A stretch of 64,000 nt of DNA from Clostridia bacterium (GCA_045615805.1 JAZLFN010000020.1:8712-72711), one strand, 5' to 3'; counted from the stretch's first letter, positions 1 to 64,000 are shown. Numbers and translations: made by a program. The notes: generated by a model not told the origin, from the sequence alone.

Positions 1-1
1 A

Positions 2-856
2 TGTGTTGTGGGACCCACGGCATCCGGAAAAACCCGATTTGCCATAGATTATGCAAAAGAGTATAATGGCGAAATCGTGTCCTGCGATTCTATGCAGATT
101 TATAAATATATGGATATAGGGACGGCAAAGGCAACCGAAGCCGAAAGAGCGGAGGTCAGGCATCATATGGTAGATTTTTTAGAGCCTGATATAAACTACA
201 GTGTAGCGGATTTTGTGAAAGATGCAGTAATCTGTATAGACGATATTTTAAGTCGTAACCGTCTTCCGGTTTTGTGCGGAGGTACGGGACTTTATGTTGA
301 CAGCATAATAAACAACGTAAGCTTTACGGAAGAAGAAAAAGACGATGAATACAGAGAAGAATTAAAGGAAATTGAAAGAACCAAGGGTAAGGACTTTCTT
401 TACGAAATGCTTATAAAAGCGGACGAAGAGGAAGCCCGTAAGGTGCATCCCAATAATGTAAAGCGAGTAATGAGAGCTCTTGAAATATGTAAAACAAGAG
501 GAATGACCAAGACAGAATCCGACAGGCTGTCCCTCGGTAAAAAAAGATATGATGCAAAAATTTACGGATTGAATGCAGACAGAGAAGTCCTTTACGACAG
601 AATAAACAAACGAGTTGATAAAATGATTGAGGACGGACTTTTAGAGGAGGTAAAAAAGCTTTTAAGTATGGGAATAAAAAAAGAATCAACTTCAATGCAG
701 GCAATAGGCTACAAAGAGCTTGTTCGGCATCTCGAAGGAGAGATTTCCTATGATGAAGCAATAGAGCTTATAAAAAGGGAATCAAGACATTATGCCAAAA
801 GGCAAATGACATGGTTTAGGCGAAATTCGTCCATCCAATGGGTTGTGGGCGTATAA
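2..856 (+). CDS. miaA: tRNA dimethylallyltransferase MiaA, 5' end cut by window edge
   Basis: Frame is open to the window start. P-loop VVGPTASGKT at the N-terminus and C-terminal YAKRQMTWFR, typical of the IPP-transferase family. Confidence 0.93.
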   Translation, partial: CVVGPTASGKTRFAIDYAKEYNGEIVSCDSMQIYKYMDIGTAKATEAERAEVRHHMVDFLEPDINYSVADFVKDAVICIDDILSRNRLPVLCGGTGLYVDSIINNVSFTEEEKDDEYREELKEIERTKGKDFLYEMLIKADEEEARKVHPNNVKRVMRALEICKTRGMTKTESDRLSLGKKRYDAKIYGLNADREVLYDRINKRVDKMIEDGLLEEVKKLLSMGIKKESTSMQAIGYKELVRHLEGEISYDEAIELIKRESRHYAKRQMTWFRRNSSIQWVVGV

Positions 857-1014
857 AAATGCACATAACGAACAAACCTCGCCGCTCGATGTACTTCCGT
901 ACACCTTCGGGTAAAGCAAAAAGCCAAGACTTTTTACCTCGGTTTGTCCATTCTGCACTATTTTTCTGTCGCCCACAAAGTGGGCGTATAAAAATACACA
1001 TAACGAACAAACCT
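845..1014. repeat. Two 35-bp direct repeats (845-879 and 980-1014, 34/35 identical) separated by 100 bp; copy 1 contains the last 3 codons and stop of miaA
   Basis: GTGGGCGTATAAAAAT[G/A]CACATAACGAACAAACCT read twice on the + strand. CGCCCAC (970-976) pairs with the first 7 nt of copy 2. Confidence 0.9.
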
Positions 1015-1034
1015 TACCTCAAAAAATAAATATA

Positions 1035-1080
1035 AAATCAAGCTATGGCAAATTTGTGTTGCTGTAGCTTGATTTTTGTT
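1035..1080 (+). terminator. Rho-independent terminator closing the miaA transcription unit
   Basis: AAATCAAGCTA (1035-1045) pairs with TAGCTTGATTT (1065-1075), followed by a T-run. Confidence 0.6.
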
Positions 1081-1225
1081 ACAAATGCCTTACATTTTTT
1101 GTACAAAACAGCAAAGCGTATTTACATACAATAAAAAGGTGTTATAATAGACATATAATGTAAATATGAGGTTTTATCGCCTAAATTTACAGCGAAAGAT
1201 TTTTACCGGAGGAGGCATCGGATAG

Positions 1226-2491
1226 ATGGCGACGGCGGATAACCGTAATAATAATTCCTCTGCTCGAAAAAGACGAAGTAATTTCAAAAAAATTCGTCTT
1301 GTTATATTTGTCCCGATTGCCATTGTGGTTGTGTATTTTCTTGCGGCAATAATTGTGGGTATTGCAAGCAATGTTTCCACAACTGTTGCGTTAAACGGAA
1401 AAATATCGGAAAGCTTCCGTGCAAGCGGTTATGTGTTTCGGGAGGCGGAGGTTGTTAATGCACCTTCGGGAGGCTTCTTTGAATGTATGGTAAGCGAGGG
1501 TGAAAAAGTAAAAAAAGGTCAGATTGTTGCTTATATATATCAAAATGAGCCCGGTTCCGAGCAAATAGCGGAGATTAAAAAAGTTATTAAAGAGATGCGC
1601 CTTACAGGAGCGGACAAAGATACTCGATTATACGAAGGTAATGCCAAGGGAGAAACTGTTTTATCGAGCTTGTGCCGTGACCTTTCGGATAAACGAAAAG
1701 AGCATAATTTGACATATGCAAGAGAAAAAAAGGAAGAAATATATATAGCGGCAGACAGCAAGACGGAAAATGCAGAGGAGTCAAAGAACAGACTTGTTCG
1801 TCTTACCAATGAGTTGACATCGCTGAATTCAAGGCTTGGCAGTTGTGTATGTATATATGCTCCGTCAAGCGGTGTGTTCAGTTCAAGGATTGACGGATAT
1901 GAAGAAAAGCTTTCGTATTCGGCAGCAGATAACTTGACAGTAGAATATCTGGAATCTGTTGAAAGCGAAGAGGTGTCGGGGCAAAATACCGTAGAGCAGG
2001 GAAAACCTCTTTGCAAAATAATAAACAATTATAAATGGCGTTTCGGTGCTGTGGTTGATGAAAAAACCGCAGAAAATATAACGGAAGGGCAAAATGTTAC
2101 TCTCCGGTTTTTCGATGTTTCAAACATTGAGGTAAAAGGAACTGTTCAGAAGATAACCAAAGGAAACGGAAAGTGTGCAATTGTTATAAACACAAACAGG
2201 TATGTTGACGGAATTTATTCGGAAAGCAAGATGAATGCCGAAGTTGTCACTATGAGCGTTGAAGGTATAAAGCTTCCCATTACCGCTCTTCATGTAAAGG
2301 ATGGAGAAACAGGCGTTTTTGTTTTGCGATTGGGAGCTGCAAAGTTTGCCCCTGTTAATGTGAAATATCAGAATGATGAATGGACTATTGTAAGTCCTTC
2401 AAATGATGCCACCGGCTCATCAAGACTTCAGATATATGATGAGGTGGTTACGGACGGTAAGAATATTACCGAGGGAAAAATAATCAGATAG
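1226..2491 (+). CDS. Membrane-anchored HlyD/membrane-fusion-like protein, function uncertain
   Basis: Basic N-terminus plus one TM helix (IRLVIFVPIAIVVVYFLAAIIVGIA), a charged coiled-coil-like middle and a beta-rich C-terminus. GGAGG lies about 10 nt upstream of the ATG. Sits upstream of the yggS-sepF block. Confidence 0.5.
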   Translation: MATADNRNNNSSARKRRSNFKKIRLVIFVPIAIVVVYFLAAIIVGIASNVSTTVALNGKISESFRASGYVFREAEVVNAPSGGFFECMVSEGEKVKKGQIVAYIYQNEPGSEQIAEIKKVIKEMRLTGADKDTRLYEGNAKGETVLSSLCRDLSDKRKEHNLTYAREKKEEIYIAADSKTENAEESKNRLVRLTNELTSLNSRLGSCVCIYAPSSGVFSSRIDGYEEKLSYSAADNLTVEYLESVESEEVSGQNTVEQGKPLCKIINNYKWRFGAVVDEKTAENITEGQNVTLRFFDVSNIEVKGTVQKITKGNGKCAIVINTNRYVDGIYSESKMNAEVVTMSVEGIKLPITALHVKDGETGVFVLRLGAAKFAPVNVKYQNDEWTIVSPSNDATGSSRLQIYDEVVTDGKNITEGKIIR

Positions 2492-2505
2492 CAAGAAGGA
2501 ATTTT

Positions 2506-3195
2506 ATGAGCATTTCCGAAAATATAGAAAGTGTTAGAAATATTGTAAAAGCTACGGCGAAAGCATGCGGAAGAAATCCCGAGGACATAAAAATCATTGC
2601 GGTAAGCAAGACAAAACCCGTGTCTATGATGAAAGAAGCAACAGATGCAGGAATGTGTGAATTCGGGGAGAACAGACCTCAGGAAATTGTTCGCAAGTAT
2701 CCGGAGTTTGAAGACGAAAATATAAAATGGCATCTTATCGGTCAGCTTCAGAAAAATAAGGTAAGGCATATAATTGACAAGGCAGAGCTTATACATTCGG
2801 TTGATTCTTATGATTTGGCTCTTGAAATAAATAAGAGAGCCGAGCTGATTGACAAGGTGCAGGATATTTTGATTCAGGTTAATATATCAGGAGAAGAAAC
2901 GAAATCCGGAGTATCCGAAAAAAAGTGCGTGGAGCTTTGCAAAAAGATTTCCGATCTTGAAAATGTCAGAATTATAGGACTTATGACAATATCGGTATTT
3001 GATTACAGTTATGACGAAAATAAAGAACTTTTCTTAAAGCTTAAAGCTTTGTCTGAAAAAATAGCCGATATGAATATTAAAAATGTCTTTATGAAAGAGC
3101 TTTCAATGGGAATGACTCACGATTATAAAGAAGCAATCGAAGCAGGAGCGACAATGCTCAGAATAGGAACGGGGATATTCGGTTTCCGTGAATAA
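2506..3195 (+). CDS. yggS: YggS/YlmE family PLP-binding protein
   Basis: Motifs AVSKTKP, WHLIGQLQKNK, LSMGMTHDY and RIGTGIFG. Synteny with sepF. Confidence 0.9.
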   Translation: MSISENIESVRNIVKATAKACGRNPEDIKIIAVSKTKPVSMMKEATDAGMCEFGENRPQEIVRKYPEFEDENIKWHLIGQLQKNKVRHIIDKAELIHSVDSYDLALEINKRAELIDKVQDILIQVNISGEETKSGVSEKKCVELCKKISDLENVRIIGLMTISVFDYSYDENKELFLKLKALSEKIADMNIKNVFMKELSMGMTHDYKEAIEAGATMLRIGTGIFGFRE

Positions 3196-3241
3196 ATTTT
3201 AATTGTAAATTATTATATTTTAATATATGGAGGTAGTTTTA

Positions 3242-3700
3242 ATGGGAAGAATTATGAACAAAATGCTTAACTTGGTAGGTTTTCCTCAGGAAGATGAGTA
3301 TGAAGACGAGTACGAGGATGTTATGGAAGAGGAAGATTACGAAGAGGATTATGTCAGACCGAGTGCTTTTGACAGATTTTCGGACAGAAGAAGCAGTCGT
3401 GTTGTAAAGCTTCATGATTCGGCTGCACAAATGCGTGTTGTTGTTATCCAACCCGAATCATTTGAAGAATCAAGAGATATTACAAATCATTTGAAAGACA
3501 GAAGACCTATAGTTGTAAATCTTGAAATTGTTGATTCTAACGTTGCAAGAAGAATTGTAGATTTTTTGAGCGGAGCTGTATATGCTCTTGACGGAAGCAT
3601 CCAAAAGGTTTCAAATAAGATATTTGTTATAGCTCCCAACAATGTTGAGCTTTTAAGCGAATCGGTTAAAGCCGGCAAAGTCAGTTATTCTTGGGAATGA
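3242..3700 (+). CDS. sepF: Cell division protein SepF
   Basis: Acidic EDEYEDEYED linker followed by the SepF core (MRVVVIQPESFEESRDITNHLKDRRPIVVNL). GGAGG lies 7 nt before ATG 3242, so the ORF-track start at 3227 is probably too early. Confidence 0.85.
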   Translation: MGRIMNKMLNLVGFPQEDEYEDEYEDVMEEEDYEEDYVRPSAFDRFSDRRSSRVVKLHDSAAQMRVVVIQPESFEESRDITNHLKDRRPIVVNLEIVDSNVARRIVDFLSGAVYALDGSIQKVSNKIFVIAPNNVELLSESVKAGKVSYSWE

Positions 3701-4482
3701 TAAAAAAAGATAAATTCTTTCGGGCAGATAAACAGGATAAAGACGACAGGCTCATACTTGCAAGAGCCGAGGATAATCTGTTTTCAGCCCGCAAGAATTT
3801 TTGTGTAAAGACACTTGGGTTTTTAAATCCGCACCAAAGGGCATATCTTTTGAATAATCTTGAAATCGGGACGGATACAGAGGTAATCTATGACGGCGGA
3901 TATGATGATGCGGAACGGGTTTTGATTGTTGCCGTGCCCGAGATCTCGTTTTATGACAGAGATGAATTTATATCCGTTGTAAAAATAACCGGCAGAGATA
4001 TGGAAACTCTTAATCACAGGGATTATCTCGGAAGCTTAATGGGGCTTGGTATTACCCGTGAAAATATTGGGGATATAATAACATCCGATGACGGTGCATC
4101 TGTTTTTGTAAAGCCCGAAATTGCTTCATATATTGATTCAAATCTTGAAAAAATCGGAAGGCATGGGGTTAAAACCGTTATTTGCCCATGCTCCGAGGCA
4201 GATATTGCTCCGCCTGCTTTTAAAGATATAAACGGAACTGTTTCATCGCTTCGCCTTGATGCAGTTTTGTCTTTTGCATTGGGAATATCAAGAAAGTCTG
4301 CGTCTGATTTGATAAATTCGGAGTTGGTTATGGTTAACTTCAGACAAGCTTCATCTCAGACTTTAAATCTTGAAGAAAATGATTTGATTTCCGCAAGAGG
4401 TTACGGCAGGTTCAGGGTTAAATCAATAGGTACGCTTACACGAAAAGGACGAATTTCGATAACGGTTTCCAAATTTTTATAA
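3697..4482 (+). CDS. ylmH: YlmH-like S4-domain RNA-binding protein
   Basis: C-terminal S4-like segment LRLDAVLSFALGISRKSASDLI. ATGA overlap with the sepF stop. Conserved position before divIVA. Confidence 0.8.
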   Translation: MIKKDKFFRADKQDKDDRLILARAEDNLFSARKNFCVKTLGFLNPHQRAYLLNNLEIGTDTEVIYDGGYDDAERVLIVAVPEISFYDRDEFISVVKITGRDMETLNHRDYLGSLMGLGITRENIGDIITSDDGASVFVKPEIASYIDSNLEKIGRHGVKTVICPCSEADIAPPAFKDINGTVSSLRLDAVLSFALGISRKSASDLINSELVMVNFRQASSQTLNLEENDLISARGYGRFRVKSIGTLTRKGRISITVSKFL

Positions 4483-4503
4483 AGCATAAGGAGAGATGTT
4501 TTA

Positions 4504-5145
4504 ATGCTTACACCTCAGGATATAGAAAATAAAGAATTTAAAATTTCAATGAGAGGATATAATGAGTCTGAAGTTGACGACTTTTTGCAGGATGTGTGCG
4601 AAAGCTTTATGGTAATATTTGAAGAAAACAGACGGCTGAGAGAAAACAACGATAATCTTATTGAAACGGTAGAGCATTATAAGTCTATGGAGGGTACTCT
4701 TAGAGATTCCGTGGGAATTGCCGGTAAATCCGCCGATGAAATAGAAAAGACTGCAAAAAAGCATGCCGATGAAATAGTTAAAAATGCAGAGCTTACCGCT
4801 GATTCCATAATTGCAGGTGCAAAGCAGAAAATTGCCGATGAAGAATATAAGTTTGAAACAATCAAACGAGAGGTTGAGATATATAAAACCAAGATTGTCG
4901 AGCTTTTAAATGCACAGCTCAGCGTTCTTAAGGGGTATCCTATGACAGGCGGAATAACTCATGGTACCGACAGAGTTGATTTTCCTGCTTTCAGGAGCAG
5001 ACCCAAAAATGATGACGGAAACAAAGAAGATTTACAAGAAGAATCAAAACACGAAAATTCTTCCAAAAGGGAAACCGCCGAAAAACGGAAAAGGTTCAGC
5101 GTTGACGAGGATACGGTAAAGATAAAAAAAGCGGACAAGGTTTAA
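4504..5145 (+). CDS. divIVA: DivIVA domain protein
   Basis: N-terminal signature MLTPQDIENKEFKISMRGYNESEVDDFL, followed by a coiled-coil region. Confidence 0.9.
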   Translation: MLTPQDIENKEFKISMRGYNESEVDDFLQDVCESFMVIFEENRRLRENNDNLIETVEHYKSMEGTLRDSVGIAGKSADEIEKTAKKHADEIVKNAELTADSIIAGAKQKIADEEYKFETIKREVEIYKTKIVELLNAQLSVLKGYPMTGGITHGTDRVDFPAFRSRPKNDDGNKEDLQEESKHENSSKRETAEKRKRFSVDEDTVKIKKADKV

Positions 5146-5166
5146 ATAAAAAATTGATTTAATATA

Positions 5167-5215
5167 AAATGGGACAGAAGCCGATTAGGTTAAAAGCTTG
5201 ACTGCCCCATTTTTT
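5167..5215 (+). terminator. Rho-independent terminator after divIVA
   Basis: AAATGGGACAG pairs with CTGCCCCATTT (one mismatch). An inner AAGC/GCTT helix and a following T-run are present. Confidence 0.6.
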
Positions 5216-5232
5216 CAAACGGAGAAGAATTT

Positions 5233-5703
5233 ATGATTTATATTATTATTGCAATTGCAGTATTTGTTTTGGATTTTGTAACAAAGCTTATTGCCGTAAA
5301 TAATTTGATGCCTCTTAAGTCTGTTTCGATAATAAATAATTTGCTTGATTTTACTTATGTTGAAAACAGAGGAATTGCATTCGGACTTTTTGGCGGCGGA
5401 AGGTTGATTTTTATTATTGTTTCGGTTATAATAATAGCGTTGATATTATGGATTTTGTTTTCAACACAGAAAGAAAAACGAACTCTTCCCTTAAAGCTCG
5501 GCTCTGCTCTTGTAATAAGCGGTGCAGTGGGAAATCTTGTAGAGAGAGTTTTTAAGGGATATGTGGTTGACTTTATTGATGTGAATATTTTCAATTTTCC
5601 TGTTTTTAATATAGCGGATATTGCCGTTTGTGTCGGTGCGGCTTTTCTTGTTTTTTATTTTGTTTTTCAGGATAAAAAGACGGAGGACAGTGCCGATGAA
5701 TAA
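5233..5703 (+). CDS. lspA: Lipoprotein signal peptidase II
   Basis: Four TM segments. Motifs VENRGIAFG and FNIADIAV. Confidence 0.9.
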   Translation: MIYIIIAIAVFVLDFVTKLIAVNNLMPLKSVSIINNLLDFTYVENRGIAFGLFGGGRLIFIIVSVIIIALILWILFSTQKEKRTLPLKLGSALVISGAVGNLVERVFKGYVVDFIDVNIFNFPVFNIADIAVCVGAAFLVFYFVFQDKKTEDSADE

Positions 5704-6622
5704 CGATGAATACATATCCTTGTGTCAGGATGAACAAGGTGGAAGAATAGACAAATATTTGTGTGAAACATATGAGGATATAACAAGGTCATTTGCAAAA
5801 AAACTACTTGATGAGGGCAGAATATTTGTAAACGGTATTTCCGTTAAAGCAAATTACAAGGTTAAGAAAAACGATAAAATTGAATTTGTGATGCCAAAGC
5901 TTTCGGAGTCTGAAATCGAGGCGGAAAATATTCCCCTTGATATTGTTTATGAGGATTCGGATATGATTGTTGTAAACAAGCCACAGGGGATGGTTGTTCA
6001 TCCTGCGGTCGGGAATTACACAGGCACACTTGTAAATGCCCTGCTTTATCATTGCAATGACAGTTTATCGGGAATCAACGGAGAAAAGCGGCCGGGAATA
6101 CTTCACAGAATAGATAAGGAAACAAGCGGACTTTTAATGGTTGCTAAAAACGATAATGCACATCTTAAGCTTTCGGAGCAAATCAAAGAGCATAGCTTGA
6201 CCAGAGCATATAAGGCTATCGTTCACGGAGGATTTTCGGAGGACAAGGGAATATATACAGAGCCAATCGGCAGGCATAAAACAGACCGCAAGAAAATGGC
6301 GGTTTCTTATCAAAATTCAAAAGAGGCGGTTACTCATTATAATGTTATTGAAAGGCTGGGAAAGTATACATTTGTGGAATGTGTGCTTGAAACAGGACGA
6401 ACTCATCAGATAAGAGTGCATATGTCATATCACGGACATCCTCTTGTGGGCGATAAAACTTACGGTGTTAAAAAAGAAGCTTTTAACCTGGAAGGACAGC
6501 TTCTGCATGCATATAAAATAGGGTTTGTTCATCCCACAACGGGAAAATATATGGAATTTGAGTCGGAGATACCCGAGTATTTCCGAAATGTATTAAATAT
6601 TTTAAAAAACAAGGCGGAGTGA
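5696..6622 (+). CDS. rluD: 23S rRNA pseudouridine synthase, RluA/RluD family
   Basis: S4-like N-terminus and catalytic motif HRIDKETSGLL. Start moved to ATG 5696 (MNNDEY), which overlaps the lspA stop by 8 nt. Confidence 0.9.
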   Translation: MNNDEYISLCQDEQGGRIDKYLCETYEDITRSFAKKLLDEGRIFVNGISVKANYKVKKNDKIEFVMPKLSESEIEAENIPLDIVYEDSDMIVVNKPQGMVVHPAVGNYTGTLVNALLYHCNDSLSGINGEKRPGILHRIDKETSGLLMVAKNDNAHLKLSEQIKEHSLTRAYKAIVHGGFSEDKGIYTEPIGRHKTDRKKMAVSYQNSKEAVTHYNVIERLGKYTFVECVLETGRTHQIRVHMSYHGHPLVGDKTYGVKKEAFNLEGQLLHAYKIGFVHPTTGKYMEFESEIPEYFRNVLNILKNKAE

Positions 6623-6626
6623 GAAA

Positions 6627-8003
6627 ATGAAAAGGATTACAGCAATAATAACAGGCTTGATAATGATACTTTCATGTATGTCGTATACTGCATTTGCAAA
6701 AACAGAGTATACGGTTAATGTCCATAAAAATCAGGAGCAGGAACAACTTGACACCTCCGTTACAGAAAAGACGGAATCGGTAACTGTCAAGGAAGAAAGG
6801 GAAGTAGTGCCTAAAGAGACTGTCAAAGATTCAATTAGTGCAGAAAAGCCTGCGGTGACGGACAATGTTACTTTTAATAATGTAAAAATCAACTTAAGAA
6901 TGATACCGAGAATGCAGGTGATTGATTCATTTGCAAAGCTTGGACTTTATGATGAAAAAGGTGTATTGCTGGGCGAAGATTCTCAATGGGTCGGAGGAAT
7001 CACTCAAAATCTTACATTTGATTTTGAGGTTCCGGAATACAAGCCGGGAAAGACATTTGTTTTAAAGGTTGAGGACGGCTTAAGTTATGTAAAATATTAT
7101 GACGATTTATTCAGAAAAGATGAAAAGATATCCCTTGTTACATACGGATATAAAAATGAAGCAGGTGAGTATGTAAAGGGTAATGAATTTCATCTGGACG
7201 CTTGCCCCGAGTATGAGCATGTAGTTATTGTGTATTTGGAAGGGGTAATGCAAAACTATAACCCAAAGGCTGTTTTGTATGAAAGTTGTGCTATGGTTCC
7301 CGTAAGACAGGTTGCGAACGCTATGGGACTTGATGTCAGATATGATGAAAAGTATCAAAGCGTTGTGTGCGAATTGGGAAATTTACAGACGATATTTAAT
7401 ATCGGAACAAATTATGCCACATTTATGGGTAAAGATACATTTATGAATCAAAAGTGTATTTTGCTTAATGATACCGTATATATTCCGGTTCGAGCTATTG
7501 CCGAGGCGTTTGGATGCTCTGTTGAGGCGATTGATTTCGAGGACCATATTGATGTGTGTATAGGTGAAAGCCCTGTTTTAAAAGATTATTTTGCACAGCT
7601 TCCCATAAATTCAATGAATGTGTCAAGTCAAACCGATTATATGGTTTGGGTTGACAAATCGGATTATGAGGTTCGCGTATATAAGGGCTCAAAAAATAAA
7701 TGGCGTCCCATCGCAACATTTCCCTGTGCAATAGGGGCACCGGATACACCTACGATAACCGGAAGCTTTGAGTATCAGTATAAGGCACCTTTATGGGATT
7801 ATAATACTTATTATGTAGGTCCTTGCCTTGTTTTCTACGGCGGATATGCTATTCATTCAACCTTGCTTTATTACAGCGGTGCGCCGTATGACAACAGAGT
7901 CGGAGTAAAAATTTCTCACGGATGCGTCAGAATCAGAAAAGATAATATTGATTGGCTTGCTTCAATTCTTCCCTTGAAGAGCCGAATTTTCGTTACTGAG
8001 TAA
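6627..8003 (+). CDS. Secreted L,D-transpeptidase (YkuD) domain protein with a copper-amine-oxidase-N-like domain
   Basis: Signal peptide present. VPVRQVANAMGLDV...IPVRAIAEAFG repeats. C-terminal catalytic motif SHGCVRI. Confidence 0.8.
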   Translation: MKRITAIITGLIMILSCMSYTAFAKTEYTVNVHKNQEQEQLDTSVTEKTESVTVKEEREVVPKETVKDSISAEKPAVTDNVTFNNVKINLRMIPRMQVIDSFAKLGLYDEKGVLLGEDSQWVGGITQNLTFDFEVPEYKPGKTFVLKVEDGLSYVKYYDDLFRKDEKISLVTYGYKNEAGEYVKGNEFHLDACPEYEHVVIVYLEGVMQNYNPKAVLYESCAMVPVRQVANAMGLDVRYDEKYQSVVCELGNLQTIFNIGTNYATFMGKDTFMNQKCILLNDTVYIPVRAIAEAFGCSVEAIDFEDHIDVCIGESPVLKDYFAQLPINSMNVSSQTDYMVWVDKSDYEVRVYKGSKNKWRPIATFPCAIGAPDTPTITGSFEYQYKAPLWDYNTYYVGPCLVFYGGYAIHSTLLYYSGAPYDNRVGVKISHGCVRIRKDNIDWLASILPLKSRIFVTE

Positions 8004-8013
8004 GAGTTTAAAG

Positions 8014-8055
8014 CCGATGCAGAAGATTAAAAGTTTTCTGTATCGGTTTTGTTTT
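8014..8055 (+). terminator. Rho-independent terminator
   Basis: CCGATGCAGAA pairs with TTCTGTATCGG (one G-U), followed by TTTTGTTTT. Confidence 0.7.
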
Positions 8056-8139
8056 GTAAAAATGTATGGACATTATGATTTTGTTATGGTAAAATAAACG
8101 AGATAGACAATCGTATATTAATTGCGGAGGCGGTAAAAA

Positions 8140-9048
8140 ATGAAACATTTGCTTGGCATTAAAGAGTTATCAAAAGAAGAGATAATACATATTCTTGATA
8201 TGGCAGAGAAAATGAAGCATGAAGTTTTGGAAGGCGGCAAAAAGAATAATATGCTGTCGGGAAAAAGCATAATAACTCTTTTTTATGAAAACAGCACAAG
8301 GACAAGGCTGTCTTTTGAACTTGCTTCAAAATATTTAGGGGCAACCGCGGCAAATATTACAGCTTCCGGAAGCAGTGTCGCAAAAGGGGAAACCCTTGAA
8401 GATACGGGAAAAACCATCGATGAAATGGGTGCGGATGCAGTAATAGTCAGACATTCCTCATCCGGTGCGCCTCATATGCTGTCCCGCTGTACAAAAGCAT
8501 CTGTTATAAATGCCGGTGACGGAATGAATGAGCATCCTACCCAGGCATTGCTTGATTTTATGACAATGCGTGAAAAATACGGAGAGTTTAAAGGGTTAAA
8601 GGTTTCTATTGTAGGAGATGTTAAACACAGCAGGGTTGCCAGAAGCAATATATACGGTCTTAAAAAGCTGGGTGCGGATATAACGGTTTGTGCTCCTTCA
8701 ACCCTTATGCCTGCCGATATTGAAAAGTTCGGAGTAAAGCTTACATATGATGCGGATGCCGCCGTTCATAACGCTGATGTTGTTATGGGACTTCGGATTC
8801 AGCTTGAACGACAAAAGAGCGGATTATTTCCGTCGGTCAGGGAATATCACAAGCTTTTCGGAATAGATTCAAGGCGTGTTGCGCTTGCAAAACCCGACGC
8901 AATAGTTATGCATCCCGGTCCTGTTAACAGAGGGGTTGAGCTTTCGGCAGATGTTGCGGACGGTACGCAATCTGTAATCGGCGGACAGGTAACAAACGGA
9001 GTGTGTGTCAGAATGGCAATTCTCAGCTTGCTTACACAAGCTGATTGA
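8140..9048 (+). CDS. pyrB: Aspartate carbamoyltransferase catalytic subunit
   Basis: Motifs ENSTRTRLSFE, HPTQALLD and HPGPVNRG. Confidence 0.95.
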   Translation: MKHLLGIKELSKEEIIHILDMAEKMKHEVLEGGKKNNMLSGKSIITLFYENSTRTRLSFELASKYLGATAANITASGSSVAKGETLEDTGKTIDEMGADAVIVRHSSSGAPHMLSRCTKASVINAGDGMNEHPTQALLDFMTMREKYGEFKGLKVSIVGDVKHSRVARSNIYGLKKLGADITVCAPSTLMPADIEKFGVKLTYDADAAVHNADVVMGLRIQLERQKSGLFPSVREYHKLFGIDSRRVALAKPDAIVMHPGPVNRGVELSADVADGTQSVIGGQVTNGVCVRMAILSLLTQAD

Positions 9049-9076
9049 GGAATTTTGCGAAAGGAGGCAGATACAA

Positions 9077-10351
9077 ATGAAACAGATTATAAAAAACGGA
9101 TATGTGGTTAATCCTTCAAAGTGTTTTTCCGGATATGCGGATATACTTATAAATTACGGTGTTATTGAGCGTGTTGCTGAAAATATTAACGACTATGATG
9201 CCAAGGTGATTGATGCAAAGGGAATGATTGTAGCTCCCGGACTTGTAGACCTCCATGTTCATTTCAGAGAGCCCGGATATGAGCATAAAGAAACCATACT
9301 TACGGGAAGCCGTGCGGCAGTAAAGGGTGGAGTTACATCAGTTTTGTGTATGCCAAATACCAATCCTCCCATAGACAATGCCGCTTTGGTTGAATATGTT
9401 GTAAATACAGGAAAAAAAGCCGGTCTTATAAATGTTATGACAACAGGATGTATTACAAAAGGTCAGAAGGGAGAAGAAATTTCCGAAATGGCAGAGCTTA
9501 AAGCTCATGGGGCATCTGCCTTTTCCGATGACGGAAGACCTGTAAGCTCGGCTATGATTTTAAGACGTGCCCTTGAATATGCGAATATGCTTGATATGCC
9601 CATTATGTCACATAGCGAGGACTTATCTCTTGTTGACGGCGGAAGTATGAACGAAGGTTATATGTCAACCTATCTGGGTTTAAGAGGAATTCCTAAATCT
9701 GCGGAAAGTGCGGCGGTCAGCCGTGACATTCTCCTTGCGGAGGAATTAGGAGCGAGAATCCATATATGTCATATAAGCACAAGAAATTCAATTGAGGCTG
9801 TCCGTGCCGCAAAGAAAAGAGGAGCAAAGGTTACAGCCGAAACCGCACCTCATTATTTTACCCTTACCGATAAAATGTGCGACGGTTTTAATACAAATGC
9901 GAAAATGAATCCGCCTCTTCGTGACGAGGAGGATGTTGAAGCTGTTATTGAGGGCTTGGCTGACGGAACAATTGATGCAATTGCAACAGACCATGCTCCC
10001 CATCACATTGACGATAAGAGAATAGAATTTGAAATGGCGGCAAACGGTATTGTAGGACTTGAAACCTCTCTTGCGTTGGGATATACATATCTTGTTAAAA
10101 CAAACAAGCTGACGGTTATGCAGCTTATTGACAGAATGAGTACAAAGCCTGCTGAAATAATAGGATGTAAAAGGGGAACGCTTAACGAGGGTTCTCCTGC
10201 GGATATAGTGATATTTGATGCCAACGAGGAATTTGTCGTTGACGATAAAAATTTTGAAACGAAGGGTAAAAATTCCCCTTATATCGGGATGAAGTTATTC
10301 GGAAAGGTTAAAAGAACTATATTTGGCGGAAAAACAGTTTACATGGATTAA
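9077..10351 (+). CDS. pyrC: Dihydroorotase
   Basis: Motifs DLHVHFREPG and ATDHAPH. Start moved to ATG 9077 (MKQIIKNG), preceded by AAGGAGG. Confidence 0.93.
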   Translation: MKQIIKNGYVVNPSKCFSGYADILINYGVIERVAENINDYDAKVIDAKGMIVAPGLVDLHVHFREPGYEHKETILTGSRAAVKGGVTSVLCMPNTNPPIDNAALVEYVVNTGKKAGLINVMTTGCITKGQKGEEISEMAELKAHGASAFSDDGRPVSSAMILRRALEYANMLDMPIMSHSEDLSLVDGGSMNEGYMSTYLGLRGIPKSAESAAVSRDILLAEELGARIHICHISTRNSIEAVRAAKKRGAKVTAETAPHYFTLTDKMCDGFNTNAKMNPPLRDEEDVEAVIEGLADGTIDAIATDHAPHHIDDKRIEFEMAANGIVGLETSLALGYTYLVKTNKLTVMQLIDRMSTKPAEIIGCKRGTLNEGSPADIVIFDANEEFVVDDKNFETKGKNSPYIGMKLFGKVKRTIFGGKTVYMD

Positions 10352-10362
10352 GGAGAGTGGTT

Positions 10363-11265
10363 ATGATAGACACATTGATTGAAAAGATTAAAGAAAAAAA
10401 CAATCCCACCGTTGCAGGTCTTGACCCGAAGCTTGATTACATACCTGATGATATGAAGAAGTTAAGCTTTGAAAAGTACGGTGAAACATTTAAAGGTGCG
10501 GCGGAGGCGATTTTTGAGTTTAACAGGGAGCTTATAGATAATCTTTATGATATAGTTCCTGCAGTAAAGCCTCAGGCGGCGTATTACGAAATGTACGGGA
10601 TCGAAGGAATTATTTGCCTTAAGCGAACAATAGATTATGCAAAGGAAAAGGGAATGTATGTAATCCTTGATGCAAAAAGGGGAGATATCGGGGCAACATC
10701 AGAGGCGTATGCTGCCGCATATCTCGGAAAAACACAGCTTGGAGAAAATGATGAGCCTGCATTTGATGCAGATTCCATGACTGTAAACCCATACTTGGGA
10801 ACAGACGGTGTCGGTCCCTTTGTAAATATGTGCAATGAAAACGGAAAAAGCATATTTGTTCTTGTTAAAACATCAAATAAGTCATCGGGAGAGCTTCAGG
10901 ATTTAAAGTCGGATGGCAGATATATTTATGAGCATATGGCAGATCTTGTTACAGGCTGGGGAAAGGAAACCGTGGGAAAATACGGCTATTCCAATGTTGG
11001 AGCTGTGGTTGGTGCAACATATCCCGAACAGGCAAGAGTTTTAAGAGAGCAAATGAAAAATACATATTTTCTTGTGCCCGGATACGGTGCTCAGGGCGGC
11101 GGAGCAAAGGATGTTGCCCCCTGCTTTAACAAGGACGGAATGGGTGCAATAGTTAATGCCTCACGCTCCATTATGTGTGCGTATAAGAAAAACGGCGGAA
11201 GCGTGGGAGAAGCAGCAAGATGTGAAGCAATAAGAATGCGTGACGATATATTAAGTGTTTTATAA
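10363..11265 (+). CDS. pyrF: Orotidine 5'-phosphate decarboxylase (long type 2 form)
   Basis: Motif ILDAKRGDIG. AAGGAGAG lies 5-6 nt before ATG 10363. Confidence 0.9.
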   Translation: MIDTLIEKIKEKNNPTVAGLDPKLDYIPDDMKKLSFEKYGETFKGAAEAIFEFNRELIDNLYDIVPAVKPQAAYYEMYGIEGIICLKRTIDYAKEKGMYVILDAKRGDIGATSEAYAAAYLGKTQLGENDEPAFDADSMTVNPYLGTDGVGPFVNMCNENGKSIFVLVKTSNKSSGELQDLKSDGRYIYEHMADLVTGWGKETVGKYGYSNVGAVVGATYPEQARVLREQMKNTYFLVPGYGAQGGGAKDVAPCFNKDGMGAIVNASRSIMCAYKKNGGSVGEAARCEAIRMRDDILSVL

Positions 11266-11278
11266 AGAGGTGACCGAT

Positions 11279-12028
11279 TTGAAGTGCAAAATAGCAGAAA
11301 AGAAAAAGCTTGCAAATGACATTTTTGATATTACGGTTTTTTGTCCGGAAACAGCAGAAGATGTTAAGCCGGGGCAGTTTGTGCATATACTGTGCGGAAA
11401 TGAAGTTTACTTAAGAAGACCGATTAGTATTTGCGAGGTAGCAGAGGGAAAGTCTTTGAGATTTATTTTTCAGGTTAAGGGAGAGGGTACAAAGGCTCTT
11501 TCTTCAAAAAAGGTGGGAGATGAGGTAGATTTTCTCGGACCCTTGGGAAACGGCTTTGATATAGAAGATGCAGATGAAGATGTTATTGTAATCGGCGGAG
11601 GAATAGGAATATTTCCTTTGCTTGAGCTTACAAAAAGAATAGGAAAAAGAGCCTCCGTTATGCTTGGGTTCAGGTCTGCGGAAAATATTATTTTGGAAGA
11701 TGAATTTTCAAAATATACGGATAAGCTCTTTGTGGCAACCGAGGACGGTTCCTTGGGGTATAAAGGCTTTGTAACCGAGCTTCTGGAAAATGCTCTTAAA
11801 TCAAACAAAGTCGATAAGATATATACCTGCGGTCCCATGCCTATGATGAAAGCTGTATCCGATGTTGCGAAAGAGTACGGAATACCTGCTTATGCTTCTC
11901 TTGAAGAGCGTATGGGATGCGGTATAGGTGCTTGCGTCGGTTGTACCGCAACGGTAAACGGAGAAAAGAAAAGGGTTTGCAAGGACGGACCTGTATTTAA
12001 TGCATGGGAGGTTGAATGGGATGGCTGA
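11279..12028 (+). CDS. pyrK: Dihydroorotate dehydrogenase electron-transfer subunit
   Basis: FAD/NAD-binding fold and C-terminal 2Fe-2S cluster motif CGIGACVGC. Probable TTG start at 11279 after AGAGGTG; the exact start is uncertain. Confidence 0.85.
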   Translation: MKCKIAEKKKLANDIFDITVFCPETAEDVKPGQFVHILCGNEVYLRRPISICEVAEGKSLRFIFQVKGEGTKALSSKKVGDEVDFLGPLGNGFDIEDADEDVIVIGGGIGIFPLLELTKRIGKRASVMLGFRSAENIILEDEFSKYTDKLFVATEDGSLGYKGFVTELLENALKSNKVDKIYTCGPMPMMKAVSDVAKEYGIPAYASLEERMGCGIGACVGCTATVNGEKKRVCKDGPVFNAWEVEWDG

Positions 12029-12929
12029 TTTAAGCATAAATATTGCCGGTGTAAGCTGGAAGAATCCCGTTACCTGCGGTTCGGGTACATTCGGGTTCGG
12101 AGCGGAGTATAATGAGTTTTTTGACATATCAAGGCTGGGAGCCGTATGCTTAAAGGCTTTATCCGTTGCACCGAGAATGGGAAATCCTTCTCCCAGAATT
12201 GCGGAGGCTCCTATGGGGGTATTAAACAGTGTGGGACTTCAAAACCCCGGGATAGAAGTATTTAAGGAAAAATATCTTGAAGGATTAAGAGAACTTGACA
12301 CAAATTTAATCGCAAATATATGCGGAAATACACCGGAGGAGTACGCCGAGGCTGCCGAAATGTTAGGAGATGGCGTTGATATGCTTGAACTTAACATCTC
12401 ATGCCCGAATGTAAAGACAGGAGGAATGGCTCTGGGGACAAATCCGAGTGCTACCGAAGAGGTTACACGCAAGGTTAAAGATGCATCAAAGGTACCGCTT
12501 ATTGTTAAGCTTTCGCCGAATGTTACCGATATTTGCGAAATAGCAAAGGCGGCAGAAGCAGGAGGAGCAGACGCGCTTTCTCTTATAAATACCCTGCTTG
12601 GAATGAAAATTGATATACACACAAGACGTCCCGTTCTTAAAAATAATACAGGCGGTCTTTCGGGCCCTGCGGTTAAGCCTGTTGCCGTGCGTATGGTAAA
12701 TCAGGTTTATAACAGCGTAAAGCTTCCCATAATCGGTATGGGCGGAATTTCAAACGGAGAGGATGCCATAGAATTTATGCTTGCAGGCGCATCTGCCGTT
12801 TCGGTAGGCACGGCAGGATTTGTAAATCCAAATGCTTGGCTTGATACTATACATGGTATTGAAAAGTATCTTGTTGAAAACGGTATCGAAAAAGCTTCGG
12901 ATATTGTGGGTAAGGTTGAACTTTATTAA
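12021..12929 (+). CDS. pyrD: Dihydroorotate dehydrogenase 1B catalytic subunit
   Basis: Motifs [11 protein letters not shown] and [17 protein letters not shown] 12021 overlaps the pyrK end by 8 nt. Confidence 0.93.
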
Positions 12930-12966
12930 ATTTTATGCCGAATGTATCGGCGAGAGGAGAATATAT

Positions 12967-13542
12967 ATGACAAAAGAAGAAATAACACAAATGCTCAAAG
13001 ATGCAGGAGTGTTGCTTGAAGGACATTTTTTGCTTACATCTGGAAGACACAGTAATAAATATATGCAATGTGCAAAGATTTTTCAGTATGCAAAATACAG
13101 CGTTCCGCTTTGCACGGAGCTTGCCGAAAAATACAAAGACGATAATATTGATGTGGTAATCGGTCCGGCTATCGGAGCAATACAAATGTCATATGAAGTT
13201 GGAAAACAGCTTGGGGTAAAAAATATATTTGCAGAGCGTGAAAACGGAAATATGACATTAAGACGCGGATTTACCATAGAAGAAGGACAAAGAGTTCTTG
13301 TTGTGGAGGATGTAGTTACAACAGGAGGAAGCGTAAGAGAGGTTATGGAGCTTGTGCGTGAAAATGGAGGAATAGTTGCAGGCGTAGGTTCTATAGTTGA
13401 CAGAACAGGCGGAAAAATAGATTTCGGCGTACCTTATAAAAGTGCGTTTTCTATGGATATTGTATCTTATGAAGCTGATGAGTGTCCGATTTGCAAATCG
13501 GGATTGCCTCTTGTGAAACCCGGAAGCAGAGGTTCAAAATAA
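12967..13542 (+). CDS. pyrE: Orotate phosphoribosyltransferase
   Basis: PRPP loop [13 protein letters not shown]. Start at ATG 12967 after GAGAGGAG. Confidence 0.92.
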
Positions 13543-14234
13543 TGAGCAATTCGGAAATACACATTGGTCACCGTAACAGGATTGATGAAAAAAGCCGTAT
13601 TATGGGACTTGAATTTTTGAATGAGCATGAACAGCTTGAAAAGATTTTATTTGCCGTTATTCCCAGAGGAAACACAAACGAAATCGCACACAGATTACTT
13701 GAGAGGTTTGGTTCGGTTTACGGTGTGCTTTCCGCTGATGCGGATAATCTTAAAACAGTTGAGGGAGTGGGTGGAAGGACTGCCGAGTTCTTGCATGATT
13801 TGCTTCCTGTTCTCGGAATTGCGGAAAGAAGTATGAGAAATCAGAAAAGCCTTGTACTTAATGATATGAATGATATCGGCAATTATGCAAAGACTTTGTT
13901 TTACGGTAAAACCGTTGAAAATCTATACTTAATCAGTTTGAATTCAGCCAATCAGGTAATAAGGTTTGATAAGGTGTCGGAGGGAACTTATGTTGCCTCC
14001 GATGTGTCGGTAAGAAAAATTTCCCGTCTTGCATTAAATGCGGAGGCATCTGCGGTTGTTCTTGCTCATAATCATCCGGGCGGCAGGATTGAACCGTCAT
14101 ATGCTGATTTTCAAATTACAGATGCGGTTAAAAGTCAGCTTGGCGTTTTAGGCATATCCTTGCTTGCACATTTGATTGTATCCTGTGATGAATGGAAAGA
14201 TATTTGTGAATTAAAATATATCGGAAAAGTATAA
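13542..14234 (+). CDS. radC: RadC-like JAB/MPN domain protein
   Basis: HhH segment VEGVGGRTAEF and JAMM-type HNHPGG motif. The start shares TAATG with the pyrE stop. Confidence 0.88.
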   Translation: MSNSEIHIGHRNRIDEKSRIMGLEFLNEHEQLEKILFAVIPRGNTNEIAHRLLERFGSVYGVLSADADNLKTVEGVGGRTAEFLHDLLPVLGIAERSMRNQKSLVLNDMNDIGNYAKTLFYGKTVENLYLISLNSANQVIRFDKVSEGTYVASDVSVRKISRLALNAEASAVVLAHNHPGGRIEPSYADFQITDAVKSQLGVLGISLLAHLIVSCDEWKDICELKYIGKV

Positions 14235-14263
14235 AAATTCCTGTTTTGCACAACCTAAATATT

Positions 14264-14662
14264 ATGATTATTCGATTTTTTATTTACGGATTTTTAGGAA
14301 TGGTCACAGAGGTGTTGTGGACAGGAATAGGCTCGGCAATTCAAGGAAATATTAACCTTACGGGACATACCTCTGTGTGGATGTTTTTTGTATACGGTTT
14401 GGCTGTGTTTATCTTTGAGCCGGTTCATAACTGTATACGGGATACAAGCTGGGTTGTAAGAGGCTTGCTTTGGATGGTGTTGTTTTTTTCGGTAGAATTT
14501 TTAAGCGGACTTATTTTTCGTTTTGCCGGAATTGAAGCGTGGAGATATGACTGTAAATATTCCGTTTTCGGTCTTATACGCCTTGATTACGCTCCTGCCT
14601 GGTTTGCGGCAGGGCTTATATTTGAAAAAATACATGATGTGCTTATATCCGTGCATTTTTAA
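14264..14662 (+). CDS. Small polytopic membrane protein (putative ABC-transporter type IV/CmpB-like family)
   Basis: Four hydrophobic segments. N-terminus FFIYGFLGMVTEVLWTG. Start is ambiguous (TTG 14246 or ATG 14264). Confidence 0.55.
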   Translation: MIIRFFIYGFLGMVTEVLWTGIGSAIQGNINLTGHTSVWMFFVYGLAVFIFEPVHNCIRDTSWVVRGLLWMVLFFSVEFLSGLIFRFAGIEAWRYDCKYSVFGLIRLDYAPAWFAAGLIFEKIHDVLISVHF

Positions 14663-14677
14663 AAAAGGAGTAAAAAA

Positions 14678-14998
14678 ATGGCAGAAGTTGTTGTAACAAA
14701 AGAAAATTTTGAAACAGAAGTTATAAATTCGGAAATACCCGTTATAGTCGATTTTTGGGCTGAATGGTGCGGACCGTGCAGAATGCTTGCCCCGACACTT
14801 AAAGAGGTTGCGGATGAATTTGACGGTAAAATTAAAGTCGCTAAGGTCAATGTAGATAATGACGGTGACCTAGCTATGAAATACAAAATCATAAGTATTC
14901 CCACTTTGATTGTTTTCTCAAAGGGTGAGCAGGTAAAAAAATCCATAGGCTATATGGAAAAGTCTGAAGTAATAGATTTGTTTTCAAATTTGGTATGA
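14678..14998 (+). CDS. trxA: Thioredoxin
   Basis: Active site WAEWCGPC; length 106 aa. Confidence 0.95.
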   Translation: MAEVVVTKENFETEVINSEIPVIVDFWAEWCGPCRMLAPTLKEVADEFDGKIKVAKVNVDNDGDLAMKYKIISIPTLIVFSKGEQVKKSIGYMEKSEVIDLFSNLV

Positions 14999-15000
14999 AT

Positions 15001-15025
15001 AAACCGTCGATTAAATCGACGGTTT
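15001..15025. terminator. Bidirectional hairpin terminator between trxA and the convergent kinase-like gene
   Basis: AAACCGTCGAT-TAA-ATCGACGGTTT forms an 11-bp perfect stem. The stop codon of the - strand gene lies in the 3' arm. Confidence 0.8.
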
Positions 15026-15854
15026 ATTCATTATATTTAATATACATTATTGCAGAGGCAAGATATTTTTCGGCAAACTCTAAATCGGGTGCTTTTTCTA
15101 TTGTTTCGCTGATGCGGTCATGGTGCTTAAGCTGTGGAATGACAAGCTCAAACTTTGCTCCTGTTTTTGTGGGAATGTATGAAAGCTCACCTTGCATATC
15201 ACGGGCGACTTTTCGTGAAACTGCAAGACCCAATCCGCTTATATACATACCGCCTGTTTCAATAAGTCTTGTTTTATCAGGCTTTATTTTGTAGCTTTCA
15301 AACAGGCTGTCAATTTTATTTTTGGGTATTCCCTGTCCGTCATCGGAAAAAGTGATAACAAAATCGCTTCCGTGTTTTTCAGTTGTAATTAAAATGTTCT
15401 TTTGCTTCTTGTTTGTGTGTATTGCAGAATTTGAAATAAGGTTGAAGAGGATAAGACTTGTACGCCTTAAGTCAAATAAAACACTTCGACAGCCTGATTT
15501 GCAGTTTAATGTAATGTTTATGTCGTTTGCATTGAAAAGCTTAAGAGTTTGTCTGACAACGCCCTTTAAAAAATATTCTGCGTTATATGACGCCATGTTT
15601 ACAGATGATATTTCGTCATCTTCATCTTGAAGAAGCATCAGATTATGAGCGGATGTATACGCTTTGTAGGAATTAAGCTTTATTTTGTATATATACAAAA
15701 GTTGTTCGGGATCCAAATTTTTGGCATACATCAATATGTGGAATAAAGGCGTGTTCTTTTCAAGCATACTGTCTATAAGTCCCACAATAATGCTTGAAGA
15801 ATTTATCTTCTCCTGTGTATGATTTATTTCAGGTGTTATATCTGAATTTTGCAT
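15024..15854 (-). CDS. Soluble GHKL/histidine-kinase-like ATPase with a non-canonical H-box region
   Basis: N box LFNLISNSAIHT, G1 DDGQGI, G2 SGLGLAV. No TM segment and no canonical SHE(L/I)RTP H-box; His39 is at the expected spacing. Confidence 0.7.
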   Translation of the reverse strand: MQNSDITPEINHTQEKINSSSIIVGLIDSMLEKNTPLFHILMYAKNLDPEQLLYIYKIKLNSYKAYTSAHNLMLLQDEDDEISSVNMASYNAEYFLKGVVRQTLKLFNANDINITLNCKSGCRSVLFDLRRTSLILFNLISNSAIHTNKKQKNILITTEKHGSDFVITFSDDGQGIPKNKIDSLFESYKIKPDKTRLIETGGMYISGLGLAVSRKVARDMQGELSYIPTKTGAKFELVIPQLKHHDRISETIEKAPDLEFAEKYLASAIMYIKYNE

Positions 15855-15866
15855 TTGTAGCTCCGT

Positions 15867-16469
15867 TTACTTTTTGTTTTTTGACCGTGATTTGTATACA
15901 TTGAATTTATTTCTGCATGAGCCTGAACAAAACGCTGTCTTGGGGTTTTCGGCTATAAATGGCATTTTGCAATGCTTACAAAGACCGATAAGCCGAACGG
16001 GATTGCATAAGAGTTGAGAGTATCCAAGCTCTATGGCAGACGACAGACTTTTTGTGTTCCACATAATGTAAGGAACATCGTTTCGTATTACAACCGTGCA
16101 TCCTACAGGGTCACAATCAAGCATCCATTCAAATGTATCGGGATAGGGTTTTGAGTTTATCTCGGAAAAATGGAGATATAATCCCATGGCATCTTCCGAA
16201 AAATCCAAAATGTTAAGCTTCTTTTTTCTTCGCTCCGGCATACCGTAAGCTTTTATAAAGTTTAAAGCATCAAGGGTGAAATCAAAGCTGTAGTAAGCTT
16301 TATAGCCGATAATCAGGTAGTCCGTAATCAGCTGCTTCAGATTGTCATAGGGACAGTATTCCCTGAAGCTTGAATCATCTTTGATTGTTATATATTTTTT
16401 GTCGTTTGATAGCTCATATTTTGAATATACTTTTTCTTTTGAACATATGTAATTTGAAATGTTGTTCAT
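15867..16469 (-). CDS. Hypothetical protein with C-terminal CGNR-like zinc ribbon and basic tail
   Basis: CKHC-x13-CSGSCRNKFNVYKSRSKNKK (C-x2-C-x13-C-x3-C). I recognise no other domain. Confidence 0.6.
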   Translation of the reverse strand: MNNISNYICSKEKVYSKYELSNDKKYITIKDDSSFREYCPYDNLKQLITDYLIIGYKAYYSFDFTLDALNFIKAYGMPERRKKKLNILDFSEDAMGLYLHFSEINSKPYPDTFEWMLDCDPVGCTVVIRNDVPYIMWNTKSLSSAIELGYSQLLCNPVRLIGLCKHCKMPFIAENPKTAFCSGSCRNKFNVYKSRSKNKK

Positions 16470-16497
16470 GGCTTTTGTACCTCACATTGATATTTTA

Positions 16498-16881
16498 TCA
16501 GTTAGAAAGCTTTCTTGCCCGTTGTTTAAGTTCGTTAAGGAGTTGTCTTTGCCTGTCGGTCAAATCCCTTGTTTCAAGACCGTTGATTATCATAAGGGCG
16601 TCTTGGTAGCAACCCTCCTGAATCAGCTCGTTTGCATCATGGAGATTGCTTTCTATTTCGCTGTTATCGGTTTCTTTGTTTCTGTCTTCGTTGTAGTAAT
16701 TGTCATAGGCTTCCGATTTTTTCCCGTCGGTTGTTTTTTCTTCATTTTTGTTTTCGTCCGATGAAGCGGTGGGAATATCTCCGATTTTTACAGAAGGGTC
16801 ATCGGTTTTGTTCTTTTCCCCACAGGAAGGAAGAATAAAAATAAGGGACAGACACATCAATATTACAATAAATTTTTTCAT
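16498..16881 (-). CDS. Small lipoprotein
   Basis: Signal peptide MKKFIVILMCLSLIFILPSCG with a lipobox Cys, a low-complexity acidic region and a helical C-terminus. Confidence 0.7.
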   Translation of the reverse strand: MKKFIVILMCLSLIFILPSCGEKNKTDDPSVKIGDIPTASSDENKNEEKTTDGKKSEAYDNYYNEDRNKETDNSEIESNLHDANELIQEGCYQDALMIINGLETRDLTDRQRQLLNELKQRARKLSN

Positions 16882-16916
16882 TACGCATACCTCCGTAAGT
16901 ATATAGTTATAGTATT

Positions 16917-16945
16917 ATTGTAAAATATATTACAGAAAAAATCAA
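16917..16945 (-). promoter_or_regulatory. Candidate sigmaA promoter of the lipoprotein/Zn-finger/kinase-like operon
   Basis: On the - strand: TTGATT, 17-nt spacer, TACAAT. Confidence 0.4.
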
Positions 16946-17102
16946 GTATTATTTTTTGTTATATAAAATAACACAAAAAAGTAATAAACCCTTGACTAAA
17001 AGAGTAAAATAGGTTATTCTAAATGTATATGTTTGCATATGTTATGCAGTTCGTTGCGGCGGCTTCGGAAAATACATAAATTTTAAAAAGGTGGATGAGA
17101 AA

Positions 17103-18512
17103 ATGATTGATACCAAGCTTAAATTATATAATACGCTTTCACGAAGTAAAGAGGAATTTAAACCGATTCAAGAGGGCAAGGTGAAAATGTATTCATGCGG
17201 ACCCACCGTATACAACTATTTTCATATAGGAAATGCAAGACCGTTTATTATATTTGACACATTAAGGCGTTACCTTGAATATAAAGGCTTTGATGTCAGC
17301 TTTGTGCAGAATTTTACCGATGTGGACGACAAGATGATAAACAAAGCAAACGAAATGGGTATTACGGTCAAAGAGCTTGCCGACACTTTTATCGGCGAAT
17401 ACTTTACAGATGCAAAGGGCTTGGGCATAAAAGAAGCAACGGTACATCCCAGAGCAACCGAAAACATAGATGCAATAATCGAAATAATCAAAGCCCTTGA
17501 AGAAAAGGGATATGCTTATAATGTTGACGGTGATGTATATTATCGCACAAAGAAGTTTAAGGATTACGGAAAGCTTTCTCATCAGCCTCTTGATGAGCTT
17601 GAAAGCGGAGCGAGAATTGAAGTAAACACCGATAAAGAAGACCCTATGGATTTCGCTTTATGGAAAAAGCAAAAGCCGGGAGAGCCGGCATGGGAAAGTC
17701 CTTGGGGACAGGGAAGGCCGGGATGGCATATTGAGTGCAGTGCCATGGCAAATAAATATCTTGCAAAATCAATTGATATTCATAGCGGCGGCAAGGATTT
17801 AATTTTCCCTCATCATGAAAACGAGATTGCCCAGAGCGAGGCGGCTAACGGCTGTCAATTTGCGAATTATTGGTTGCATAATGGGTATATTAACGTTGAC
17901 GGCGAAAAAATGGCAAAATCCAAAGGCAATTTCTTTACCGTAAGAGATGTTGCAAAGGAATTTGATTACGAGGTTATACGGTTTTTTATGCTTTCCGCTC
18001 ATTACAGAAGTCCGATAAATTTCAGCAAGGATTTAATGGAGTCGGCAAAGTCTGCTCTTGAAAGAATATATACCTGTCTTGAATCTCTTGATTTTCTTTC
18101 AAATTCCGGAGAGGACAGGGAACCAAACGATGAAGAATCAGCCGTAATCAACAGATTATCCGAACATAAAAACAAGTTTATCTCGGCAATGGATGACGAT
18201 TTAAACACGGCAGATGCCATAGCGGTTATTTTTGAAATTGTTGCGGATGTAAACAGTATAATTACGAAAAATCCCTCAAAAACAGTATGCAGAAAATCCT
18301 CAGAAGCAATAAGAGAGCTTGGAGATGTACTCGGACTTTTGCATAAAGGCTCGGTGGAAACAGATGATGAGGTTGCGAAAATTTTAGGCGAAAGAGCAGA
18401 AGCGAGAAAGAATAAGGATTGGGCAAAGTCCGACGAGCTTCGTGATAAGCTTCGTGATATGGGATATGCCGTAAAGGATACCCCGCAGGGACAACAGCTT
18501 ACAAGAATTTAA
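17103..18512 (+). CDS. cysS: Cysteine--tRNA ligase
   Basis: HIGNARP (HIGH) and KMAKSKGN (KMSKS) motifs. ATG 17103 lies 6 nt after AAAGGTGGA. Confidence 0.95.
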   Translation: MIDTKLKLYNTLSRSKEEFKPIQEGKVKMYSCGPTVYNYFHIGNARPFIIFDTLRRYLEYKGFDVSFVQNFTDVDDKMINKANEMGITVKELADTFIGEYFTDAKGLGIKEATVHPRATENIDAIIEIIKALEEKGYAYNVDGDVYYRTKKFKDYGKLSHQPLDELESGARIEVNTDKEDPMDFALWKKQKPGEPAWESPWGQGRPGWHIECSAMANKYLAKSIDIHSGGKDLIFPHHENEIAQSEAANGCQFANYWLHNGYINVDGEKMAKSKGNFFTVRDVAKEFDYEVIRFFMLSAHYRSPINFSKDLMESAKSALERIYTCLESLDFLSNSGEDREPNDEESAVINRLSEHKNKFISAMDDDLNTADAIAVIFEIVADVNSIITKNPSKTVCRKSSEAIRELGDVLGLLHKGSVETDDEVAKILGERAEARKNKDWAKSDELRDKLRDMGYAVKDTPQGQQLTRI

Positions 18513-18515
18513 ATT

Positions 18516-18926
18516 ATGGAATATAAAATCAAAGATTGCAGAGAAGCTGCATTAAAAAAAGAAAACAACAACCCCAACTCATATTCGGCACTAACCCTTG
18601 CATATATCGGGGATTGTGTGTATGAATTGTTTGTGAGAAGCCATTTAATCAAAGAAGGAAATAAAAAGGTTAATGACCTTCATAAGGCGTCTACCAAGTA
18701 TGTAAAGGCAAGTGCTCAGGCAGAGTTTTACAGACGAATTGAAGCAATGCTCACGGAAGAAGAAACGGCGGCATTTAAAAGAGGCAGAAATACAAAATCC
18801 CATCCCCCAAAAAACGCGGATGTTTTGGATTATAAAAATGCAACGGGGGTTGAAACTCTTATGGGACACTTGTATGTATCGGGAAGAATTGACAGAATAG
18901 CCGAGCTTATGGAAGTCTTGTTTTAA
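18516..18926 (+). CDS. mrnC: Mini-ribonuclease 3
   Basis: Motif LAYIGDCVYELFVR. Conserved position after cysS. Confidence 0.88.
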   Translation: MEYKIKDCREAALKKENNNPNSYSALTLAYIGDCVYELFVRSHLIKEGNKKVNDLHKASTKYVKASAQAEFYRRIEAMLTEEETAAFKRGRNTKSHPPKNADVLDYKNATGVETLMGHLYVSGRIDRIAELMEVLF

Positions 18927-18962
18927 ACTTTGTTGTACATAAAATTTAACGGAGGCTTATTT

Positions 18963-19817
18963 ATGTACAAGAAAGTAAAGGGATATATCGGAGATTTTCT
19001 GCTGATTATAATCGGAGCATTTTTTATGGGGACGGCATTATCGGTATTTTTTGTGCCTTTTAAAATTACCTCCGGAGGCGTCGCCGGAATAGCTACGGTA
19101 ATACATTATATTTTTGATATAAGAGTAAGCTTGCTTATTGTTATAATAAATATACCCATATTTGTTTTGGGGTTTATATTTTTTAAAACAAGATTTCTTG
19201 TGCGTTCTCTTTTCGGAACGGTTATGCTTTCCGTTGCAACGGAGGTTATGACAAATTTCAGCATACCTGCAAATGATACATTGCTTGCCTGCCTGTTCGG
19301 CGGTGGGGCGATGGGTTTTGGAATTGCCCTTGTTTTAAAGGGCGGAGGTACAACGGGCGGAACGGATATAGCAGTTTTGATTATCAGAAAATTCAGACCG
19401 AATTTTACGGTGGGAAGGCTATTTTTAATAATTGACGGCGTAATTATCGTTCTTGCCGCTTTGGTGTTTAAAAATATCGAGGTGGTTATGTACTCAATTA
19501 TAGGCTTGCTTGTAACAAGCTATGTTTCGGACTTGTTTTTGGAGGGAATAAAATCTGCAAGGGTTGTATATATTTTTTCTCCAAAGACAGAAGAAATTAC
19601 CGAGGCTATATACAAGGTAATGAAACGCGGTGTCACGGCGGTAAGCTCTGTTTCAATGTACACGGGAAAAAACGGAAGGTTTTTGATTTGCGTAATACGA
19701 AAAAGAGAACTTTCCGGAATAAAGAAAATAATTAAAGAAGCGGACGAAAACGCCTTTGTTGTCATATCCGATGCAAAGGATGTTTTGGGAAACGGATTTG
19801 AAATAAAAACAGTTTAA
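18963..19817 (+). CDS. YitT family membrane protein (DUF2179 C-terminal domain)
   Basis: Five TM segments with GGTTGGTDI, and a soluble C-terminal domain. Start moved to ATG 18963. Confidence 0.8.
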   Translation: MYKKVKGYIGDFLLIIIGAFFMGTALSVFFVPFKITSGGVAGIATVIHYIFDIRVSLLIVIINIPIFVLGFIFFKTRFLVRSLFGTVMLSVATEVMTNFSIPANDTLLACLFGGGAMGFGIALVLKGGGTTGGTDIAVLIIRKFRPNFTVGRLFLIIDGVIIVLAALVFKNIEVVMYSIIGLLVTSYVSDLFLEGIKSARVVYIFSPKTEEITEAIYKVMKRGVTAVSSVSMYTGKNGRFLICVIRKRELSGIKKIIKEADENAFVVISDAKDVLGNGFEIKTV

Positions 19818-19839
19818 TATTTTTAAGGAGGTATATAAA

Positions 19840-20688
19840 ATGGATTCAAAAAAGATTAAAGAGCTTAAGCTTCACGCCGCAAATGTACGTAAAATGGCTC
19901 TTGAAGGTGTGTTCAGCGCAGGGGCGGGACATCCCGGCGGTTCTCTTTCTGCGGCAGATGTAATGACTTATCTTTTTATGGAGGAGTTAAACATTGACCC
20001 AAAAAACCCAAAAGATGCGGACAGGGACAGATTTGTCCTTTCAAAGGGACATTGTTCCCCTGCGTTATACGGAGCTTTGGCAGAACGCGGATTTATTCCC
20101 AAGGAGGACATAAAGACATTCAGGAATATAGACAGCTATCTTCAGGGACATCCTGATATGAAGCATACTCCGGGAGTTGATATGTCAACAGGCTCTTTGG
20201 GACAGGGAATAAGCGCGGCCTGCGGAATGGCAAAATGCGGAAAAATCGACGGTAAGAATTATCGTGTTTACGCCCTTTTGGGTGACGGAGAAAGCGAAGA
20301 AGGTCAGGTATGGGAGGCGGCGATGTTTGCGGCTCACTATAAGCTTGACAACCTTACTGTTTTTGTGGACTTTAACGGCTTGCAGATTGACGGAAAGGTT
20401 ACGGAGGTAATGAACCCAACGCCATTTGATAAAAAGTTTGAGGCTTTTGGATTTAATGTAATCACCATTAACGGCAATGATTTTGAGGAAATCGAAAATG
20501 CCGTGAAAGCCGCAAAAGAATGTAAAGGAAAGCCTACTGCCATAATTATGAATACCGTTAAGGGAAAAGGCGTATCATATATGGAAAATCAGGTTGGCTG
20601 GCACGGAAAGGCACCAAACAGGGAAGAATACGATATAGCAGTAAAAGAATTGAATGGGTACATAAAAGAGCTTGGAGGTGAGGCGTAA
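19840..20688 (+). CDS. Transketolase, N-terminal (TPP-binding) subunit
   Basis: Motifs GHPGGSLS and GDGESEEGQVWEA. Confidence 0.92.
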   Translation: MDSKKIKELKLHAANVRKMALEGVFSAGAGHPGGSLSAADVMTYLFMEELNIDPKNPKDADRDRFVLSKGHCSPALYGALAERGFIPKEDIKTFRNIDSYLQGHPDMKHTPGVDMSTGSLGQGISAACGMAKCGKIDGKNYRVYALLGDGESEEGQVWEAAMFAAHYKLDNLTVFVDFNGLQIDGKVTEVMNPTPFDKKFEAFGFNVITINGNDFEEIENAVKAAKECKGKPTAIIMNTVKGKGVSYMENQVGWHGKAPNREEYDIAVKELNGYIKELGGEA

Positions 20689-21635
20689 TGACATATAAAG
20701 CAGGAGAAAAGATTGCAACCCGTGAGGCATACGGAAACGCCTTGGCGGAATTTGGAAATAACGAAAATCTTGTTGTTCTTGATGCGGATTTATCGGGGGC
20801 AACAAAGACGGCTGGATTTAAAAAGGCTTATCCCGAAAGATTTATAAATTGCGGAATAGCAGAGGGAAATATGATGTCTGTTGCGGCAGGTATGGCTACC
20901 TGCGGAAAGATTGTTTTTGCAAGCTCATTTGCAATGTTTTCGGCAGGCAGAGCCTTTGAACAGGTGAGAAACTCTATAGGTTATCCTCATCTTAATGTTA
21001 AAATAGGTGCAACCCATGCAGGTCTTTCGGTCGGTGAGGATGGTGCAACACATCAATGTAATGAGGATATTGGACTTATGCGAACCATTCCCGGAATGGT
21101 AATAATCAATCCGGCAGACGGAGCGGAGGCAAGGCTTGCAGTTAAGGCGGCAATGGAGTATTACGGTCCTGTATATTTAAGATTCGGCAGACTTGCCCTT
21201 CCGATTATATTTGATGAAAGTTATAAATTTGAAATAGGAAAAGGTACATATCTGAAAAAAGGAAAGGATGTAACAATAATTTCTACGGGACTTATGACCT
21301 CCGAGGCATTAAAGGCGGAAGAGATATTAAAGAGCGAGGGAATATCCGCAAGCGTTATAAATATGGCAACCATCAAGCCTATAGACAAAGAAATAATTAT
21401 AAACGCCGCAAAGGAAACAGGTGCCATAGTTACAGCGGAGGAGCATAACATAATTGGCGGATTGGGTTCTGCGGTAGCCGAAGTCCTGTCGGAAAACTGT
21501 CCTGTTATTTTAAGAAGAGTGGGAGTAAATGATGCATTCGGAAGAAGCGGAAAAGCTACAGAAGTTCTTGAAAAGTACGGACTTGACGCAGTGAATGTCG
21601 TGAAAAAGGCAAAGGAAGCAATAAGCAGTAAGTAA
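20688..21635 (+). CDS. Transketolase, C-terminal (pyrimidine-binding) subunit
   Basis: Motif IAEGNMMSVAAG. ATG shares one base with the stop of the N-terminal subunit gene (TAATG). Confidence 0.92.
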   Translation: MTYKAGEKIATREAYGNALAEFGNNENLVVLDADLSGATKTAGFKKAYPERFINCGIAEGNMMSVAAGMATCGKIVFASSFAMFSAGRAFEQVRNSIGYPHLNVKIGATHAGLSVGEDGATHQCNEDIGLMRTIPGMVIINPADGAEARLAVKAAMEYYGPVYLRFGRLALPIIFDESYKFEIGKGTYLKKGKDVTIISTGLMTSEALKAEEILKSEGISASVINMATIKPIDKEIIINAAKETGAIVTAEEHNIIGGLGSAVAEVLSENCPVILRRVGVNDAFGRSGKATEVLEKYGLDAVNVVKKAKEAISSK

Positions 21636-21643
21636 ATAATAAC

Positions 21644-21680
21644 AAAAGACGCAAAGCATATTGGACTTTGCGTCTTTTTT
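21644..21680. terminator. Bidirectional Rho-independent terminator
   Basis: AAAAGACGCAAAG pairs with CTTTGCGTCTTTT (13-bp perfect stem), with a T-run. Confidence 0.85.
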
Positions 21681-22143
21681 ATTTTTCGTTTAAAAATACA
21701 TTTGCGGTAAGAGTGTCATCTTCGGAGAAAACCAAAAAGCCGTTGTCCATAAGCAGATTTGCACATATTCCCGTACCCGATATTTTGGTGTGACTGAAGC
21801 TTCCGTCATATATATGCTTGCAGCCGCAGGAGGGACTTCCGTCTTTGAGTATTGCAAATATTACATTGTTTTCCTTTGCGACTTTTAAGGCTTCTTCGGC
21901 ACCCTTTGTATATTCTTTTGTCACATCGTCTCCGTCTTTTGTAATAACCTTATCTCCTACGATTTCGGCAGGGCATCTGGGAATTTTCAAGCCTCCCGAA
22001 ACCTCTGGGCAGACAGGAATCAGCATTCCTCTGTTTTTCCATTCAAGAATTTTTTTGTCAAGGGACAGTCTGTGCTTTCCGTCATAGGCGGTGCATTGCC
22101 CGTAAAGACAGGCGGATATAAGTATTTTCCTTTTGTTATTCAT
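21679..22143 (-). CDS. DUF523 (YbbK/TudS-like) protein
   Basis: N-terminal ISACLYGQCTAYDG Cys motif typical of DUF523. Confidence 0.75.
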   Translation of the reverse strand: MNNKRKILISACLYGQCTAYDGKHRLSLDKKILEWKNRGMLIPVCPEVSGGLKIPRCPAEIVGDKVITKDGDDVTKEYTKGAEEALKVAKENNVIFAILKDGSPSCGCKHIYDGSFSHTKISGTGICANLLMDNGFLVFSEDDTLTANVFLNEK

Positions 22144-23044
22144 TGCTTTTCCTCCTTTTAAAAAGTCTGTCGGGAAGCTGAATGATTATTATTGATATAA
22201 ACATTATAAGGCAGCCGATTACTTCTCTCAATGTGGGTATGCTTCCCAGTATTATCATTCCGAAAATCAGAGCAAATACCGATTCAAGGCTCATAATTAT
22301 GGAAGCGGTTGTAGGCTCTGCGTACTTTTGACCGACAGGTTGGAGGGTGTAGCCTATTCCGCAGGCAAAAAATCCCGAATAGAGTATGGGAACGGCACAG
22401 CTTTTTACTACATCAAATGCAGGCTTTTCCAAAATAAATGCAAAGATGATATTGATTATTCCGCATACAAAAAATTGCAGGCAGGAAAATTTAAGGGGAT
22501 CAAAGTCTTGGATATATTTGTCGATTACTATTATATGTAAAGAAAAGAGTAACGCACATACAAGGGTAAGAATATCTCCGAAGTTTACCGATGCATCCGA
22601 TGAGGTTATGCACAAAAGATACATTCCGAAAAGAGCAAGCAAGGCGCATAAAACCGTTCGCACCGTTATTTTTTTACCCATAAAAATACTGATTAAGGGA
22701 ACAAATATTATGTACATAGCAGTAATAAATCCTGATTTTCCCGGAGTTGTATAGGCAAGTCCCCATGTTTGAATTGTGCTTGCGGCACATAAAATAATTC
22801 CGCAGACAACACTGCTTATTAAAAGCAGTTTGTTATTTCCGTTTTCTGATTTAAAGGGCTTGCCTTTTGTTTGGATAAGTATAACAGGCACGAGAATAAG
22901 AGAACCTATAAGCATACGGATTCCGTTAAAGGTGTTTGCGCCTATATGCTTCATTCCTTCACTTTGGGCAACAAAACCCGACCCCCATATAATTGCCGTA
23001 AGAATCAGAATTAAACTTCCTTTTAACCTTTGTTTTTCTTGCAT
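22136..23044 (-). CDS. DMT superfamily (EamA) transporter
   Basis: About 10 TM helices in two EamA-like halves. Overlaps the downstream DUF523 gene by 8 nt. Confidence 0.8.
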   Translation of the reverse strand: MQEKQRLKGSLILILTAIIWGSGFVAQSEGMKHIGANTFNGIRMLIGSLILVPVILIQTKGKPFKSENGNNKLLLISSVVCGIILCAASTIQTWGLAYTTPGKSGFITAMYIIFVPLISIFMGKKITVRTVLCALLALFGMYLLCITSSDASVNFGDILTLVCALLFSLHIIVIDKYIQDFDPLKFSCLQFFVCGIINIIFAFILEKPAFDVVKSCAVPILYSGFFACGIGYTLQPVGQKYAEPTTASIIMSLESVFALIFGMIILGSIPTLREVIGCLIMFISIIIIQLPDRLFKRRKSNE

Positions 23045-23143
23045 AAAGTCACCAAGCCTTTCTGTAATACACTATATTATACAGTTTATTGTACATAAAA
23101 ACAAGCTTTACTGACAAATTATCATAAAAAATTATTTTTTTGC

Positions 23144-23172
23144 TTGACAAAAGGCAGGTGATAGGGTATAAT
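23144..23172 (+). promoter_or_regulatory. Consensus sigmaA promoter of the ylxM-ffh operon
   Basis: TTGACA (23144-23149), 17-nt spacer, TATAAT (23167-23172). Confidence 0.8.
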
Positions 23173-23222
23173 CTTACTGTAAAGCGAAAATGCTTTACAG
23201 ATATCCTTCGGAAGGTGAGAAA

Positions 23223-23591
23223 ATGGATAAGAAAGCTGAAATGGGTTTGCTTTTTTCATTTTACAGAAATATGCTTACGGACAGGCAGATTGAGTGCGTG
23301 GACCTGTATTGCAATGAGGATTTATCCCTTTCGGAGATAAGCGAGCATTTAAAGATTACCCGTCAAGGGGTTCGGGATAATATTAAAAGAGCGGAAAACT
23401 TTATGATTGACACAGAAGCAAAGCTTGGGCTTGCGGCGAAGTTTTTGGAAATTCAGAAAAAGCTTGATAACATAGATGAAATTATAAGGGATATTGAGCA
23501 GTCGCCCAATATCAGGTTTTTGTCGGACGATATTAAACATAAAATTAACGATATATTGATGATCTTAGGCGACATAAACGAATCGGAATAG
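23223..23591 (+). CDS. ylxM: YlxM (UPF0122) putative DNA-binding protein
   Basis: HTH segment LTDRQIECVDLYCNEDLSLSEISEHLKITRQGVRDNIKRAE. Lies upstream of ffh. Confidence 0.88.
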   Translation: MDKKAEMGLLFSFYRNMLTDRQIECVDLYCNEDLSLSEISEHLKITRQGVRDNIKRAENFMIDTEAKLGLAAKFLEIQKKLDNIDEIIRDIEQSPNIRFLSDDIKHKINDILMILGDINESE

Positions 23592-23612
23592 CAAATTGAA
23601 AGGAGAACCTGT

Positions 23613-24971
23613 ATGGCGTTTGAAAGTCTTTCGGATAAGCTTCAGAATACCTTTAAAAAGCTTAGGGGAAAAGGTAAGGTCAGCGAAAAGGATTTAAAGG
23701 ACGCAATGAGAGAAGTTAAGCTTGCGTTGCTTGAAGCTGATGTAAACTACAAGGTTGTAAAGGATTTTGTTAAACAGATTACCGAGCGTGCCTCCGGCGC
23801 AGAGGTTATGGAATCTTTGACACCGGCACAGCAGGTTATTAAAATAGTTAATGAAGAGCTTGTGGCTTTAATGGGCGGTGGTGACGCAAAGCTTGAAATA
23901 GCATCAAAACCGCCTACGGTTATAATGATGGCAGGACTTCAGGGCGCAGGTAAAACCACTACCGCCGCAAAGCTTGGAGGAATACTTAAAAAGCAAGGAA
24001 AAAGACCATTGCTTTGTGCCTGTGATGTATACAGACCTGCGGCAGTTAAACAGCTTCAGGTTGTGGGCGGTAAGCTTGAGCTTCCCGTTTATGCCGAGGA
24101 GGGCAACAGGGATGCTGTCGGTATTGCCAAAAACGGTCTTAAGGAGGCTATAAGAAACGCAAACGATATATTGATTATCGATACAGCCGGCAGACTTCAT
24201 ATTGATGAAGAGCTTATGGATGAGTTAAAGCGTATTTCCGCAGAGGTTTCACCTACCGAGATTTTGCTTGTGGTTGACGCCATGACCGGTCAGGATGCCG
24301 TAAATGTTGCGGATGCATTTAATAAAGAGCTTGAAATCAGCGGTGTTGTTCTCACAAAGCTTGACGGTGATACAAGAGGCGGTGCCGCACTTTCGGTCAG
24401 AGCAGTTACACAAAAACCCATTAAGTATTGCGGTATGGGCGAAAAGCTTACCGACCTTGAGGTGTTCCACCCCGACAGAATGGCATCAAGAATACTCGGT
24501 ATGGGAGATATGCTGACCCTTATAGAAAAGGCGGAGCAGGCACTTGATATGAAAAAGGCGGAGGAGCTTGAAAAGAAGCTTCGCTCCCAAAGATTTACCT
24601 TTACGGATTTTCTTGACCAAATGGGACAGATGAAGAATATGGGTTCAATGCAGGATATTTTGTCAATGATGCCCGGGGTAAATTCAAGTGCTCTTAAGAA
24701 TATTGACATAGACGAAAAGCATTTGGGACATATTGAGGCTATTATTAAATCAATGACACCGAGGGAGCGGGATTTGGCAGACAAACTTACACCCTCAAGA
24801 AAAGAAAGAATTGCCAAAGGAAGCGGAAGATCGCTTGCCGATGTCAATGCCTTGGTAAAGCAGTTTGAACAAACCCAAAAGATGATGAAGCAGCTGTCGG
24901 GCGGCTTCGGGGGTAAAAAAGGAAAACGCCGTTCCGGACTATTCGGAAAGCTTGGCGGTTTCAATTTCTGA
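23613..24971 (+). CDS. ffh: Signal recognition particle protein Ffh
   Basis: GTPase motifs GLQGAGKTTT, DTAGR and TKLDGD. Met-rich M domain. Confidence 0.96.
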   Translation: MAFESLSDKLQNTFKKLRGKGKVSEKDLKDAMREVKLALLEADVNYKVVKDFVKQITERASGAEVMESLTPAQQVIKIVNEELVALMGGGDAKLEIASKPPTVIMMAGLQGAGKTTTAAKLGGILKKQGKRPLLCACDVYRPAAVKQLQVVGGKLELPVYAEEGNRDAVGIAKNGLKEAIRNANDILIIDTAGRLHIDEELMDELKRISAEVSPTEILLVVDAMTGQDAVNVADAFNKELEISGVVLTKLDGDTRGGAALSVRAVTQKPIKYCGMGEKLTDLEVFHPDRMASRILGMGDMLTLIEKAEQALDMKKAEELEKKLRSQRFTFTDFLDQMGQMKNMGSMQDILSMMPGVNSSALKNIDIDEKHLGHIEAIIKSMTPRERDLADKLTPSRKERIAKGSGRSLADVNALVKQFEQTQKMMKQLSGGFGGKKGKRRSGLFGKLGGFNF

Positions 24972-25019
24972 TTTTGAAAAAATAATTAAAATTTATATAT
25001 TTTTTGGAGGTAATTTATT

Positions 25020-25262
25020 ATGGCAGTAAAAATTCGTTTAAAGAGAATGGGTGCAAAGAGGGCGCCATTTTATCGTGTGGTAGTTGCAGATTCAAGATCT
25101 CCCCGTGACGGAAGATTTATTGAACAGGTTGGAACATACAACCCCATGACAGACCCTGCAACCTGTGAATTCGACGCAGAAAAGGTTAAGACATGGATTG
25201 GCAACGGAGCTCAGCCCACTGATACTGTTAAGCGTTTGCTTAAAGAAAAGGGAGTTCTTTGA
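25020..25262 (+). CDS. rpsP: 30S ribosomal protein S16
   Basis: N-terminus [26 protein letters not shown]. Confidence 0.96.
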
Positions 25263-25285
25263 TTTTTTCGAAAGGATGACAAAAG

Positions 25286-25513
25286 ATGAAAGAATTATTG
25301 GAATTTATTGCAAAGTCATTGGTCTCAAACCCCGATGCTGTTGAAATCGAAGTTGTTGAAAGAGAGGACGCTACCGTTTTAAAGCTTCATGTTGCTGAAG
25401 AAGATATGGGTAAGGTTATCGGTAAGCAAGGCAGAATTTCAAGAGCTATACGTGTTGTGATGAGAGCTGCGGCAAGCAATGAAAATATGAAAATATTGGT
25501 TGACATCGTGTAA
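25286..25513 (+). CDS. KH domain RNA-binding protein (YlqC-like)
   Basis: GxxG loop VIGKQGRISRAIR. Conserved position between rpsP and rimM. Confidence 0.88.
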   Translation: MKELLEFIAKSLVSNPDAVEIEVVEREDATVLKLHVAEEDMGKVIGKQGRISRAIRVVMRAAASNENMKILVDIV

Positions 25514-25524
25514 AGGTGCTTTAT

Positions 25525-26034
25525 ATGGAAAAACAAATTCTTGAAATCGGTAAGGTTGTTAATACCCACGGAATAAGGGGCGAAATTAAAATTCAACCTT
25601 GGTGTGATGACCCCCTGATGTTTAACGAGCTTGAATATATTTTCATCGGAGATGAAAAATATAAGCTTTCTCGTGTCAGACTTCACAAAAGTTGTCTGAT
25701 TGTTTTGCTTGACGGCATAAACGATATAAATGTTGCCGAAAAACTTAAAAATAAGACGGTGACCGTTAATCGCTCGGATTTGGGAGTGCTTCCCGAGGGA
25801 ACCTATTACATTGCCGATATAATCGGTTTAAAGGTGATAGATGAAAAGGACTCCGAAATAGGAGTGATATCCGATGTTATAAGCACCGGCAGTAACGATG
25901 TATATCAGGTAAGCCGTGAGAACAAGAAGGATGTGCTTATCCCCGTAATTGAGGATGTAGTTAATGAAGTGAACATTGACGGCGGTTATGTTTCCGTAAC
26001 CCTTATGAAGGGATTGATGGATGATGAGGTTTGA
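25525..26034 (+). CDS. rimM: 16S rRNA processing protein RimM
   Basis: Motif IGKVVNTHGIRGEIKI and a PRC barrel C-terminus. ATG 25525 lies 6 nt after AAAGGTG. Confidence 0.9.
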   Translation: MEKQILEIGKVVNTHGIRGEIKIQPWCDDPLMFNELEYIFIGDEKYKLSRVRLHKSCLIVLLDGINDINVAEKLKNKTVTVNRSDLGVLPEGTYYIADIIGLKVIDEKDSEIGVISDVISTGSNDVYQVSRENKKDVLIPVIEDVVNEVNIDGGYVSVTLMKGLMDDEV

Positions 26035-26764
26035 TATACTGACTCTGTTTCCCGAGATGATGGAGGCCGTTTTGGGCGAAAGCATTATCGGGAGAGCGAG
26101 AAAAAACGGTCTTATCACAGTAAACTGTATTCAAATCCGTGATTTTGCAAACAATAAGCACAGAAGTGTTGACGATTATCCATATGGCGGCGGCTTTGGT
26201 ATGGTTATGCAACCTCAGCCCATATTTGATGCTTATCAAAGTATTGTAAAGGGGCTTGACTATAAGCCGTATACGGTGTATTTGTCACCTCAGGGAAAAA
26301 CCTTCAGGCAAGGAACAGCTAAAAAGCTTTCAAAGTATGAGCATATTGTTTTGTTGTGCGGTCATTATGAAGGTGTTGACCAGAGGGTACTTGATGAAAT
26401 CGTTGATGCGGAAATCTCAATAGGCGATTATGTCTTAACCGGCGGAGAAATTGCCGCAATGGCGGTTGTGGATTCGGTCGCAAGACTTGTTCCGGGCGTG
26501 CTTAAAAGCGAAGAATCGTTTTCCGAAGAATCCCATTACAACGGTCTTTTGGAGTATCCGCAATATACAAGACCGGAGGAATGGATGGGGAAAAGAGTTC
26601 CCGATATCTTACTTAGCGGACATCATAAAAATATTTGTGAGTGGAAAAGGAAAGCGTCTATTTATACAACCTTTAAAAAACGCAGAGGGATGCTCTTGAA
26701 GGCGAAGCTTACGGAGAAAGAAAAAGAATTTGTTAAGGATTTAAAATCCGAGAATATTGAGTAA
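26021..26764 (+). CDS. trmD: tRNA (guanine37-N1)-methyltransferase
   Basis: Motifs FDILTLFPEM and LTGGEIAAMAVVDSVARL. Confidence 0.95.
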   Translation: MMRFDILTLFPEMMEAVLGESIIGRARKNGLITVNCIQIRDFANNKHRSVDDYPYGGGFGMVMQPQPIFDAYQSIVKGLDYKPYTVYLSPQGKTFRQGTAKKLSKYEHIVLLCGHYEGVDQRVLDEIVDAEISIGDYVLTGGEIAAMAVVDSVARLVPGVLKSEESFSEESHYNGLLEYPQYTRPEEWMGKRVPDILLSGHHKNICEWKRKASIYTTFKKRRGMLLKAKLTEKEKEFVKDLKSENIE

Positions 26765-26820
26765 AAGATATAACGAAATTTTGATAAAAATAAGCTTAAA
26801 GCTTATAGAAAGGCGTGAGA

Positions 26821-29055
26821 ATGATGAAATGTCCAAAATGCGGTATAAACTTATTGGAACACATTGATGTGTGCCCGTTCTGCAAAACTGCTATTTCAAA
26901 GGGAAATGTTGCAGAAGAAACCCCGGACGCAAAACAGGAAGTGCCTTCGAAGCCTAAAACAGGCAGATATGCTGATATTGATACATCAAAGGATAGTTAT
27001 GATTTTGATTTGCAATACACCCTTACATTCAGAGATTCCGGCGAGATAAAGAAGGCAATAGCTGATATGGACGCAGGTATTACCCGTGAACCGACCCCGA
27101 AAAGGAGTAGTTCTTTGGGAAAATCCGGCGAGTCGAGATATACATATGAAGAAATGCAGGCTGCCGCTCTTCGTGCTCAGGAGAGAAGGGAGCGTAGAAA
27201 GAACGGCGGAAGCTCAAATGAAGGCGGTAAAAAACGAGTTACACGTACAGAGAAACGCAAAAGCGATGCTCTCAGAGCCGCAAAACCCACAAAGTCATAT
27301 TCGGAGCATAAGGAAAAGCGTGCAACGGGCAAGTCCCACAGAGGATTGCTTATCGGAGGAGGAGTGCTTGCAGTTGTTGTTGCTTTGATTATACTCATAG
27401 TTAATATTTGCTCTTTCTTTGCGAATAAATCACCCGAGTATCCCACTTTGTATACAAAGGGAAATGAGCTTTATATTTACTTTGACGGAGATGAGAATCA
27501 AATCAGCTCAAACTTTATAACAACAGCGTATGACCCGGCGGCGAATAAGGAAAAATCGGTTAAAAATGCCGATGACGATGACGATGATGAAGAAATGTCA
27601 TCTGTTTCCAAGAAGACATCGTTGGCAGATCCGAAAATAAAAGAGGCAAAGGTACCGATTGAAAAAGACCTTATTAAAATTTCCGATGACGGTACGAAAA
27701 TTTTCTTCTTGGAAAATGCAAATATGAACACCAAATCCGGTAACCTTGTATATTATGAGCCGGGAAAGAAGAAGAGCCGTACGGTTCTTTCTCAGAATGT
27801 TTATTATGATATTGCAATAGGCAAGGACGGAAAATCCATATTATATATTAAAAATGCGGACAAGGACGGAGCTCACGGTGAGCTTTGCTATTGGACGCCC
27901 GAGGCAAATGCGGAAATATCAATTGATAAGGACATCACAACCGGAAACTTCATGCTTTCTCAGGATTGCCAGAGCCTTACCTATATAAAGAACTTTAATC
28001 CTACTGTTCATACAGGTGATCTTTATTTCACAAGCATTATAAACGGAAATATTGCTCCTAAGCATGTTGATGAAAAGGTTGCGTTTGTATTTGGTACAAC
28101 ACCTAAGAGCAAGATATTCTTTTATGCAAAGAATTATGATTTAAAGACCGGCTCATATGACTTATATATTCAAAGCGATACAGAGGGTCCCAAGTCTGTT
28201 GCGGAAAAGGGCTTTTCTGCTCCTGTGATTATGAAGCAGACCGAAATGGCATATGTTTACAGTAATTATGACAGTAAAAAATATCAGACATTAAATTGCG
28301 TTGATTTCACAACGGGGGCAAACACAAAGCTTACGGATGAATCAACGGATATAGTAAAAGTCAGAAATGATGAAGGGGCTGTTATATATTCAAAGCAGTA
28401 TGAAACCGCGAAGGCTGATTATTACTTTGTAAGTGCTAAATCCCCCAACCCTCAAAAGGTTGCAACCGCAATAAATACGGCAGCAGTTGAGAAGGGCGTA
28501 GTTTCATTTGATGCAAGCGACGATTTTTCAAAGGTTGCATATGTAGGCGGATTTGATATGGCAACAAATAAGGGTGCACTTTATACACTCGCTGTAATAA
28601 ATGACTATGCAGGTTCTGAAATGAGAATATCCGATGACGCATATTCGTGTGATGTATCGGCAGACGGTGCTGTTGTAAGATTTGCTTCGGGATATAATGT
28701 TGAAAATAACACGGTAAATCTTGTGTCCTATGCAAATTCCAACACCCTTGCTCTCTCCGACGGAGTGGGACTTGGAGCATATACATTTGATAAAACAGGT
28801 GAATATGCTATATATGCCAAAGATGTTGATGTAGGAAAGCAAAGCGGAAAGATTGAGTCTGTTTCAAAAAAGGCGAAAATAAAGCTTTTGGATGAGGATG
28901 TTTCGGCTTATGGTCTTAAAAAGGACGGAACAGTGCTTCTGCTTAAGAAAGTGGGAGAGGGAGAAGGTCAGACAACATCTTTGTATAAGACCAAGATAAG
29001 CGGAGGCTCGCCGAAGGTGTTTACAGAAGGCGTAACCAAGGTTTTATATTATTAA
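26821..29055 (+). CDS. Zinc-ribbon / single-TM protein with a large extracytoplasmic repeat (beta-propeller-like) domain
   Basis: MKCPKCG...CPFCKT ribbon, K/R/E-rich linker, TM GLLIGGGVLAVVVALIILIV, poly-Asp run, and recurring DG(K/T)xI(L/F)(Y/F) segments. Confidence 0.6.
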   Translation: MMKCPKCGINLLEHIDVCPFCKTAISKGNVAEETPDAKQEVPSKPKTGRYADIDTSKDSYDFDLQYTLTFRDSGEIKKAIADMDAGITREPTPKRSSSLGKSGESRYTYEEMQAAALRAQERRERRKNGGSSNEGGKKRVTRTEKRKSDALRAAKPTKSYSEHKEKRATGKSHRGLLIGGGVLAVVVALIILIVNICSFFANKSPEYPTLYTKGNELYIYFDGDENQISSNFITTAYDPAANKEKSVKNADDDDDDEEMSSVSKKTSLADPKIKEAKVPIEKDLIKISDDGTKIFFLENANMNTKSGNLVYYEPGKKKSRTVLSQNVYYDIAIGKDGKSILYIKNADKDGAHGELCYWTPEANAEISIDKDITTGNFMLSQDCQSLTYIKNFNPTVHTGDLYFTSIINGNIAPKHVDEKVAFVFGTTPKSKIFFYAKNYDLKTGSYDLYIQSDTEGPKSVAEKGFSAPVIMKQTEMAYVYSNYDSKKYQTLNCVDFTTGANTKLTDESTDIVKVRNDEGAVIYSKQYETAKADYYFVSAKSPNPQKVATAINTAAVEKGVVSFDASDDFSKVAYVGGFDMATNKGALYTLAVINDYAGSEMRISDDAYSCDVSADGAVVRFASGYNVENNTVNLVSYANSNTLALSDGVGLGAYTFDKTGEYAIYAKDVDVGKQSGKIESVSKKAKIKLLDEDVSAYGLKKDGTVLLLKKVGEGEGQTTSLYKTKISGGSPKVFTEGVTKVLYY

Positions 29056-29058
29056 ATT

Positions 29059-29679
29059 ATGGATTTAAAGAAAGAAAAAATCGGGATAATGGGCGGGACA
29101 TTTGACCCGCCCCATCTTGGTCATTTAATTTGTGCGGCATCCGTTAAGGACGCCTTGAATTTAGACAAAATAATTTTTATACCTACGGGAAATTTTATAT
29201 ACAAGGATAAATCGAAAACCTCTGCGGCAAAGCGTTATATGATGACAAGCCTTGCAACAGAGGATAATCCTTTTTTTGAAATTTCCGATATCGAAACATC
29301 TGTTTCGGAATGCAGCTATACGTATAAAACTCTTGAAAAGCTTAAGAATATTTATCCTGAAGCTGTACTTTATTTTATTGTTGGTGCAGATTCTCTTGAT
29401 TATATGGAAAATTGGAAATGTCCTGAACTTGTTTTTAAGAGAGCTGAAATAGCCTGTGTAGGCAGAGAGGGTTTTGAAACAGAAGATATTGTTGAAAAAA
29501 TAAAGGTGTTGGAGAAGAAATTCGGCGGGAAAATTCATTATGTTGAAATGCCGAAAATCTCTGTATCATCAACTGAAATACGAAATCTGGTAAAAGAGGG
29601 AAGGTCAATTAAGTATCTTGTTCCCAAGGCGGTTGAGGAATATATTAAGGTAAATAAATTATATAAGGATGAAGGTTGA
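29059..29679 (+). CDS. nadD: Nicotinate-nucleotide adenylyltransferase
   Basis: Motif GIMGGTFDPPHLGH and C-terminal ISSTEIR. Confidence 0.93.
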   Translation: MDLKKEKIGIMGGTFDPPHLGHLICAASVKDALNLDKIIFIPTGNFIYKDKSKTSAAKRYMMTSLATEDNPFFEISDIETSVSECSYTYKTLEKLKNIYPEAVLYFIVGADSLDYMENWKCPELVFKRAEIACVGREGFETEDIVEKIKVLEKKFGGKIHYVEMPKISVSSTEIRNLVKEGRSIKYLVPKAVEEYIKVNKLYKDEG

Positions 29680-29684
29680 GGGCT

Positions 29685-30263
29685 ATGACGGATATTGAGA
29701 GTATAAAAAATTATCTGAGCGAAAACTTAAGTAAAAAAAGATACAAACATTCATTGGGAGTTGCCGATGAGGCGGTTTGCCTTGCCAAGCACTACGGTGC
29801 AGATACCGAAAAAGCATATATTGCAGGCATTGTGCATGATGTTGCAAAAGAAATACCCACAGATACCGCCAAAAAACTTTTGAAAGAAAAATACGGAGTA
29901 AACACAGACTTTGTTATGGACAGTACACCAAAGCTTCTTCACGGACCTTTGGGAGCTTGCATTGCCCAGAGCGAGTTTTCCGTTTACGACCCTGAAATTA
30001 TAGATGCCGTTAAATATCACACTACGGCAAAAGCGGATATGAGCTTGCTTACAAAAGTGATATATATTGCGGATTACATTGAACCAAACCGAGATTTTGA
30101 CGGCGTGGATGAATTAAGAAGGGTTTCATATGAGGATATTGACGAGGCACTTTTAATCGGTCTTAACTGGACGATAGAAGAGCTTATGGAGAAGAAGAGT
30201 ATGTTTCATCCCGATACCGTTCACGCACGCAATTATTTGTTAAAGCAGTTAAAAGACAAATAA
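29685..30263 (+). CDS. yqeK: HD-domain protein YqeK (bis(5'-nucleosyl)-tetraphosphatase family)
   Basis: HSLGVADEA and GIVHDVAK HD motifs. Synteny with nadD. Confidence 0.88.
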   Translation: MTDIESIKNYLSENLSKKRYKHSLGVADEAVCLAKHYGADTEKAYIAGIVHDVAKEIPTDTAKKLLKEKYGVNTDFVMDSTPKLLHGPLGACIAQSEFSVYDPEIIDAVKYHTTAKADMSLLTKVIYIADYIEPNRDFDGVDELRRVSYEDIDEALLIGLNWTIEELMEKKSMFHPDTVHARNYLLKQLKDK

Positions 30264-30276
30264 ATGAGGTATAGTT

Positions 30277-31197
30277 ATGAGAAATGTAAATGACGACTAT
30301 AACCCACCGGACAGAAGAAAAAAAAGAAGAAGATTGGCACATCCCGGCAGATTTATATTATTTATTGTTTTTGTGATCATAATAATCTGGATGGTGTATT
30401 CCTTTATCGTTTCTTTATCTACGGGTCAAAAATTCAGTATATTGGGACCCTCGTCTCAGCCTGTGAGAAATCTTGTTGTGGCAGGTGTTGATGAAGGCGG
30501 ATATCGGACGGATTTGATTATGTTCTGTCAGATTGACAGAAGAAAAGACGAGCTTAATATTTTGCAGATACCCCGTGATACCCGAACCGAAAATCATCGA
30601 AATGATAAGAAGATAAATTCCGCTTATTTTTCCGGCTTTGATGTTATGAGCTCGGAGCTTAAACAGGTTACCGGTCTTAAAGCAACGGATTATATTATAA
30701 TAGGCTTCGACGGCTTTAGTGATATAATTGACGCAATAGGTGGCGTGACCGTAAATGTGCCGATCAGAATGTATTATACAGACCCTGTACAAAATCTGAC
30801 CATAGATTTACAGCCGGGGGAACAAAAGCTTAACGGAAAGCAGGCACAAATGTTTATGCGATTCCGTAAGAATAACGACGGCACAGGTTATCCCAACGGT
30901 GATATGGACAGAATCATTGCTCAAAAGCAGTTGTATTCTGCGGTAAAGGACAAGCTGTTATCTCCTGTGGGAGTAATTATGGCTCCCGTTGTGCTTGCGG
31001 CGGTTATGCGAAATTCCACTACGAATTTAAGTGCTTTTGAAATGATGGGAGTATTGAGGGATATTGCCGTTACAGCCGATAATATGAAGTTTTATTCACT
31101 CCCCGGAGGAGGAAAGTACATAGGAGGCGTTTCGTATTTTGTTTATGATAAGAACGCCACAAAATCTTTGGTTAACGAAAATTTTGTTACGGATTAA
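30277..31197 (+). CDS. LytR-CpsA-Psr (LCP) family protein
   Basis: N-terminal TM segment. Motifs RTDLIMFCQI and IPRDT. Confidence 0.85.
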   Translation: MRNVNDDYNPPDRRKKRRRLAHPGRFILFIVFVIIIIWMVYSFIVSLSTGQKFSILGPSSQPVRNLVVAGVDEGGYRTDLIMFCQIDRRKDELNILQIPRDTRTENHRNDKKINSAYFSGFDVMSSELKQVTGLKATDYIIIGFDGFSDIIDAIGGVTVNVPIRMYYTDPVQNLTIDLQPGEQKLNGKQAQMFMRFRKNNDGTGYPNGDMDRIIAQKQLYSAVKDKLLSPVGVIMAPVVLAAVMRNSTTNLSAFEMMGVLRDIAVTADNMKFYSLPGGGKYIGGVSYFVYDKNATKSLVNENFVTD

Positions 31198-31217
31198 TAT
31201 ATAAAGAGGTGGATTTA

Positions 31218-31574
31218 ATGGCTTGTGAAAACGAAAAAATAAATAATATGGTTAAGATTTTGGATAATAAATCGGCAGAGGACATTATTGTGCTTAATGT
31301 CAGCGGATTAACGACCCTTTCCGACTATTTTGTAATTGCAACAGGTAAGACGGAAAGACAAACCCAGGCATTAGCCGATAATCTGGAAGAAGAAATGGAA
31401 AAAACAGGAGTGTATGCTGTAAACAAGGAAGGGTACAGGACAGGTGATTGGATATTGTTCGGATATGACGATGCAATTGTTCATATATTTAAGCCCGAAG
31501 CAAGAGCCTTTTACGATTTGGAGCATGTTTGGCAGGATGCATTAAATGTTGATATTTCCGATTTGTTGAAATAA
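31218..31574 (+). CDS. rsfS: Ribosome silencing factor RsfS
   Basis: Motifs DYFVIATGKTERQTQALADN and WILFGYDDAIVHIF. Confidence 0.9.
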   Translation: MACENEKINNMVKILDNKSAEDIIVLNVSGLTTLSDYFVIATGKTERQTQALADNLEEEMEKTGVYAVNKEGYRTGDWILFGYDDAIVHIFKPEARAFYDLEHVWQDALNVDISDLLK

Positions 31575-31609
31575 TTTCGACTTAATTGCAATAAGAAAGG
31601 GAGATATAT

Positions 31610-34075
31610 ATGAAATACGATTTTGATTCAATAGAAAAAAAGTGGCAAAAAAAGTGGGAAGAAACCGGAGAATTTAAAATATGTGAGGATTCCGATAAGG
31701 AGAAGTATTATGCCCTTGAAATGTTTCCTTATCCGTCGGGTAACCTTCATATGGGACATGTGAGAAATTATTCTATCGGTGATGTGGTAGCAAGATATAA
31801 AAAGATGAGAGGATTCAATGTCCTTCATCCCATGGGTTGGGATTCTTTTGGTTTGCCTGCAGAGAATGCGGCTATTAAAAACGGAACTCCCCCTGCCGAG
31901 TGGACATTTTCAAATATCGATAATATGCGCGGTCAGCTTAAACGCCTCGGACTCAGCTATGATTGGGACAGAGAGGTTGCAACGGCGAAGCCCGATTATT
32001 ATAAATTTACTCAATGGATGTTCCTTCAGCTCTATAAGCACGGGCTTGCGTACAAGAAAAAGTCATATGTAAACTGGTGCCCGTCCTGTCAGACGGTTCT
32101 TGCCAACGAACAGGTTGTAAACGGCAAGTGCGAGCGTTGTAAAAGCGAGGTTGCAAAGAAGGATTTGGAGCAGTGGTTCTTTAAGATTACGGACTACGCC
32201 GACAGACTTCTTAAGGACATAGATAAGCTTAAAGGCTGGCCGGATAAAGTAAAGTCTATGCAGACAAATTGGATTGGAAAGTCCGAGGGTGCGGAGATAG
32301 ACTTTAAAATTGACGGAACAGATGAAACCCTTACCGTATACACAACGAGACCCGATACCATATACGGAGTGTCATATATGGTTATGGCACCCGAGCATCC
32401 TTTTGTTGATGAGCTTATAGGCGGAACGGAATACGAATCGGAGTGCCGTGACTTTATCAAAAAGGTACAGGCTCAAAGCGATATTATGCGTTCTGCATCC
32501 GATACGGAAAAAGAAGGTGTGTTTACAGGTAAGTATGTGATAAATCCCTTCAACGGCGAAAAAATACCTTTGTATCTTGCAAACTATGTTCTTTTGGATT
32601 ACGGAACGGGTATAGTTATGGGTGTTGCCGCTCATGACCAGCGTGACTTTGATTTTGCAAAAAAATACAATCTTCCCATTCGTGTTGTTATTGCCCCCGA
32701 GGGCAAGGAAATCAACGGAGAGGAAATGACAGAAGCCTTTGCCGCAGAAGGAATTATGCGTAATTCCGACAGATTTAACGGTCTTGATAATAAAGAGGCA
32801 ATAAAGGTTATGACAAAATATGCCGAGGATAACGGCTTCGGCAAAAAGAAGGTTAATTTCCGCCTGCGTGATTGGCTTATTTCAAGACAGAGATATTGGG
32901 GAGCACCTATTCCTGTTGTATATTGTGAAAAGTGCGGAACGGTTGAGATTCCCGAAAGTGATTTGCCCGTTATGCTTCCTGAAAATGTTAAATTTACGGG
33001 ACAGGGTAAATCCCCTCTCAGCGAGTGCGAGGAATTTGTTAATACAACCTGTCCCAAGTGCGGAGGTCCCGCAAAGCGTGAAACGGATACTATGGATACA
33101 TTTGTATGCTCGTCGTGGTATTTTATGAGATATTGCGACCCCCATAATGATAAAATTCCTTTCTCGAAAGAAAAAACCGATTATTGGATGAATGTTGACC
33201 AATATATCGGCGGTGTTGAACACGCCATACTTCATCTTTTGTATGCAAGATTCTTTACAAAAGCACTTTGTGATTTCGGATATATTTCCTGTGAGGAACC
33301 CTTTGAGAATCTTTTGACACAGGGAATGGTACTTAAAGATGGCACAAAGATGAGTAAATCCTTGGGAAATGTCGTAAGTCCCGAAGAGATTGTTGGAAAA
33401 TACGGAGCAGATACGGCAAGATTGTTTATAATGTTTGCCGCACCTCCCGAGCGTGACCTTGATTGGAATGATACGGCGGTTGAAGGTGCGTACAGATTCT
33501 TAAACCGTGTATGGCGTATTGTTGAGGACTTAAAGGATTATTGGGGCGAAAAGCCGTTAGGCACACTTTCGGATGAGGATAAAAAGTTAAGACTTGCGGT
33601 ACATTCAAGTATTAAGAAGGTTACCGAGGATTGTAACAGATTCAGCTTTAACACGGCGATAAGCTCTGTTATGGAAATGGTAAATGCTATGTATTCCTAT
33701 AAAGAAAGCGTAAAAGCGGAGGATATTAACGGAACGGTTATAAACGAAGCAATTGACAGCCTTATCTTGCTTTTATTCCCCTTTGTGCCTCATATTACAT
33801 CTGAGCTGTGGGAGATAACAGGACATACCGATTCAATTTCAACTCATCCTTGGCCTGAGTATGATGAAGATGCTCTTGTTGTAAACGAGATTGAAGTTGT
33901 TCTTCAGATAAACGGCAAAATCCGTGATAAAATAGTTATTTCACCGGATTTGAGCCGTGAAGAAATGACCGAGCTTGCTTTAAACAATGATAAGGTAAAG
34001 GCTCTTACCGAGGGAAAAGAGATAGTTAAATGTATTGCAGTTCCCAAAAAGTTAATAAATGTAGTTGTAAAATAA
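31610..34075 (+). CDS. leuS: Leucine--tRNA ligase
   Basis: HMGHVRNY (HIGH) and KMSKSLGN motifs; length 821 aa. Confidence 0.97.
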
Positions 34076-34077
34076 TA

Positions 34078-34108
34078 AAAATACCGCCGAATTTTTCGGC
34101 GGTATTTT
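34078..34108. terminator. Bidirectional Rho-independent terminator
   Basis: AAAATACCGCCGAA-TTT-TTCGGCGGTATTTT. Confidence 0.9.
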
Positions 34109-34115
34109 GGTCTTG

Positions 34116-34430
34116 TTATCCGTTTTCAAGAGCCTGCTGAAGCCAAAACATACCGATGTCAAAGGCTTTGTAAAGCCCGTCGCGTTCAGCCTGTCTGATA
34201 AGCTGGGAACGGGGACCTTCGTTTGTTTTAAGCTCGATTATAACACGCTTCGAAATAGTAATGTCTTCAAGCTCTTCGTTATCTTCGAGGCGGAAGATAA
34301 CAACATATTTGTCCTCGGGGTTTCCGTAATATATTTCGTTTCCGCATCTTAAAAGAGGTTTTCCGTTATATGTGAGGATATCGTTCTTTTTTGCTTCTTT
34401 TGAAGCGGTTGTTTTTTTAGCAGCAGCCAT
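34116..34430 (-). CDS. Small hypothetical protein (104 aa)
   Basis: GGAAAGGTAGAAAG RBS context before the ATG (MAAAKKTT...). Candidate own promoter TTGCAA-17-TATTAT upstream. I recognise no domain. Confidence 0.6.
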   Translation of the reverse strand: MAAAKKTTASKEAKKNDILTYNGKPLLRCGNEIYYGNPEDKYVVIFRLEDNEELEDITISKRVIIELKTNEGPRSQLIRQAERDGLYKAFDIGMFWLQQALENG

Positions 34431-34550
34431 AGTCTTTCTACCTTTCCGACTCACTTAATTTTCAGCATTTTACCGTGAGCCAAGTAAAACGATTTAATAC
34501 AATACACTTATTTATAATATCAAAAACAGGAATAAATTGCAAGCAAATTT

Positions 34551-35753
34551 TTAATTTTCAAGCATTTTTTGTATAAGTGTATAACCCTGTTCGATTTTTA
34601 TGCCTGTTTTTTCAGCTTCCTTTTCGGTGTAGCCTGAGGCTTTGGAACTTATTTCGTCATCGCTTTTGTACAAAACAAAGGGTACGGGGTCGGATGTATG
34701 AGTCATTTTGTCAAGTGGCGTGGGATGGTCGGGCATAATAAGCATACGAAAATCAATGCCGTTGTCACGAAGATACTTTAAGACGGGAGCAACAATTTTT
34801 TGGTCAATAAGCTCTATTGTTTTTACTTTGTTGTCAATTTCGTGGCGGTGACCTGCTTCATCCGCACCTTCAAGGTGAATATAAATAAAATTCTTTCCGC
34901 TTTTAAGTCCGTCAATTGCCGCCTGTGCCTTTCCGTCAAAGTTTGTGGAAACCGTTCCCGTTGCGTTTTCTATCTCAGCAACCTCAAGACCTGCAAGACG
35001 ACCGATTCCTTTTATAAGGTCAACGGCGGATATTACAACTCCGTCAAGACCGAATTTGTCCTTGTATGTGTCAAGGTTGGGCTTTGTTCCGTTTCCCCAA
35101 ATCCAAAGAGAATTGGCGGGATGAAGTCCTCTTTTAATTCTGTCAAGGTTTACGGGATGGTCCTTTAATATGTCATAGCTTTTCTTCATAAGTGAAAGAA
35201 TAACTTTATCTTCGGGAAGATAAGCACCGACTTTTTTGCCGGATATATCATGGGGAGGGGTGAGAGAAAATTTGTTTTCTCTGTTGTGCCATACAAGAAG
35301 ATGACGGTAGCTTACGCCTCCGAAGAATTCGTATTCATCCGTTGATAAGGCTTCGTTTATTGTCTGAATAAGCTTGTGGGATTCCTCGGTTGTGATTTCA
35401 TCCGAGCTATAGTCAACCATTGTTTTGTCGGCGTAATCTTCTTCATCGGAAAGGGTGACAAGATTTGCACGGAAGGTTGTATCGGTAAGAGTAAGGGGTA
35501 CGCCGATGGAAGCCGCCTCAAGAGGTGACCTTCCGGTATAATATTTAAGTGGGTCGTAGCCGAATACCGCGAGGTTTGCAACATCACTTCCGGGAGGAAG
35601 GGTTTGCGGAACGGTTTTGACAATTCCCACATATGATTTTTTGGCAAGCTCGTCAATGCTTGGCTTGTGTGCGGCTTCAAGAGGTGTTTTGTTTCCCAAT
35701 TCGGAAACGGGAGTATCTGCCGCACCGTCTGTTAAAACTACGATGTATTTCAT
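34551..35753 (-). CDS. Cofactor-independent phosphoglycerate mutase family protein (ApgM-like metalloenzyme)
   Basis: N-terminus MKYIVVLTDGAADTP, then HLEGADEAGH and MPDHPTP metal-site motifs. Confidence 0.78.
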   Translation of the reverse strand: MKYIVVLTDGAADTPVSELGNKTPLEAAHKPSIDELAKKSYVGIVKTVPQTLPPGSDVANLAVFGYDPLKYYTGRSPLEAASIGVPLTLTDTTFRANLVTLSDEEDYADKTMVDYSSDEITTEESHKLIQTINEALSTDEYEFFGGVSYRHLLVWHNRENKFSLTPPHDISGKKVGAYLPEDKVILSLMKKSYDILKDHPVNLDRIKRGLHPANSLWIWGNGTKPNLDTYKDKFGLDGVVISAVDLIKGIGRLAGLEVAEIENATGTVSTNFDGKAQAAIDGLKSGKNFIYIHLEGADEAGHRHEIDNKVKTIELIDQKIVAPVLKYLRDNGIDFRMLIMPDHPTPLDKMTHTSDPVPFVLYKSDDEISSKASGYTEKEAEKTGIKIEQGYTLIQKMLEN

Positions 35754-35900
35754 AATCCGATTTTCCTTTCAATTCAAGACTTACATATATTATATACAAA
35801 CAAACCTTTTATGTCAAGGTTTGATGAGGTGTTTTTATCACTTGCAAAAATGGTGCAGATATAGTAAAATAAAAGAAAAACTTTGATTGGCAGAGGATAT

Positions 35901-36461
35901 ATGATTAGAAAAATCAACTTAAACGGTATGACAATTAAATATGACTTGCAATATAAAAAAGTAAAAAATATAAATCTCAGGATAAAGCCGGGCGGTGGAG
36001 TTTTTGTTTCGGCAAACAGGGCAGTTTCCGCAGATGTTATTGAAAGGTTTATAATTTCAAAGACGGATTTTATCAAAAATGCATTGACCGGATACGAAAG
36101 CCGTGAGCCGTGCGTCAGATATTTTAATGATGATGAAATCCGCGATGTAATTCTTGAACTTTGCCAAAGGATTTATCCGTATTTTGAACGGCTTGGGGTA
36201 AATTATCCCATAATAAAATTCAGAAAAATGGTGTCACAATGGGGAAACTGTCATTCACAAAAAGGAATTTTGACATTTAATTTATATCTTACATATGCAC
36301 CGATTGAGTGTATAGAATATGTGGTAGCTCATGAATTTACCCATTTTCTTCAGCCAAATCATTCGCAAAAATTTTATGATGAGCTTCAAAAGATAATGCC
36401 CGATTGGAAGATGCACAGACGGAAGCTTAAAGAAATCCATATAAGAAATGTCGAAAATTAA
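35901..36461 (+). CDS. YgjP-like (DUF45/M48-related) zinc metallohydrolase
   Basis: HEFTHF (HExxH) near the C-terminus. AGAGGA lies 5 nt before ATG 35901. Confidence 0.78.
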   Translation: MIRKINLNGMTIKYDLQYKKVKNINLRIKPGGGVFVSANRAVSADVIERFIISKTDFIKNALTGYESREPCVRYFNDDEIRDVILELCQRIYPYFERLGVNYPIIKFRKMVSQWGNCHSQKGILTFNLYLTYAPIECIEYVVAHEFTHFLQPNHSQKFYDELQKIMPDWKMHRRKLKEIHIRNVEN

Positions 36462-36479
36462 GTGCAGGAGGGTGACTAT

Positions 36480-37028
36480 ATGCCTATAAGAATAATCAGA
36501 CATGATATAACAAAGGTTAAGGTTGATGCCATAGTCAACGCCGCCAATAATTCTCTGCTTGGAGGCGGAGGGGTTGACGGCTGTATTCATCGGGCGGCAG
36601 GCCCCGAGCTTTTAAGGGAATGTGAAAAGCTTGGGGGTTGTGATACAGGGGATGCGAAAATAACAAAGGGATATAATCTCCCCTGCAAATATGTTATTCA
36701 TACCGTAGGTCCAATATATCAGGATGGAGAGCATAACGAAGAAATGCTGCTTCGTTCGTGCTATAAGACATCTCTTCGTATTGCCAAAGAATACAGATGC
36801 GAAACCGTTGCCTTTCCGCTAATATCTTCGGGAATTTACGGATATCCGAAAGGTGAGGCACTTCGTGTTGCCATTGACGAAATCGGGAAATTCTTGTCGG
36901 AAAATGAAATGAGCGTTTATATCGTGATTTTCGATAAAAGCACATTTGAAATAAGCGAAAAACTGATTTCCGATATTGAAGAAAACTATTTATACAAGAA
37001 TATTGAAATCGACGAAAATATGTGTTAA
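36480..37028 (+). CDS. Macro domain protein (ADP-ribose/O-acetyl-ADP-ribose processing, YmdB-like)
   Basis: Motifs [20 protein letters not shown] and [12 protein letters not shown]. Confidence 0.88.
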
Positions 37029-37191
37029 AATAAAAATATGGTTTGAGGTGATATGAAGAAAACGATGATGTATACAAAGACAATGGAAAGATTATTAAAG
37101 TTATAATCAAGAAAGGAGAGTGGTGTCACCATCGCAGTTTGGGTGACAACACGCCGATTTTGGAATTTATTCTGAAATATTATAGATAATT

Positions 37192-38283
37192 ATGAAAATT
37201 AAATTTAAGATTACTAAAAAAATAATATGCTTTATTATAGGGTTAACCTTGTTTTTTGCGATGTCGTACACAGTATCGTCGCATCCGGGTAGAACAGATG
37301 CAAACGGAGGTCACTATGACAGAAAGACAGGACAGTATCATTATCATAATGGTGGTAGCTCATCAGGTAGTTCGTCAAGTAATAGCACATATACCGGACC
37401 TACATATGCAAGCAAAGTAAACGCGGTTAGTGTACCAAGTTCTATAAACGCAGGAGAAAGTACAACGCTAAAAGCAAAAGCATATCCTGAAAATGCAGAA
37501 GACAGCAATATAACATGGTCATCCGAGACACCTGATATAGCAAAAGTAAGTGCATCGGGAGAGCTGACGGCTGTTGGTATTGGAACGGCAATAATTGTTG
37601 CAAAAACATCAAGAGGAACTTCTAATAAGTTCACTATAAATGTTAAAGAGATAATAGCCGAAACGATTAAAGTTAAGGATAAACCGTTTGAAATTTTTAT
37701 AGGTGAAGAAAAACAGCTTGATGTGATGTTTGCCCCGGAAAATACGACTTATAAAGATGTTGAATGGATATCTTCCGATAACGCTGTTGCTACCGTGAAC
37801 GAAAGTGGTAAAATAAAAGCGGTTAGTATTGGTAAGACAACAATAACCGTCAAGCATAAAGAACTTGCAGATTCGTTTGAAATAGAAGTAAAACCGATTT
37901 TGGCAAAAAGTGTAAAAATCGAACTTGTTGACGATATAGAAACCGAAAAAGAAAAGTTTGTAAAAATCAAAGTTGGAAATACAATTTCTTTTAAAGCGAG
38001 CATATTACCTTATGATACTACATACAAAACGGTAAAATGGTCAATCGATAATAATTCAATAGCTGAGATTGATGAAAACGGGGTGCTTAAAGGGGTAACC
38101 AATGGCACTGTTACAGTTAAAGCTAAAACAGAAAATGGAATTGAAGATACATTTGAGGTTGAGGTTTATGAAACATTAATTGCAGACGTTATTATCGGAA
38201 TAATTGCGTTTGTCATATGTTTGGGACTTATAGCCGGAATTATAGTACTAATTGTATACCTTGTAAAGAAACGGAAAAAATAA
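37192..38283 (+). CDS. Surface protein with YHYH motif and tandem Big_2-like Ig domains, C-terminal TM anchor
   Basis: Signal peptide and GGHYDRKTGQYHYHNGG motif. About four repeats of the type I(T/K)WSS..P.IA.V...G.(L/I).A...G.(A/T). C-terminal TM segment followed by KKRKK. Confidence 0.72.
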   Translation: MKIKFKITKKIICFIIGLTLFFAMSYTVSSHPGRTDANGGHYDRKTGQYHYHNGGSSSGSSSSNSTYTGPTYASKVNAVSVPSSINAGESTTLKAKAYPENAEDSNITWSSETPDIAKVSASGELTAVGIGTAIIVAKTSRGTSNKFTINVKEIIAETIKVKDKPFEIFIGEEKQLDVMFAPENTTYKDVEWISSDNAVATVNESGKIKAVSIGKTTITVKHKELADSFEIEVKPILAKSVKIELVDDIETEKEKFVKIKVGNTISFKASILPYDTTYKTVKWSIDNNSIAEIDENGVLKGVTNGTVTVKAKTENGIEDTFEVEVYETLIADVIIGIIAFVICLGLIAGIIVLIVYLVKKRKK

Positions 38284-38290
38284 TGCATAC

Positions 38291-38327
38291 AAAAACAAAC
38301 CACCGACTGTGCCGGTGGTTTGTTTTT
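38291..38327. terminator. Bidirectional Rho-independent terminator
   Basis: AAAAACAAACCACCG pairs with CGGTGGTTTGTTTTT (15-bp stem, 7-nt loop). Confidence 0.9.
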
Positions 38328-39562
38328 TATTCTCTTATCTGACCTGTGCCTTGTATTATATATTTTGTTGTTGTAAGAGCATTAAGTCCCATAGGACCGC
38401 GAGCATGAATTTTTTGTGTACTGATGCCGATTTCTGCACCGAAGCCGAATTCAAATCCGTCTGTAAATCTTGTTGAGGCGTTTATATAAACCGCTGCTGC
38501 ATCAATTTCATCAAGGAATTTTTGAGATGCGGAATAGTCATTTGTGATAATAGCCTCGGAATGTCCGCTGTTGTGCCTGTTAATGTGTCTTATAGCATCC
38601 TCTGTGCTGTCTGCGACTTTTACGCCGATTTTCAAATCAAGGTATTCCGTGTCCCAATCCTCATCTGTTGCAGGTGTTGCGGAAGGGAACAGGGCGCACA
38701 CCTTTTCATCTCCCACGATTTCCACGCCCTTTGAGATAAGAGCAGGAATTATAATGGGCAAAAATTCATCTGCAATGTCTTTGTGAACAAGAAGTTTTTC
38801 TTCGGCGTTGCATACCGAAGGTCTTTGGGTTTTTGCGTTGATGATTATTTTTTCCGCCATTTCAAAATCTGCGGATTTATCAACATATACATGGCAGTTG
38901 CCCGTTCCTGTTTCAATTGCCGGAACTGTTGCGTTTTCAACGACTGCCTTTATAAGCCCTGCACCGCCTCTCGGAATAATTACATCAAGATATTCGTTAA
39001 GACGCATAAGAGCGTTGGCACTTTCTCTTGTTGTATCCTCCACAAGGTTTATGCTTCCTTGCGGAAGTCCGCAATTTTGCATTATTTTGACTATGGCTTT
39101 ATTTGAGTTTATGGCTTCTTTTCCGCCTCGTAATATTACGGCGTTTCCTGATTTAATGCAAAGACCTGCCGCATCTGCCGTTACATTGGGACGAGCCTCA
39201 TATATTATCCCTATTACGCCGAGAGGAACACGAACCGTGCTGATTTTTAAGCCGTTGAGGCGGCTTACCTGACCGGTCGTTTCTCCGATGGGGTCGGGGA
39301 GTGATGCGATCTGGTCAAGACCTTCCGCCATAGAATAAAGTCGCTCTTTTGTAAGAGTGAGTCTGTCAATTAAACCTTCGCGCATATTGTTCTTTATTCC
39401 GTTTTCAATGTCTTTTTTGTTTTCGGCTATAATGTATTCATATTCTGTCCGCAAGGCTTCTGCGATTTTATGCAATGCGTCATCTTTTTCCGCAGATGTA
39501 AGCCGCGAAAGAATATAAGATGCTTCTTTTGCAAGCTTTCCTTTAATATTTAATTCCTGCAT
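38327..39562 (-). CDS. proA: Glutamate-5-semialdehyde dehydrogenase
   Basis: Motifs YEARPNVTADA and NASTRFTDGFEFGFGAEIGIST. Start moved to the ATG at 39562 (MQELNIKG). Confidence 0.93.
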   Translation of the reverse strand: MQELNIKGKLAKEASYILSRLTSAEKDDALHKIAEALRTEYEYIIAENKKDIENGIKNNMREGLIDRLTLTKERLYSMAEGLDQIASLPDPIGETTGQVSRLNGLKISTVRVPLGVIGIIYEARPNVTADAAGLCIKSGNAVILRGGKEAINSNKAIVKIMQNCGLPQGSINLVEDTTRESANALMRLNEYLDVIIPRGGAGLIKAVVENATVPAIETGTGNCHVYVDKSADFEMAEKIIINAKTQRPSVCNAEEKLLVHKDIADEFLPIIIPALISKGVEIVGDEKVCALFPSATPATDEDWDTEYLDLKIGVKVADSTEDAIRHINRHNSGHSEAIITNDYSASQKFLDEIDAAAVYINASTRFTDGFEFGFGAEIGISTQKIHARGPMGLNALTTTKYIIQGTGQIRE

Positions 39563-39708
39563 TTTTATCATTCCTTTTGATTTGATATGATTACTATAAC
39601 ACATAAAGGGAAAATAGACAAGAGAAATTTAGAATATATTGACAAAATTGCACAAAATATTATGTCAAAAGAAGGCGAAAATTTAACCGCTTAATTTTTG
39701 CATTGTGC

Positions 39709-39736
39709 TTGCATATTTATTTTTTTATGATATAAT
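39709..39736 (+). promoter_or_regulatory. SigmaA promoter with extended -10 upstream of the NifU-like gene
   Basis: TTGCAT (39709-39714), 16-nt spacer, TGaTATAAT (-10 at 39731-39736). Confidence 0.6.
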
Positions 39737-39828
39737 TATAGTTGGTATAAGATTAGGAGATGAAATAAACTCCGTGAATTTTATAAATATTTAAGCTTTA
39801 TTACATGATAAACGAAAGGAGTATTTGA

Positions 39829-40521
39829 ATGAAGTATTCAAGCGAAGTAGAAAAGATGTGCCCTCTCGCAAAGGGAGCATATCACGGACCTGCTCCCATT
39901 CCTCAGGAAGGTAAATGGACGCAGGCAAAGGAAATCACAGACATTTCGGGACTTACCCACGGTGTTGGTTGGTGTGCACCTCAGCAGGGTGCTTGTAAGC
40001 TTACCCTTAATGTAAAGGACGGCGTTATTGAGGAGGCATTGGTTGAAACCTTGGGCTGCAGCGGTATGACTCATTCGGCTGCTATGGCGTCTGAAATCTT
40101 AATCGGAAAAACATTGTTGGAGGCTTTAAACACAGACCTTGTATGTGACGCAATCAACACAGCAATGAGAGAATTGTTCCTCCAGATTGTATACGGTCGT
40201 ACACAGACTGCATTTTCGGAAGACGGACTTCCTATCGGTGCAGGTCTTGAGGACTTGGGTAAAGGCTTAAGAAGTCAGGTTGGTACAACATACGCCACAA
40301 AGGCAAAGGGACCGAGATATCTGGAGCTTGCAGAAGGTTATATTACAGATGTTGCAGTTGACAAGGATAATCAGATTATCGGTTACAAGTTTGTTCACCT
40401 CGGCAAGATGATGGAAATGATTAAAAACGGAACAGATGCAAACGAGGCTTTGAAGAAGGCAAGCGGACAGTACGGCAGAGTTGATGATGCTGATAAGCTC
40501 ATTGACCCGAGATGCGAATAG
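39829..40521 (+). CDS. NifU/IscU-N-like Fe-S scaffold-type protein with an extra C-terminal domain
   Basis: Cys pattern GWCAP / GACKL / LGCSGMTHSAAMASEIL. AAAGGAG RBS. Confidence 0.7.
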   Translation: MKYSSEVEKMCPLAKGAYHGPAPIPQEGKWTQAKEITDISGLTHGVGWCAPQQGACKLTLNVKDGVIEEALVETLGCSGMTHSAAMASEILIGKTLLEALNTDLVCDAINTAMRELFLQIVYGRTQTAFSEDGLPIGAGLEDLGKGLRSQVGTTYATKAKGPRYLELAEGYITDVAVDKDNQIIGYKFVHLGKMMEMIKNGTDANEALKKASGQYGRVDDADKLIDPRCE

Positions 40522-40534
40522 GAGGTTATGTAAA

Positions 40535-41536
40535 ATGGCATTATTTGAAAGCTATGAAAGAAGAATTGACCAAATCAACGCAGAACTTTTAAAGCACGGC
40601 ATCTCATCTATTGAAGAGGCAAAAAAGATTTGCGATGATAAGGGAATAGACGTATACAAAATGGTAAAGGATATTCAGCCTATCTGTTTTGAAAATGCAT
40701 GCTGGGCATACATTGTAGGTGCGGCCATTGCAATCAAAGAAGGTTGTACGGTTGCGGCTGACGCAGCCGAAAAAATCGGTATCGGACTTCAGTCGTTTTG
40801 TATTCCGGGTTCAGTTGCGGATGACAGAAAGGTTGGCTTGGGACACGGCAATTTAGGTGCAAGACTTTTGCGTGAAGAAACAAAGTGCTTTGCATTCCTC
40901 GCAGGTCACGAATCATTTGCTGCCGCAGAAGGCGCAATCGGACTTGCTAAAAGTGCAAACAAGGCAAGGAAAGAAGATTTGCGTGTTATCTTAAACGGAC
41001 TCGGTAAGGATGCAGCGCAGATTATATCAAGAATAAACGGATTTACATATGTACAAACTCAGTTTGATTACTTTACCGGCGAAGTTAAGGTTGTAAAGGA
41101 AACCAAATATTCAGACGGTGAAAGGTCAAAGGTTCGTTGCTACGGTGCGGATGATGTTCGTGAAGGTGTTGCAATTATGCATTTAGAAGGAGTTGATGTA
41201 TCTATTACAGGTAACTCAACTAACCCCACACGCTTCCAGCACCCCGTTGCAGGCACATATAAAAAGGAATGTATCGAGCAGGGTAAAAAGTACTTCTCTG
41301 TTGCATCCGGCGGCGGTACGGGAAGAACACTTCATCCCGATAATATGGCAGCCGGTCCTGCTTCATATGGTATGACAGACACTATGGGTAGGATGCATTC
41401 TGATGCTCAGTTTGCAGGTTCTTCTTCCGTACCTGCTCATGTTGAAATGATGGGCTTAATCGGTGCGGGCAATAACCCTATGGTTGGTATGACAGTTGCG
41501 GTTGCAGTTGCAATCGAAGAAGCAATGAAAAAATAA
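40535..41536 (+). CDS. GGGtGRT-motif family protein (function unknown)
   Basis: Literal motif SGGGTGRTLHPDN. Start at ATG 40535, 8 nt after TAGGAGG. Confidence 0.8.
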   Translation: MALFESYERRIDQINAELLKHGISSIEEAKKICDDKGIDVYKMVKDIQPICFENACWAYIVGAAIAIKEGCTVAADAAEKIGIGLQSFCIPGSVADDRKVGLGHGNLGARLLREETKCFAFLAGHESFAAAEGAIGLAKSANKARKEDLRVILNGLGKDAAQIISRINGFTYVQTQFDYFTGEVKVVKETKYSDGERSKVRCYGADDVREGVAIMHLEGVDVSITGNSTNPTRFQHPVAGTYKKECIEQGKKYFSVASGGGTGRTLHPDNMAAGPASYGMTDTMGRMHSDAQFAGSSSVPAHVEMMGLIGAGNNPMVGMTVAVAVAIEEAMKK

Positions 41537-41539
41537 AAT

Positions 41540-41571
41540 AAAATGGACTTGTGTAAATACAAGTCCATTTT
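41540..41571 (+). terminator. AT-rich hairpin (possible partial terminator/processing site) between the GGGtGRT and PurF-like genes
   Basis: AAAATGGACTTGT-GTAAAT-ACAAGTCCATTTT (13-bp perfect stem), followed by ATATT. Confidence 0.45.
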
Positions 41572-41604
41572 ATATTCAGTTTTTAAGAAAGGCAGTGTTA
41601 ATTT

Positions 41605-43026
41605 ATGGGCGGATTTTTTGGAGTGGTAAGCAGAAGAAGTGCCATTTCCGACGTTTTTTTCGGCACGGATTATCATTCACATCTGGGAACAAGGAGAGCA
41701 GGAGTTGTATCTTTTAATGAAAAAGGTTTTCAAAGAGAAATTCACAGCATTGAAAATTCTCCCTTTCGTACCAAATTTGATAAGGTGTTTGAGGAATTGC
41801 ACGGAAATACAGCAGTGGGATGTATAACTGATTTTGATCCGCAGCCTCTTTTGATACGCTCTAATTTTGGAAATTACGCAATTTGTGTAATCGGTGTTAT
41901 AAATAATGCAGATGAGTTAGTAAATGAACAGCTTAAAAACGGATATAGTCAGTTTGGTGCAATGAGCGGCGGAAAGGTAAACAGAGTTGAGCTTGCTTCT
42001 GCAATCATCAATCAAAAGGATAATATTGAAGAGGGAATTAAAAATCTTCAAAATAAAATAGACGGTTCCGCTACCGTTATAATTATTACGGAAAAGGGTT
42101 CGTTGATTGTGGCAAGAGATAAGCTTGGACGCACTCCTGTTGTTGTGGGGAAAGATGCGGACGGATTTTGTGTTTCATTTGAGTCCTTTGCTTTTGAAAA
42201 GCTTGGTTATGAGCGTGAGTACGAGCTTGGACCTGCCGAAATTTGTGAAATAACATCGAATGGAATAACCCAACTTTCTCATCCGGGAGAGGAAATGAAA
42301 ATTTGTTCATTTTTATGGTCTTATTACGGATTTTCAACTTCGGAATATGAGGGCGTAAATGTGGAAGTGATGAGATACAGAAACGGTAAGATTATGGCAG
42401 AGAACGATAAAAAGTTAAAAAATGCAGAGGGAATAGATTATGTAGGAGGTGTTCCCGATTCGGGCACGCCCCATGCCATTGGTTATTCTCACGGCTGCCA
42501 AGCACCATTTGCAAGACCGTTTATCAAATATACTCCCACATGGGCAAGAAGCTTTATGCCTTCAAATCAGGATGTACGAAATAAGGTTGCAAAAATGAAG
42601 CAGATTCCCGTTTGTGAGTTGATAAAAGATAAGAAGCTCTTGCTTGTTGATGATTCAATTGTGAGAGGTACTCAGCTTAAAGAAACGGTTGATTTTCTCT
42701 ATAACAACGGTGCAAAAGAAGTTCATATGCGTTCTGCTTGTCCTCCCATTATGTACGGTTGTAAGTATCTTGATTTTTCGCGGTCAAGCTCTGAAATGGA
42801 GCTTATTTCAAGAAGGGTTATTGCCGAGCTTGAGGGCGAAGAGGGAGAAAAGCATATGGACGAATATGCTGACGGAGCGACGGAGAGAGGAAAGGCATTA
42901 AGAAAAGCCATTTGCGAAAAGTTTAATTTTGCTTCTCTTGAATTCCAAAGCCTTGACGGAATGGTAGAGGCTATAGGACTTCCGAAGTGTAAGCTTTGTA
43001 CATATTGCTGGAACGGAAAAGAATGA
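41605..43026 (+). CDS. Amidophosphoribosyltransferase-like protein lacking the N-terminal Cys nucleophile
   Basis: N-terminus MGGFFGVV (PurF has MCG...). PRPP loop LLLVDDSIVRGTQ, CPPIMYGCKY, and terminal CKLCTYCW. Confidence 0.8.
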   Translation: MGGFFGVVSRRSAISDVFFGTDYHSHLGTRRAGVVSFNEKGFQREIHSIENSPFRTKFDKVFEELHGNTAVGCITDFDPQPLLIRSNFGNYAICVIGVINNADELVNEQLKNGYSQFGAMSGGKVNRVELASAIINQKDNIEEGIKNLQNKIDGSATVIIITEKGSLIVARDKLGRTPVVVGKDADGFCVSFESFAFEKLGYEREYELGPAEICEITSNGITQLSHPGEEMKICSFLWSYYGFSTSEYEGVNVEVMRYRNGKIMAENDKKLKNAEGIDYVGGVPDSGTPHAIGYSHGCQAPFARPFIKYTPTWARSFMPSNQDVRNKVAKMKQIPVCELIKDKKLLLVDDSIVRGTQLKETVDFLYNNGAKEVHMRSACPPIMYGCKYLDFSRSSSEMELISRRVIAELEGEEGEKHMDEYADGATERGKALRKAICEKFNFASLEFQSLDGMVEAIGLPKCKLCTYCWNGKE

Positions 43027-43028
43027 TT

Positions 43029-43056
43029 AAAAGCGGTTGCTCCGGCAGCCGCTTTT
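43029..43056 (+). terminator. Rho-independent terminator
   Basis: AAGCGGTTGC-TCCG-GCAGCCGCTT (one G-U), followed by TTTT. Confidence 0.85.
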
Positions 43057-43063
43057 CAAATGA

Positions 43064-43084
43064 AAAATGGAAAATGGAAAATGG
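43064..43084. repeat. Tandem heptamer AAAATGG x3 (plus a degenerate fourth unit to about 43094)
   Basis: Read directly: AAAATGGAAAATGGAAAATGGAAAATTATGG. Confidence 0.9.
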
Positions 43085-43094
43085 AAAATTATGG

Positions 43095-43325
43095 TTCAAA
43101 TTCGCCGTGGCGTAGCCTCCTCTTATTTATTAAGGGGAGGGGCGATGGTTCCCGGTGGCACTTGGCTCCCCTGTGTAAGGGGAGCTGTCACGGAGTGGCT
43201 GAAGGGTTGTCATGCCGTTTCCGCAATTTTCGGACGGGCTCAGCAAGCGGAGCCCCTACGACGAACCACGCGGAACATCCGGTAGGGGCGCCCCTTGGGA
43301 CGCCTATTAGATGCACGGTGCAAAA
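43095..43325. other. GC-rich cluster of hairpins (candidate structured ncRNA or REP-like intergenic element)
   Basis: 134 of 220 nt are G+C over 43101-43320 by hand count. Stems at 43116-43140, 43164-43186, 43215-43237, 43236-43255 and 43252-43289. Lies between convergent genes. Confidence 0.5.
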
Positions 43326-43326
43326 G

Positions 43327-44145
43327 CTAATAATTTTTTCTCATTTGTGACGGAGATATTTTAAACCGTGATTTAAAAGCTCTTGAAAATACAGGAAATG
43401 AGCCGAAGCCTGCGTTAAATGCAATTTGGGTTATCGGAATGGTGGTTGAAATAATCAGGTTTTTAGCATAGTCAAGGCGTACATTATTTATATATTCATT
43501 TATATGAATTCCAAAAGTTTTATAAAAAATTGTACTGAAATAGTTTTTGCTTAAACCTGCCTCGTCGGCAAGCTCTTTAAGGCTGACAGGCTCGCGGAAT
43601 TTTCGGTTAATGTACAATAGACTTCTGTAAATCGGCTTTGTGCCTGATGAAACAGGGGTTGTTATATTAAGGGTTCGTATCATGGAAATCATAATACATT
43701 CGCACAGATTTTTTATAAAGGACTGATAGCTTGTTTGCTTTTTTTGGTATTCATCTGTTAAAAGGTCAAAAAGAGAAAAAGTTTTTTCGTAGTTTTGCGG
43801 AGATAATCTGTAAGCAATGTGTGTATCGGCGGAAACAAGACGGTATAATATTTCGGGATTAACCGTCTGTTCGCTGAATTTTATGTTTATAAGCTCAAGA
43901 GGTTCTTTAATTTCCAAAAGATGAAAATTGTAAGGAAACATAAGATATATGTCGCCTTTTGATATTTCATAGGATTTACCGTTTATAGTATGTATTGCTT
44001 TTCCCGATAAAATAAGCTCCATTTCATAATAGTCATGGGTGTGCATGGGAGTGTCACTTCCGCAAGTTCTGCGTACAGCTTCTATAAAATTTTTATCCTC
44101 AAGCATAAACTTTTTTTCTGTAGTGTTTATCTTATTTGCTTTCAT
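43327..44145 (-). CDS. AraC family transcriptional regulator (cupin sensor + HTH)
   Basis: Cupin segment HTHDYYEMELILSG and C-terminal AraC HTH GFGSFPVFSRAFKSRFKISPSQMR. Start is ambiguous (44145 or 44157). Confidence 0.85.
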   Translation of the reverse strand: MKANKINTTEKKFMLEDKNFIEAVRRTCGSDTPMHTHDYYEMELILSGKAIHTINGKSYEISKGDIYLMFPYNFHLLEIKEPLELINIKFSEQTVNPEILYRLVSADTHIAYRLSPQNYEKTFSLFDLLTDEYQKKQTSYQSFIKNLCECIMISMIRTLNITTPVSSGTKPIYRSLLYINRKFREPVSLKELADEAGLSKNYFSTIFYKTFGIHINEYINNVRLDYAKNLIISTTIPITQIAFNAGFGSFPVFSRAFKSRFKISPSQMRKNY

Positions 44146-44316
44146 AAAATATATCATCTCCCCTTGTATTATAAAATGTTTATAAAATAATGTCAATGAA
44201 TTTTTGTTCAAAATTTATAAAAAATCGTAATATTTGCAATGTTTTTGTTTTTTATGATATTGTTATTGTGTTTAATATGTGTAAAATAAAGGTAGAGAGA
44301 AAAAGGGGGAGTTTTG

Positions 44317-46716
44317 ATGAATAAAATACATCTTATAGGAAATGCTCACTTGGACCCTGTTTGGCTGTGGCAATGGACAGAAGGATACACAGAGGTAAAA
44401 GCGACATTTAAAAGTGCTCTTGACAGAATGAATGAATTTGATGATTTTAAATTTACATCTGCGGCTTCCGTATATTATATGTGGATAGAGGAAAGTGACC
44501 CAGAAATGTTTTCGGATATTCAACGCCGAGTAAAAGAAGGCAGATGGTGTATCTCAGGCGGTCAGCTTATTCAGCCCGATTGCAATTTGCCGTCGGGAGA
44601 GTCTTTTGCAAGGCATGCTTTGATTTCCCAAAGATATTTTTACGAAAAATTCGGAGTTATCGCACATACGGGATATAATGTTGACTCATTCGGTCATAAC
44701 GCAAGTATGCCAAAGCTTCTTAAAAACAGCGGAATGAATAACTATGTATTTATGCGCCCCATGCCTCACGAAAAGGATTTGCCTTCTTATTTGTTTGATT
44801 GGGTAAGCTATGACGGAAGCTCGGTTAAAACATACAGAATTCCCGAATTTTACAATATTGATATGTCAAGGCTTGAGGTCTTTTCAAATATTGAAAAGCT
44901 ATCTTGCGATATTCCCATGATGGCGTTTTACGGTGTCGGAAACCACGGAGGAGGGGCAACTGTAGAGCTTCTTGATAAAATGCACAAAACATTATCGGAT
45001 AGCTTTATATATTCAACTCCCGATGAATATTTTGAAGATGTAAAGAACATTGATGTTCCCACAGTATATAACGATGATTTGCAATTCCATGCAAAGGGAT
45101 GTTACAGTGCGTTAAGTGAGCTTAAGACAAATAACCGTAAAGCGGAAAATATGCTTATGAGAGCTGAAAATTATTCCGTTCTTTCCAATTATCTTATGGA
45201 AACGCCTTACAAAAAAGAAGATATGCGTAAAGCGTGGATCGATGTTTTGTTCAATCAGTTTCACGATATACTCGGCGGTTGTTGCATAAGAGAGGCATAT
45301 GAGGACGCCGAATATTATCACCATGAAGCAATGGCGATAGCCGACAGAAATATTAACTTTGATTTGACGCAGATTTCGTGGAATATAGATACGATGAACG
45401 GAAAGGAAATAAAGCCATATAAGCAAAGCGTTCCGCCTGTTCCCTCATGGCACAGTGCCGAGGATATTGGAACTCCTGTAGTTGTGTTTAATTCCTTGCC
45501 CTTTGCCATATCTAAAACCGTTTTTGTTCGTGATACGGCAAAATACATAACGGATGAAAAAGGGAATGTTGTGCCTTATCAGCTTGTGCGTGATTCAAAA
45601 ACGAATGTTGATGATAAATTTAAGCTTGCTTTTACAGCTGATGTTCCTGCTTTGGGATACTCCGTATACAGAATGTATTTTTATAACGAGAAAGAGGCGA
45701 ACAATACAGACTTAAAGGCTTATGACAATGTTCTTGAAAACAGCGTTATAAACGTTACATTCAACAAAGAAAAGGGAGAGCTTTCATCTTTATTTGATAA
45801 AAGACAGGGAGCGGCGATAATAAATAAAGATTGCTTTACGGTTCTTATGGATGAAACCCATTGCGACACATGGGCACATGATATTGCTGAATTTAAAAAT
45901 TTATATGCAATGTGCAAAAAAGGAAGCGTAAAAGTAATAGAAGAAGGTCCGGTCAGGGCAACGATAAGATGTATTCAGGAATTTGAGAACACAAAAATTA
46001 TTCGTGATTATTCGATTACGCCCGAAAGCGATGAAGTTACGGTTAATACTTTTATTGATTTCAGAGAGAAGCATAAAATGCTTAAATTTTCTATTCCCGT
46101 AAATACAAGAGAGCCCAAAGCTTTTTGTGAAATACCCTACGGATTTATTGAAAAACCCATAGACGGAAAAGAACAAGCTTCTCAGGAATGGATAGCTCTT
46201 ACGGGAGATAAATCGGGAATAGGCGTTGCAACTACTTCGCAATACAGCTTTGATGCAGAGGATAACATACTTTCCCTTACAGTATTAAGAGGTGCGATAT
46301 ATGCTGACCATTTCGGAAACAGAGATGAGTTTTGTGAGTACACCGAGCAGGGAGAGCATAGGTTTAAATATTCAATTTTCCCATATACAAAACCTGCGGA
46401 TGCGGTAAAGCGGAGTATGATTTTGAACAATGAGCCTACAGCCGTAATTGAAACATTCCACAAGGGAAAGCTTGGTACAAGCTTTAAAGGAATAAATGTT
46501 TCAGAAAGCAATATAATTGTCACCGCCATTAAGCCGGCAGAGGATGGAAACGGAATTGTTTTAAGGTGCTTTGAAGCAGATAATAAAGATACTAATGTTT
46601 CCGTAAAGCTTTTTGAGAAAGAGTTTTCGGCAAGCTTTAAGGGTGGAGAAGTAAAAACATTTTTGATAAATGAAGACGGTGTTTTTGAAACATCATTTAT
46701 GGAATGGAAAAAATAA
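44317..46716 (+). CDS. Glycoside hydrolase family 38 alpha-mannosidase (cytoplasmic)
   Basis: N-terminus IGNAHLDPVWLW, then GVGNHGGG. Length 799 aa, no signal peptide. Confidence 0.85.
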   Translation: MNKIHLIGNAHLDPVWLWQWTEGYTEVKATFKSALDRMNEFDDFKFTSAASVYYMWIEESDPEMFSDIQRRVKEGRWCISGGQLIQPDCNLPSGESFARHALISQRYFYEKFGVIAHTGYNVDSFGHNASMPKLLKNSGMNNYVFMRPMPHEKDLPSYLFDWVSYDGSSVKTYRIPEFYNIDMSRLEVFSNIEKLSCDIPMMAFYGVGNHGGGATVELLDKMHKTLSDSFIYSTPDEYFEDVKNIDVPTVYNDDLQFHAKGCYSALSELKTNNRKAENMLMRAENYSVLSNYLMETPYKKEDMRKAWIDVLFNQFHDILGGCCIREAYEDAEYYHHEAMAIADRNINFDLTQISWNIDTMNGKEIKPYKQSVPPVPSWHSAEDIGTPVVVFNSLPFAISKTVFVRDTAKYITDEKGNVVPYQLVRDSKTNVDDKFKLAFTADVPALGYSVYRMYFYNEKEANNTDLKAYDNVLENSVINVTFNKEKGELSSLFDKRQGAAIINKDCFTVLMDETHCDTWAHDIAEFKNLYAMCKKGSVKVIEEGPVRATIRCIQEFENTKIIRDYSITPESDEVTVNTFIDFREKHKMLKFSIPVNTREPKAFCEIPYGFIEKPIDGKEQASQEWIALTGDKSGIGVATTSQYSFDAEDNILSLTVLRGAIYADHFGNRDEFCEYTEQGEHRFKYSIFPYTKPADAVKRSMILNNEPTAVIETFHKGKLGTSFKGINVSESNIIVTAIKPAEDGNGIVLRCFEADNKDTNVSVKLFEKEFSASFKGGEVKTFLINEDGVFETSFMEWKK

Positions 46717-46731
46717 GAGGAGGCAAAAAAT

Positions 46732-47679
46732 ATGAAGTGCATAGGCTTTGACATAGGCGGAACAAAGTGTGCGGTTTGCGTTGGCGAAATAAGCGAGGAC
46801 AGCGTTAAGATTATTGATAAAAAGATAATTAAGACAGAAAAAGGGGCAGACCCATACAGAATAATAGAGCAAATGTGTGAAATAGCCGAAGAATTGACGG
46901 ATGATTTTTCAAGAGTAGGAATAAGCTGCGGCGGTCCTCTTGATTCAAAAAACGGGATAATTAAGTCGCCGCCCAATCTCATAGGCTGGGATAACATTAA
47001 AATAGTTGATTACATTAAAAACAGATGGGGAGGAAGCGTAAAGCTTCAGAATGATGCAAACGCCTGTGCTGTTGCCGAATGGAAATTCGGAGCGGGGAGA
47101 GGTTGTGAGAATATGATATTCTTAACCTTTGGAACCGGTTTCGGAGCAGGACTGATTTTGAACGGAAGATTGTACAGCGGAACAAGTGATATGGCAGGAG
47201 AGGTAGGTCATATTAAAATTTCCGAAAGAGGTCCCGTTGCCTATGGCAGGCAAGGAACCTGTGAGGGCTTCTGCTCCGGCGGTGGCTTGGCACAGCTTGG
47301 GAGAACAAAAGCTCTTGAGCTTTTGCAGGTTGGAAAAACTGCATCTTTTTGCAAATCCTTATATGAGCTTGATTTAATAAATGCAAAGGATATTGCCGAT
47401 TGTGCAAACCAAGGCTTTTCCGATGCAATTGAGGTGTATGAGGAGTCTGCTCGAAAGCTTGGTTACACGTTGTCGATTTTGATTGATTTGTTTAATCCCG
47501 AAAAAATCGTAATAGGCAGTATTTTTCAAAGAGCAGAAAATTTGATAAGACCGGAAATGGAAAAAGTAATCGAAGAAGAAAGCTTGATTTATGCAAGAGA
47601 GGTATGCAAGGTTGTGCCTGCCGAGCTGAAAGAAAATTTAGGTGATTATGCGGCACTTGCGATTGCTGCAATGGAATAA
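46732..47679 (+). CDS. ROK family sugar kinase
   Basis: FDIGGTK, DANACAVAE and GEVGHI motifs. The usual CxCGxxGC zinc motif is replaced by AYGRQGTCEGFC. Confidence 0.82.
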   Translation: MKCIGFDIGGTKCAVCVGEISEDSVKIIDKKIIKTEKGADPYRIIEQMCEIAEELTDDFSRVGISCGGPLDSKNGIIKSPPNLIGWDNIKIVDYIKNRWGGSVKLQNDANACAVAEWKFGAGRGCENMIFLTFGTGFGAGLILNGRLYSGTSDMAGEVGHIKISERGPVAYGRQGTCEGFCSGGGLAQLGRTKALELLQVGKTASFCKSLYELDLINAKDIADCANQGFSDAIEVYEESARKLGYTLSILIDLFNPEKIVIGSIFQRAENLIRPEMEKVIEEESLIYAREVCKVVPAELKENLGDYAALAIAAME

Positions 47680-47698
47680 TTTGATAGGAGGAAATAAG

Positions 47699-48325
47699 AT
47701 GATAAACGAGTTAATAAACAGATATCCAAAGCTTGAACCCATATGCGATAATATAAAATACGCCATTGATTTAATGGAAGAAACATATAAACAAGGCGGC
47801 AAAATTATGGTATGCGGAAATGGAGGAAGTTGTTCGGACAGCGACCACATTGTAGGAGAGCTTATGAAAGGTTTCTTATCCTTAAGACCTCTTGAAGATT
47901 GTGAAAAAGATATGTTTAACGGTATTTGTGAAAATCCCGAGTTGTTTACAAAAAATCTTCAAAGAGCAATTCCTGCAATATCCATACCGGCACAGGCGGC
48001 TGTACTTTCGGCTTTTTGTAACGATGTTGAACCCGAGCTTATGTATGCCCAGCTTGTTTTCGGATACGGAACGGACAAGGATTTGCTTATATGCCTTTCA
48101 ACTTCGGGAAATTCAAAAAATGTTGTAAATGCCGCTGTTGCCGCAAAAGCAAAAGATATGAAAACAGTCGGAATGACTGGAATGAAGGAAAGCAAGCTTT
48201 CGGAGATATGCGACTGCATAATTAAAGCTCCCGAAACTGAAACATATAAGGTTCAGGAATATCATTTGCCTATATATCATGTTTTGTGCGCAGAGCTTGA
48301 AAAAAGACTTTTTGAAGAAAAGTAA
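47699..48325 (+). CDS. SIS domain protein, GmhA (phosphoheptose isomerase)-like
   Basis: Motifs CGNGGSCSDSDH and LSTSGNSKNV. TAGGAGG RBS before ATG 47699. Confidence 0.8.
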   Translation: MINELINRYPKLEPICDNIKYAIDLMEETYKQGGKIMVCGNGGSCSDSDHIVGELMKGFLSLRPLEDCEKDMFNGICENPELFTKNLQRAIPAISIPAQAAVLSAFCNDVEPELMYAQLVFGYGTDKDLLICLSTSGNSKNVVNAAVAAKAKDMKTVGMTGMKESKLSEICDCIIKAPETETYKVQEYHLPIYHVLCAELEKRLFEEK

Positions 48326-48337
48326 GGGGATGACAAT

Positions 48338-50620
48338 ATGAAAAAATCATTGAATTTAAGCGGAAAATGGAAGCTTTATTATTATGATTCCGACGAGGTT
48401 TTGGTTTCTTCTCCGAAAGAGCTTCAAAATGAGAGTGTTAATTGTGTAAATGCAACTGTTCCGGGAAATGTTGAGCTTGATTTGGCAAATTCGGGAATAA
48501 TACCAAAGGAGCTTTTCAAAGGTATGGCAACGGTTGAAAATTATAAGCTTGAGGCTCATGATTGGTGGTATGAAAAAGAATTTAACAATACCTTGAAAAA
48601 CGCAAAACGAATCTTTATTAAGTTCGGAGCCGTTGATTGTCTTGCAGATTATTACATAAACGGCGAAAAATTTGCATCTTCGGATAATGCGTTCATTGAA
48701 CAAAAGTTTGATGTTACCGATTTGATTAAAGACGGCAAAAATATTTTGCAGGTACATATAAAATCTGCGGCGAGATTTGCTTTAAAGCAGGATTTACCTA
48801 TGAATATTATAACCGAAAGAGCATACACGGCATATTTAAGAAAGCCTGCTCATTCCTTTGGTTGGGATATTTTTCCGAGGACTGTAAGTGCAGGAATATG
48901 GAAGGATGTAGAGCTTATTGGCGATGACAGTTGCGGTTTTTTAGAGTGTAGTTATTATGTGGACAAGTTTGGATTTGATAAGTGTGAGATAGTTTTTAAA
49001 ACCCAATTTGAGGTGCCTTACAAGACATTTTCCCGTGATATTGAAGTAAAAGTAACGGGCATTTGCGGAAGAAGCAAGTTTTCAAAAACATTTCCTGCAA
49101 ATCACTTTAAGGTGACGGTTGGTTCGGTAGTGATTGAAAATCCTGAAATTTGGTGGCCGTACGGATACGGAGAAGCTAATGTTTATGATGTGAAGTTTGA
49201 ACTTATCATTGACGGAAAGGTTTATGATATCCGAAAAATGAATATGGGTATTCGCAAGGTTGAGCTTGTCAGAACAGAAACTATGCTTGAAAAAAACCAT
49301 TGCTTTAAATTTGTGATAAACGATACCGATATTATGTGTAAAGGAAGTAATTGGGTTCCTCTTAATCCGTATCACAGTATGGATAAAGCCAAATACCAAA
49401 AGGCACTTGAGCTTTTCTCGGATACTCATTGCAATATATTACGAGTATGGGGTGGCGGAGTTTATGAGCAGGAAGAATTTTATGATTATTGCGACCGTCA
49501 CGGAATTATGGTTTGGCAGGACTTTATGATGGCTTGCAATCCAATGATTATGAATGATGAGATGATGAAAAATCTCGAAAAAGAATTTACATGGGCGGTA
49601 GTATCCCTTCGAAATCATCCGTCGATAGTTTTATGGGCAGGTGACAATGAAATAGACGAGCATTATGCCTACAGACATCGTGATACCGACGGGAATATTA
49701 TTACAAGAGAGCTTTTGCCTCATATAATAAACATTAACGATTGCAGACGCCCGTATCTTCCAAGTTCACCATATTTACCCGGAAAATACGCTGACGGATA
49801 CGAAAACGCAGAAGATATTTATGTTGAAAGGCATTTGTGGGGTGCAAGAGATTACTACAAGGCTGATTTTTATAAAAATTCCAAAGCTCATTTTGTCAGC
49901 GAAACAGGTTATCATGGTTGTCCGAACGTAAAAAGCCTTAAAAAGATTGTGGATGATGATTGCGTTTTCCCTGTTTATAATGAGCAATGGTGCCTTCATT
50001 CATCGGACCAAAGCGGAAATATGTCAAGAGTAAAGCTTATGGAAGACCAGATACGACAGCTTTTTGACTTTGTTCCCGATAACATTGACGACTTTAGTCT
50101 TGCATCTCAGATATCACAGGCTGAAGCCAAAAAGTATTTTATTGAAAGAGTGCGAATTAAAAAGCCGTATACAAGCGGTATTATTTGGTGGAATATGCTT
50201 GACGGTTGGCCTCAGATGTCGGATGCTGTTGTGGATTACTTTTTTGATAAAAAGCTTGCGTATGAGTATATAAAGCGCTCGCAGGAACCCTTTTGCCTTA
50301 TGATTGATGATATGAAGGATTGGACATATGATATTGTTGCATCGAATGATACATTAAATACCGTCAATGGTAGCTTTAAGGTTTCGGATATAGACACAGG
50401 CGAAGAACTGTGCAAGGGAAATATGGAAATTTTCCCGAATTCAAATCTTAAAGTCGGTGAAATTCCCCTTATGTATCCCGAAAAAAGGTTTTTGGTTGTT
50501 GAGTGGAATGTTAACGGAAAGACATATTTTAATCACTTTTTGTGCGGATTTCCGGGATTTGATTTTAAAAATTATAAAAAAAGCTTAAATAAATTTAAAA
50601 AATATATAAAGGAGAAATAA
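48338..50620 (+). CDS. Glycoside hydrolase family 2, beta-mannosidase-like (cytoplasmic)
   Basis: GH2 N-terminal sugar-binding region, TIM-barrel segments [16 protein letters not shown] and FVSETGYHG. No signal peptide. Confidence 0.72.
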
Positions 50621-50624
50621 GATT

Positions 50625-51272
50625 ATGAAAATTTTTATTGACACTGCAAATGTAAACGAAATAAAGGATGCCGCAAAGCTTGGGGTATTGAGCGGAGTTA
50701 CTACTAACCCATCTCTTATAGCCAAAGAGGGCAGAAAATTTGAAGATGTAATTGCCGAAATCGTAGAAATTGTTGACGGACCAATCAGCGCAGAGGTTAC
50801 ATCTCCAAATGCGGATGAAATGGTAGCTCAGGCAAAAGAACTTTCGGCGATACATAAAAACATAGTAATTAAAATTCCGATTTGTGAGCAAGGTTTAATT
50901 GCTGTTGCAGAGCTTAAAAAGCATGGAATTAAAACAAATGTTACTTTGATTTTCAGTGCATCACAGGCTTTGCTTGCCGCAAGAGCCGGTGCAAGCTTTG
51001 TATCCCCTTTTATAGGCAGACTTGATGATATTTCTGATGACGGCTCTGTTCTTGTAGAAGAAATTGCAGAGATTTTTGATATATACGGAATTGAAACCGA
51101 AATAATTGCGGCAAGTATAAGAGGACCTCAGGATGCTGTCCGTGCGGCTCTTGCAGGGGCAGACATTGCAACTATTCCATATAAAGTAATTCTTCAAATG
51201 ATAAACCATCCCCTTACCGATAAGGGCATAGAAAAGTTTAATGCAGATTGGGCGAAGCTTACTCAAAAATAA
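50625..51272 (+). CDS. Fructose-6-phosphate aldolase / short transaldolase (TalC/Fsa family)
   Basis: N-terminus [13 protein letters not shown], then GVTTNPSL and the Schiff-base Lys context VIKIP. Confidence 0.88.
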
Positions 51273-51284
51273 GGAGGAAGCATT

Positions 51285-52385
51285 ATGAATTATGATGCAA
51301 GACTTAAAAACCACTATTCGCCGCAAAAAGGTTGGATGAATGACCCCAACGGCTTGTGCGAATTTGATGGATATTACCATGCGTTTTATCAGTTTATGAA
51401 AGATTACGAGCAGCCGTGGTATGCTCCTATGACATGGGGACATGCAAGAACCAAGGATTTTAAAAATTGGGAGGAGCTTCCGGTTGCTCTTTACGCCGAT
51501 AAAGAATATGATACAGATGGTTGTTGGTCAGGCACGGCAATAGAGCATGATGGAGTTTTGTATCTCTTTTATGCTTCGGTAATCAAAGACGGCGAAAAAT
51601 GGAAACAGAGCGTCAGTATGGCATATTCCAAAGACGGGATAAACTTTGAGAAGCATGAAAGCAATCCTTTAATAAAGACCTCTCCCATAGGGTGCGGCAG
51701 AGATTTCAGAGACCCTGCAATAATGAAATATAAGGATGGTTTTTGCCTTGTTGTTGCAACATCCGATGAAGAAAATACCGAGGGACGCCTTGTGCTTTAC
51801 AAAAGTAACAACTTGGTTGATTGGGAGTATTCCGGAATAATCAAGAAATGGGACTCATCCAAATATTGTGAATGTCCGTCGTTTATGCCGTACGGAGATA
51901 AATTTATGCTTACAACCTCTGTGGTAGCACTTGATGATTCCAAACGGTTTTGTGTTATGTACGGTGATTTTGACGGAGAAAAGTTTGTGTCCGAAATAAC
52001 AGCGGAACCATTTAAAGGTCCCGACCAATATGCAGGACAGGCTTTCCTTGATAATTCGGGGAGGCATATATTTATTACTTGGCTTCCAGGATGGGAATAT
52101 GCCGAGTTTTATAAAAAATCAATCGGATGCCTTTCTATGCCTCTTGAACTTGTGGTTAAAGACGGTAAAATTATTGCAATTCCGATTAAAGAAACGGAGA
52201 ATATCGGAACGACTGATGATGAATATGTTAAATTGTCAAATGAAGGATTTGTGATTAAGCGTGAAGTAAGACCTGATGTGATATGCAAAACCGGCGTAAA
52301 AGATATGAAAATTATCCGTGATGAATATATAATTGAGATTTATATAAATGGCGGCGAAGAGGTATATTCCGCTGTTTTGTGTTGA
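51285..52385 (+). CDS. Glycoside hydrolase family 32 (beta-fructofuranosidase-like), short form
   Basis: WMNDPNG, FRDP and CECP catalytic motifs. Only 366 aa. Confidence 0.8.
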   Translation: MNYDARLKNHYSPQKGWMNDPNGLCEFDGYYHAFYQFMKDYEQPWYAPMTWGHARTKDFKNWEELPVALYADKEYDTDGCWSGTAIEHDGVLYLFYASVIKDGEKWKQSVSMAYSKDGINFEKHESNPLIKTSPIGCGRDFRDPAIMKYKDGFCLVVATSDEENTEGRLVLYKSNNLVDWEYSGIIKKWDSSKYCECPSFMPYGDKFMLTTSVVALDDSKRFCVMYGDFDGEKFVSEITAEPFKGPDQYAGQAFLDNSGRHIFITWLPGWEYAEFYKKSIGCLSMPLELVVKDGKIIAIPIKETENIGTTDDEYVKLSNEGFVIKREVRPDVICKTGVKDMKIIRDEYIIEIYINGGEEVYSAVLC

Positions 52386-52391
52386 CAGCAC

Positions 52392-52424
52392 AAAAAAGTC
52401 GATGGATTTTGCATCGACTTTTTT
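52392..52424 (+). terminator. Rho-independent terminator of the glycoside-hydrolase cluster
   Basis: AAAAAAGTCGATG-GATTTTG-CATCGACTTTTTT. Confidence 0.9.
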
Positions 52425-52470
52425 CTTGTAAAAACTTTATTTGTATGATATAATTTAACCGGTGGTTTAA

Positions 52471-53838
52471 ATGAATATTGATAAAAACATAGCTCTTGCC
52501 GAAAGAATTGCCACAGAGGTCCAAAAAGCAGGCGGAGAAACATATTATGTGGGCGGATATGTCAGAGATAAGCTTTTGGGAATTCAAAGCAAGGATATTG
52601 ATATCGAGATTTACGGTATAGAGGTTGATGTGCTTGAAAAAATTCTTGACAGCATCGGTGAAAGAACAGAGTACGGCAAAAGCTTTGGGATTTACGGCAT
52701 AAAGGGATATACGCTTGATATCGCCTTTCCGAGAAAAGAAAGGCAAATCGGAAAAGGACACAGAGATTTTAAAATAGAGATTGACCCTTTTATTAACCCG
52801 AAGATTGCCACAAAAAGAAGAGATTTTACAATAAATGCATTTATGGAAAATGTTATAAGCGGAAAACTTCTTGACTTTTACGGCGGTATTGAGGCCTTGA
52901 AAAACAAAAGAATATGTCATATAGATGATCTTTCTTTCGCAGAAGATTCGTTAAGAGTATTTCGAGGGGCACAGCTTGCCGCAAGGCTTGATTTTAAGAT
53001 TTGTGACGAAACGCGAAAACTTTGCAGTAAAATGGATGTTTCAAAGCTCTCAAAAGAAAGAGTGGAAGAGGAGCTTAAAAAAGCTTTGCTTTGCAGCAAT
53101 AAACCGCAGATTTTCTTTGAAGAATTACAAAAAATGAATATGCTTGATTTTTGGTTTCCGGAAATCAAAGCTTTGATTGGGTTAGAACAAAATCCCGTAT
53201 ATCATCCTGAGGGAGATGTATATACCCATACAATGATTGTTTTGGAAAATGCATCAAAATACAGAGATGAATCATCATATCCATATGGATTTATGCTGTC
53301 AGCACTTGCACATGATTTCGGGAAAACTGTTTGCACTGAAATAAAGGATGGAAGAATTATTTCCTATGGGCATGAAACTGTTGGTTTGCCTATTGTAAAA
53401 AAATTTATCGAAAGACTTACGAATGATCGAAAATTAAAAAAATATGTATTAAATATGGTTGAAAATCATATGCGTCCCAATGCTTTGGCGGTACAAAATT
53501 CGTCTATAAAGACGACGAATAAATTGTTTAATGATGTAGCCTCTCCGAATGATATTATTTATCTTGCATTGTCCGATATAAAAACAGGAAATATTGATGA
53601 AAAGAGTAAAAACGAAAAATTTTTATATGACAGGCTTAAAATTTATGAAGATTTAATGAGTAAGCCATACATTACCGGAAAAGACCTTATAGATTCGGGA
53701 CTTGATGCGGATAAATCTTTTTCAGACATATTGGAATATGTTAATAAACTGCGGCTTTCGGGCATTGATAAAGAGTCTGCGCTTAAGATGACTATTGCAT
53801 ATGCTAAGAAAATTAATAATTTTATTTCTCAAAAATAA
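52471..53838 (+). CDS. cca: CCA-adding tRNA nucleotidyltransferase with HD domain
   Basis: Motifs GGYVRDKLLG and DIDIEI. HD region HPEGDVYTHT...HDFGK. Confidence 0.88.
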   Translation: MNIDKNIALAERIATEVQKAGGETYYVGGYVRDKLLGIQSKDIDIEIYGIEVDVLEKILDSIGERTEYGKSFGIYGIKGYTLDIAFPRKERQIGKGHRDFKIEIDPFINPKIATKRRDFTINAFMENVISGKLLDFYGGIEALKNKRICHIDDLSFAEDSLRVFRGAQLAARLDFKICDETRKLCSKMDVSKLSKERVEEELKKALLCSNKPQIFFEELQKMNMLDFWFPEIKALIGLEQNPVYHPEGDVYTHTMIVLENASKYRDESSYPYGFMLSALAHDFGKTVCTEIKDGRIISYGHETVGLPIVKKFIERLTNDRKLKKYVLNMVENHMRPNALAVQNSSIKTTNKLFNDVASPNDIIYLALSDIKTGNIDEKSKNEKFLYDRLKIYEDLMSKPYITGKDLIDSGLDADKSFSDILEYVNKLRLSGIDKESALKMTIAYAKKINNFISQK

Positions 53839-53907
53839 AGTTTTTCTTGACTAAATGTGGAAAATGAAGTATAATAAAGTAGATTAAAAAAAGAAAGGAT
53901 TTTGAAA

Positions 53908-54696
53908 ATGAAAAAAGTTATTGCTTTAATTTGTTGCGTAAGCTTAATTGCATGTGTATTGGTTGGATGCGGAGCTGCTGATAACAGTTCATCTGCTCCT
54001 GCTGAAAACGGCGGAGCCGATAAAGTTTGGAAGATTGCTTCCGACACAGTATTCAAGCCGTTTGAATACACTGATGCAAGCGGAAAGTTTGTAGGTATTG
54101 ATGTCGATATTTTGGATGCAATTGCAAAGGACCAAGGATTTAAGTATGAACTCAACAGTATCGGTTGGGATGCTTCAATTGCTGCTTGTCAGGCAGGTCA
54201 GGCTGATGGTATGATTGCAGGTGCTTCTATTACCGAAGAGCGTAAAAAGACCGGTTGGATTTTCTCTGACGGATATTATGTTGCAACTCAGTGTATGACA
54301 GTTGCAAAGGACGCTGATATCAAATCGTTTGATGATGTAAAGGGTAAAGAGGTTGCCGTTAAGACAGGTACACAGGGTGCAACATATGCAGAGAGCTTAA
54401 AGGATAAGTACGAGCTTAAAATTACATATTTTGAAGATTCGCCCACAATGTATCAGGCAGTTATCGGCGGTCAGGCTGTTGCTTGCTTTGAGGATACGCC
54501 TATTATGTCCGCTTCGATAAAAGAAGGTAGCCTTGCGCTTAAGATTGTTGAAGGCTCCGAAAACGAAGGCGCACCTTACGGATTTGCGATATTTAATAGT
54601 GCAAATCAGCAGCTTATTGATATGTTCAATAAGGGACTTGCAAATATCAAGGCGAACGGTACTTACGACCAGATTATAAAGAAGTACCTCGGATAA
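53908..54696 (+). CDS. Polar amino-acid ABC transporter substrate-binding lipoprotein
   Basis: Lipobox LVGCG and type-3 SBP fold motifs (FEYTD, GIDVDIL). Start could instead be TTG 53902. Confidence 0.88.
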   Translation: MKKVIALICCVSLIACVLVGCGAADNSSSAPAENGGADKVWKIASDTVFKPFEYTDASGKFVGIDVDILDAIAKDQGFKYELNSIGWDASIAACQAGQADGMIAGASITEERKKTGWIFSDGYYVATQCMTVAKDADIKSFDDVKGKEVAVKTGTQGATYAESLKDKYELKITYFEDSPTMYQAVIGGQAVACFEDTPIMSASIKEGSLALKIVEGSENEGAPYGFAIFNSANQQLIDMFNKGLANIKANGTYDQIIKKYLG

Positions 54697-54719
54697 TTTG
54701 ATTTTCCGTGAAAATATGC

Positions 54720-54757
54720 GGGGGTCCTTGTGGTCCCCCCTATGTTTTTTTGAAGGA
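54720..54757 (+). terminator. Intra-operon GC hairpin plus T-run (attenuating terminator between SBP and permease genes)
   Basis: GGGGGTCC-TTGT-GGTCCCCC (central T-T mismatch), followed by CTATGTTTTTTT. Confidence 0.5.
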
Positions 54758-54769
54758 GTTTAGCAAACT

Positions 54770-55441
54770 ATGATACAAATACTTTCATCTTTTGGCAGAC
54801 TGTTATTGCTTGCCATGGGACAGACCTTGCTGCTTGCTTTGTGTGGTTTGTTCTTTGCCTGTATCTTAGGTATGATTTTTGGGTTGATGAGCGTTGTTAA
54901 AAATCGTGCATGTAATATTGCAGCACAGGTTTTTGTTGATGCCATTCGCGGAGTACCAATGATAGTTCTGGCTTATTTTATATATTTTGGAATTCCTTAT
55001 GCGTTGAAAAACTTTTTAAACATAAATATAACAATGTCTGCTCTTCAGGCAGGTACAATATGTTTAGCACTTAATTGCGGAGCGTATATGGCAGAAATCA
55101 TTCGTGCCGGAATTCAGTCTGTTGATGTAGGTCAAATGGAGGCTGCGAGAAGTCTTGGACTTAAATACAGCTCATCTATGCGGCTTGTTGTTCTTCCTCA
55201 GGCTATCAAAACCATGATTCCCAGCATAATAAATCAGTTCATTATTACTTTAAAGGATACATCAATTTTATCTGTAATTGGATTCCCTGAACTTGTAAAT
55301 ACTGCAAAAAATGTTATTTCTATTAACTTTCAATCATTCCAAGTATGGGCAATTGTTGCTGTAATGTATCTGATTGTTATTACGATTTTGTCTAAGCTTG
55401 CAAAACGTGTAGAGAGGAGAATGAATCGTGGCAGGAAATAG
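54770..55441 (+). CDS. Amino-acid ABC transporter permease
   Basis: EAA loop [11 protein letters not shown]; five TM segments. Confidence 0.9.
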
Positions 55442-56174
55442 TGAAAAAATTAAAATTCATTTGAATGATGTGAAAAAGAATTTCGGTGATTTAGAAGTCT
55501 TAAAAGGAATTTCCCTTGATGTATATGAAGGAGAGGTAGTTGTTATTCTCGGACCTTCCGGAAGCGGAAAGTCAACTCTTTTAAGATGTCTTAACAAGCT
55601 TGAAGAGGTTAACTCCGGAGAAGTTATCGTTGACGGAATTGATTTAAATGATAAGAAAACAGACATAAATAAAGTTCGCGAAGACATTGGTATGGTGTTC
55701 CAGCATTTTAATCTTTTTAACAACTTAAATGTTTTGGATAATCTTATGCTTGCGCCCAATACCTTAAAGAAAGGGACTAAACAGGAAAACAAAGAAAAGG
55801 CTCTTGAAATGCTTGAAAAGGTCGGACTTTCAGATAAGACGGATGCCTACCCTTCACAGCTTTCCGGTGGTCAGAAACAGCGTGTTGCCATCGCAAGAGC
55901 GTTATGTATGAACCCGGATATTATGTTGTTTGACGAGCCTACATCTGCCCTTGATCCCGAAATGGTTGGAGAGGTTTTACAGGTTATGAAAAAGCTCGCA
56001 TCCGAGGGTATGACAATGGTTATGGTATCTCATGAGATTGGATTTGCAAGAGAGGTTGCAGACAGAGTTGTGTTCCTTGACGACGGCATCTTGCTTGAGC
56101 AGGGCACGCCCGAGGATGTTATTTACAACTCCAAAGAACCTCGTGTTATTGATTTCTTTAATAAAGTGCTTTAA
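55428..56174 (+). CDS. Amino-acid ABC transporter ATP-binding protein
   Basis: Walker [10 protein letters not shown], signature [15 protein letters not shown], Walker [16 protein letters not shown] start after GAGGAG. Confidence 0.93.
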
Positions 56175-56227
56175 GTGTGTTAAGACAAAATCATACAGAT
56201 GTCCCCAGAGTACACCTTGTTTATTTT

Positions 56228-56262
56228 GCTTCGCCTATTTGGCGAAGCTTTGCTTTTTTTTC
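56228..56262 (+). terminator. Rho-independent terminator of the ABC operon
   Basis: GCTTCGCC-TATTT-GGCGAAGC, followed by TTTGCTTTTTTTT. Confidence 0.85.
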
Positions 56263-56485
56263 GTCTTTTTGTCCTTCTCAAAAATTTTGCGATTTTTCGG
56301 GATTGCTTGTGTACTATTTTGCGGAACTGTACAAAGACATGGTACATATTATCCCTAAAAGCTGCCCCAATGAACACATTTTTGTTAAATTTTGAAAAGT
56401 TTAAATATTTTTCGAAATTCTATTGTTTTTATTATTCCGTTGTGATATATTTAGTATATATAATAAATTTGTTAAGAGGCTTAAG

Positions 56486-57913
56486 ATGAATATATTTAAA
56501 AGATTGAAACCTAAAAATACTGATGATGTTTTCTTGAAAAATGAGATTATAGGAAATTCTTTATCAACACTTATTCTCTTGATTTTTGCTCTCATTACTG
56601 TTTTTTTGTGGTTTTCCTTTGATTGGAGCATAATTATAGGAAAGAGGTTGCTTATAAACTCTGTTTTTATTATATCATTTTTGTCAACCATCTTTTGTCT
56701 TGTCCTTTTGTTTGCATTCAGAGGCAGAAAAAGATGGATTAAATATGCAATTATAATTTTGTTTGTTGTCGCCTTTGTCGGTTTTTCCTGCTTTGGTGAT
56801 TATATTGCGGTTACTATAATTTTAGTTATACCGATTGCTCTATCTTGTATTTATTTTATGCCGAAATTTACAATTTTTGCAACTGTTTTTTCCATTGTGA
56901 TGTTGACATTTACAAGATATTTTTCTGTTAAAACCGGACTGGCAGATTTGGATTTAAATTATGTTGTTTTAAATTTAGGCGAAAAATGGGTCGTATATAA
57001 CGATTTATACACATCTCTTTATGGCGCCGGTATAAACATAGATAAATATTTATATTTGTTTATGGTTCAGTCCCATATTCCTACGGTATTGGTGATGGGG
57101 TGTGTAGGTACAATTTGTTCTCTTATTGCCAACAGAGGCAAGAAGATGGTTTGGGAACAAGCTGAAATTTCTGCTAAAAATGAGCGAATTAAAAATGAAC
57201 TTGAGCTTGCGTCGAAGATACAGGAAAGTATGCTTCCGAAAAATCTTTTGAGTCATGAAGCGTTTAATATAAATGCGATGATGAAGCCTGCAAAAGAAGT
57301 TGGCGGTGATTTTTACGATTATTTTATGACTGCGGGCGGACAACTTGCATTTGTTGTAGCGGATGTTTCGGATAAGGGAGTTCCGGCTGCTTTGTTTATG
57401 GCGAAAACAAAAACCCTTTTGAGAACATTTATTGAAGACGGTGTGGATATTGCCGAAGCATTTAACAAAGTTAACATTGCCATGTCCGATAATAATGAAT
57501 GGAATATGTTTGTTACGATGTTTGCAGGTATTATTGACCCCAAAACCTATGTTGTTACTTGTGTGAATGCAGGTCATTGCCGTCCGTTACTCAGAAAAAA
57601 CGATAACAATTTTGAATATATTGATATTGAACCTGATTTAGTAGTCGGAAGCTTTGAGAACCTTGAATTTACATCTCATAAATTTGAAATTAAAAAAGGT
57701 GACCGTTTGTTTCTTTATACCGATGGGGTCACAGAGGCGACAAGCAAGGATAAGGTGTTATACGGAGAAGAGCGCCTGCTTGATTTTATGAACAAACACA
57801 AAGAGATGAATGTCAATGAAATTACAGAAACCTTGGGAGATGAGCTGACGGCTCATTTAAACGGAGTAGAGCAAAACGATGATATTACAATGCTTGTAAT
57901 TGATATTTGTTAA
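56486..57913 (+). CDS. Membrane-bound PP2C-type (SpoIIE/RsbU-like) serine phosphatase
   Basis: About 6-7 N-terminal TM helices, then GGDFYDY, VADVSDKGVPAALFM and LYTDGVTEA. Start moved to ATG 56486. Confidence 0.85.
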   Translation: MNIFKRLKPKNTDDVFLKNEIIGNSLSTLILLIFALITVFLWFSFDWSIIIGKRLLINSVFIISFLSTIFCLVLLFAFRGRKRWIKYAIIILFVVAFVGFSCFGDYIAVTIILVIPIALSCIYFMPKFTIFATVFSIVMLTFTRYFSVKTGLADLDLNYVVLNLGEKWVVYNDLYTSLYGAGINIDKYLYLFMVQSHIPTVLVMGCVGTICSLIANRGKKMVWEQAEISAKNERIKNELELASKIQESMLPKNLLSHEAFNINAMMKPAKEVGGDFYDYFMTAGGQLAFVVADVSDKGVPAALFMAKTKTLLRTFIEDGVDIAEAFNKVNIAMSDNNEWNMFVTMFAGIIDPKTYVVTCVNAGHCRPLLRKNDNNFEYIDIEPDLVVGSFENLEFTSHKFEIKKGDRLFLYTDGVTEATSKDKVLYGEERLLDFMNKHKEMNVNEITETLGDELTAHLNGVEQNDDITMLVIDIC

Positions 57914-57937
57914 TTATATAAAAGGAGAAAAAATATT

Positions 57938-58240
57938 ATGTTAAAAATCCAAAAAGTAAACGACGGAGAACTTACAGAGATTAAGCTTTCGGGCAGACTT
58001 GATGTGAATACATCGAAAGAGCTAAATGAATTTATTGAAAAAGAACTTTCGGAAGTTACTAAAAAGCTGATATTTGATTTTAAAGATCTTGAATATATTT
58101 CAAGTGCCGGACTTAGAATTGTGCTTTCTGTCCATAAAACAATGAGCGGTAAAGAAGGTCTTATTATTAAAAATGTCAGCGATAGTATGATGGAGATATT
58201 TAAAGCAACGGCATTTACAAAATTTTTGAATTTTGAATAA
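57938..58240 (+). CDS. STAS domain anti-sigma-factor antagonist (SpoIIAA/RsbV-like)
   Basis: 100 aa. DLEYISSAGLRIVL with the conserved phosphorylatable Ser context. Confidence 0.85.
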   Translation: MLKIQKVNDGELTEIKLSGRLDVNTSKELNEFIEKELSEVTKKLIFDFKDLEYISSAGLRIVLSVHKTMSGKEGLIIKNVSDSMMEIFKATAFTKFLNFE

Positions 58241-58280
58241 TGCGTTTTGATTTTATCTATGTTGCAGCAAAATAATAATG

Positions 58281-58318
58281 TAATAAGCAATTCCCTTGAA
58301 CTGCGGAATTGCTTATTA
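58281..58318. other. 14-bp perfect hairpin without T-run downstream of the STAS gene
   Basis: TAATAAGCAATTCC-(10 nt)-GGAATTGCTTATTA. Confidence 0.6.
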
Positions 58319-58367
58319 AATGTTGATGTTGCTTAATTTGGGTTGTTGTTAAGAAAAGAGGTAGTTT

Positions 58368-59645
58368 TTGGTGGAAATATTGTTAAGCATTGCTGTTGCC
58401 CTTCTGGCAGGACTTTTGATGTCCAGAGCAGTAAAACCTTTCGGGCTTCCTGCTGTTACCGGATATTTGATTGCAGGACTTTTGATTGGACCTTATTGTT
58501 TGGGTAAGCTTGGAATAGAAGGAATAGGTTTTGTATCTATGGATTATGTCAACAGATTGGGAGTTATATCCGATGTTGCACTTGGATTTATAGCTTTTTC
58601 AATTGGAAATGAATTTCGTTTATCACAATTGAAAAAGACAGGTAAACAGGCGACCGTTATTGCAATTGTGCAGGCATTGTGTGCAACATTGTTGGTAGAC
58701 ATTGCACTTTGCGTTTTAAGTGCAATTCTTGGACAAGAGAGATTTCCGTATAGTGCCGCAATTACTTTGGGAGCTGTGGCGACTGCAACTGCTCCGGCGG
58801 CAACACTTATGGTTGTAAGGCAGTATAAAGCAAAAGGACCGTTGACAGATTTGTTACTTCCCATTGTTGCTTTGGATGATGCAGTTGGATTAGTTATTTT
58901 TGCAGTTTCCTTCGGCATTGCAAAAGCTATTGTCGGAGGATCAATAGATTTCATATCCATAATTGTAAATCCCGTAATCGAAATTATTACTTCACTTACA
59001 CTCGGTGTTGTTGTGGGATATGTTTATTCTGAATTTGAAAAGCTTTTTCATTCACGAAGCAAACGACTTTCGGTATCTGTTATGTTTGTAATATTGACAG
59101 TTGCGATTTCAATGCTTAAGTTTAACGCAGGACCTGTAACCGTCGGATTTTCTCCTCTGCTTTCTTGCATGATGCTCGGAACTGTATTTTGTAATATTTG
59201 TGAATCATCGGAAGAGCTTATGGATAGAGTTGACAGATGGACAACGCCGCTATTTATATTGTTTTTTGTAATAAGCGGTTCGGAACTTGAATTGTCCGTG
59301 TTTGCCGATGTTGCTATAATCGGTGTAGGCGTTATATACATTTTGTTTCGTTCAATTGGTAAGTATTTCGGCTCTATGGGAAGTGCAAAACTTACCGGTT
59401 GCAGCGATACCATTTCAAAGTATTTGGGAATTACGCTTCTTCCTCAAGCAGGAGTTGCCCTTGGAATGTCTGTTACAGCAATGCAGCTTGGAACGACGGA
59501 AGGAACTATTGTCAGAAATATAATTCTTTTTTCTGTTTTAATTTATGAATTGATAGGACCGTTACTTACAAAGATTGCATTAACAAAAGCCGGCGAAATA
59601 ATCCCCGGGGGAAGAAAATCGTCCAAGGTACTTAATAAAGAATGA
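58368..59645 (+). CDS. Cation:proton antiporter (Na_H_Exchanger/CPA2-type), no RCK domain
   Basis: About 12 TM helices. N-terminus LAGLLMSRAVKPFGLPAVTGYLIAGLLIGP. Start at TTG 58368 or GTG 58371. Confidence 0.85.
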   Translation: MVEILLSIAVALLAGLLMSRAVKPFGLPAVTGYLIAGLLIGPYCLGKLGIEGIGFVSMDYVNRLGVISDVALGFIAFSIGNEFRLSQLKKTGKQATVIAIVQALCATLLVDIALCVLSAILGQERFPYSAAITLGAVATATAPAATLMVVRQYKAKGPLTDLLLPIVALDDAVGLVIFAVSFGIAKAIVGGSIDFISIIVNPVIEIITSLTLGVVVGYVYSEFEKLFHSRSKRLSVSVMFVILTVAISMLKFNAGPVTVGFSPLLSCMMLGTVFCNICESSEELMDRVDRWTTPLFILFFVISGSELELSVFADVAIIGVGVIYILFRSIGKYFGSMGSAKLTGCSDTISKYLGITLLPQAGVALGMSVTAMQLGTTEGTIVRNIILFSVLIYELIGPLLTKIALTKAGEIIPGGRKSSKVLNKE

Positions 59646-59655
59646 AAATAATACT

Positions 59656-59686
59656 AAAAAACACTTGCGTTTTGCAAGTGTTTTTT
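59656..59686. terminator. Bidirectional Rho-independent terminator (antiporter gene and tRNA operon)
   Basis: AAAAAACACTTGC-GTTTT-GCAAGTGTTTTTT. Confidence 0.9.
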
Positions 59687-59689
59687 AGT

Positions 59690-59781
59690 TGGAGGAGAGG
59701 AAGGGATTCGAACCCTCGGTACGCTATTAACGTACACAGCATTTCCAATGCTGCGCCTTAAGCCATCTCGACCACCTCTCC
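59690..59781 (-). tRNA. tRNA-Ser (anticodon GGA), class II with long variable arm, encoded CCA
   Basis: Reverse complement is GGAGAGGTGGTCGAGATGGCTTAAGGCGCAGCATTGGAAATGCTG...GAGGGTTCGAATCCCTTCCTCTCCTCCA. Cloverleaf folded by hand; anticodon loop TTGGAAA. Confidence 0.9.
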
Positions 59782-59795
59782 GTGTATGGCTAATT

Positions 59796-59872
59796 TGGTC
59801 GGGGCGACAGGATTTGAACCTGCGGCCCCTTGGTCCCAAACCAAGTGCGCTACCAAACTGCGCCACGCCCCG
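59796..59872 (-). tRNA. tRNA-Pro (anticodon UGG), encoded CCA
   Basis: Reverse complement is CGGGGCGTGGCGCAGTTTGGTAGCGCACTTGGTTTGGGACCAAGGGGCCGCAGGTTCAAATCCTGTCGCCCCGACCA. Anticodon loop TTTGGGA. Confidence 0.93.
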
Positions 59873-59883
59873 AAACAATCAAT

Positions 59884-59912
59884 ATTATATACTTTTTTGA
59901 CTCATATGTCAA
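59884..59912 (-). promoter_or_regulatory. Consensus sigmaA promoter of the tRNA-Pro/tRNA-Ser unit
   Basis: On the - strand: TTGACA, 17-nt spacer, TATAAT, ending about 11 nt before the tRNA-Pro 5' end. Confidence 0.8.
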
Positions 59913-59986
59913 GACATATTTTCCACAAAATTCGTTTTTTAAAAAATTTAATATTGATGTAACAGGTAAGACTTGACTTTTTGATT

Positions 59987-61438
59987 TTATAAGAATTTTT
60001 TTCTCCAGATGCTCGGAACGAACAATAGCAAAATCGGAAATATCTCAAGCCTTCCCAACAGCATATCAAATGTTAAAACAATTTTAGAAAAAATTGTAAG
60101 AGAACTGAAATTTTCAACGGGACCAAGTATTCCAAATCCGGGTCCGACATTGTTTAAGCATGTAATAACAGATGATATGGTTTCGTCTACGGCTAAATTA
60201 TTAAACGCAATTAAAAACAGGGAAATAACAAGCAATATAACATAAAGTGTGAAATATCCGTATGTTACCTTTACGGTTTCGTTGTCTACGATTTTTCCGT
60301 CAATTTTAATGTTTGTAATTGACTTTGGATGAACAACGCCTTTTAAAGTGTTATATCCGGCTTTTGCAAGTATCATAACTCGAGAAAGCTTTAAACCTCC
60401 GCCCGTTGAACCTGCACACGCACCTATGCACATAAGAAGCAAAATAATAATTTTTGCAAATCCGCCCCATAAATTAAAGTTTGTAGTACAAAAACCTGTG
60501 GTACTGATTAGCGAAGCAGTCTGGAACGCAGATGTTCTTATTGTATCGCTTATTGTTGGATACATAGTGTAGGTGGAAAAAGCAAAAAGTGCGGTTGCAC
60601 ATACAACTATTCCCAGAAAAACTTTCCACTCGCTGTTTTTTGTGACAGAAGTAAATCTGCCTATAATCAGGAAATAGAATAGATTAAAGTTTATGGAGAA
60701 GAGGAGCATAAACACGGTGATTACCCACTCTATATAAGGGCTTCCGTATGCAGCAATACTTGCATTTCTGCAACTGAAGCCACCGGTTCCCGCTGTTGAA
60801 AATGTATGAATTATGCTGTCGTATACAGGCATACCTCCGCATACCAAGAAAATAAATTCAAGGACACAAAGACCAAAATATATGCCGTAGAGTATTTTCG
60901 CATTGCTCATACCTCTGGGGACGAGCTTTGAAACTGCCGGCCCGGGAACCTCTGCACGCATAAGATGGAGAGAGTTCTTGTCTGAAATGGAAATAAACGC
61001 CATAGCAAAAACCAAAACGCCCATTCCGCCAATCCAATGAGTAAACGACCTCCAAAAAAGCATACTCTTTGACATAGCTTCTATATTTGTTAAAATTGAA
61101 GCACCTGTTGTTGTGAATCCGGAAACCGTTTCAAAAACCGCATCAATATAATTGGGTATTTCTCGGCTTATAAAGAAAGGCAGAGCTCCGACAAGGGACC
61201 AAGCAACCCATACAAGACCGATTATCATAAGACCTTCCTTGGCGTAAAGCTCGTCGTTTTTGGGCTTTAAATAAGAAAGAGCAACCCCGATTACAGCTGA
61301 TATTGCCGCGGATATTAAAAAGGCAACGGCTGAACTGTATTCTTTATATATAAACGATACAAGAACAGGAAGAAGAAGCAACACGGCTTCTATAACTAAA
61401 AATTTTCCCAATATAGAAAAAACAATTCTTTTTTTCAT
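59987..61438 (-). CDS. trkH: TrkH/KtrB family potassium uptake membrane protein
   Basis: 483 aa, polytopic. Selectivity-filter-like segments TTTGAS, TAGTGGFS, STTGF and GSTGGG. Confidence 0.9.
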   Translation of the reverse strand: MKKRIVFSILGKFLVIEAVLLLLPVLVSFIYKEYSSAVAFLISAAISAVIGVALSYLKPKNDELYAKEGLMIIGLVWVAWSLVGALPFFISREIPNYIDAVFETVSGFTTTGASILTNIEAMSKSMLFWRSFTHWIGGMGVLVFAMAFISISDKNSLHLMRAEVPGPAVSKLVPRGMSNAKILYGIYFGLCVLEFIFLVCGGMPVYDSIIHTFSTAGTGGFSCRNASIAAYGSPYIEWVITVFMLLFSINFNLFYFLIIGRFTSVTKNSEWKVFLGIVVCATALFAFSTYTMYPTISDTIRTSAFQTASLISTTGFCTTNFNLWGGFAKIIILLLMCIGACAGSTGGGLKLSRVMILAKAGYNTLKGVVHPKSITNIKIDGKIVDNETVKVTYGYFTLYVILLVISLFLIAFNNLAVDETISSVITCLNNVGPGFGILGPVENFSSLTIFSKIVLTFDMLLGRLEIFPILLLFVPSIWRKKFL

Positions 61439-61455
61439 AAATGCATTAACCTCTT

Positions 61456-62814
61456 TTAGATGAATATTTCGCGAAATTCGTGTAATTTTTTCTCTGTGGT
61501 GATGACAATAACCCTGTCATCTTTTTGGATTGCATCAGCTCCGCCGGGAATGATGGTTTGTGAGCCTCGAATAATGCTTGCAATCAGGACATCTTTTTTT
61601 GTAGAAAGCTCTCTGAGCGGTTTTCCCGTGTAAAAATCATCTTCTCTTACAATAAATTCAAGTGCCTCAACCTTTTCATTGACTATTTTATATATGGTTT
61701 CAATATTGTTGCTGTTTTCAGAATTTTTTCTTGCACGAACATATCCGAGTATGTTGTTTGCGGCAAGAAGCTTTGGTGAAATCACGCTGTCAAGACCGAT
61801 GTGGTTTGAAAGTGATATATAAGTTCCCCTCGTTACTTTTGTAATAATTTTTGAAACATTTTTTGTCTGAGCGTACATTGACATAATAACGTTTTCTTCG
61901 TCCATTCCGGTAAGAGCAACAAAAGCATCAACGCTTTCGATTCCTTCTTCTTTTAAGGTAAGATGGTCTGTGCCATCGCCGTTGACGATTGTGACATCGG
62001 ATAAAAGCTCGTTTAATTCAAGACAACGCTTGTAATCTTTTTCTATTATTTTTACCGACATACCTATATTTGAAAGCTGGGATGCAAGATAGTAGCCGAT
62101 TACGCCTCCGCCAACAATTATTATTGACTTTATTTTCTCTTTTCTGCTACCGGATTTTTTGAAGAATTCTTCGGCATTTTTTGGGGTGCATATAACACTT
62201 AATCTATCGCCTGCCAAAGGAACAAAGCTTCCGTCGGGAATGATAATCTCACCGTTTCTTTCTGCGGCACATATGAGTGTTTTAAACTTAAATTTATTGT
62301 ATGACTCGGCAAGAGAAATACCTACAAAGGGGTTTGCCTCACCTATTTTAAATTCGATAACTTCAACCTTGCCATTCTCAAAAACTTCAACCTGAGCTGC
62401 GTCCGGAAGAAGAAGAATACGAGTAATTTCGGTCGCCGTTTCGTATTCGGGATTGACCGTCATATTTATTCCAAGCTCGTTTTTCATATAATCAAGTTGT
62501 TTATAGTATCCCGGAGTTCTCACACGGGCAATACAATGCTTTGCACCTAATTTTTTTGCAAGAAGACAGCAAAGCATATTAACCTCATCTGTTTCCGTTG
62601 CGGCAATAACTATATCGGCATTTTTTACGCCGGCTTCCTGTTGCACCTCTAAAAGTGTGCCGTTGCCTTGAATACACATAAGGTCCTGATTGTTGTAAAG
62701 AGTATTTATGGTAGCTGGGTCATTGTCGATTACAATTATATCGTGTTCTTCAGATGCGAGCTGGTCGGCAATCTTTTTGCCAACCTTACCTGCTCCGATA
62801 ATTATTATTTTCAT
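61456..62814 (-). CDS. trkA: TrkA potassium uptake protein (tandem RCK/NAD-binding domains)
   Basis: Two Rossmann motifs, IIIIGAGKVGKK and IIIVGGGVIGYYLA. Start moved to the ATG at 62814 (MKIIIIGAG). Confidence 0.92.
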   Translation of the reverse strand: MKIIIIGAGKVGKKIADQLASEEHDIIVIDNDPATINTLYNNQDLMCIQGNGTLLEVQQEAGVKNADIVIAATETDEVNMLCCLLAKKLGAKHCIARVRTPGYYKQLDYMKNELGINMTVNPEYETATEITRILLLPDAAQVEVFENGKVEVIEFKIGEANPFVGISLAESYNKFKFKTLICAAERNGEIIIPDGSFVPLAGDRLSVICTPKNAEEFFKKSGSRKEKIKSIIIVGGGVIGYYLASQLSNIGMSVKIIEKDYKRCLELNELLSDVTIVNGDGTDHLTLKEEGIESVDAFVALTGMDEENVIMSMYAQTKNVSKIITKVTRGTYISLSNHIGLDSVISPKLLAANNILGYVRARKNSENSNNIETIYKIVNEKVEALEFIVREDDFYTGKPLRELSTKKDVLIASIIRGSQTIIPGGADAIQKDDRVIVITTEKKLHEFREIFI

Positions 62815-62860
62815 AGTGGTCAAATCTCCTAATTTATAGAATTCAGTAACATAATATGAT

Positions 62861-62888
62861 ATTATATCACAGTTTATTTTTTTTTCAA
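62861..62888 (-). promoter_or_regulatory. Candidate sigmaA promoter with extended -10 for trkA-trkH
   Basis: On the - strand: TTGAAA, 16-nt spacer, TGaTATAAT. Confidence 0.55.
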
Positions 62889-63070
62889 GTCTTTTGTTAT
62901 TTCTATGATATATTTTGTGCAAGTTGACAAAATTCATTTAGCCCTTAATTTTATCTTGATTTTTAAGTTTTTTTGTAATAAAATAAAGTATAAATAAGGT
63001 TTTCGTGTTTTGTCTGCCCCGCCGATAAAACCGTAATATATTATGCGGGAAGAAAGGTTATGACGATTTA

Positions 63071-64000
63071 ATGAATTCAAATGTAAGACCAGATTCTATG
63101 GAAAGAATCACAACAAAAGAGCTTGCCGAGGCTTTTATAGACGAACAGGTAAGTATAATTAAAAATCAAGTTGGAAATAAAAAGGTTCTCCTTGCATTGT
63201 CGGGAGGCGTTGATTCATCTGTTGTTGCGGCGTTACTTATAAAGGCTATAGGCAAACAGCTTGTTTGTGTACATGTAAATCATGGACTTTTGAGAAAAGG
63301 CGAGCCCGAACAGGTTGTAGAAGTTTTCAGAAATCAAATGGATGCAAATCTTGTTTATGTTGATGCTGTTGACAGATTTTTGGATAAGCTTAAAGATGTG
63401 GAAGAGCCAGAAGAAAAGCGTAAGATAATAGGTGGTGAATTTATCCGCGTATTTGAAGAAGAAGCAAGAAAACAAGAAGGTATAGAATTTCTTGCACAAG
63501 GTACGATTTATCCCGATATTTTGGAAAGTGATGGTGTAAAGGCTCATCATAATGCAGGCGGTCTTCCCGAAGATTTGAAATTTGAGCTTGTAGAGCCGGT
63601 TAAGCTTTTATTTAAGGATGAGGTTCGCATTGTCGGTAAAACCCTCGGTTTGCCCGATGAGATGGTTTACCGTCAGCCTTTCCCGGGTCCGGGACTTGGA
63701 GTCAGATGCACAGGCACTATAACCCGTGACAGGCTTGAAGCAGTAAGAGAATCAGACGCAATTTTAAGAGAAGAATTTGCAAATTGCGGACTTTCGGATA
63801 AAGTGTGGCAGTATTTTACCGTTGTTCCCGATGTAAAGTCAACTGGAGTGCGTGACGGAAAACGCCTTTGGGATTGGCCGGTGGTCATCCGCGCGGTCAA
63901 TACAGTAGATGCTATGAGTGCAACCGTTCCCGAAGTTCCGTATGAGGTTTTGAAAAAAATAACCGACAGAATTTTAAGCGAGGTAAAGGGTGTAAACCGT
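63071..64000 (+). CDS. guaA: GMP synthase ATP-pyrophosphatase/dimerisation part only (GuaA C-terminal type), 3' end cut by window edge
   Basis: Translated by hand: PP-loop LALSGGVDSSV, then VHVNHGLLRKGE, HHNAGGLPE and QPFPGPGLGVR. In-frame TAA at 63026-63028, so no glutamine amidotransferase domain lies upstream. Not in the ORF track because the frame stays open to the window end. Confidence 0.88.
   Translation, partial: MNSNVRPDSMERITTKELAEAFIDEQVSIIKNQVGNKKVLLALSGGVDSSVVAALLIKAIGKQLVCVHVNHGLLRKGEPEQVVEVFRNQMDANLVYVDAVDRFLDKLKDVEEPEEKRKIIGGEFIRVFEEEARKQEGIEFLAQGTIYPDILESDGVKAHHNAGGLPEDLKFELVEPVKLLFKDEVRIVGKTLGLPDEMVYRQPFPGPGLGVRCTGTITRDRLEAVRESDAILREEFANCGLSDKVWQYFTVVPDVKSTGVRDGKRLWDWPVVIRAVNTVDAMSATVPEVPYEVLKKITDRILSEVKGVNR

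Follow-up and report, generated by a model that had tools for sequence, protein, structure and literature searches.

A conserved NifU-like/GGGtGRT gene pair, possibly an Fe-S enzyme of lower glycolysis, next to a purF gene in a Clostridia bacterium

The locus at positions 39709–43056 of the DNA analysed here (a stretch of 64,000 nucleotides from Clostridia bacterium GCA_045615805.1, referred to as the window) raises the question of whether three neighbouring genes form one functional system. The initial annotation had described three same-strand genes of 230, 333 and 473 aa, and re-reading of the sequence bore this out: g1, encoding a NifU-like protein (39829–40521), is followed 13 nt after its stop codon by the ATG of g2, encoding a GGGtGRT protein (PF14057; 40535–41536), and then by g3, encoding a PurF-like protein (41605–43026), all on the plus strand. 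We favour, at a probability of about one half, the reading that the locus comprises two unrelated things, namely a putative Fe-S enzyme at the enolase step, encoded by g1 and g2, and a stray purF gene, g3.

A putative sigma-70-type promoter of g1-g2 is plausible at 39709–39736 (plus strand), where the -35 element TTGCAT (39709–39714) is separated by a 16-nt spacer from the TG-extended -10 element TGaTATAAT (39728–39736). These previously reported elements can be read directly in place, but the promoter is absent from the list of a consensus scan because the weak -35 agrees with TTGACA at only three of six positions. The untranslated leader of approximately 85 nt between promoter and g1 matched no Rfam family at E≤1. 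Between g2 and g3 lies a terminator-like site (41538–41573, plus strand), a perfect 16 bp hairpin followed by UAUUCAGUUUUU, with a ΔG of -19.5 kcal/mol and a z-score of -6.9; an equally stable fold occurred in 0/200 shuffles. It ends 31 nt 5' of the g3 start and, judged by its predicted fold, is likely to be an intrinsic terminator or attenuator closing the g1-g2 unit. The terminator already proposed after g3 corresponds to a real hairpin (43029–43056, plus strand; 12-bp stem including an A/U extension, loop UCCG, then UUUUC; ΔG -19.8 kcal/mol, z -4.5), the T-run of which is only 4 long. The equally strong g2-g3 hairpin was absent from the initial annotation.

Comparison with other genomes places the conserved boundary after g2. 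Across at least seven phyla, 69 of the 70 testable loci have a full-length NifU-like gene (scored as a gene for 222–233 aa, on the same strand and immediately upstream of the GGGtGRT gene, as in the window), in the order and with the spacing seen in the window, and a divergent clade (~55% identity) also keeps a g1-like gene. Where 2 kb or more of sequence followed the pair (64 loci), a PurF-like gene never adjoined it. Thus, of the two neighbours previously ascribed to GGGtGRT genes, the NifU-like one was substantiated and the PurF-like one was not, and the conserved co-occurrence of three families that a self-contained three-gene module would entail is absent. The nearest downstream ORFs (n=135) represent 189 Pfam families, each found in no more than four ORFs, and no recurring neighbour of the pair other than g1 and g2 themselves was found. 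On the evidence of gene order, the conserved unit is a free-standing two-gene operon, g1-g2, and the sole feature setting the pair in the window apart from other PF14057 members is the purF gene 3' of it.

The g2 product is a typical member of its family, with a full-length match to PF14057 (646.9 bits against a gathering score of 27; residues 4–330 on profile positions 1–327), 78–84% identity to Bacteroidales members, and both the literal GGGTGRT motif and the length (~329–345 aa) by which membership was judged. The motif reported earlier, SGGGTGRTLHPDN, occupies residues 258–270 of 333, and GGGTGRT is invariant in 55 sequences. The invariant glycine-rich loops (TGNST, SGGGTGRTxHPD, GMTD..GR.HS, GSSSVP.HV and GNNP) probably bind an anionic (phosphorylated) substrate, and g2 is presumed to encode the catalytic or substrate-binding subunit. 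An AF2 model (pLDDT 82.8, pTM 0.85) has an N-terminal helical domain and a Rossmann-like alpha/beta domain, the most conserved loops being low-confidence parts of the model. Neither sequence nor profile searches with g2 matched a solved structure; Foldseek of the model against the PDB returned nothing at E≤0.001 (TM≤0.28), with no resemblance to a dehydratase or an enolase. Pfam detected GGGtGRT only, without Enolase_N/Enolase_C, and NCBIfam has no model for the family. The literature up to 2026 likewise accords with the earlier description of a named family lacking an assigned function, since it consists of omics listings, and papers of 2024 and 2025 call the function unknown.

Amino-acid identity of g2 across phyla is 77–95%, synonymous sites have a dS of at least 1.5 or are saturated, and GC3 follows that of the host (0.14 to 0.87). 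When the same two genomes are compared, g2 is 95% identical and g3 71%. By these measures the pair is under extreme purifying selection and nearly unchanged across bacterial phyla. It is also abundant, iron-dependent and mostly found in anaerobes. The proteins are highly abundant in vivo, alongside glycolytic enzymes; expression of the Bacteroides thetaiotaomicron members BT0173-74, which belong to the same family (the neighbour of the GGGtGRT gene being named 'nitrogen-fixing protein NifU' in RefSeq), falls 11- to 12.8-fold in iron deficiency (PMC10434189), and the Clostridium pasteurianum protein increases with iron (PMC5395762).

The g1 product, which carries the same RefSeq label, is related to IscU/NifU N-terminal scaffolds over a short region. 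Of the profile-HMM placements proposed previously, that of g2 was secure, that of g3 fell short of the TIGR01134 cut-off (see below) and that of g1 was marginal, with NifU_N (PF01592) scoring 22.5 bits against a Pfam cut-off of 22 over residues 55–113 only (59 of 127 profile positions). Scores on the NCBIfam scaffold models were 20–29 bits over ~55 aligned residues, against cut-offs of 92–273 bits (TIGR03419, 28.8 vs 187.9; TIGR01999, 22.7 vs 192.4; TIGR01994, 20.2 vs 92.5), far under every IscU/NifU/SufU equivalog cut-off. The best solved-structure matches are IscU/NifU (E 3.7e-4), and residues 50–110 align to the IscU core, the likeness covering the GC(S/G) motif round the second cysteine plus the next helix. 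The cysteine pattern described before (GWCAP, GACKL and LGCSGMTHSAAMAS) was found in g1, and 21 sequences drawn from several phyla all keep C49, C56, C77 and C106. The second and third ligand positions of IscU are matched by C77 and C106; opposite the first IscU cysteine stands Q53, with C49 and C56 on either side of it. The g1 protein is also longer (230 aa, as against ~125–150 aa for the scaffolds), and its N- and C-terminal extras, including a C-terminal half of ~115 residues, match no other family. Most likely g1 encodes the Fe-S-binding subunit, the cluster presumably being held by the four invariant cysteines, and the g1 and g2 products would together form a two-subunit protein.

Gene context elsewhere suggests where such a protein might act. 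In some Clostridia the order is pgk-tpiA-gpmI-g1-g2 (L058 and L051), and a further locus has gapA-pgk-...-gpmI-X-g1-g2 (L052); this synteny is confined to 3 of the 80 main-clade loci, from two lineages. In gap-pgk-tpi-gpmI clusters of Firmicutes, the slot after gpmI is canonically occupied by enolase. In three lineages of the divergent clade, the genes lie in a cluster with those for three kinds of phosphoglycerate mutase, namely ApgM, a His_Phos_1 protein and GpmI. In B. thetaiotaomicron, transposon mutants of BT0173-4 were recovered in the same screen as pfkA; their growth on glucose is normal, and the size of the Roc effect is no more than 2-fold. The window locus itself has neither a riboswitch nor glycolytic neighbours, and a scan of the whole window with the fluoride-riboswitch model (RF01734) gave no match.

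A second line of evidence comes from fluoride. A match to RF01734 above its gathering threshold lies 40–90 nt before the start of g1 at 10 or more loci (L067, L101, L102, L104, L105, L106, L108, L110, L111 and L115 among those led by a riboswitch), with scores of 57.6 bits in L067, 42–53 bits in eight metagenome loci and 60.7 bits in the cultured organism Vibrio sp. THAF191d. At several of these loci the pair are the only genes under the riboswitch, and crcB, DUF190 or riboswitch clusters adjoin the pair in L048, L077, L108, L059 and Persicobacter. Direct control of this kind was present in 1 of 70 genome loci, the remaining cases coming from a targeted search. In some genomes the pair belongs to the fluoride stress response, to judge from its riboswitch control. 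Enolase, the classic target of fluoride, is often under such a riboswitch too (PMC11139923). The fluoride regulon is heterogeneous, and membership by itself names no reaction.

Our best guess is that the pair encodes an Fe-S enzyme at the phosphoglycerate/phosphoenolpyruvate (PEP) step, possibly a fluoride-insensitive enolase analogue; the placement in lower glycolysis is drawn from the gene context at other loci. Such an enzyme would perform or bypass the Mg-dependent, fluoride-sensitive conversion of 2-phosphoglycerate to PEP. The pair resembles enolase in its genomic slot after gpmI, in lying under RF01734 at some loci, and in being highly abundant and slowly evolving. It differs in having no sequence or fold similarity to enolase and in being two-subunit, cysteine-rich and iron-regulated rather than Mg-dependent; a shared function is a hypothesis. 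Oxygen-labile [4Fe-4S] hydro-lyases are known to have non-homologous stable counterparts, as the class I fumarases FumA/B have in FumC. Like these hydro-lyases (FumA/B; SdaAA/SdaAB), the pair occurs mainly in anaerobes, has iron-dependent expression and could be spared in organisms with a metal-independent or Mg enzyme, and its two-gene layout recalls the small-plus-large subunit arrangement of the Firmicutes L-serine dehydratase SdaAA/SdaAB. There is no homology to the SDH_alpha/beta, Fumerase or aconitase families, and the hydro-lyases have three cysteine ligands as against four invariant cysteines in g1. Four cysteines could fully ligate a cluster; this would be more in line with electron transfer than with Fe-S dehydratases, whose Lewis-acid chemistry needs an open iron.

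One alternative, which we regard as unlikely, is that the pair is an alternative Fe-S scaffold, carrier or repair system operating under metal or oxidative stress, including fluoride, with g1 as the scaffold and g2 as its partner. The similarity of g1 to NifU_N/IscU and the strong iron regulation of the pair would be explained in this way, although the scaffold-model scores are low and the cysteine spacing is unlike that of IscU. IscU-type scaffolds are likewise extremely conserved. In Collinsella aerofaciens the pair directly follows sufB-sufD-sufS-sufU; apart from this single case of SUF adjacency, however, no cysteine desulfurase or assembly gene was linked to the pair in 80 loci. In Parabacteroides the pair lies among redox-stress genes (TlpA, OsmC and nitroreductase). 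The Collinsella and Parabacteroides contexts favour a role in Fe-S assembly or stress over the enolase reading. Fluoride is also known to disturb metal homeostasis and to trigger oxidative-stress responses (PMC11139923). Against this, the pgk-tpi-gpmI-g1-g2 order is left unexplained, as is the clustering of the divergent clade with phosphoglycerate mutases, and few assembly factors would be expected to be as abundant as glycolytic enzymes.

It is similarly improbable, in our estimation, that the pair is an Fe-S enzyme of the same metabolic node with another chemistry. It might then be an oxidoreductase that is linked to ferredoxin and uses 3-phosphoglycerate, glycerate or PEP, a phosphate-eliminating lyase disposing of accumulating phosphoglycerates, or a fluoride-insensitive stand-in for another fluoride-sensitive phosphoryl-transfer enzyme (a pyrophosphatase or mutase). 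All of the context evidence for the enolase reading is shared by this alternative, and pyrophosphatase is another frequent gene of the fluoride-riboswitch regulon (PMC11139923). The four invariant cysteines of g1 suit an electron-transfer cluster and the g2 model contains a Rossmann-like domain, yet neither a ferredoxin nor a flavoprotein was found linked to the pair among its neighbours, and HMMs detected no recognisable nucleotide-binding motif in g2. The usual occupancy of the position after gpmI by enolase also speaks for the enolase step rather than for another reaction.

The third gene is accounted for separately. Aligned over its full length with Bacillus subtilis PurF (1ao0; E 1.2e-37), g3 scores 163.1 bits on TIGR01134, short of the equivalog cut-off of 350. 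Like B. subtilis-type [4Fe-4S] PurF (1ao0/1gph), it retains the [4Fe-4S] cysteines, with equivalents of Cys236 and Cys382 and a C-terminal CxxC; it also keeps the PRPP loop VDDSIVRGT, where LLLVDDSIVRGTQ aligns to VVMVDDSIVRGTT, and GVPDSG is conserved. It differs in its N-terminus, MGGFFG, where G2 aligns to the catalytic Cys1, and in the glutaminase residues R26, N101 and D127, replaced by L, I and G, respectively. These replacements run through the whole clade, an MGG start being present in 120 of the 120 best homologues. The genes of the closest relatives (~70% identical), which all begin MGG rather than MCG, stand in the position of purF within complete purine operons (purE-(purC)-[g3-like]-purM-purN-IMP cyclohydrolase-purH-purD-purL) in three independent lineages (L005-8, L089 and L091-92), which runs counter to the earlier view that g3 is unlikely to serve purine synthesis; neither g1 nor g2 was found at the loci of g3 homologues. 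From these comparisons, g3 is the purF of its lineage, belonging to an amidophosphoribosyltransferase clade that lacks the N-terminal nucleophile cysteine, and it lies next to the pair by chance, outside the conserved unit.

That g1, g2 and g3 constitute a single system, dependent on Fe-S, using PRPP and separate from purine synthesis, or that g1-g2 supply the cysteine-less PurF with ammonia or with an Fe-S cluster, is very improbable: the three genes are adjacent on one strand behind a single clear promoter-like site, g3 combines the loss of its glutaminase nucleophile with [4Fe-4S] ligands, and the window holds no further pur gene, but g3 is missing beside the pair at all 64 loci, even in relatives whose g2 is 94–95% identical to that of the window (L009-L013), its orthologues sit in pur operons without g1 or g2, in a relative with a 95%-identical GGGtGRT protein a single contig carries the pair at a distance of ~100 kb from the g3 orthologue and its pur operon, a strong hairpin divides g2 from g3, and the pair occurs by itself in B. 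thetaiotaomicron and in Monoglobus. The co-occurrence comparison that the initial annotation had named as a way to refute the trio does refute it.

With g3 taken as a purF gene, it would have landed 3' of the pair in the window genome with the terminator-like hairpin between, and its product would make phosphoribosylamine from PRPP for purine synthesis. Cys1 mutants of PurF keep NH3-dependent activity. Because they do, and because glutamine hydrolysis by g3 should be impossible, NH3 is the likely nitrogen donor, and the enzyme, its glutaminase site dead, would probably draw on free ammonia. The MGGFFG start, like the marginal NifU_N score of g1, had been overlooked in the initial annotation.

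All three genes described in the initial annotation are present on the forward strand with the quoted motifs: a NifU-like gene (g1, 39829–40521, 230 aa), a GGGtGRT gene (g2, ATG at 40535, end at 41536, 333 aa) beginning 13 nt past the g1 stop, and a PurF-like gene (g3, 41605–43026, 473 aa). The putative promoter (TTGCAT-16 nt-TGaTATAAT, 39709–39736, + strand) can be read in the sequence, but its −35 element is weak and it is hence absent from a consensus promoter scan. A stable hairpin terminator does follow g3 (43029–43056, + strand; dG −19.8, z −4.5), and an equally strong hairpin, missed by the initial annotation, lies between g2 and g3 (41538–41573, + strand; perfect 16-bp stem with a U-run, dG −19.5, z −6.9). 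This intergenic hairpin is AT-rich and embeds a weak promoter-like sequence (TTGTGT-16-TATATT) some 30 nt ahead of g3; transcription of g3 could occur by read-through past the hairpin or from its own promoter.

The observation of three genes is thus confirmed, but their interpretation as a three-gene module is refuted. Using an alignment of divergent GGGtGRT proteins, 80 loci were fetched from species genomes spanning Bacillota, Bacteroidota, Spirochaetota, Verrucomicrobiota, Actinomycetota, Myxococcota, Desulfobacterota and Geobacter. Of the 70 loci whose upstream DNA reaches far enough, 69 have a full-length g1 homologue, 73–91 % identical to that of the window, directly before g2; the remaining one, from a metagenome-assembled genome (MAG), has a fragmentary g1. 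In contrast, a g3 homologue adjoins the g1–g2 pair in none of the 64 loci having at least 2 kb of downstream DNA. Even close relatives lack it: in Monoglobus pectinilyticus, whose g2 is 95 % identical to that of the window, the pair is followed by an AraC regulator, and the loci L009–L013, with g2 94–95 % identical, are likewise without g3. Clustering of all ORFs from the 80 loci revealed no third recurrent gene (the commonest family occurs in 7/80), and the 135 nearest downstream ORFs in the main clade (the GGGtGRT proteins outside the divergent clade described below) match 189 Pfam families, none of them in more than four ORFs. Co-occurrence across genomes, the check that the initial annotation had proposed and whose negative outcome it had declared a refutation, therefore shows the pair to be conserved and the trio not, and these loci, along with the purine operon contexts of g3 orthologues, rule out the trio as a module. 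No natural g1–g2 fusions were found, the long matches being assembly chimeras of g2 with itself. The gap between g1 and g2 is about 190 nt in Bacteroidales (5800–5991 in L117, from Parabacteroides distasonis; also in locus L044), where RefSeq annotates a small hypothetical ORF of 63 aa, and 13–30 nt in other phyla. A family member with a Methanobacteriaceae MAG as its annotated source (P0492) is 83 % identical to the window g2, which suggests transfer of the family into gut methanogens.

The g3 product aligns end to end with Bacillus subtilis PurF (1ao0; E 1.2e-37), in keeping with its PurF-like label, but scores 163 bits on TIGR01134 against the 350 required and begins MGGFFG in place of MCG. 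Each of its best 120 homologues (68–73 % identical, 473–475 aa) likewise starts MGG[FY]FG. Alignment to structurally known PurF indicates that the PRPP loop VDDSIVRGT, the GVPDSG motif and the cluster ligands Cys236 and Cys382 are kept; the glutaminase-site residues Cys1, Arg26, Asn101 and Asp127 are substituted, and g3 carries a C-terminal CxxCxxC. Three g3 homologues from different lineages fill the purF slot of complete purine operons, in the order purE-(purC)-[g3-like]-purM-purN-IMP cyclohydrolase-purH-purD-purL (g3-like genes at 8001–9425 in L005–L008, L089 and L091–L092), and g1 and g2 are absent from these loci. Contig Ga0307249_10000441 carries both, the pair at about 32–43 kb and the pur operon, g3 orthologue included, at about 135–152 kb. 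The absence of other pur genes around the trio, which extends to the whole window, had been taken to place g3 outside purine synthesis; the operon contexts overturn that reading. We regard g3 as an ordinary, though cysteine-less, purF, and the lack of any other pur gene in the window then means simply that purF has been relocated behind the pair in this genome. Because Cys1 mutants of PurF retain NH3-dependent activity only, we infer that g3 would form phosphoribosylamine from PRPP using free ammonia. A whole clade of Clostridia appears, from these sequences, to make purines via a PurF incapable of glutamine hydrolysis, which would imply ammonia-dependent purine synthesis in ammonia-rich habitats. 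We found no report of a cysteine-less PurF in the literature.

Assignment of g2 to the GGGtGRT family is secure (PF14057, full length, 646.9 bits), although no NCBIfam model matches it. That of g1 to the NifU-like proteins holds only marginally, the NifU_N match reaching 22.5 bits (cut-off 22) and covering residues 55–113 only; scores on the IscU, NifU and SufU equivalogs are 18–29 bits against cut-offs of 92–273, and its only relatives of solved structure are IscU-type scaffolds (E 3.7e-4 or worse, over about 55 residues). The window pair is an ordinary member of a catalogued family. Four cysteines of g1 (C49, C56, C77 and C106) are invariant among 21 sequences spanning the phyla and a more distant GGGtGRT sister clade (the divergent clade). 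In g2, C202 is the sole cysteine to be invariant, together with five histidines. Sequence searches revealed no relative of g2 of solved structure; a lone profile match to ferritin (E 0.79) was taken as noise. A Pfam search at E≤10 gave nothing for separate segments of g1 and g2. The AF2 model of g2 (55-sequence alignment; pLDDT 82.8, pTM 0.85) is confident overall and predicts a helical domain at the N terminus, plus a Rossmann-like alpha/beta domain; Foldseek comparison with the PDB returned nothing at E≤0.001 (best E 0.02, generic Rossmann-like pieces, TM ≤0.28). The low-confidence parts of the model are the most conserved loops (228–233, 260–281 containing GGGTGRT, and 298–306), as would be expected if these loops fold on a partner or cofactor. 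A single-sequence model of g1 was too poor to use (pLDDT 41).

Identity to the window proteins across phyla is 77–95 % for g2 and 73–91 % for g1, with about 80 % identity of the GGGtGRT protein and its NifU-like partner among Bacteroidota, Bacillota, Spirochaetota, Verrucomicrobiota and Proteobacteria. That this similarity stems from recent horizontal transfer can be dismissed, since dS is at least 1.5 even against a 94 %-identical relative and is saturated or incalculable for most more distant comparisons, including all other phyla but one, and GC3 (0.14–0.87) tracks the host. With dN at 0.06–0.22, and g2 95 % identical between two genomes whose PurF proteins are 71 % identical, the substitution pattern indicates that the pair is under extreme purifying selection.

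The initial annotation was right that GGGtGRT lacks an assigned function: the 13 papers that a full-text search found to mention it are without exception omics listings, and papers from 2024 and 2025 describe its function as unknown. The 2024 study found it highly expressed in vivo in distantly related gut anaerobes, and rumen metaproteomes detect it beside GAPDH, PPDK and PEPCK. In anaerobes of the gut, rumen and sediments, few proteins are as conserved or as highly expressed as this one and its NifU-like partner. Iron deficiency lowers expression of the B. thetaiotaomicron copy of the pair, the BT0173-74 operon, 11- to 12.8-fold (PMC10434189). Transposon insertions in BT0173-74 were also recovered in a screen for mutants in which glucose no longer represses the regulator Cur, which yielded pfkA insertions as well; the change was modest (2-fold), and the BT0173-74 mutants grew normally on glucose.

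A first lead to function comes from fluoride riboswitches (RF01734, threshold 34 bits). Among 17 loci scanned with Rfam, L067 carries one (57.6 bits) 47 nt upstream of g1, a terminator overlapping the aptamer, in the operon g1-g2-DUF190-crcB-crcB-HAD. Rfam and a model built in this analysis confirmed others: L048 reads riboswitch-PAP2-HAD-PAP2-crcB-DUF190-sulfatase-like-g1-g2, and in L059, a Myxococcales MAG, riboswitch-GTPase-enolase lies 3.4 kb upstream of the pair. The latter locus has two divergent fluoride riboswitches back to back (1207–1276, − strand; 1403–1470, + strand), one leading into the dynamin-family GTPase and enolase, and its g1 appears truncated. A Geobacter locus (L077) reads crcB-DUF190-g1-g2. 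Scanning metagenomes for a riboswitch core followed by the g1 motif GWCAPQQGAC returned 11 loci, in eight of which the riboswitch was Rfam-confirmed (42–53 bits) 40–50 nt ahead of the g1 start; these represent at least five lineages, with g2 following g1 wherever the contig was long enough. The pair alone is under the riboswitch in L101, L104 and L106. L104 has a second fluoride riboswitch (3962–4025, 51.5 bits) about 760 nt downstream of g2, beyond which ORF calling revealed no obvious candidate of 70 aa or more on the + strand. A riboswitch scoring 60.7 bits lies ahead of a free-standing g1-g2 operon in the cultured Vibrio sp. THAF191d, and in Persicobacter psychrovividus the pair is closely preceded by a riboswitch and, after it, a CLC-like transporter (identified by eye). 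Reviews of the fluoride regulon name exporters, antiporters, pyrophosphatase, enolase, HAD phosphatases, formate hydrogen lyase and mutS, and the pair is not among them; enolase is the classic fluoride-sensitive enzyme and is frequently riboswitch-controlled (PMC11139923).

A second lead is glycolytic. Two loci of one lineage (L058 and L051) read pgk-tpiA-gpmI-g1-g2 with gaps of 34–59 nt, and an independent lineage (L052, GC 0.30) reads gapA-pgk-...-gpmI-X-g1-g2; such synteny is rare (3/80 loci). In the canonical gap-pgk-tpi-pgm-eno cluster of Firmicutes, the slot taken here by the pair is that of enolase. A third comes from the divergent clade (52–58 % identical), which retains an overlapping g1-like gene and in three lineages is clustered with a bona fide ApgM (517 bits; cut-off 489), a dPGM-family (His_Phos_1) protein and a membrane-anchored protein of 317–332 aa; an HTH regulator is present in two of these lineages, and GpmI (656 bits) in one. 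The 317–332-aa protein, whose membrane anchor is N-terminal, always follows the divergent-clade GGGtGRT gene (L093, 7005–7958; L096, 6992–7972; L098, 2067–3065; L099, 2839–3837), is missing from main-clade loci and has no Pfam or NCBIfam match, even at E≤10 in Pfam.

To our knowledge, enolase is generally held to have no analogue in any life. We tentatively propose, as a possible but doubtful reading, that the pair substitutes for it as a non-homologous enzyme, dependent on iron-sulfur and insensitive to fluoride, an 'anaerobic enolase': an oxygen-labile Fe-S enzyme that would perform or bypass the conversion of 2-PG to PEP without the fluoride-sensitive Mg centre. Gut and rumen anaerobes would use it constitutively at a high level, and environmental bacteria would induce it via the fluoride riboswitch. 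Regulation common to the pair and enolase fits such an enzyme, as do the slot after gpmI together with a sister clade tied to phosphoglycerate mutases, and iron dependence and occurrence mainly in anaerobes. Dispensability where enolase exists, abundance equal to that of glycolytic enzymes and the weak mimicry of a pfkA lesion on loss of the pair are also consistent with the proposal. Against it, an open-iron hydro-lyase is a poorer match to the four invariant cysteines than a cluster for electron transfer, the modelled fold is unlike that of any known dehydratase, the glycolytic synteny is rare and the fluoride regulon is heterogeneous. The window copy, moreover, has neither glycolytic neighbours nor a riboswitch, Rfam and the fluoride-riboswitch model having detected no RNA family in its leader; it resembles the form usual in gut Clostridia, constitutive and with a strong promoter. 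A role in Fe-S assembly, repair or stress finds support in sufBDSU directly preceding the pair in Collinsella and in its position among TlpA, OsmC and nitroreductase genes in Parabacteroides, but we consider it unlikely. For the layered explanation of the locus as a whole, we put the probability at roughly 0.5.

We found no literature mention of the three leads (the fluoride-riboswitch regulon, the enolase slot and the sister clade with three phosphoglycerate mutase families). Searches linking the fluoride riboswitch with NifU gave nothing, and those combining fluoride, NifU and enolase nothing relevant, though the pair may have been listed earlier among riboswitch-associated genes. The leads turn a conserved hypothetical into a hypothesis open to test by one assay, and the hosts B. 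thetaiotaomicron and Vibrio sp. THAF191d are cultured and genetically tractable. The family is of high interest for its exceptional conservation and abundance, and for context evidence that puts its function within reach of direct tests. If correct, the enolase proposal would give central carbon metabolism a new enzyme and explain part of the fluoride tolerance of anaerobes, which matters for oral microbiology and defluorination bioengineering.

An ApgM-family gene lies 4 kb upstream of the pair in the window (34551–35753, − strand), and another occurs in L086 (9784–11004, − strand), each within 1–4 kb of the pair and on the strand opposite to it. They score 508 and 537 bits, respectively, in the NF003242/TIGR02535 subfamily, labelled 'cofactor-independent phosphoglycerate mutase / proposed homoserine kinase'; since the function of this subfamily is ambiguous and the window gene is on the opposite strand, neither was counted as evidence. 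Immediately past the g3 terminator is a short tandem run, AAATGGAAAATGGAAAATGGAAAAT (43059–43090). Between that terminator and a divergent AraC gene, an island some 230 nt long (43100–43325), GC-rich (about 0.6) and containing several perfect hairpins, sits within an AT-rich spacer. It is single-copy in the window, matches no Rfam family at E≤1, and has minimum free energies of −104.6 (z −3.2) and −92.3 (z −3.3) for the + and − strands, respectively; a structured RNA that has escaped annotation and a mobile-element remnant are both candidate identities.
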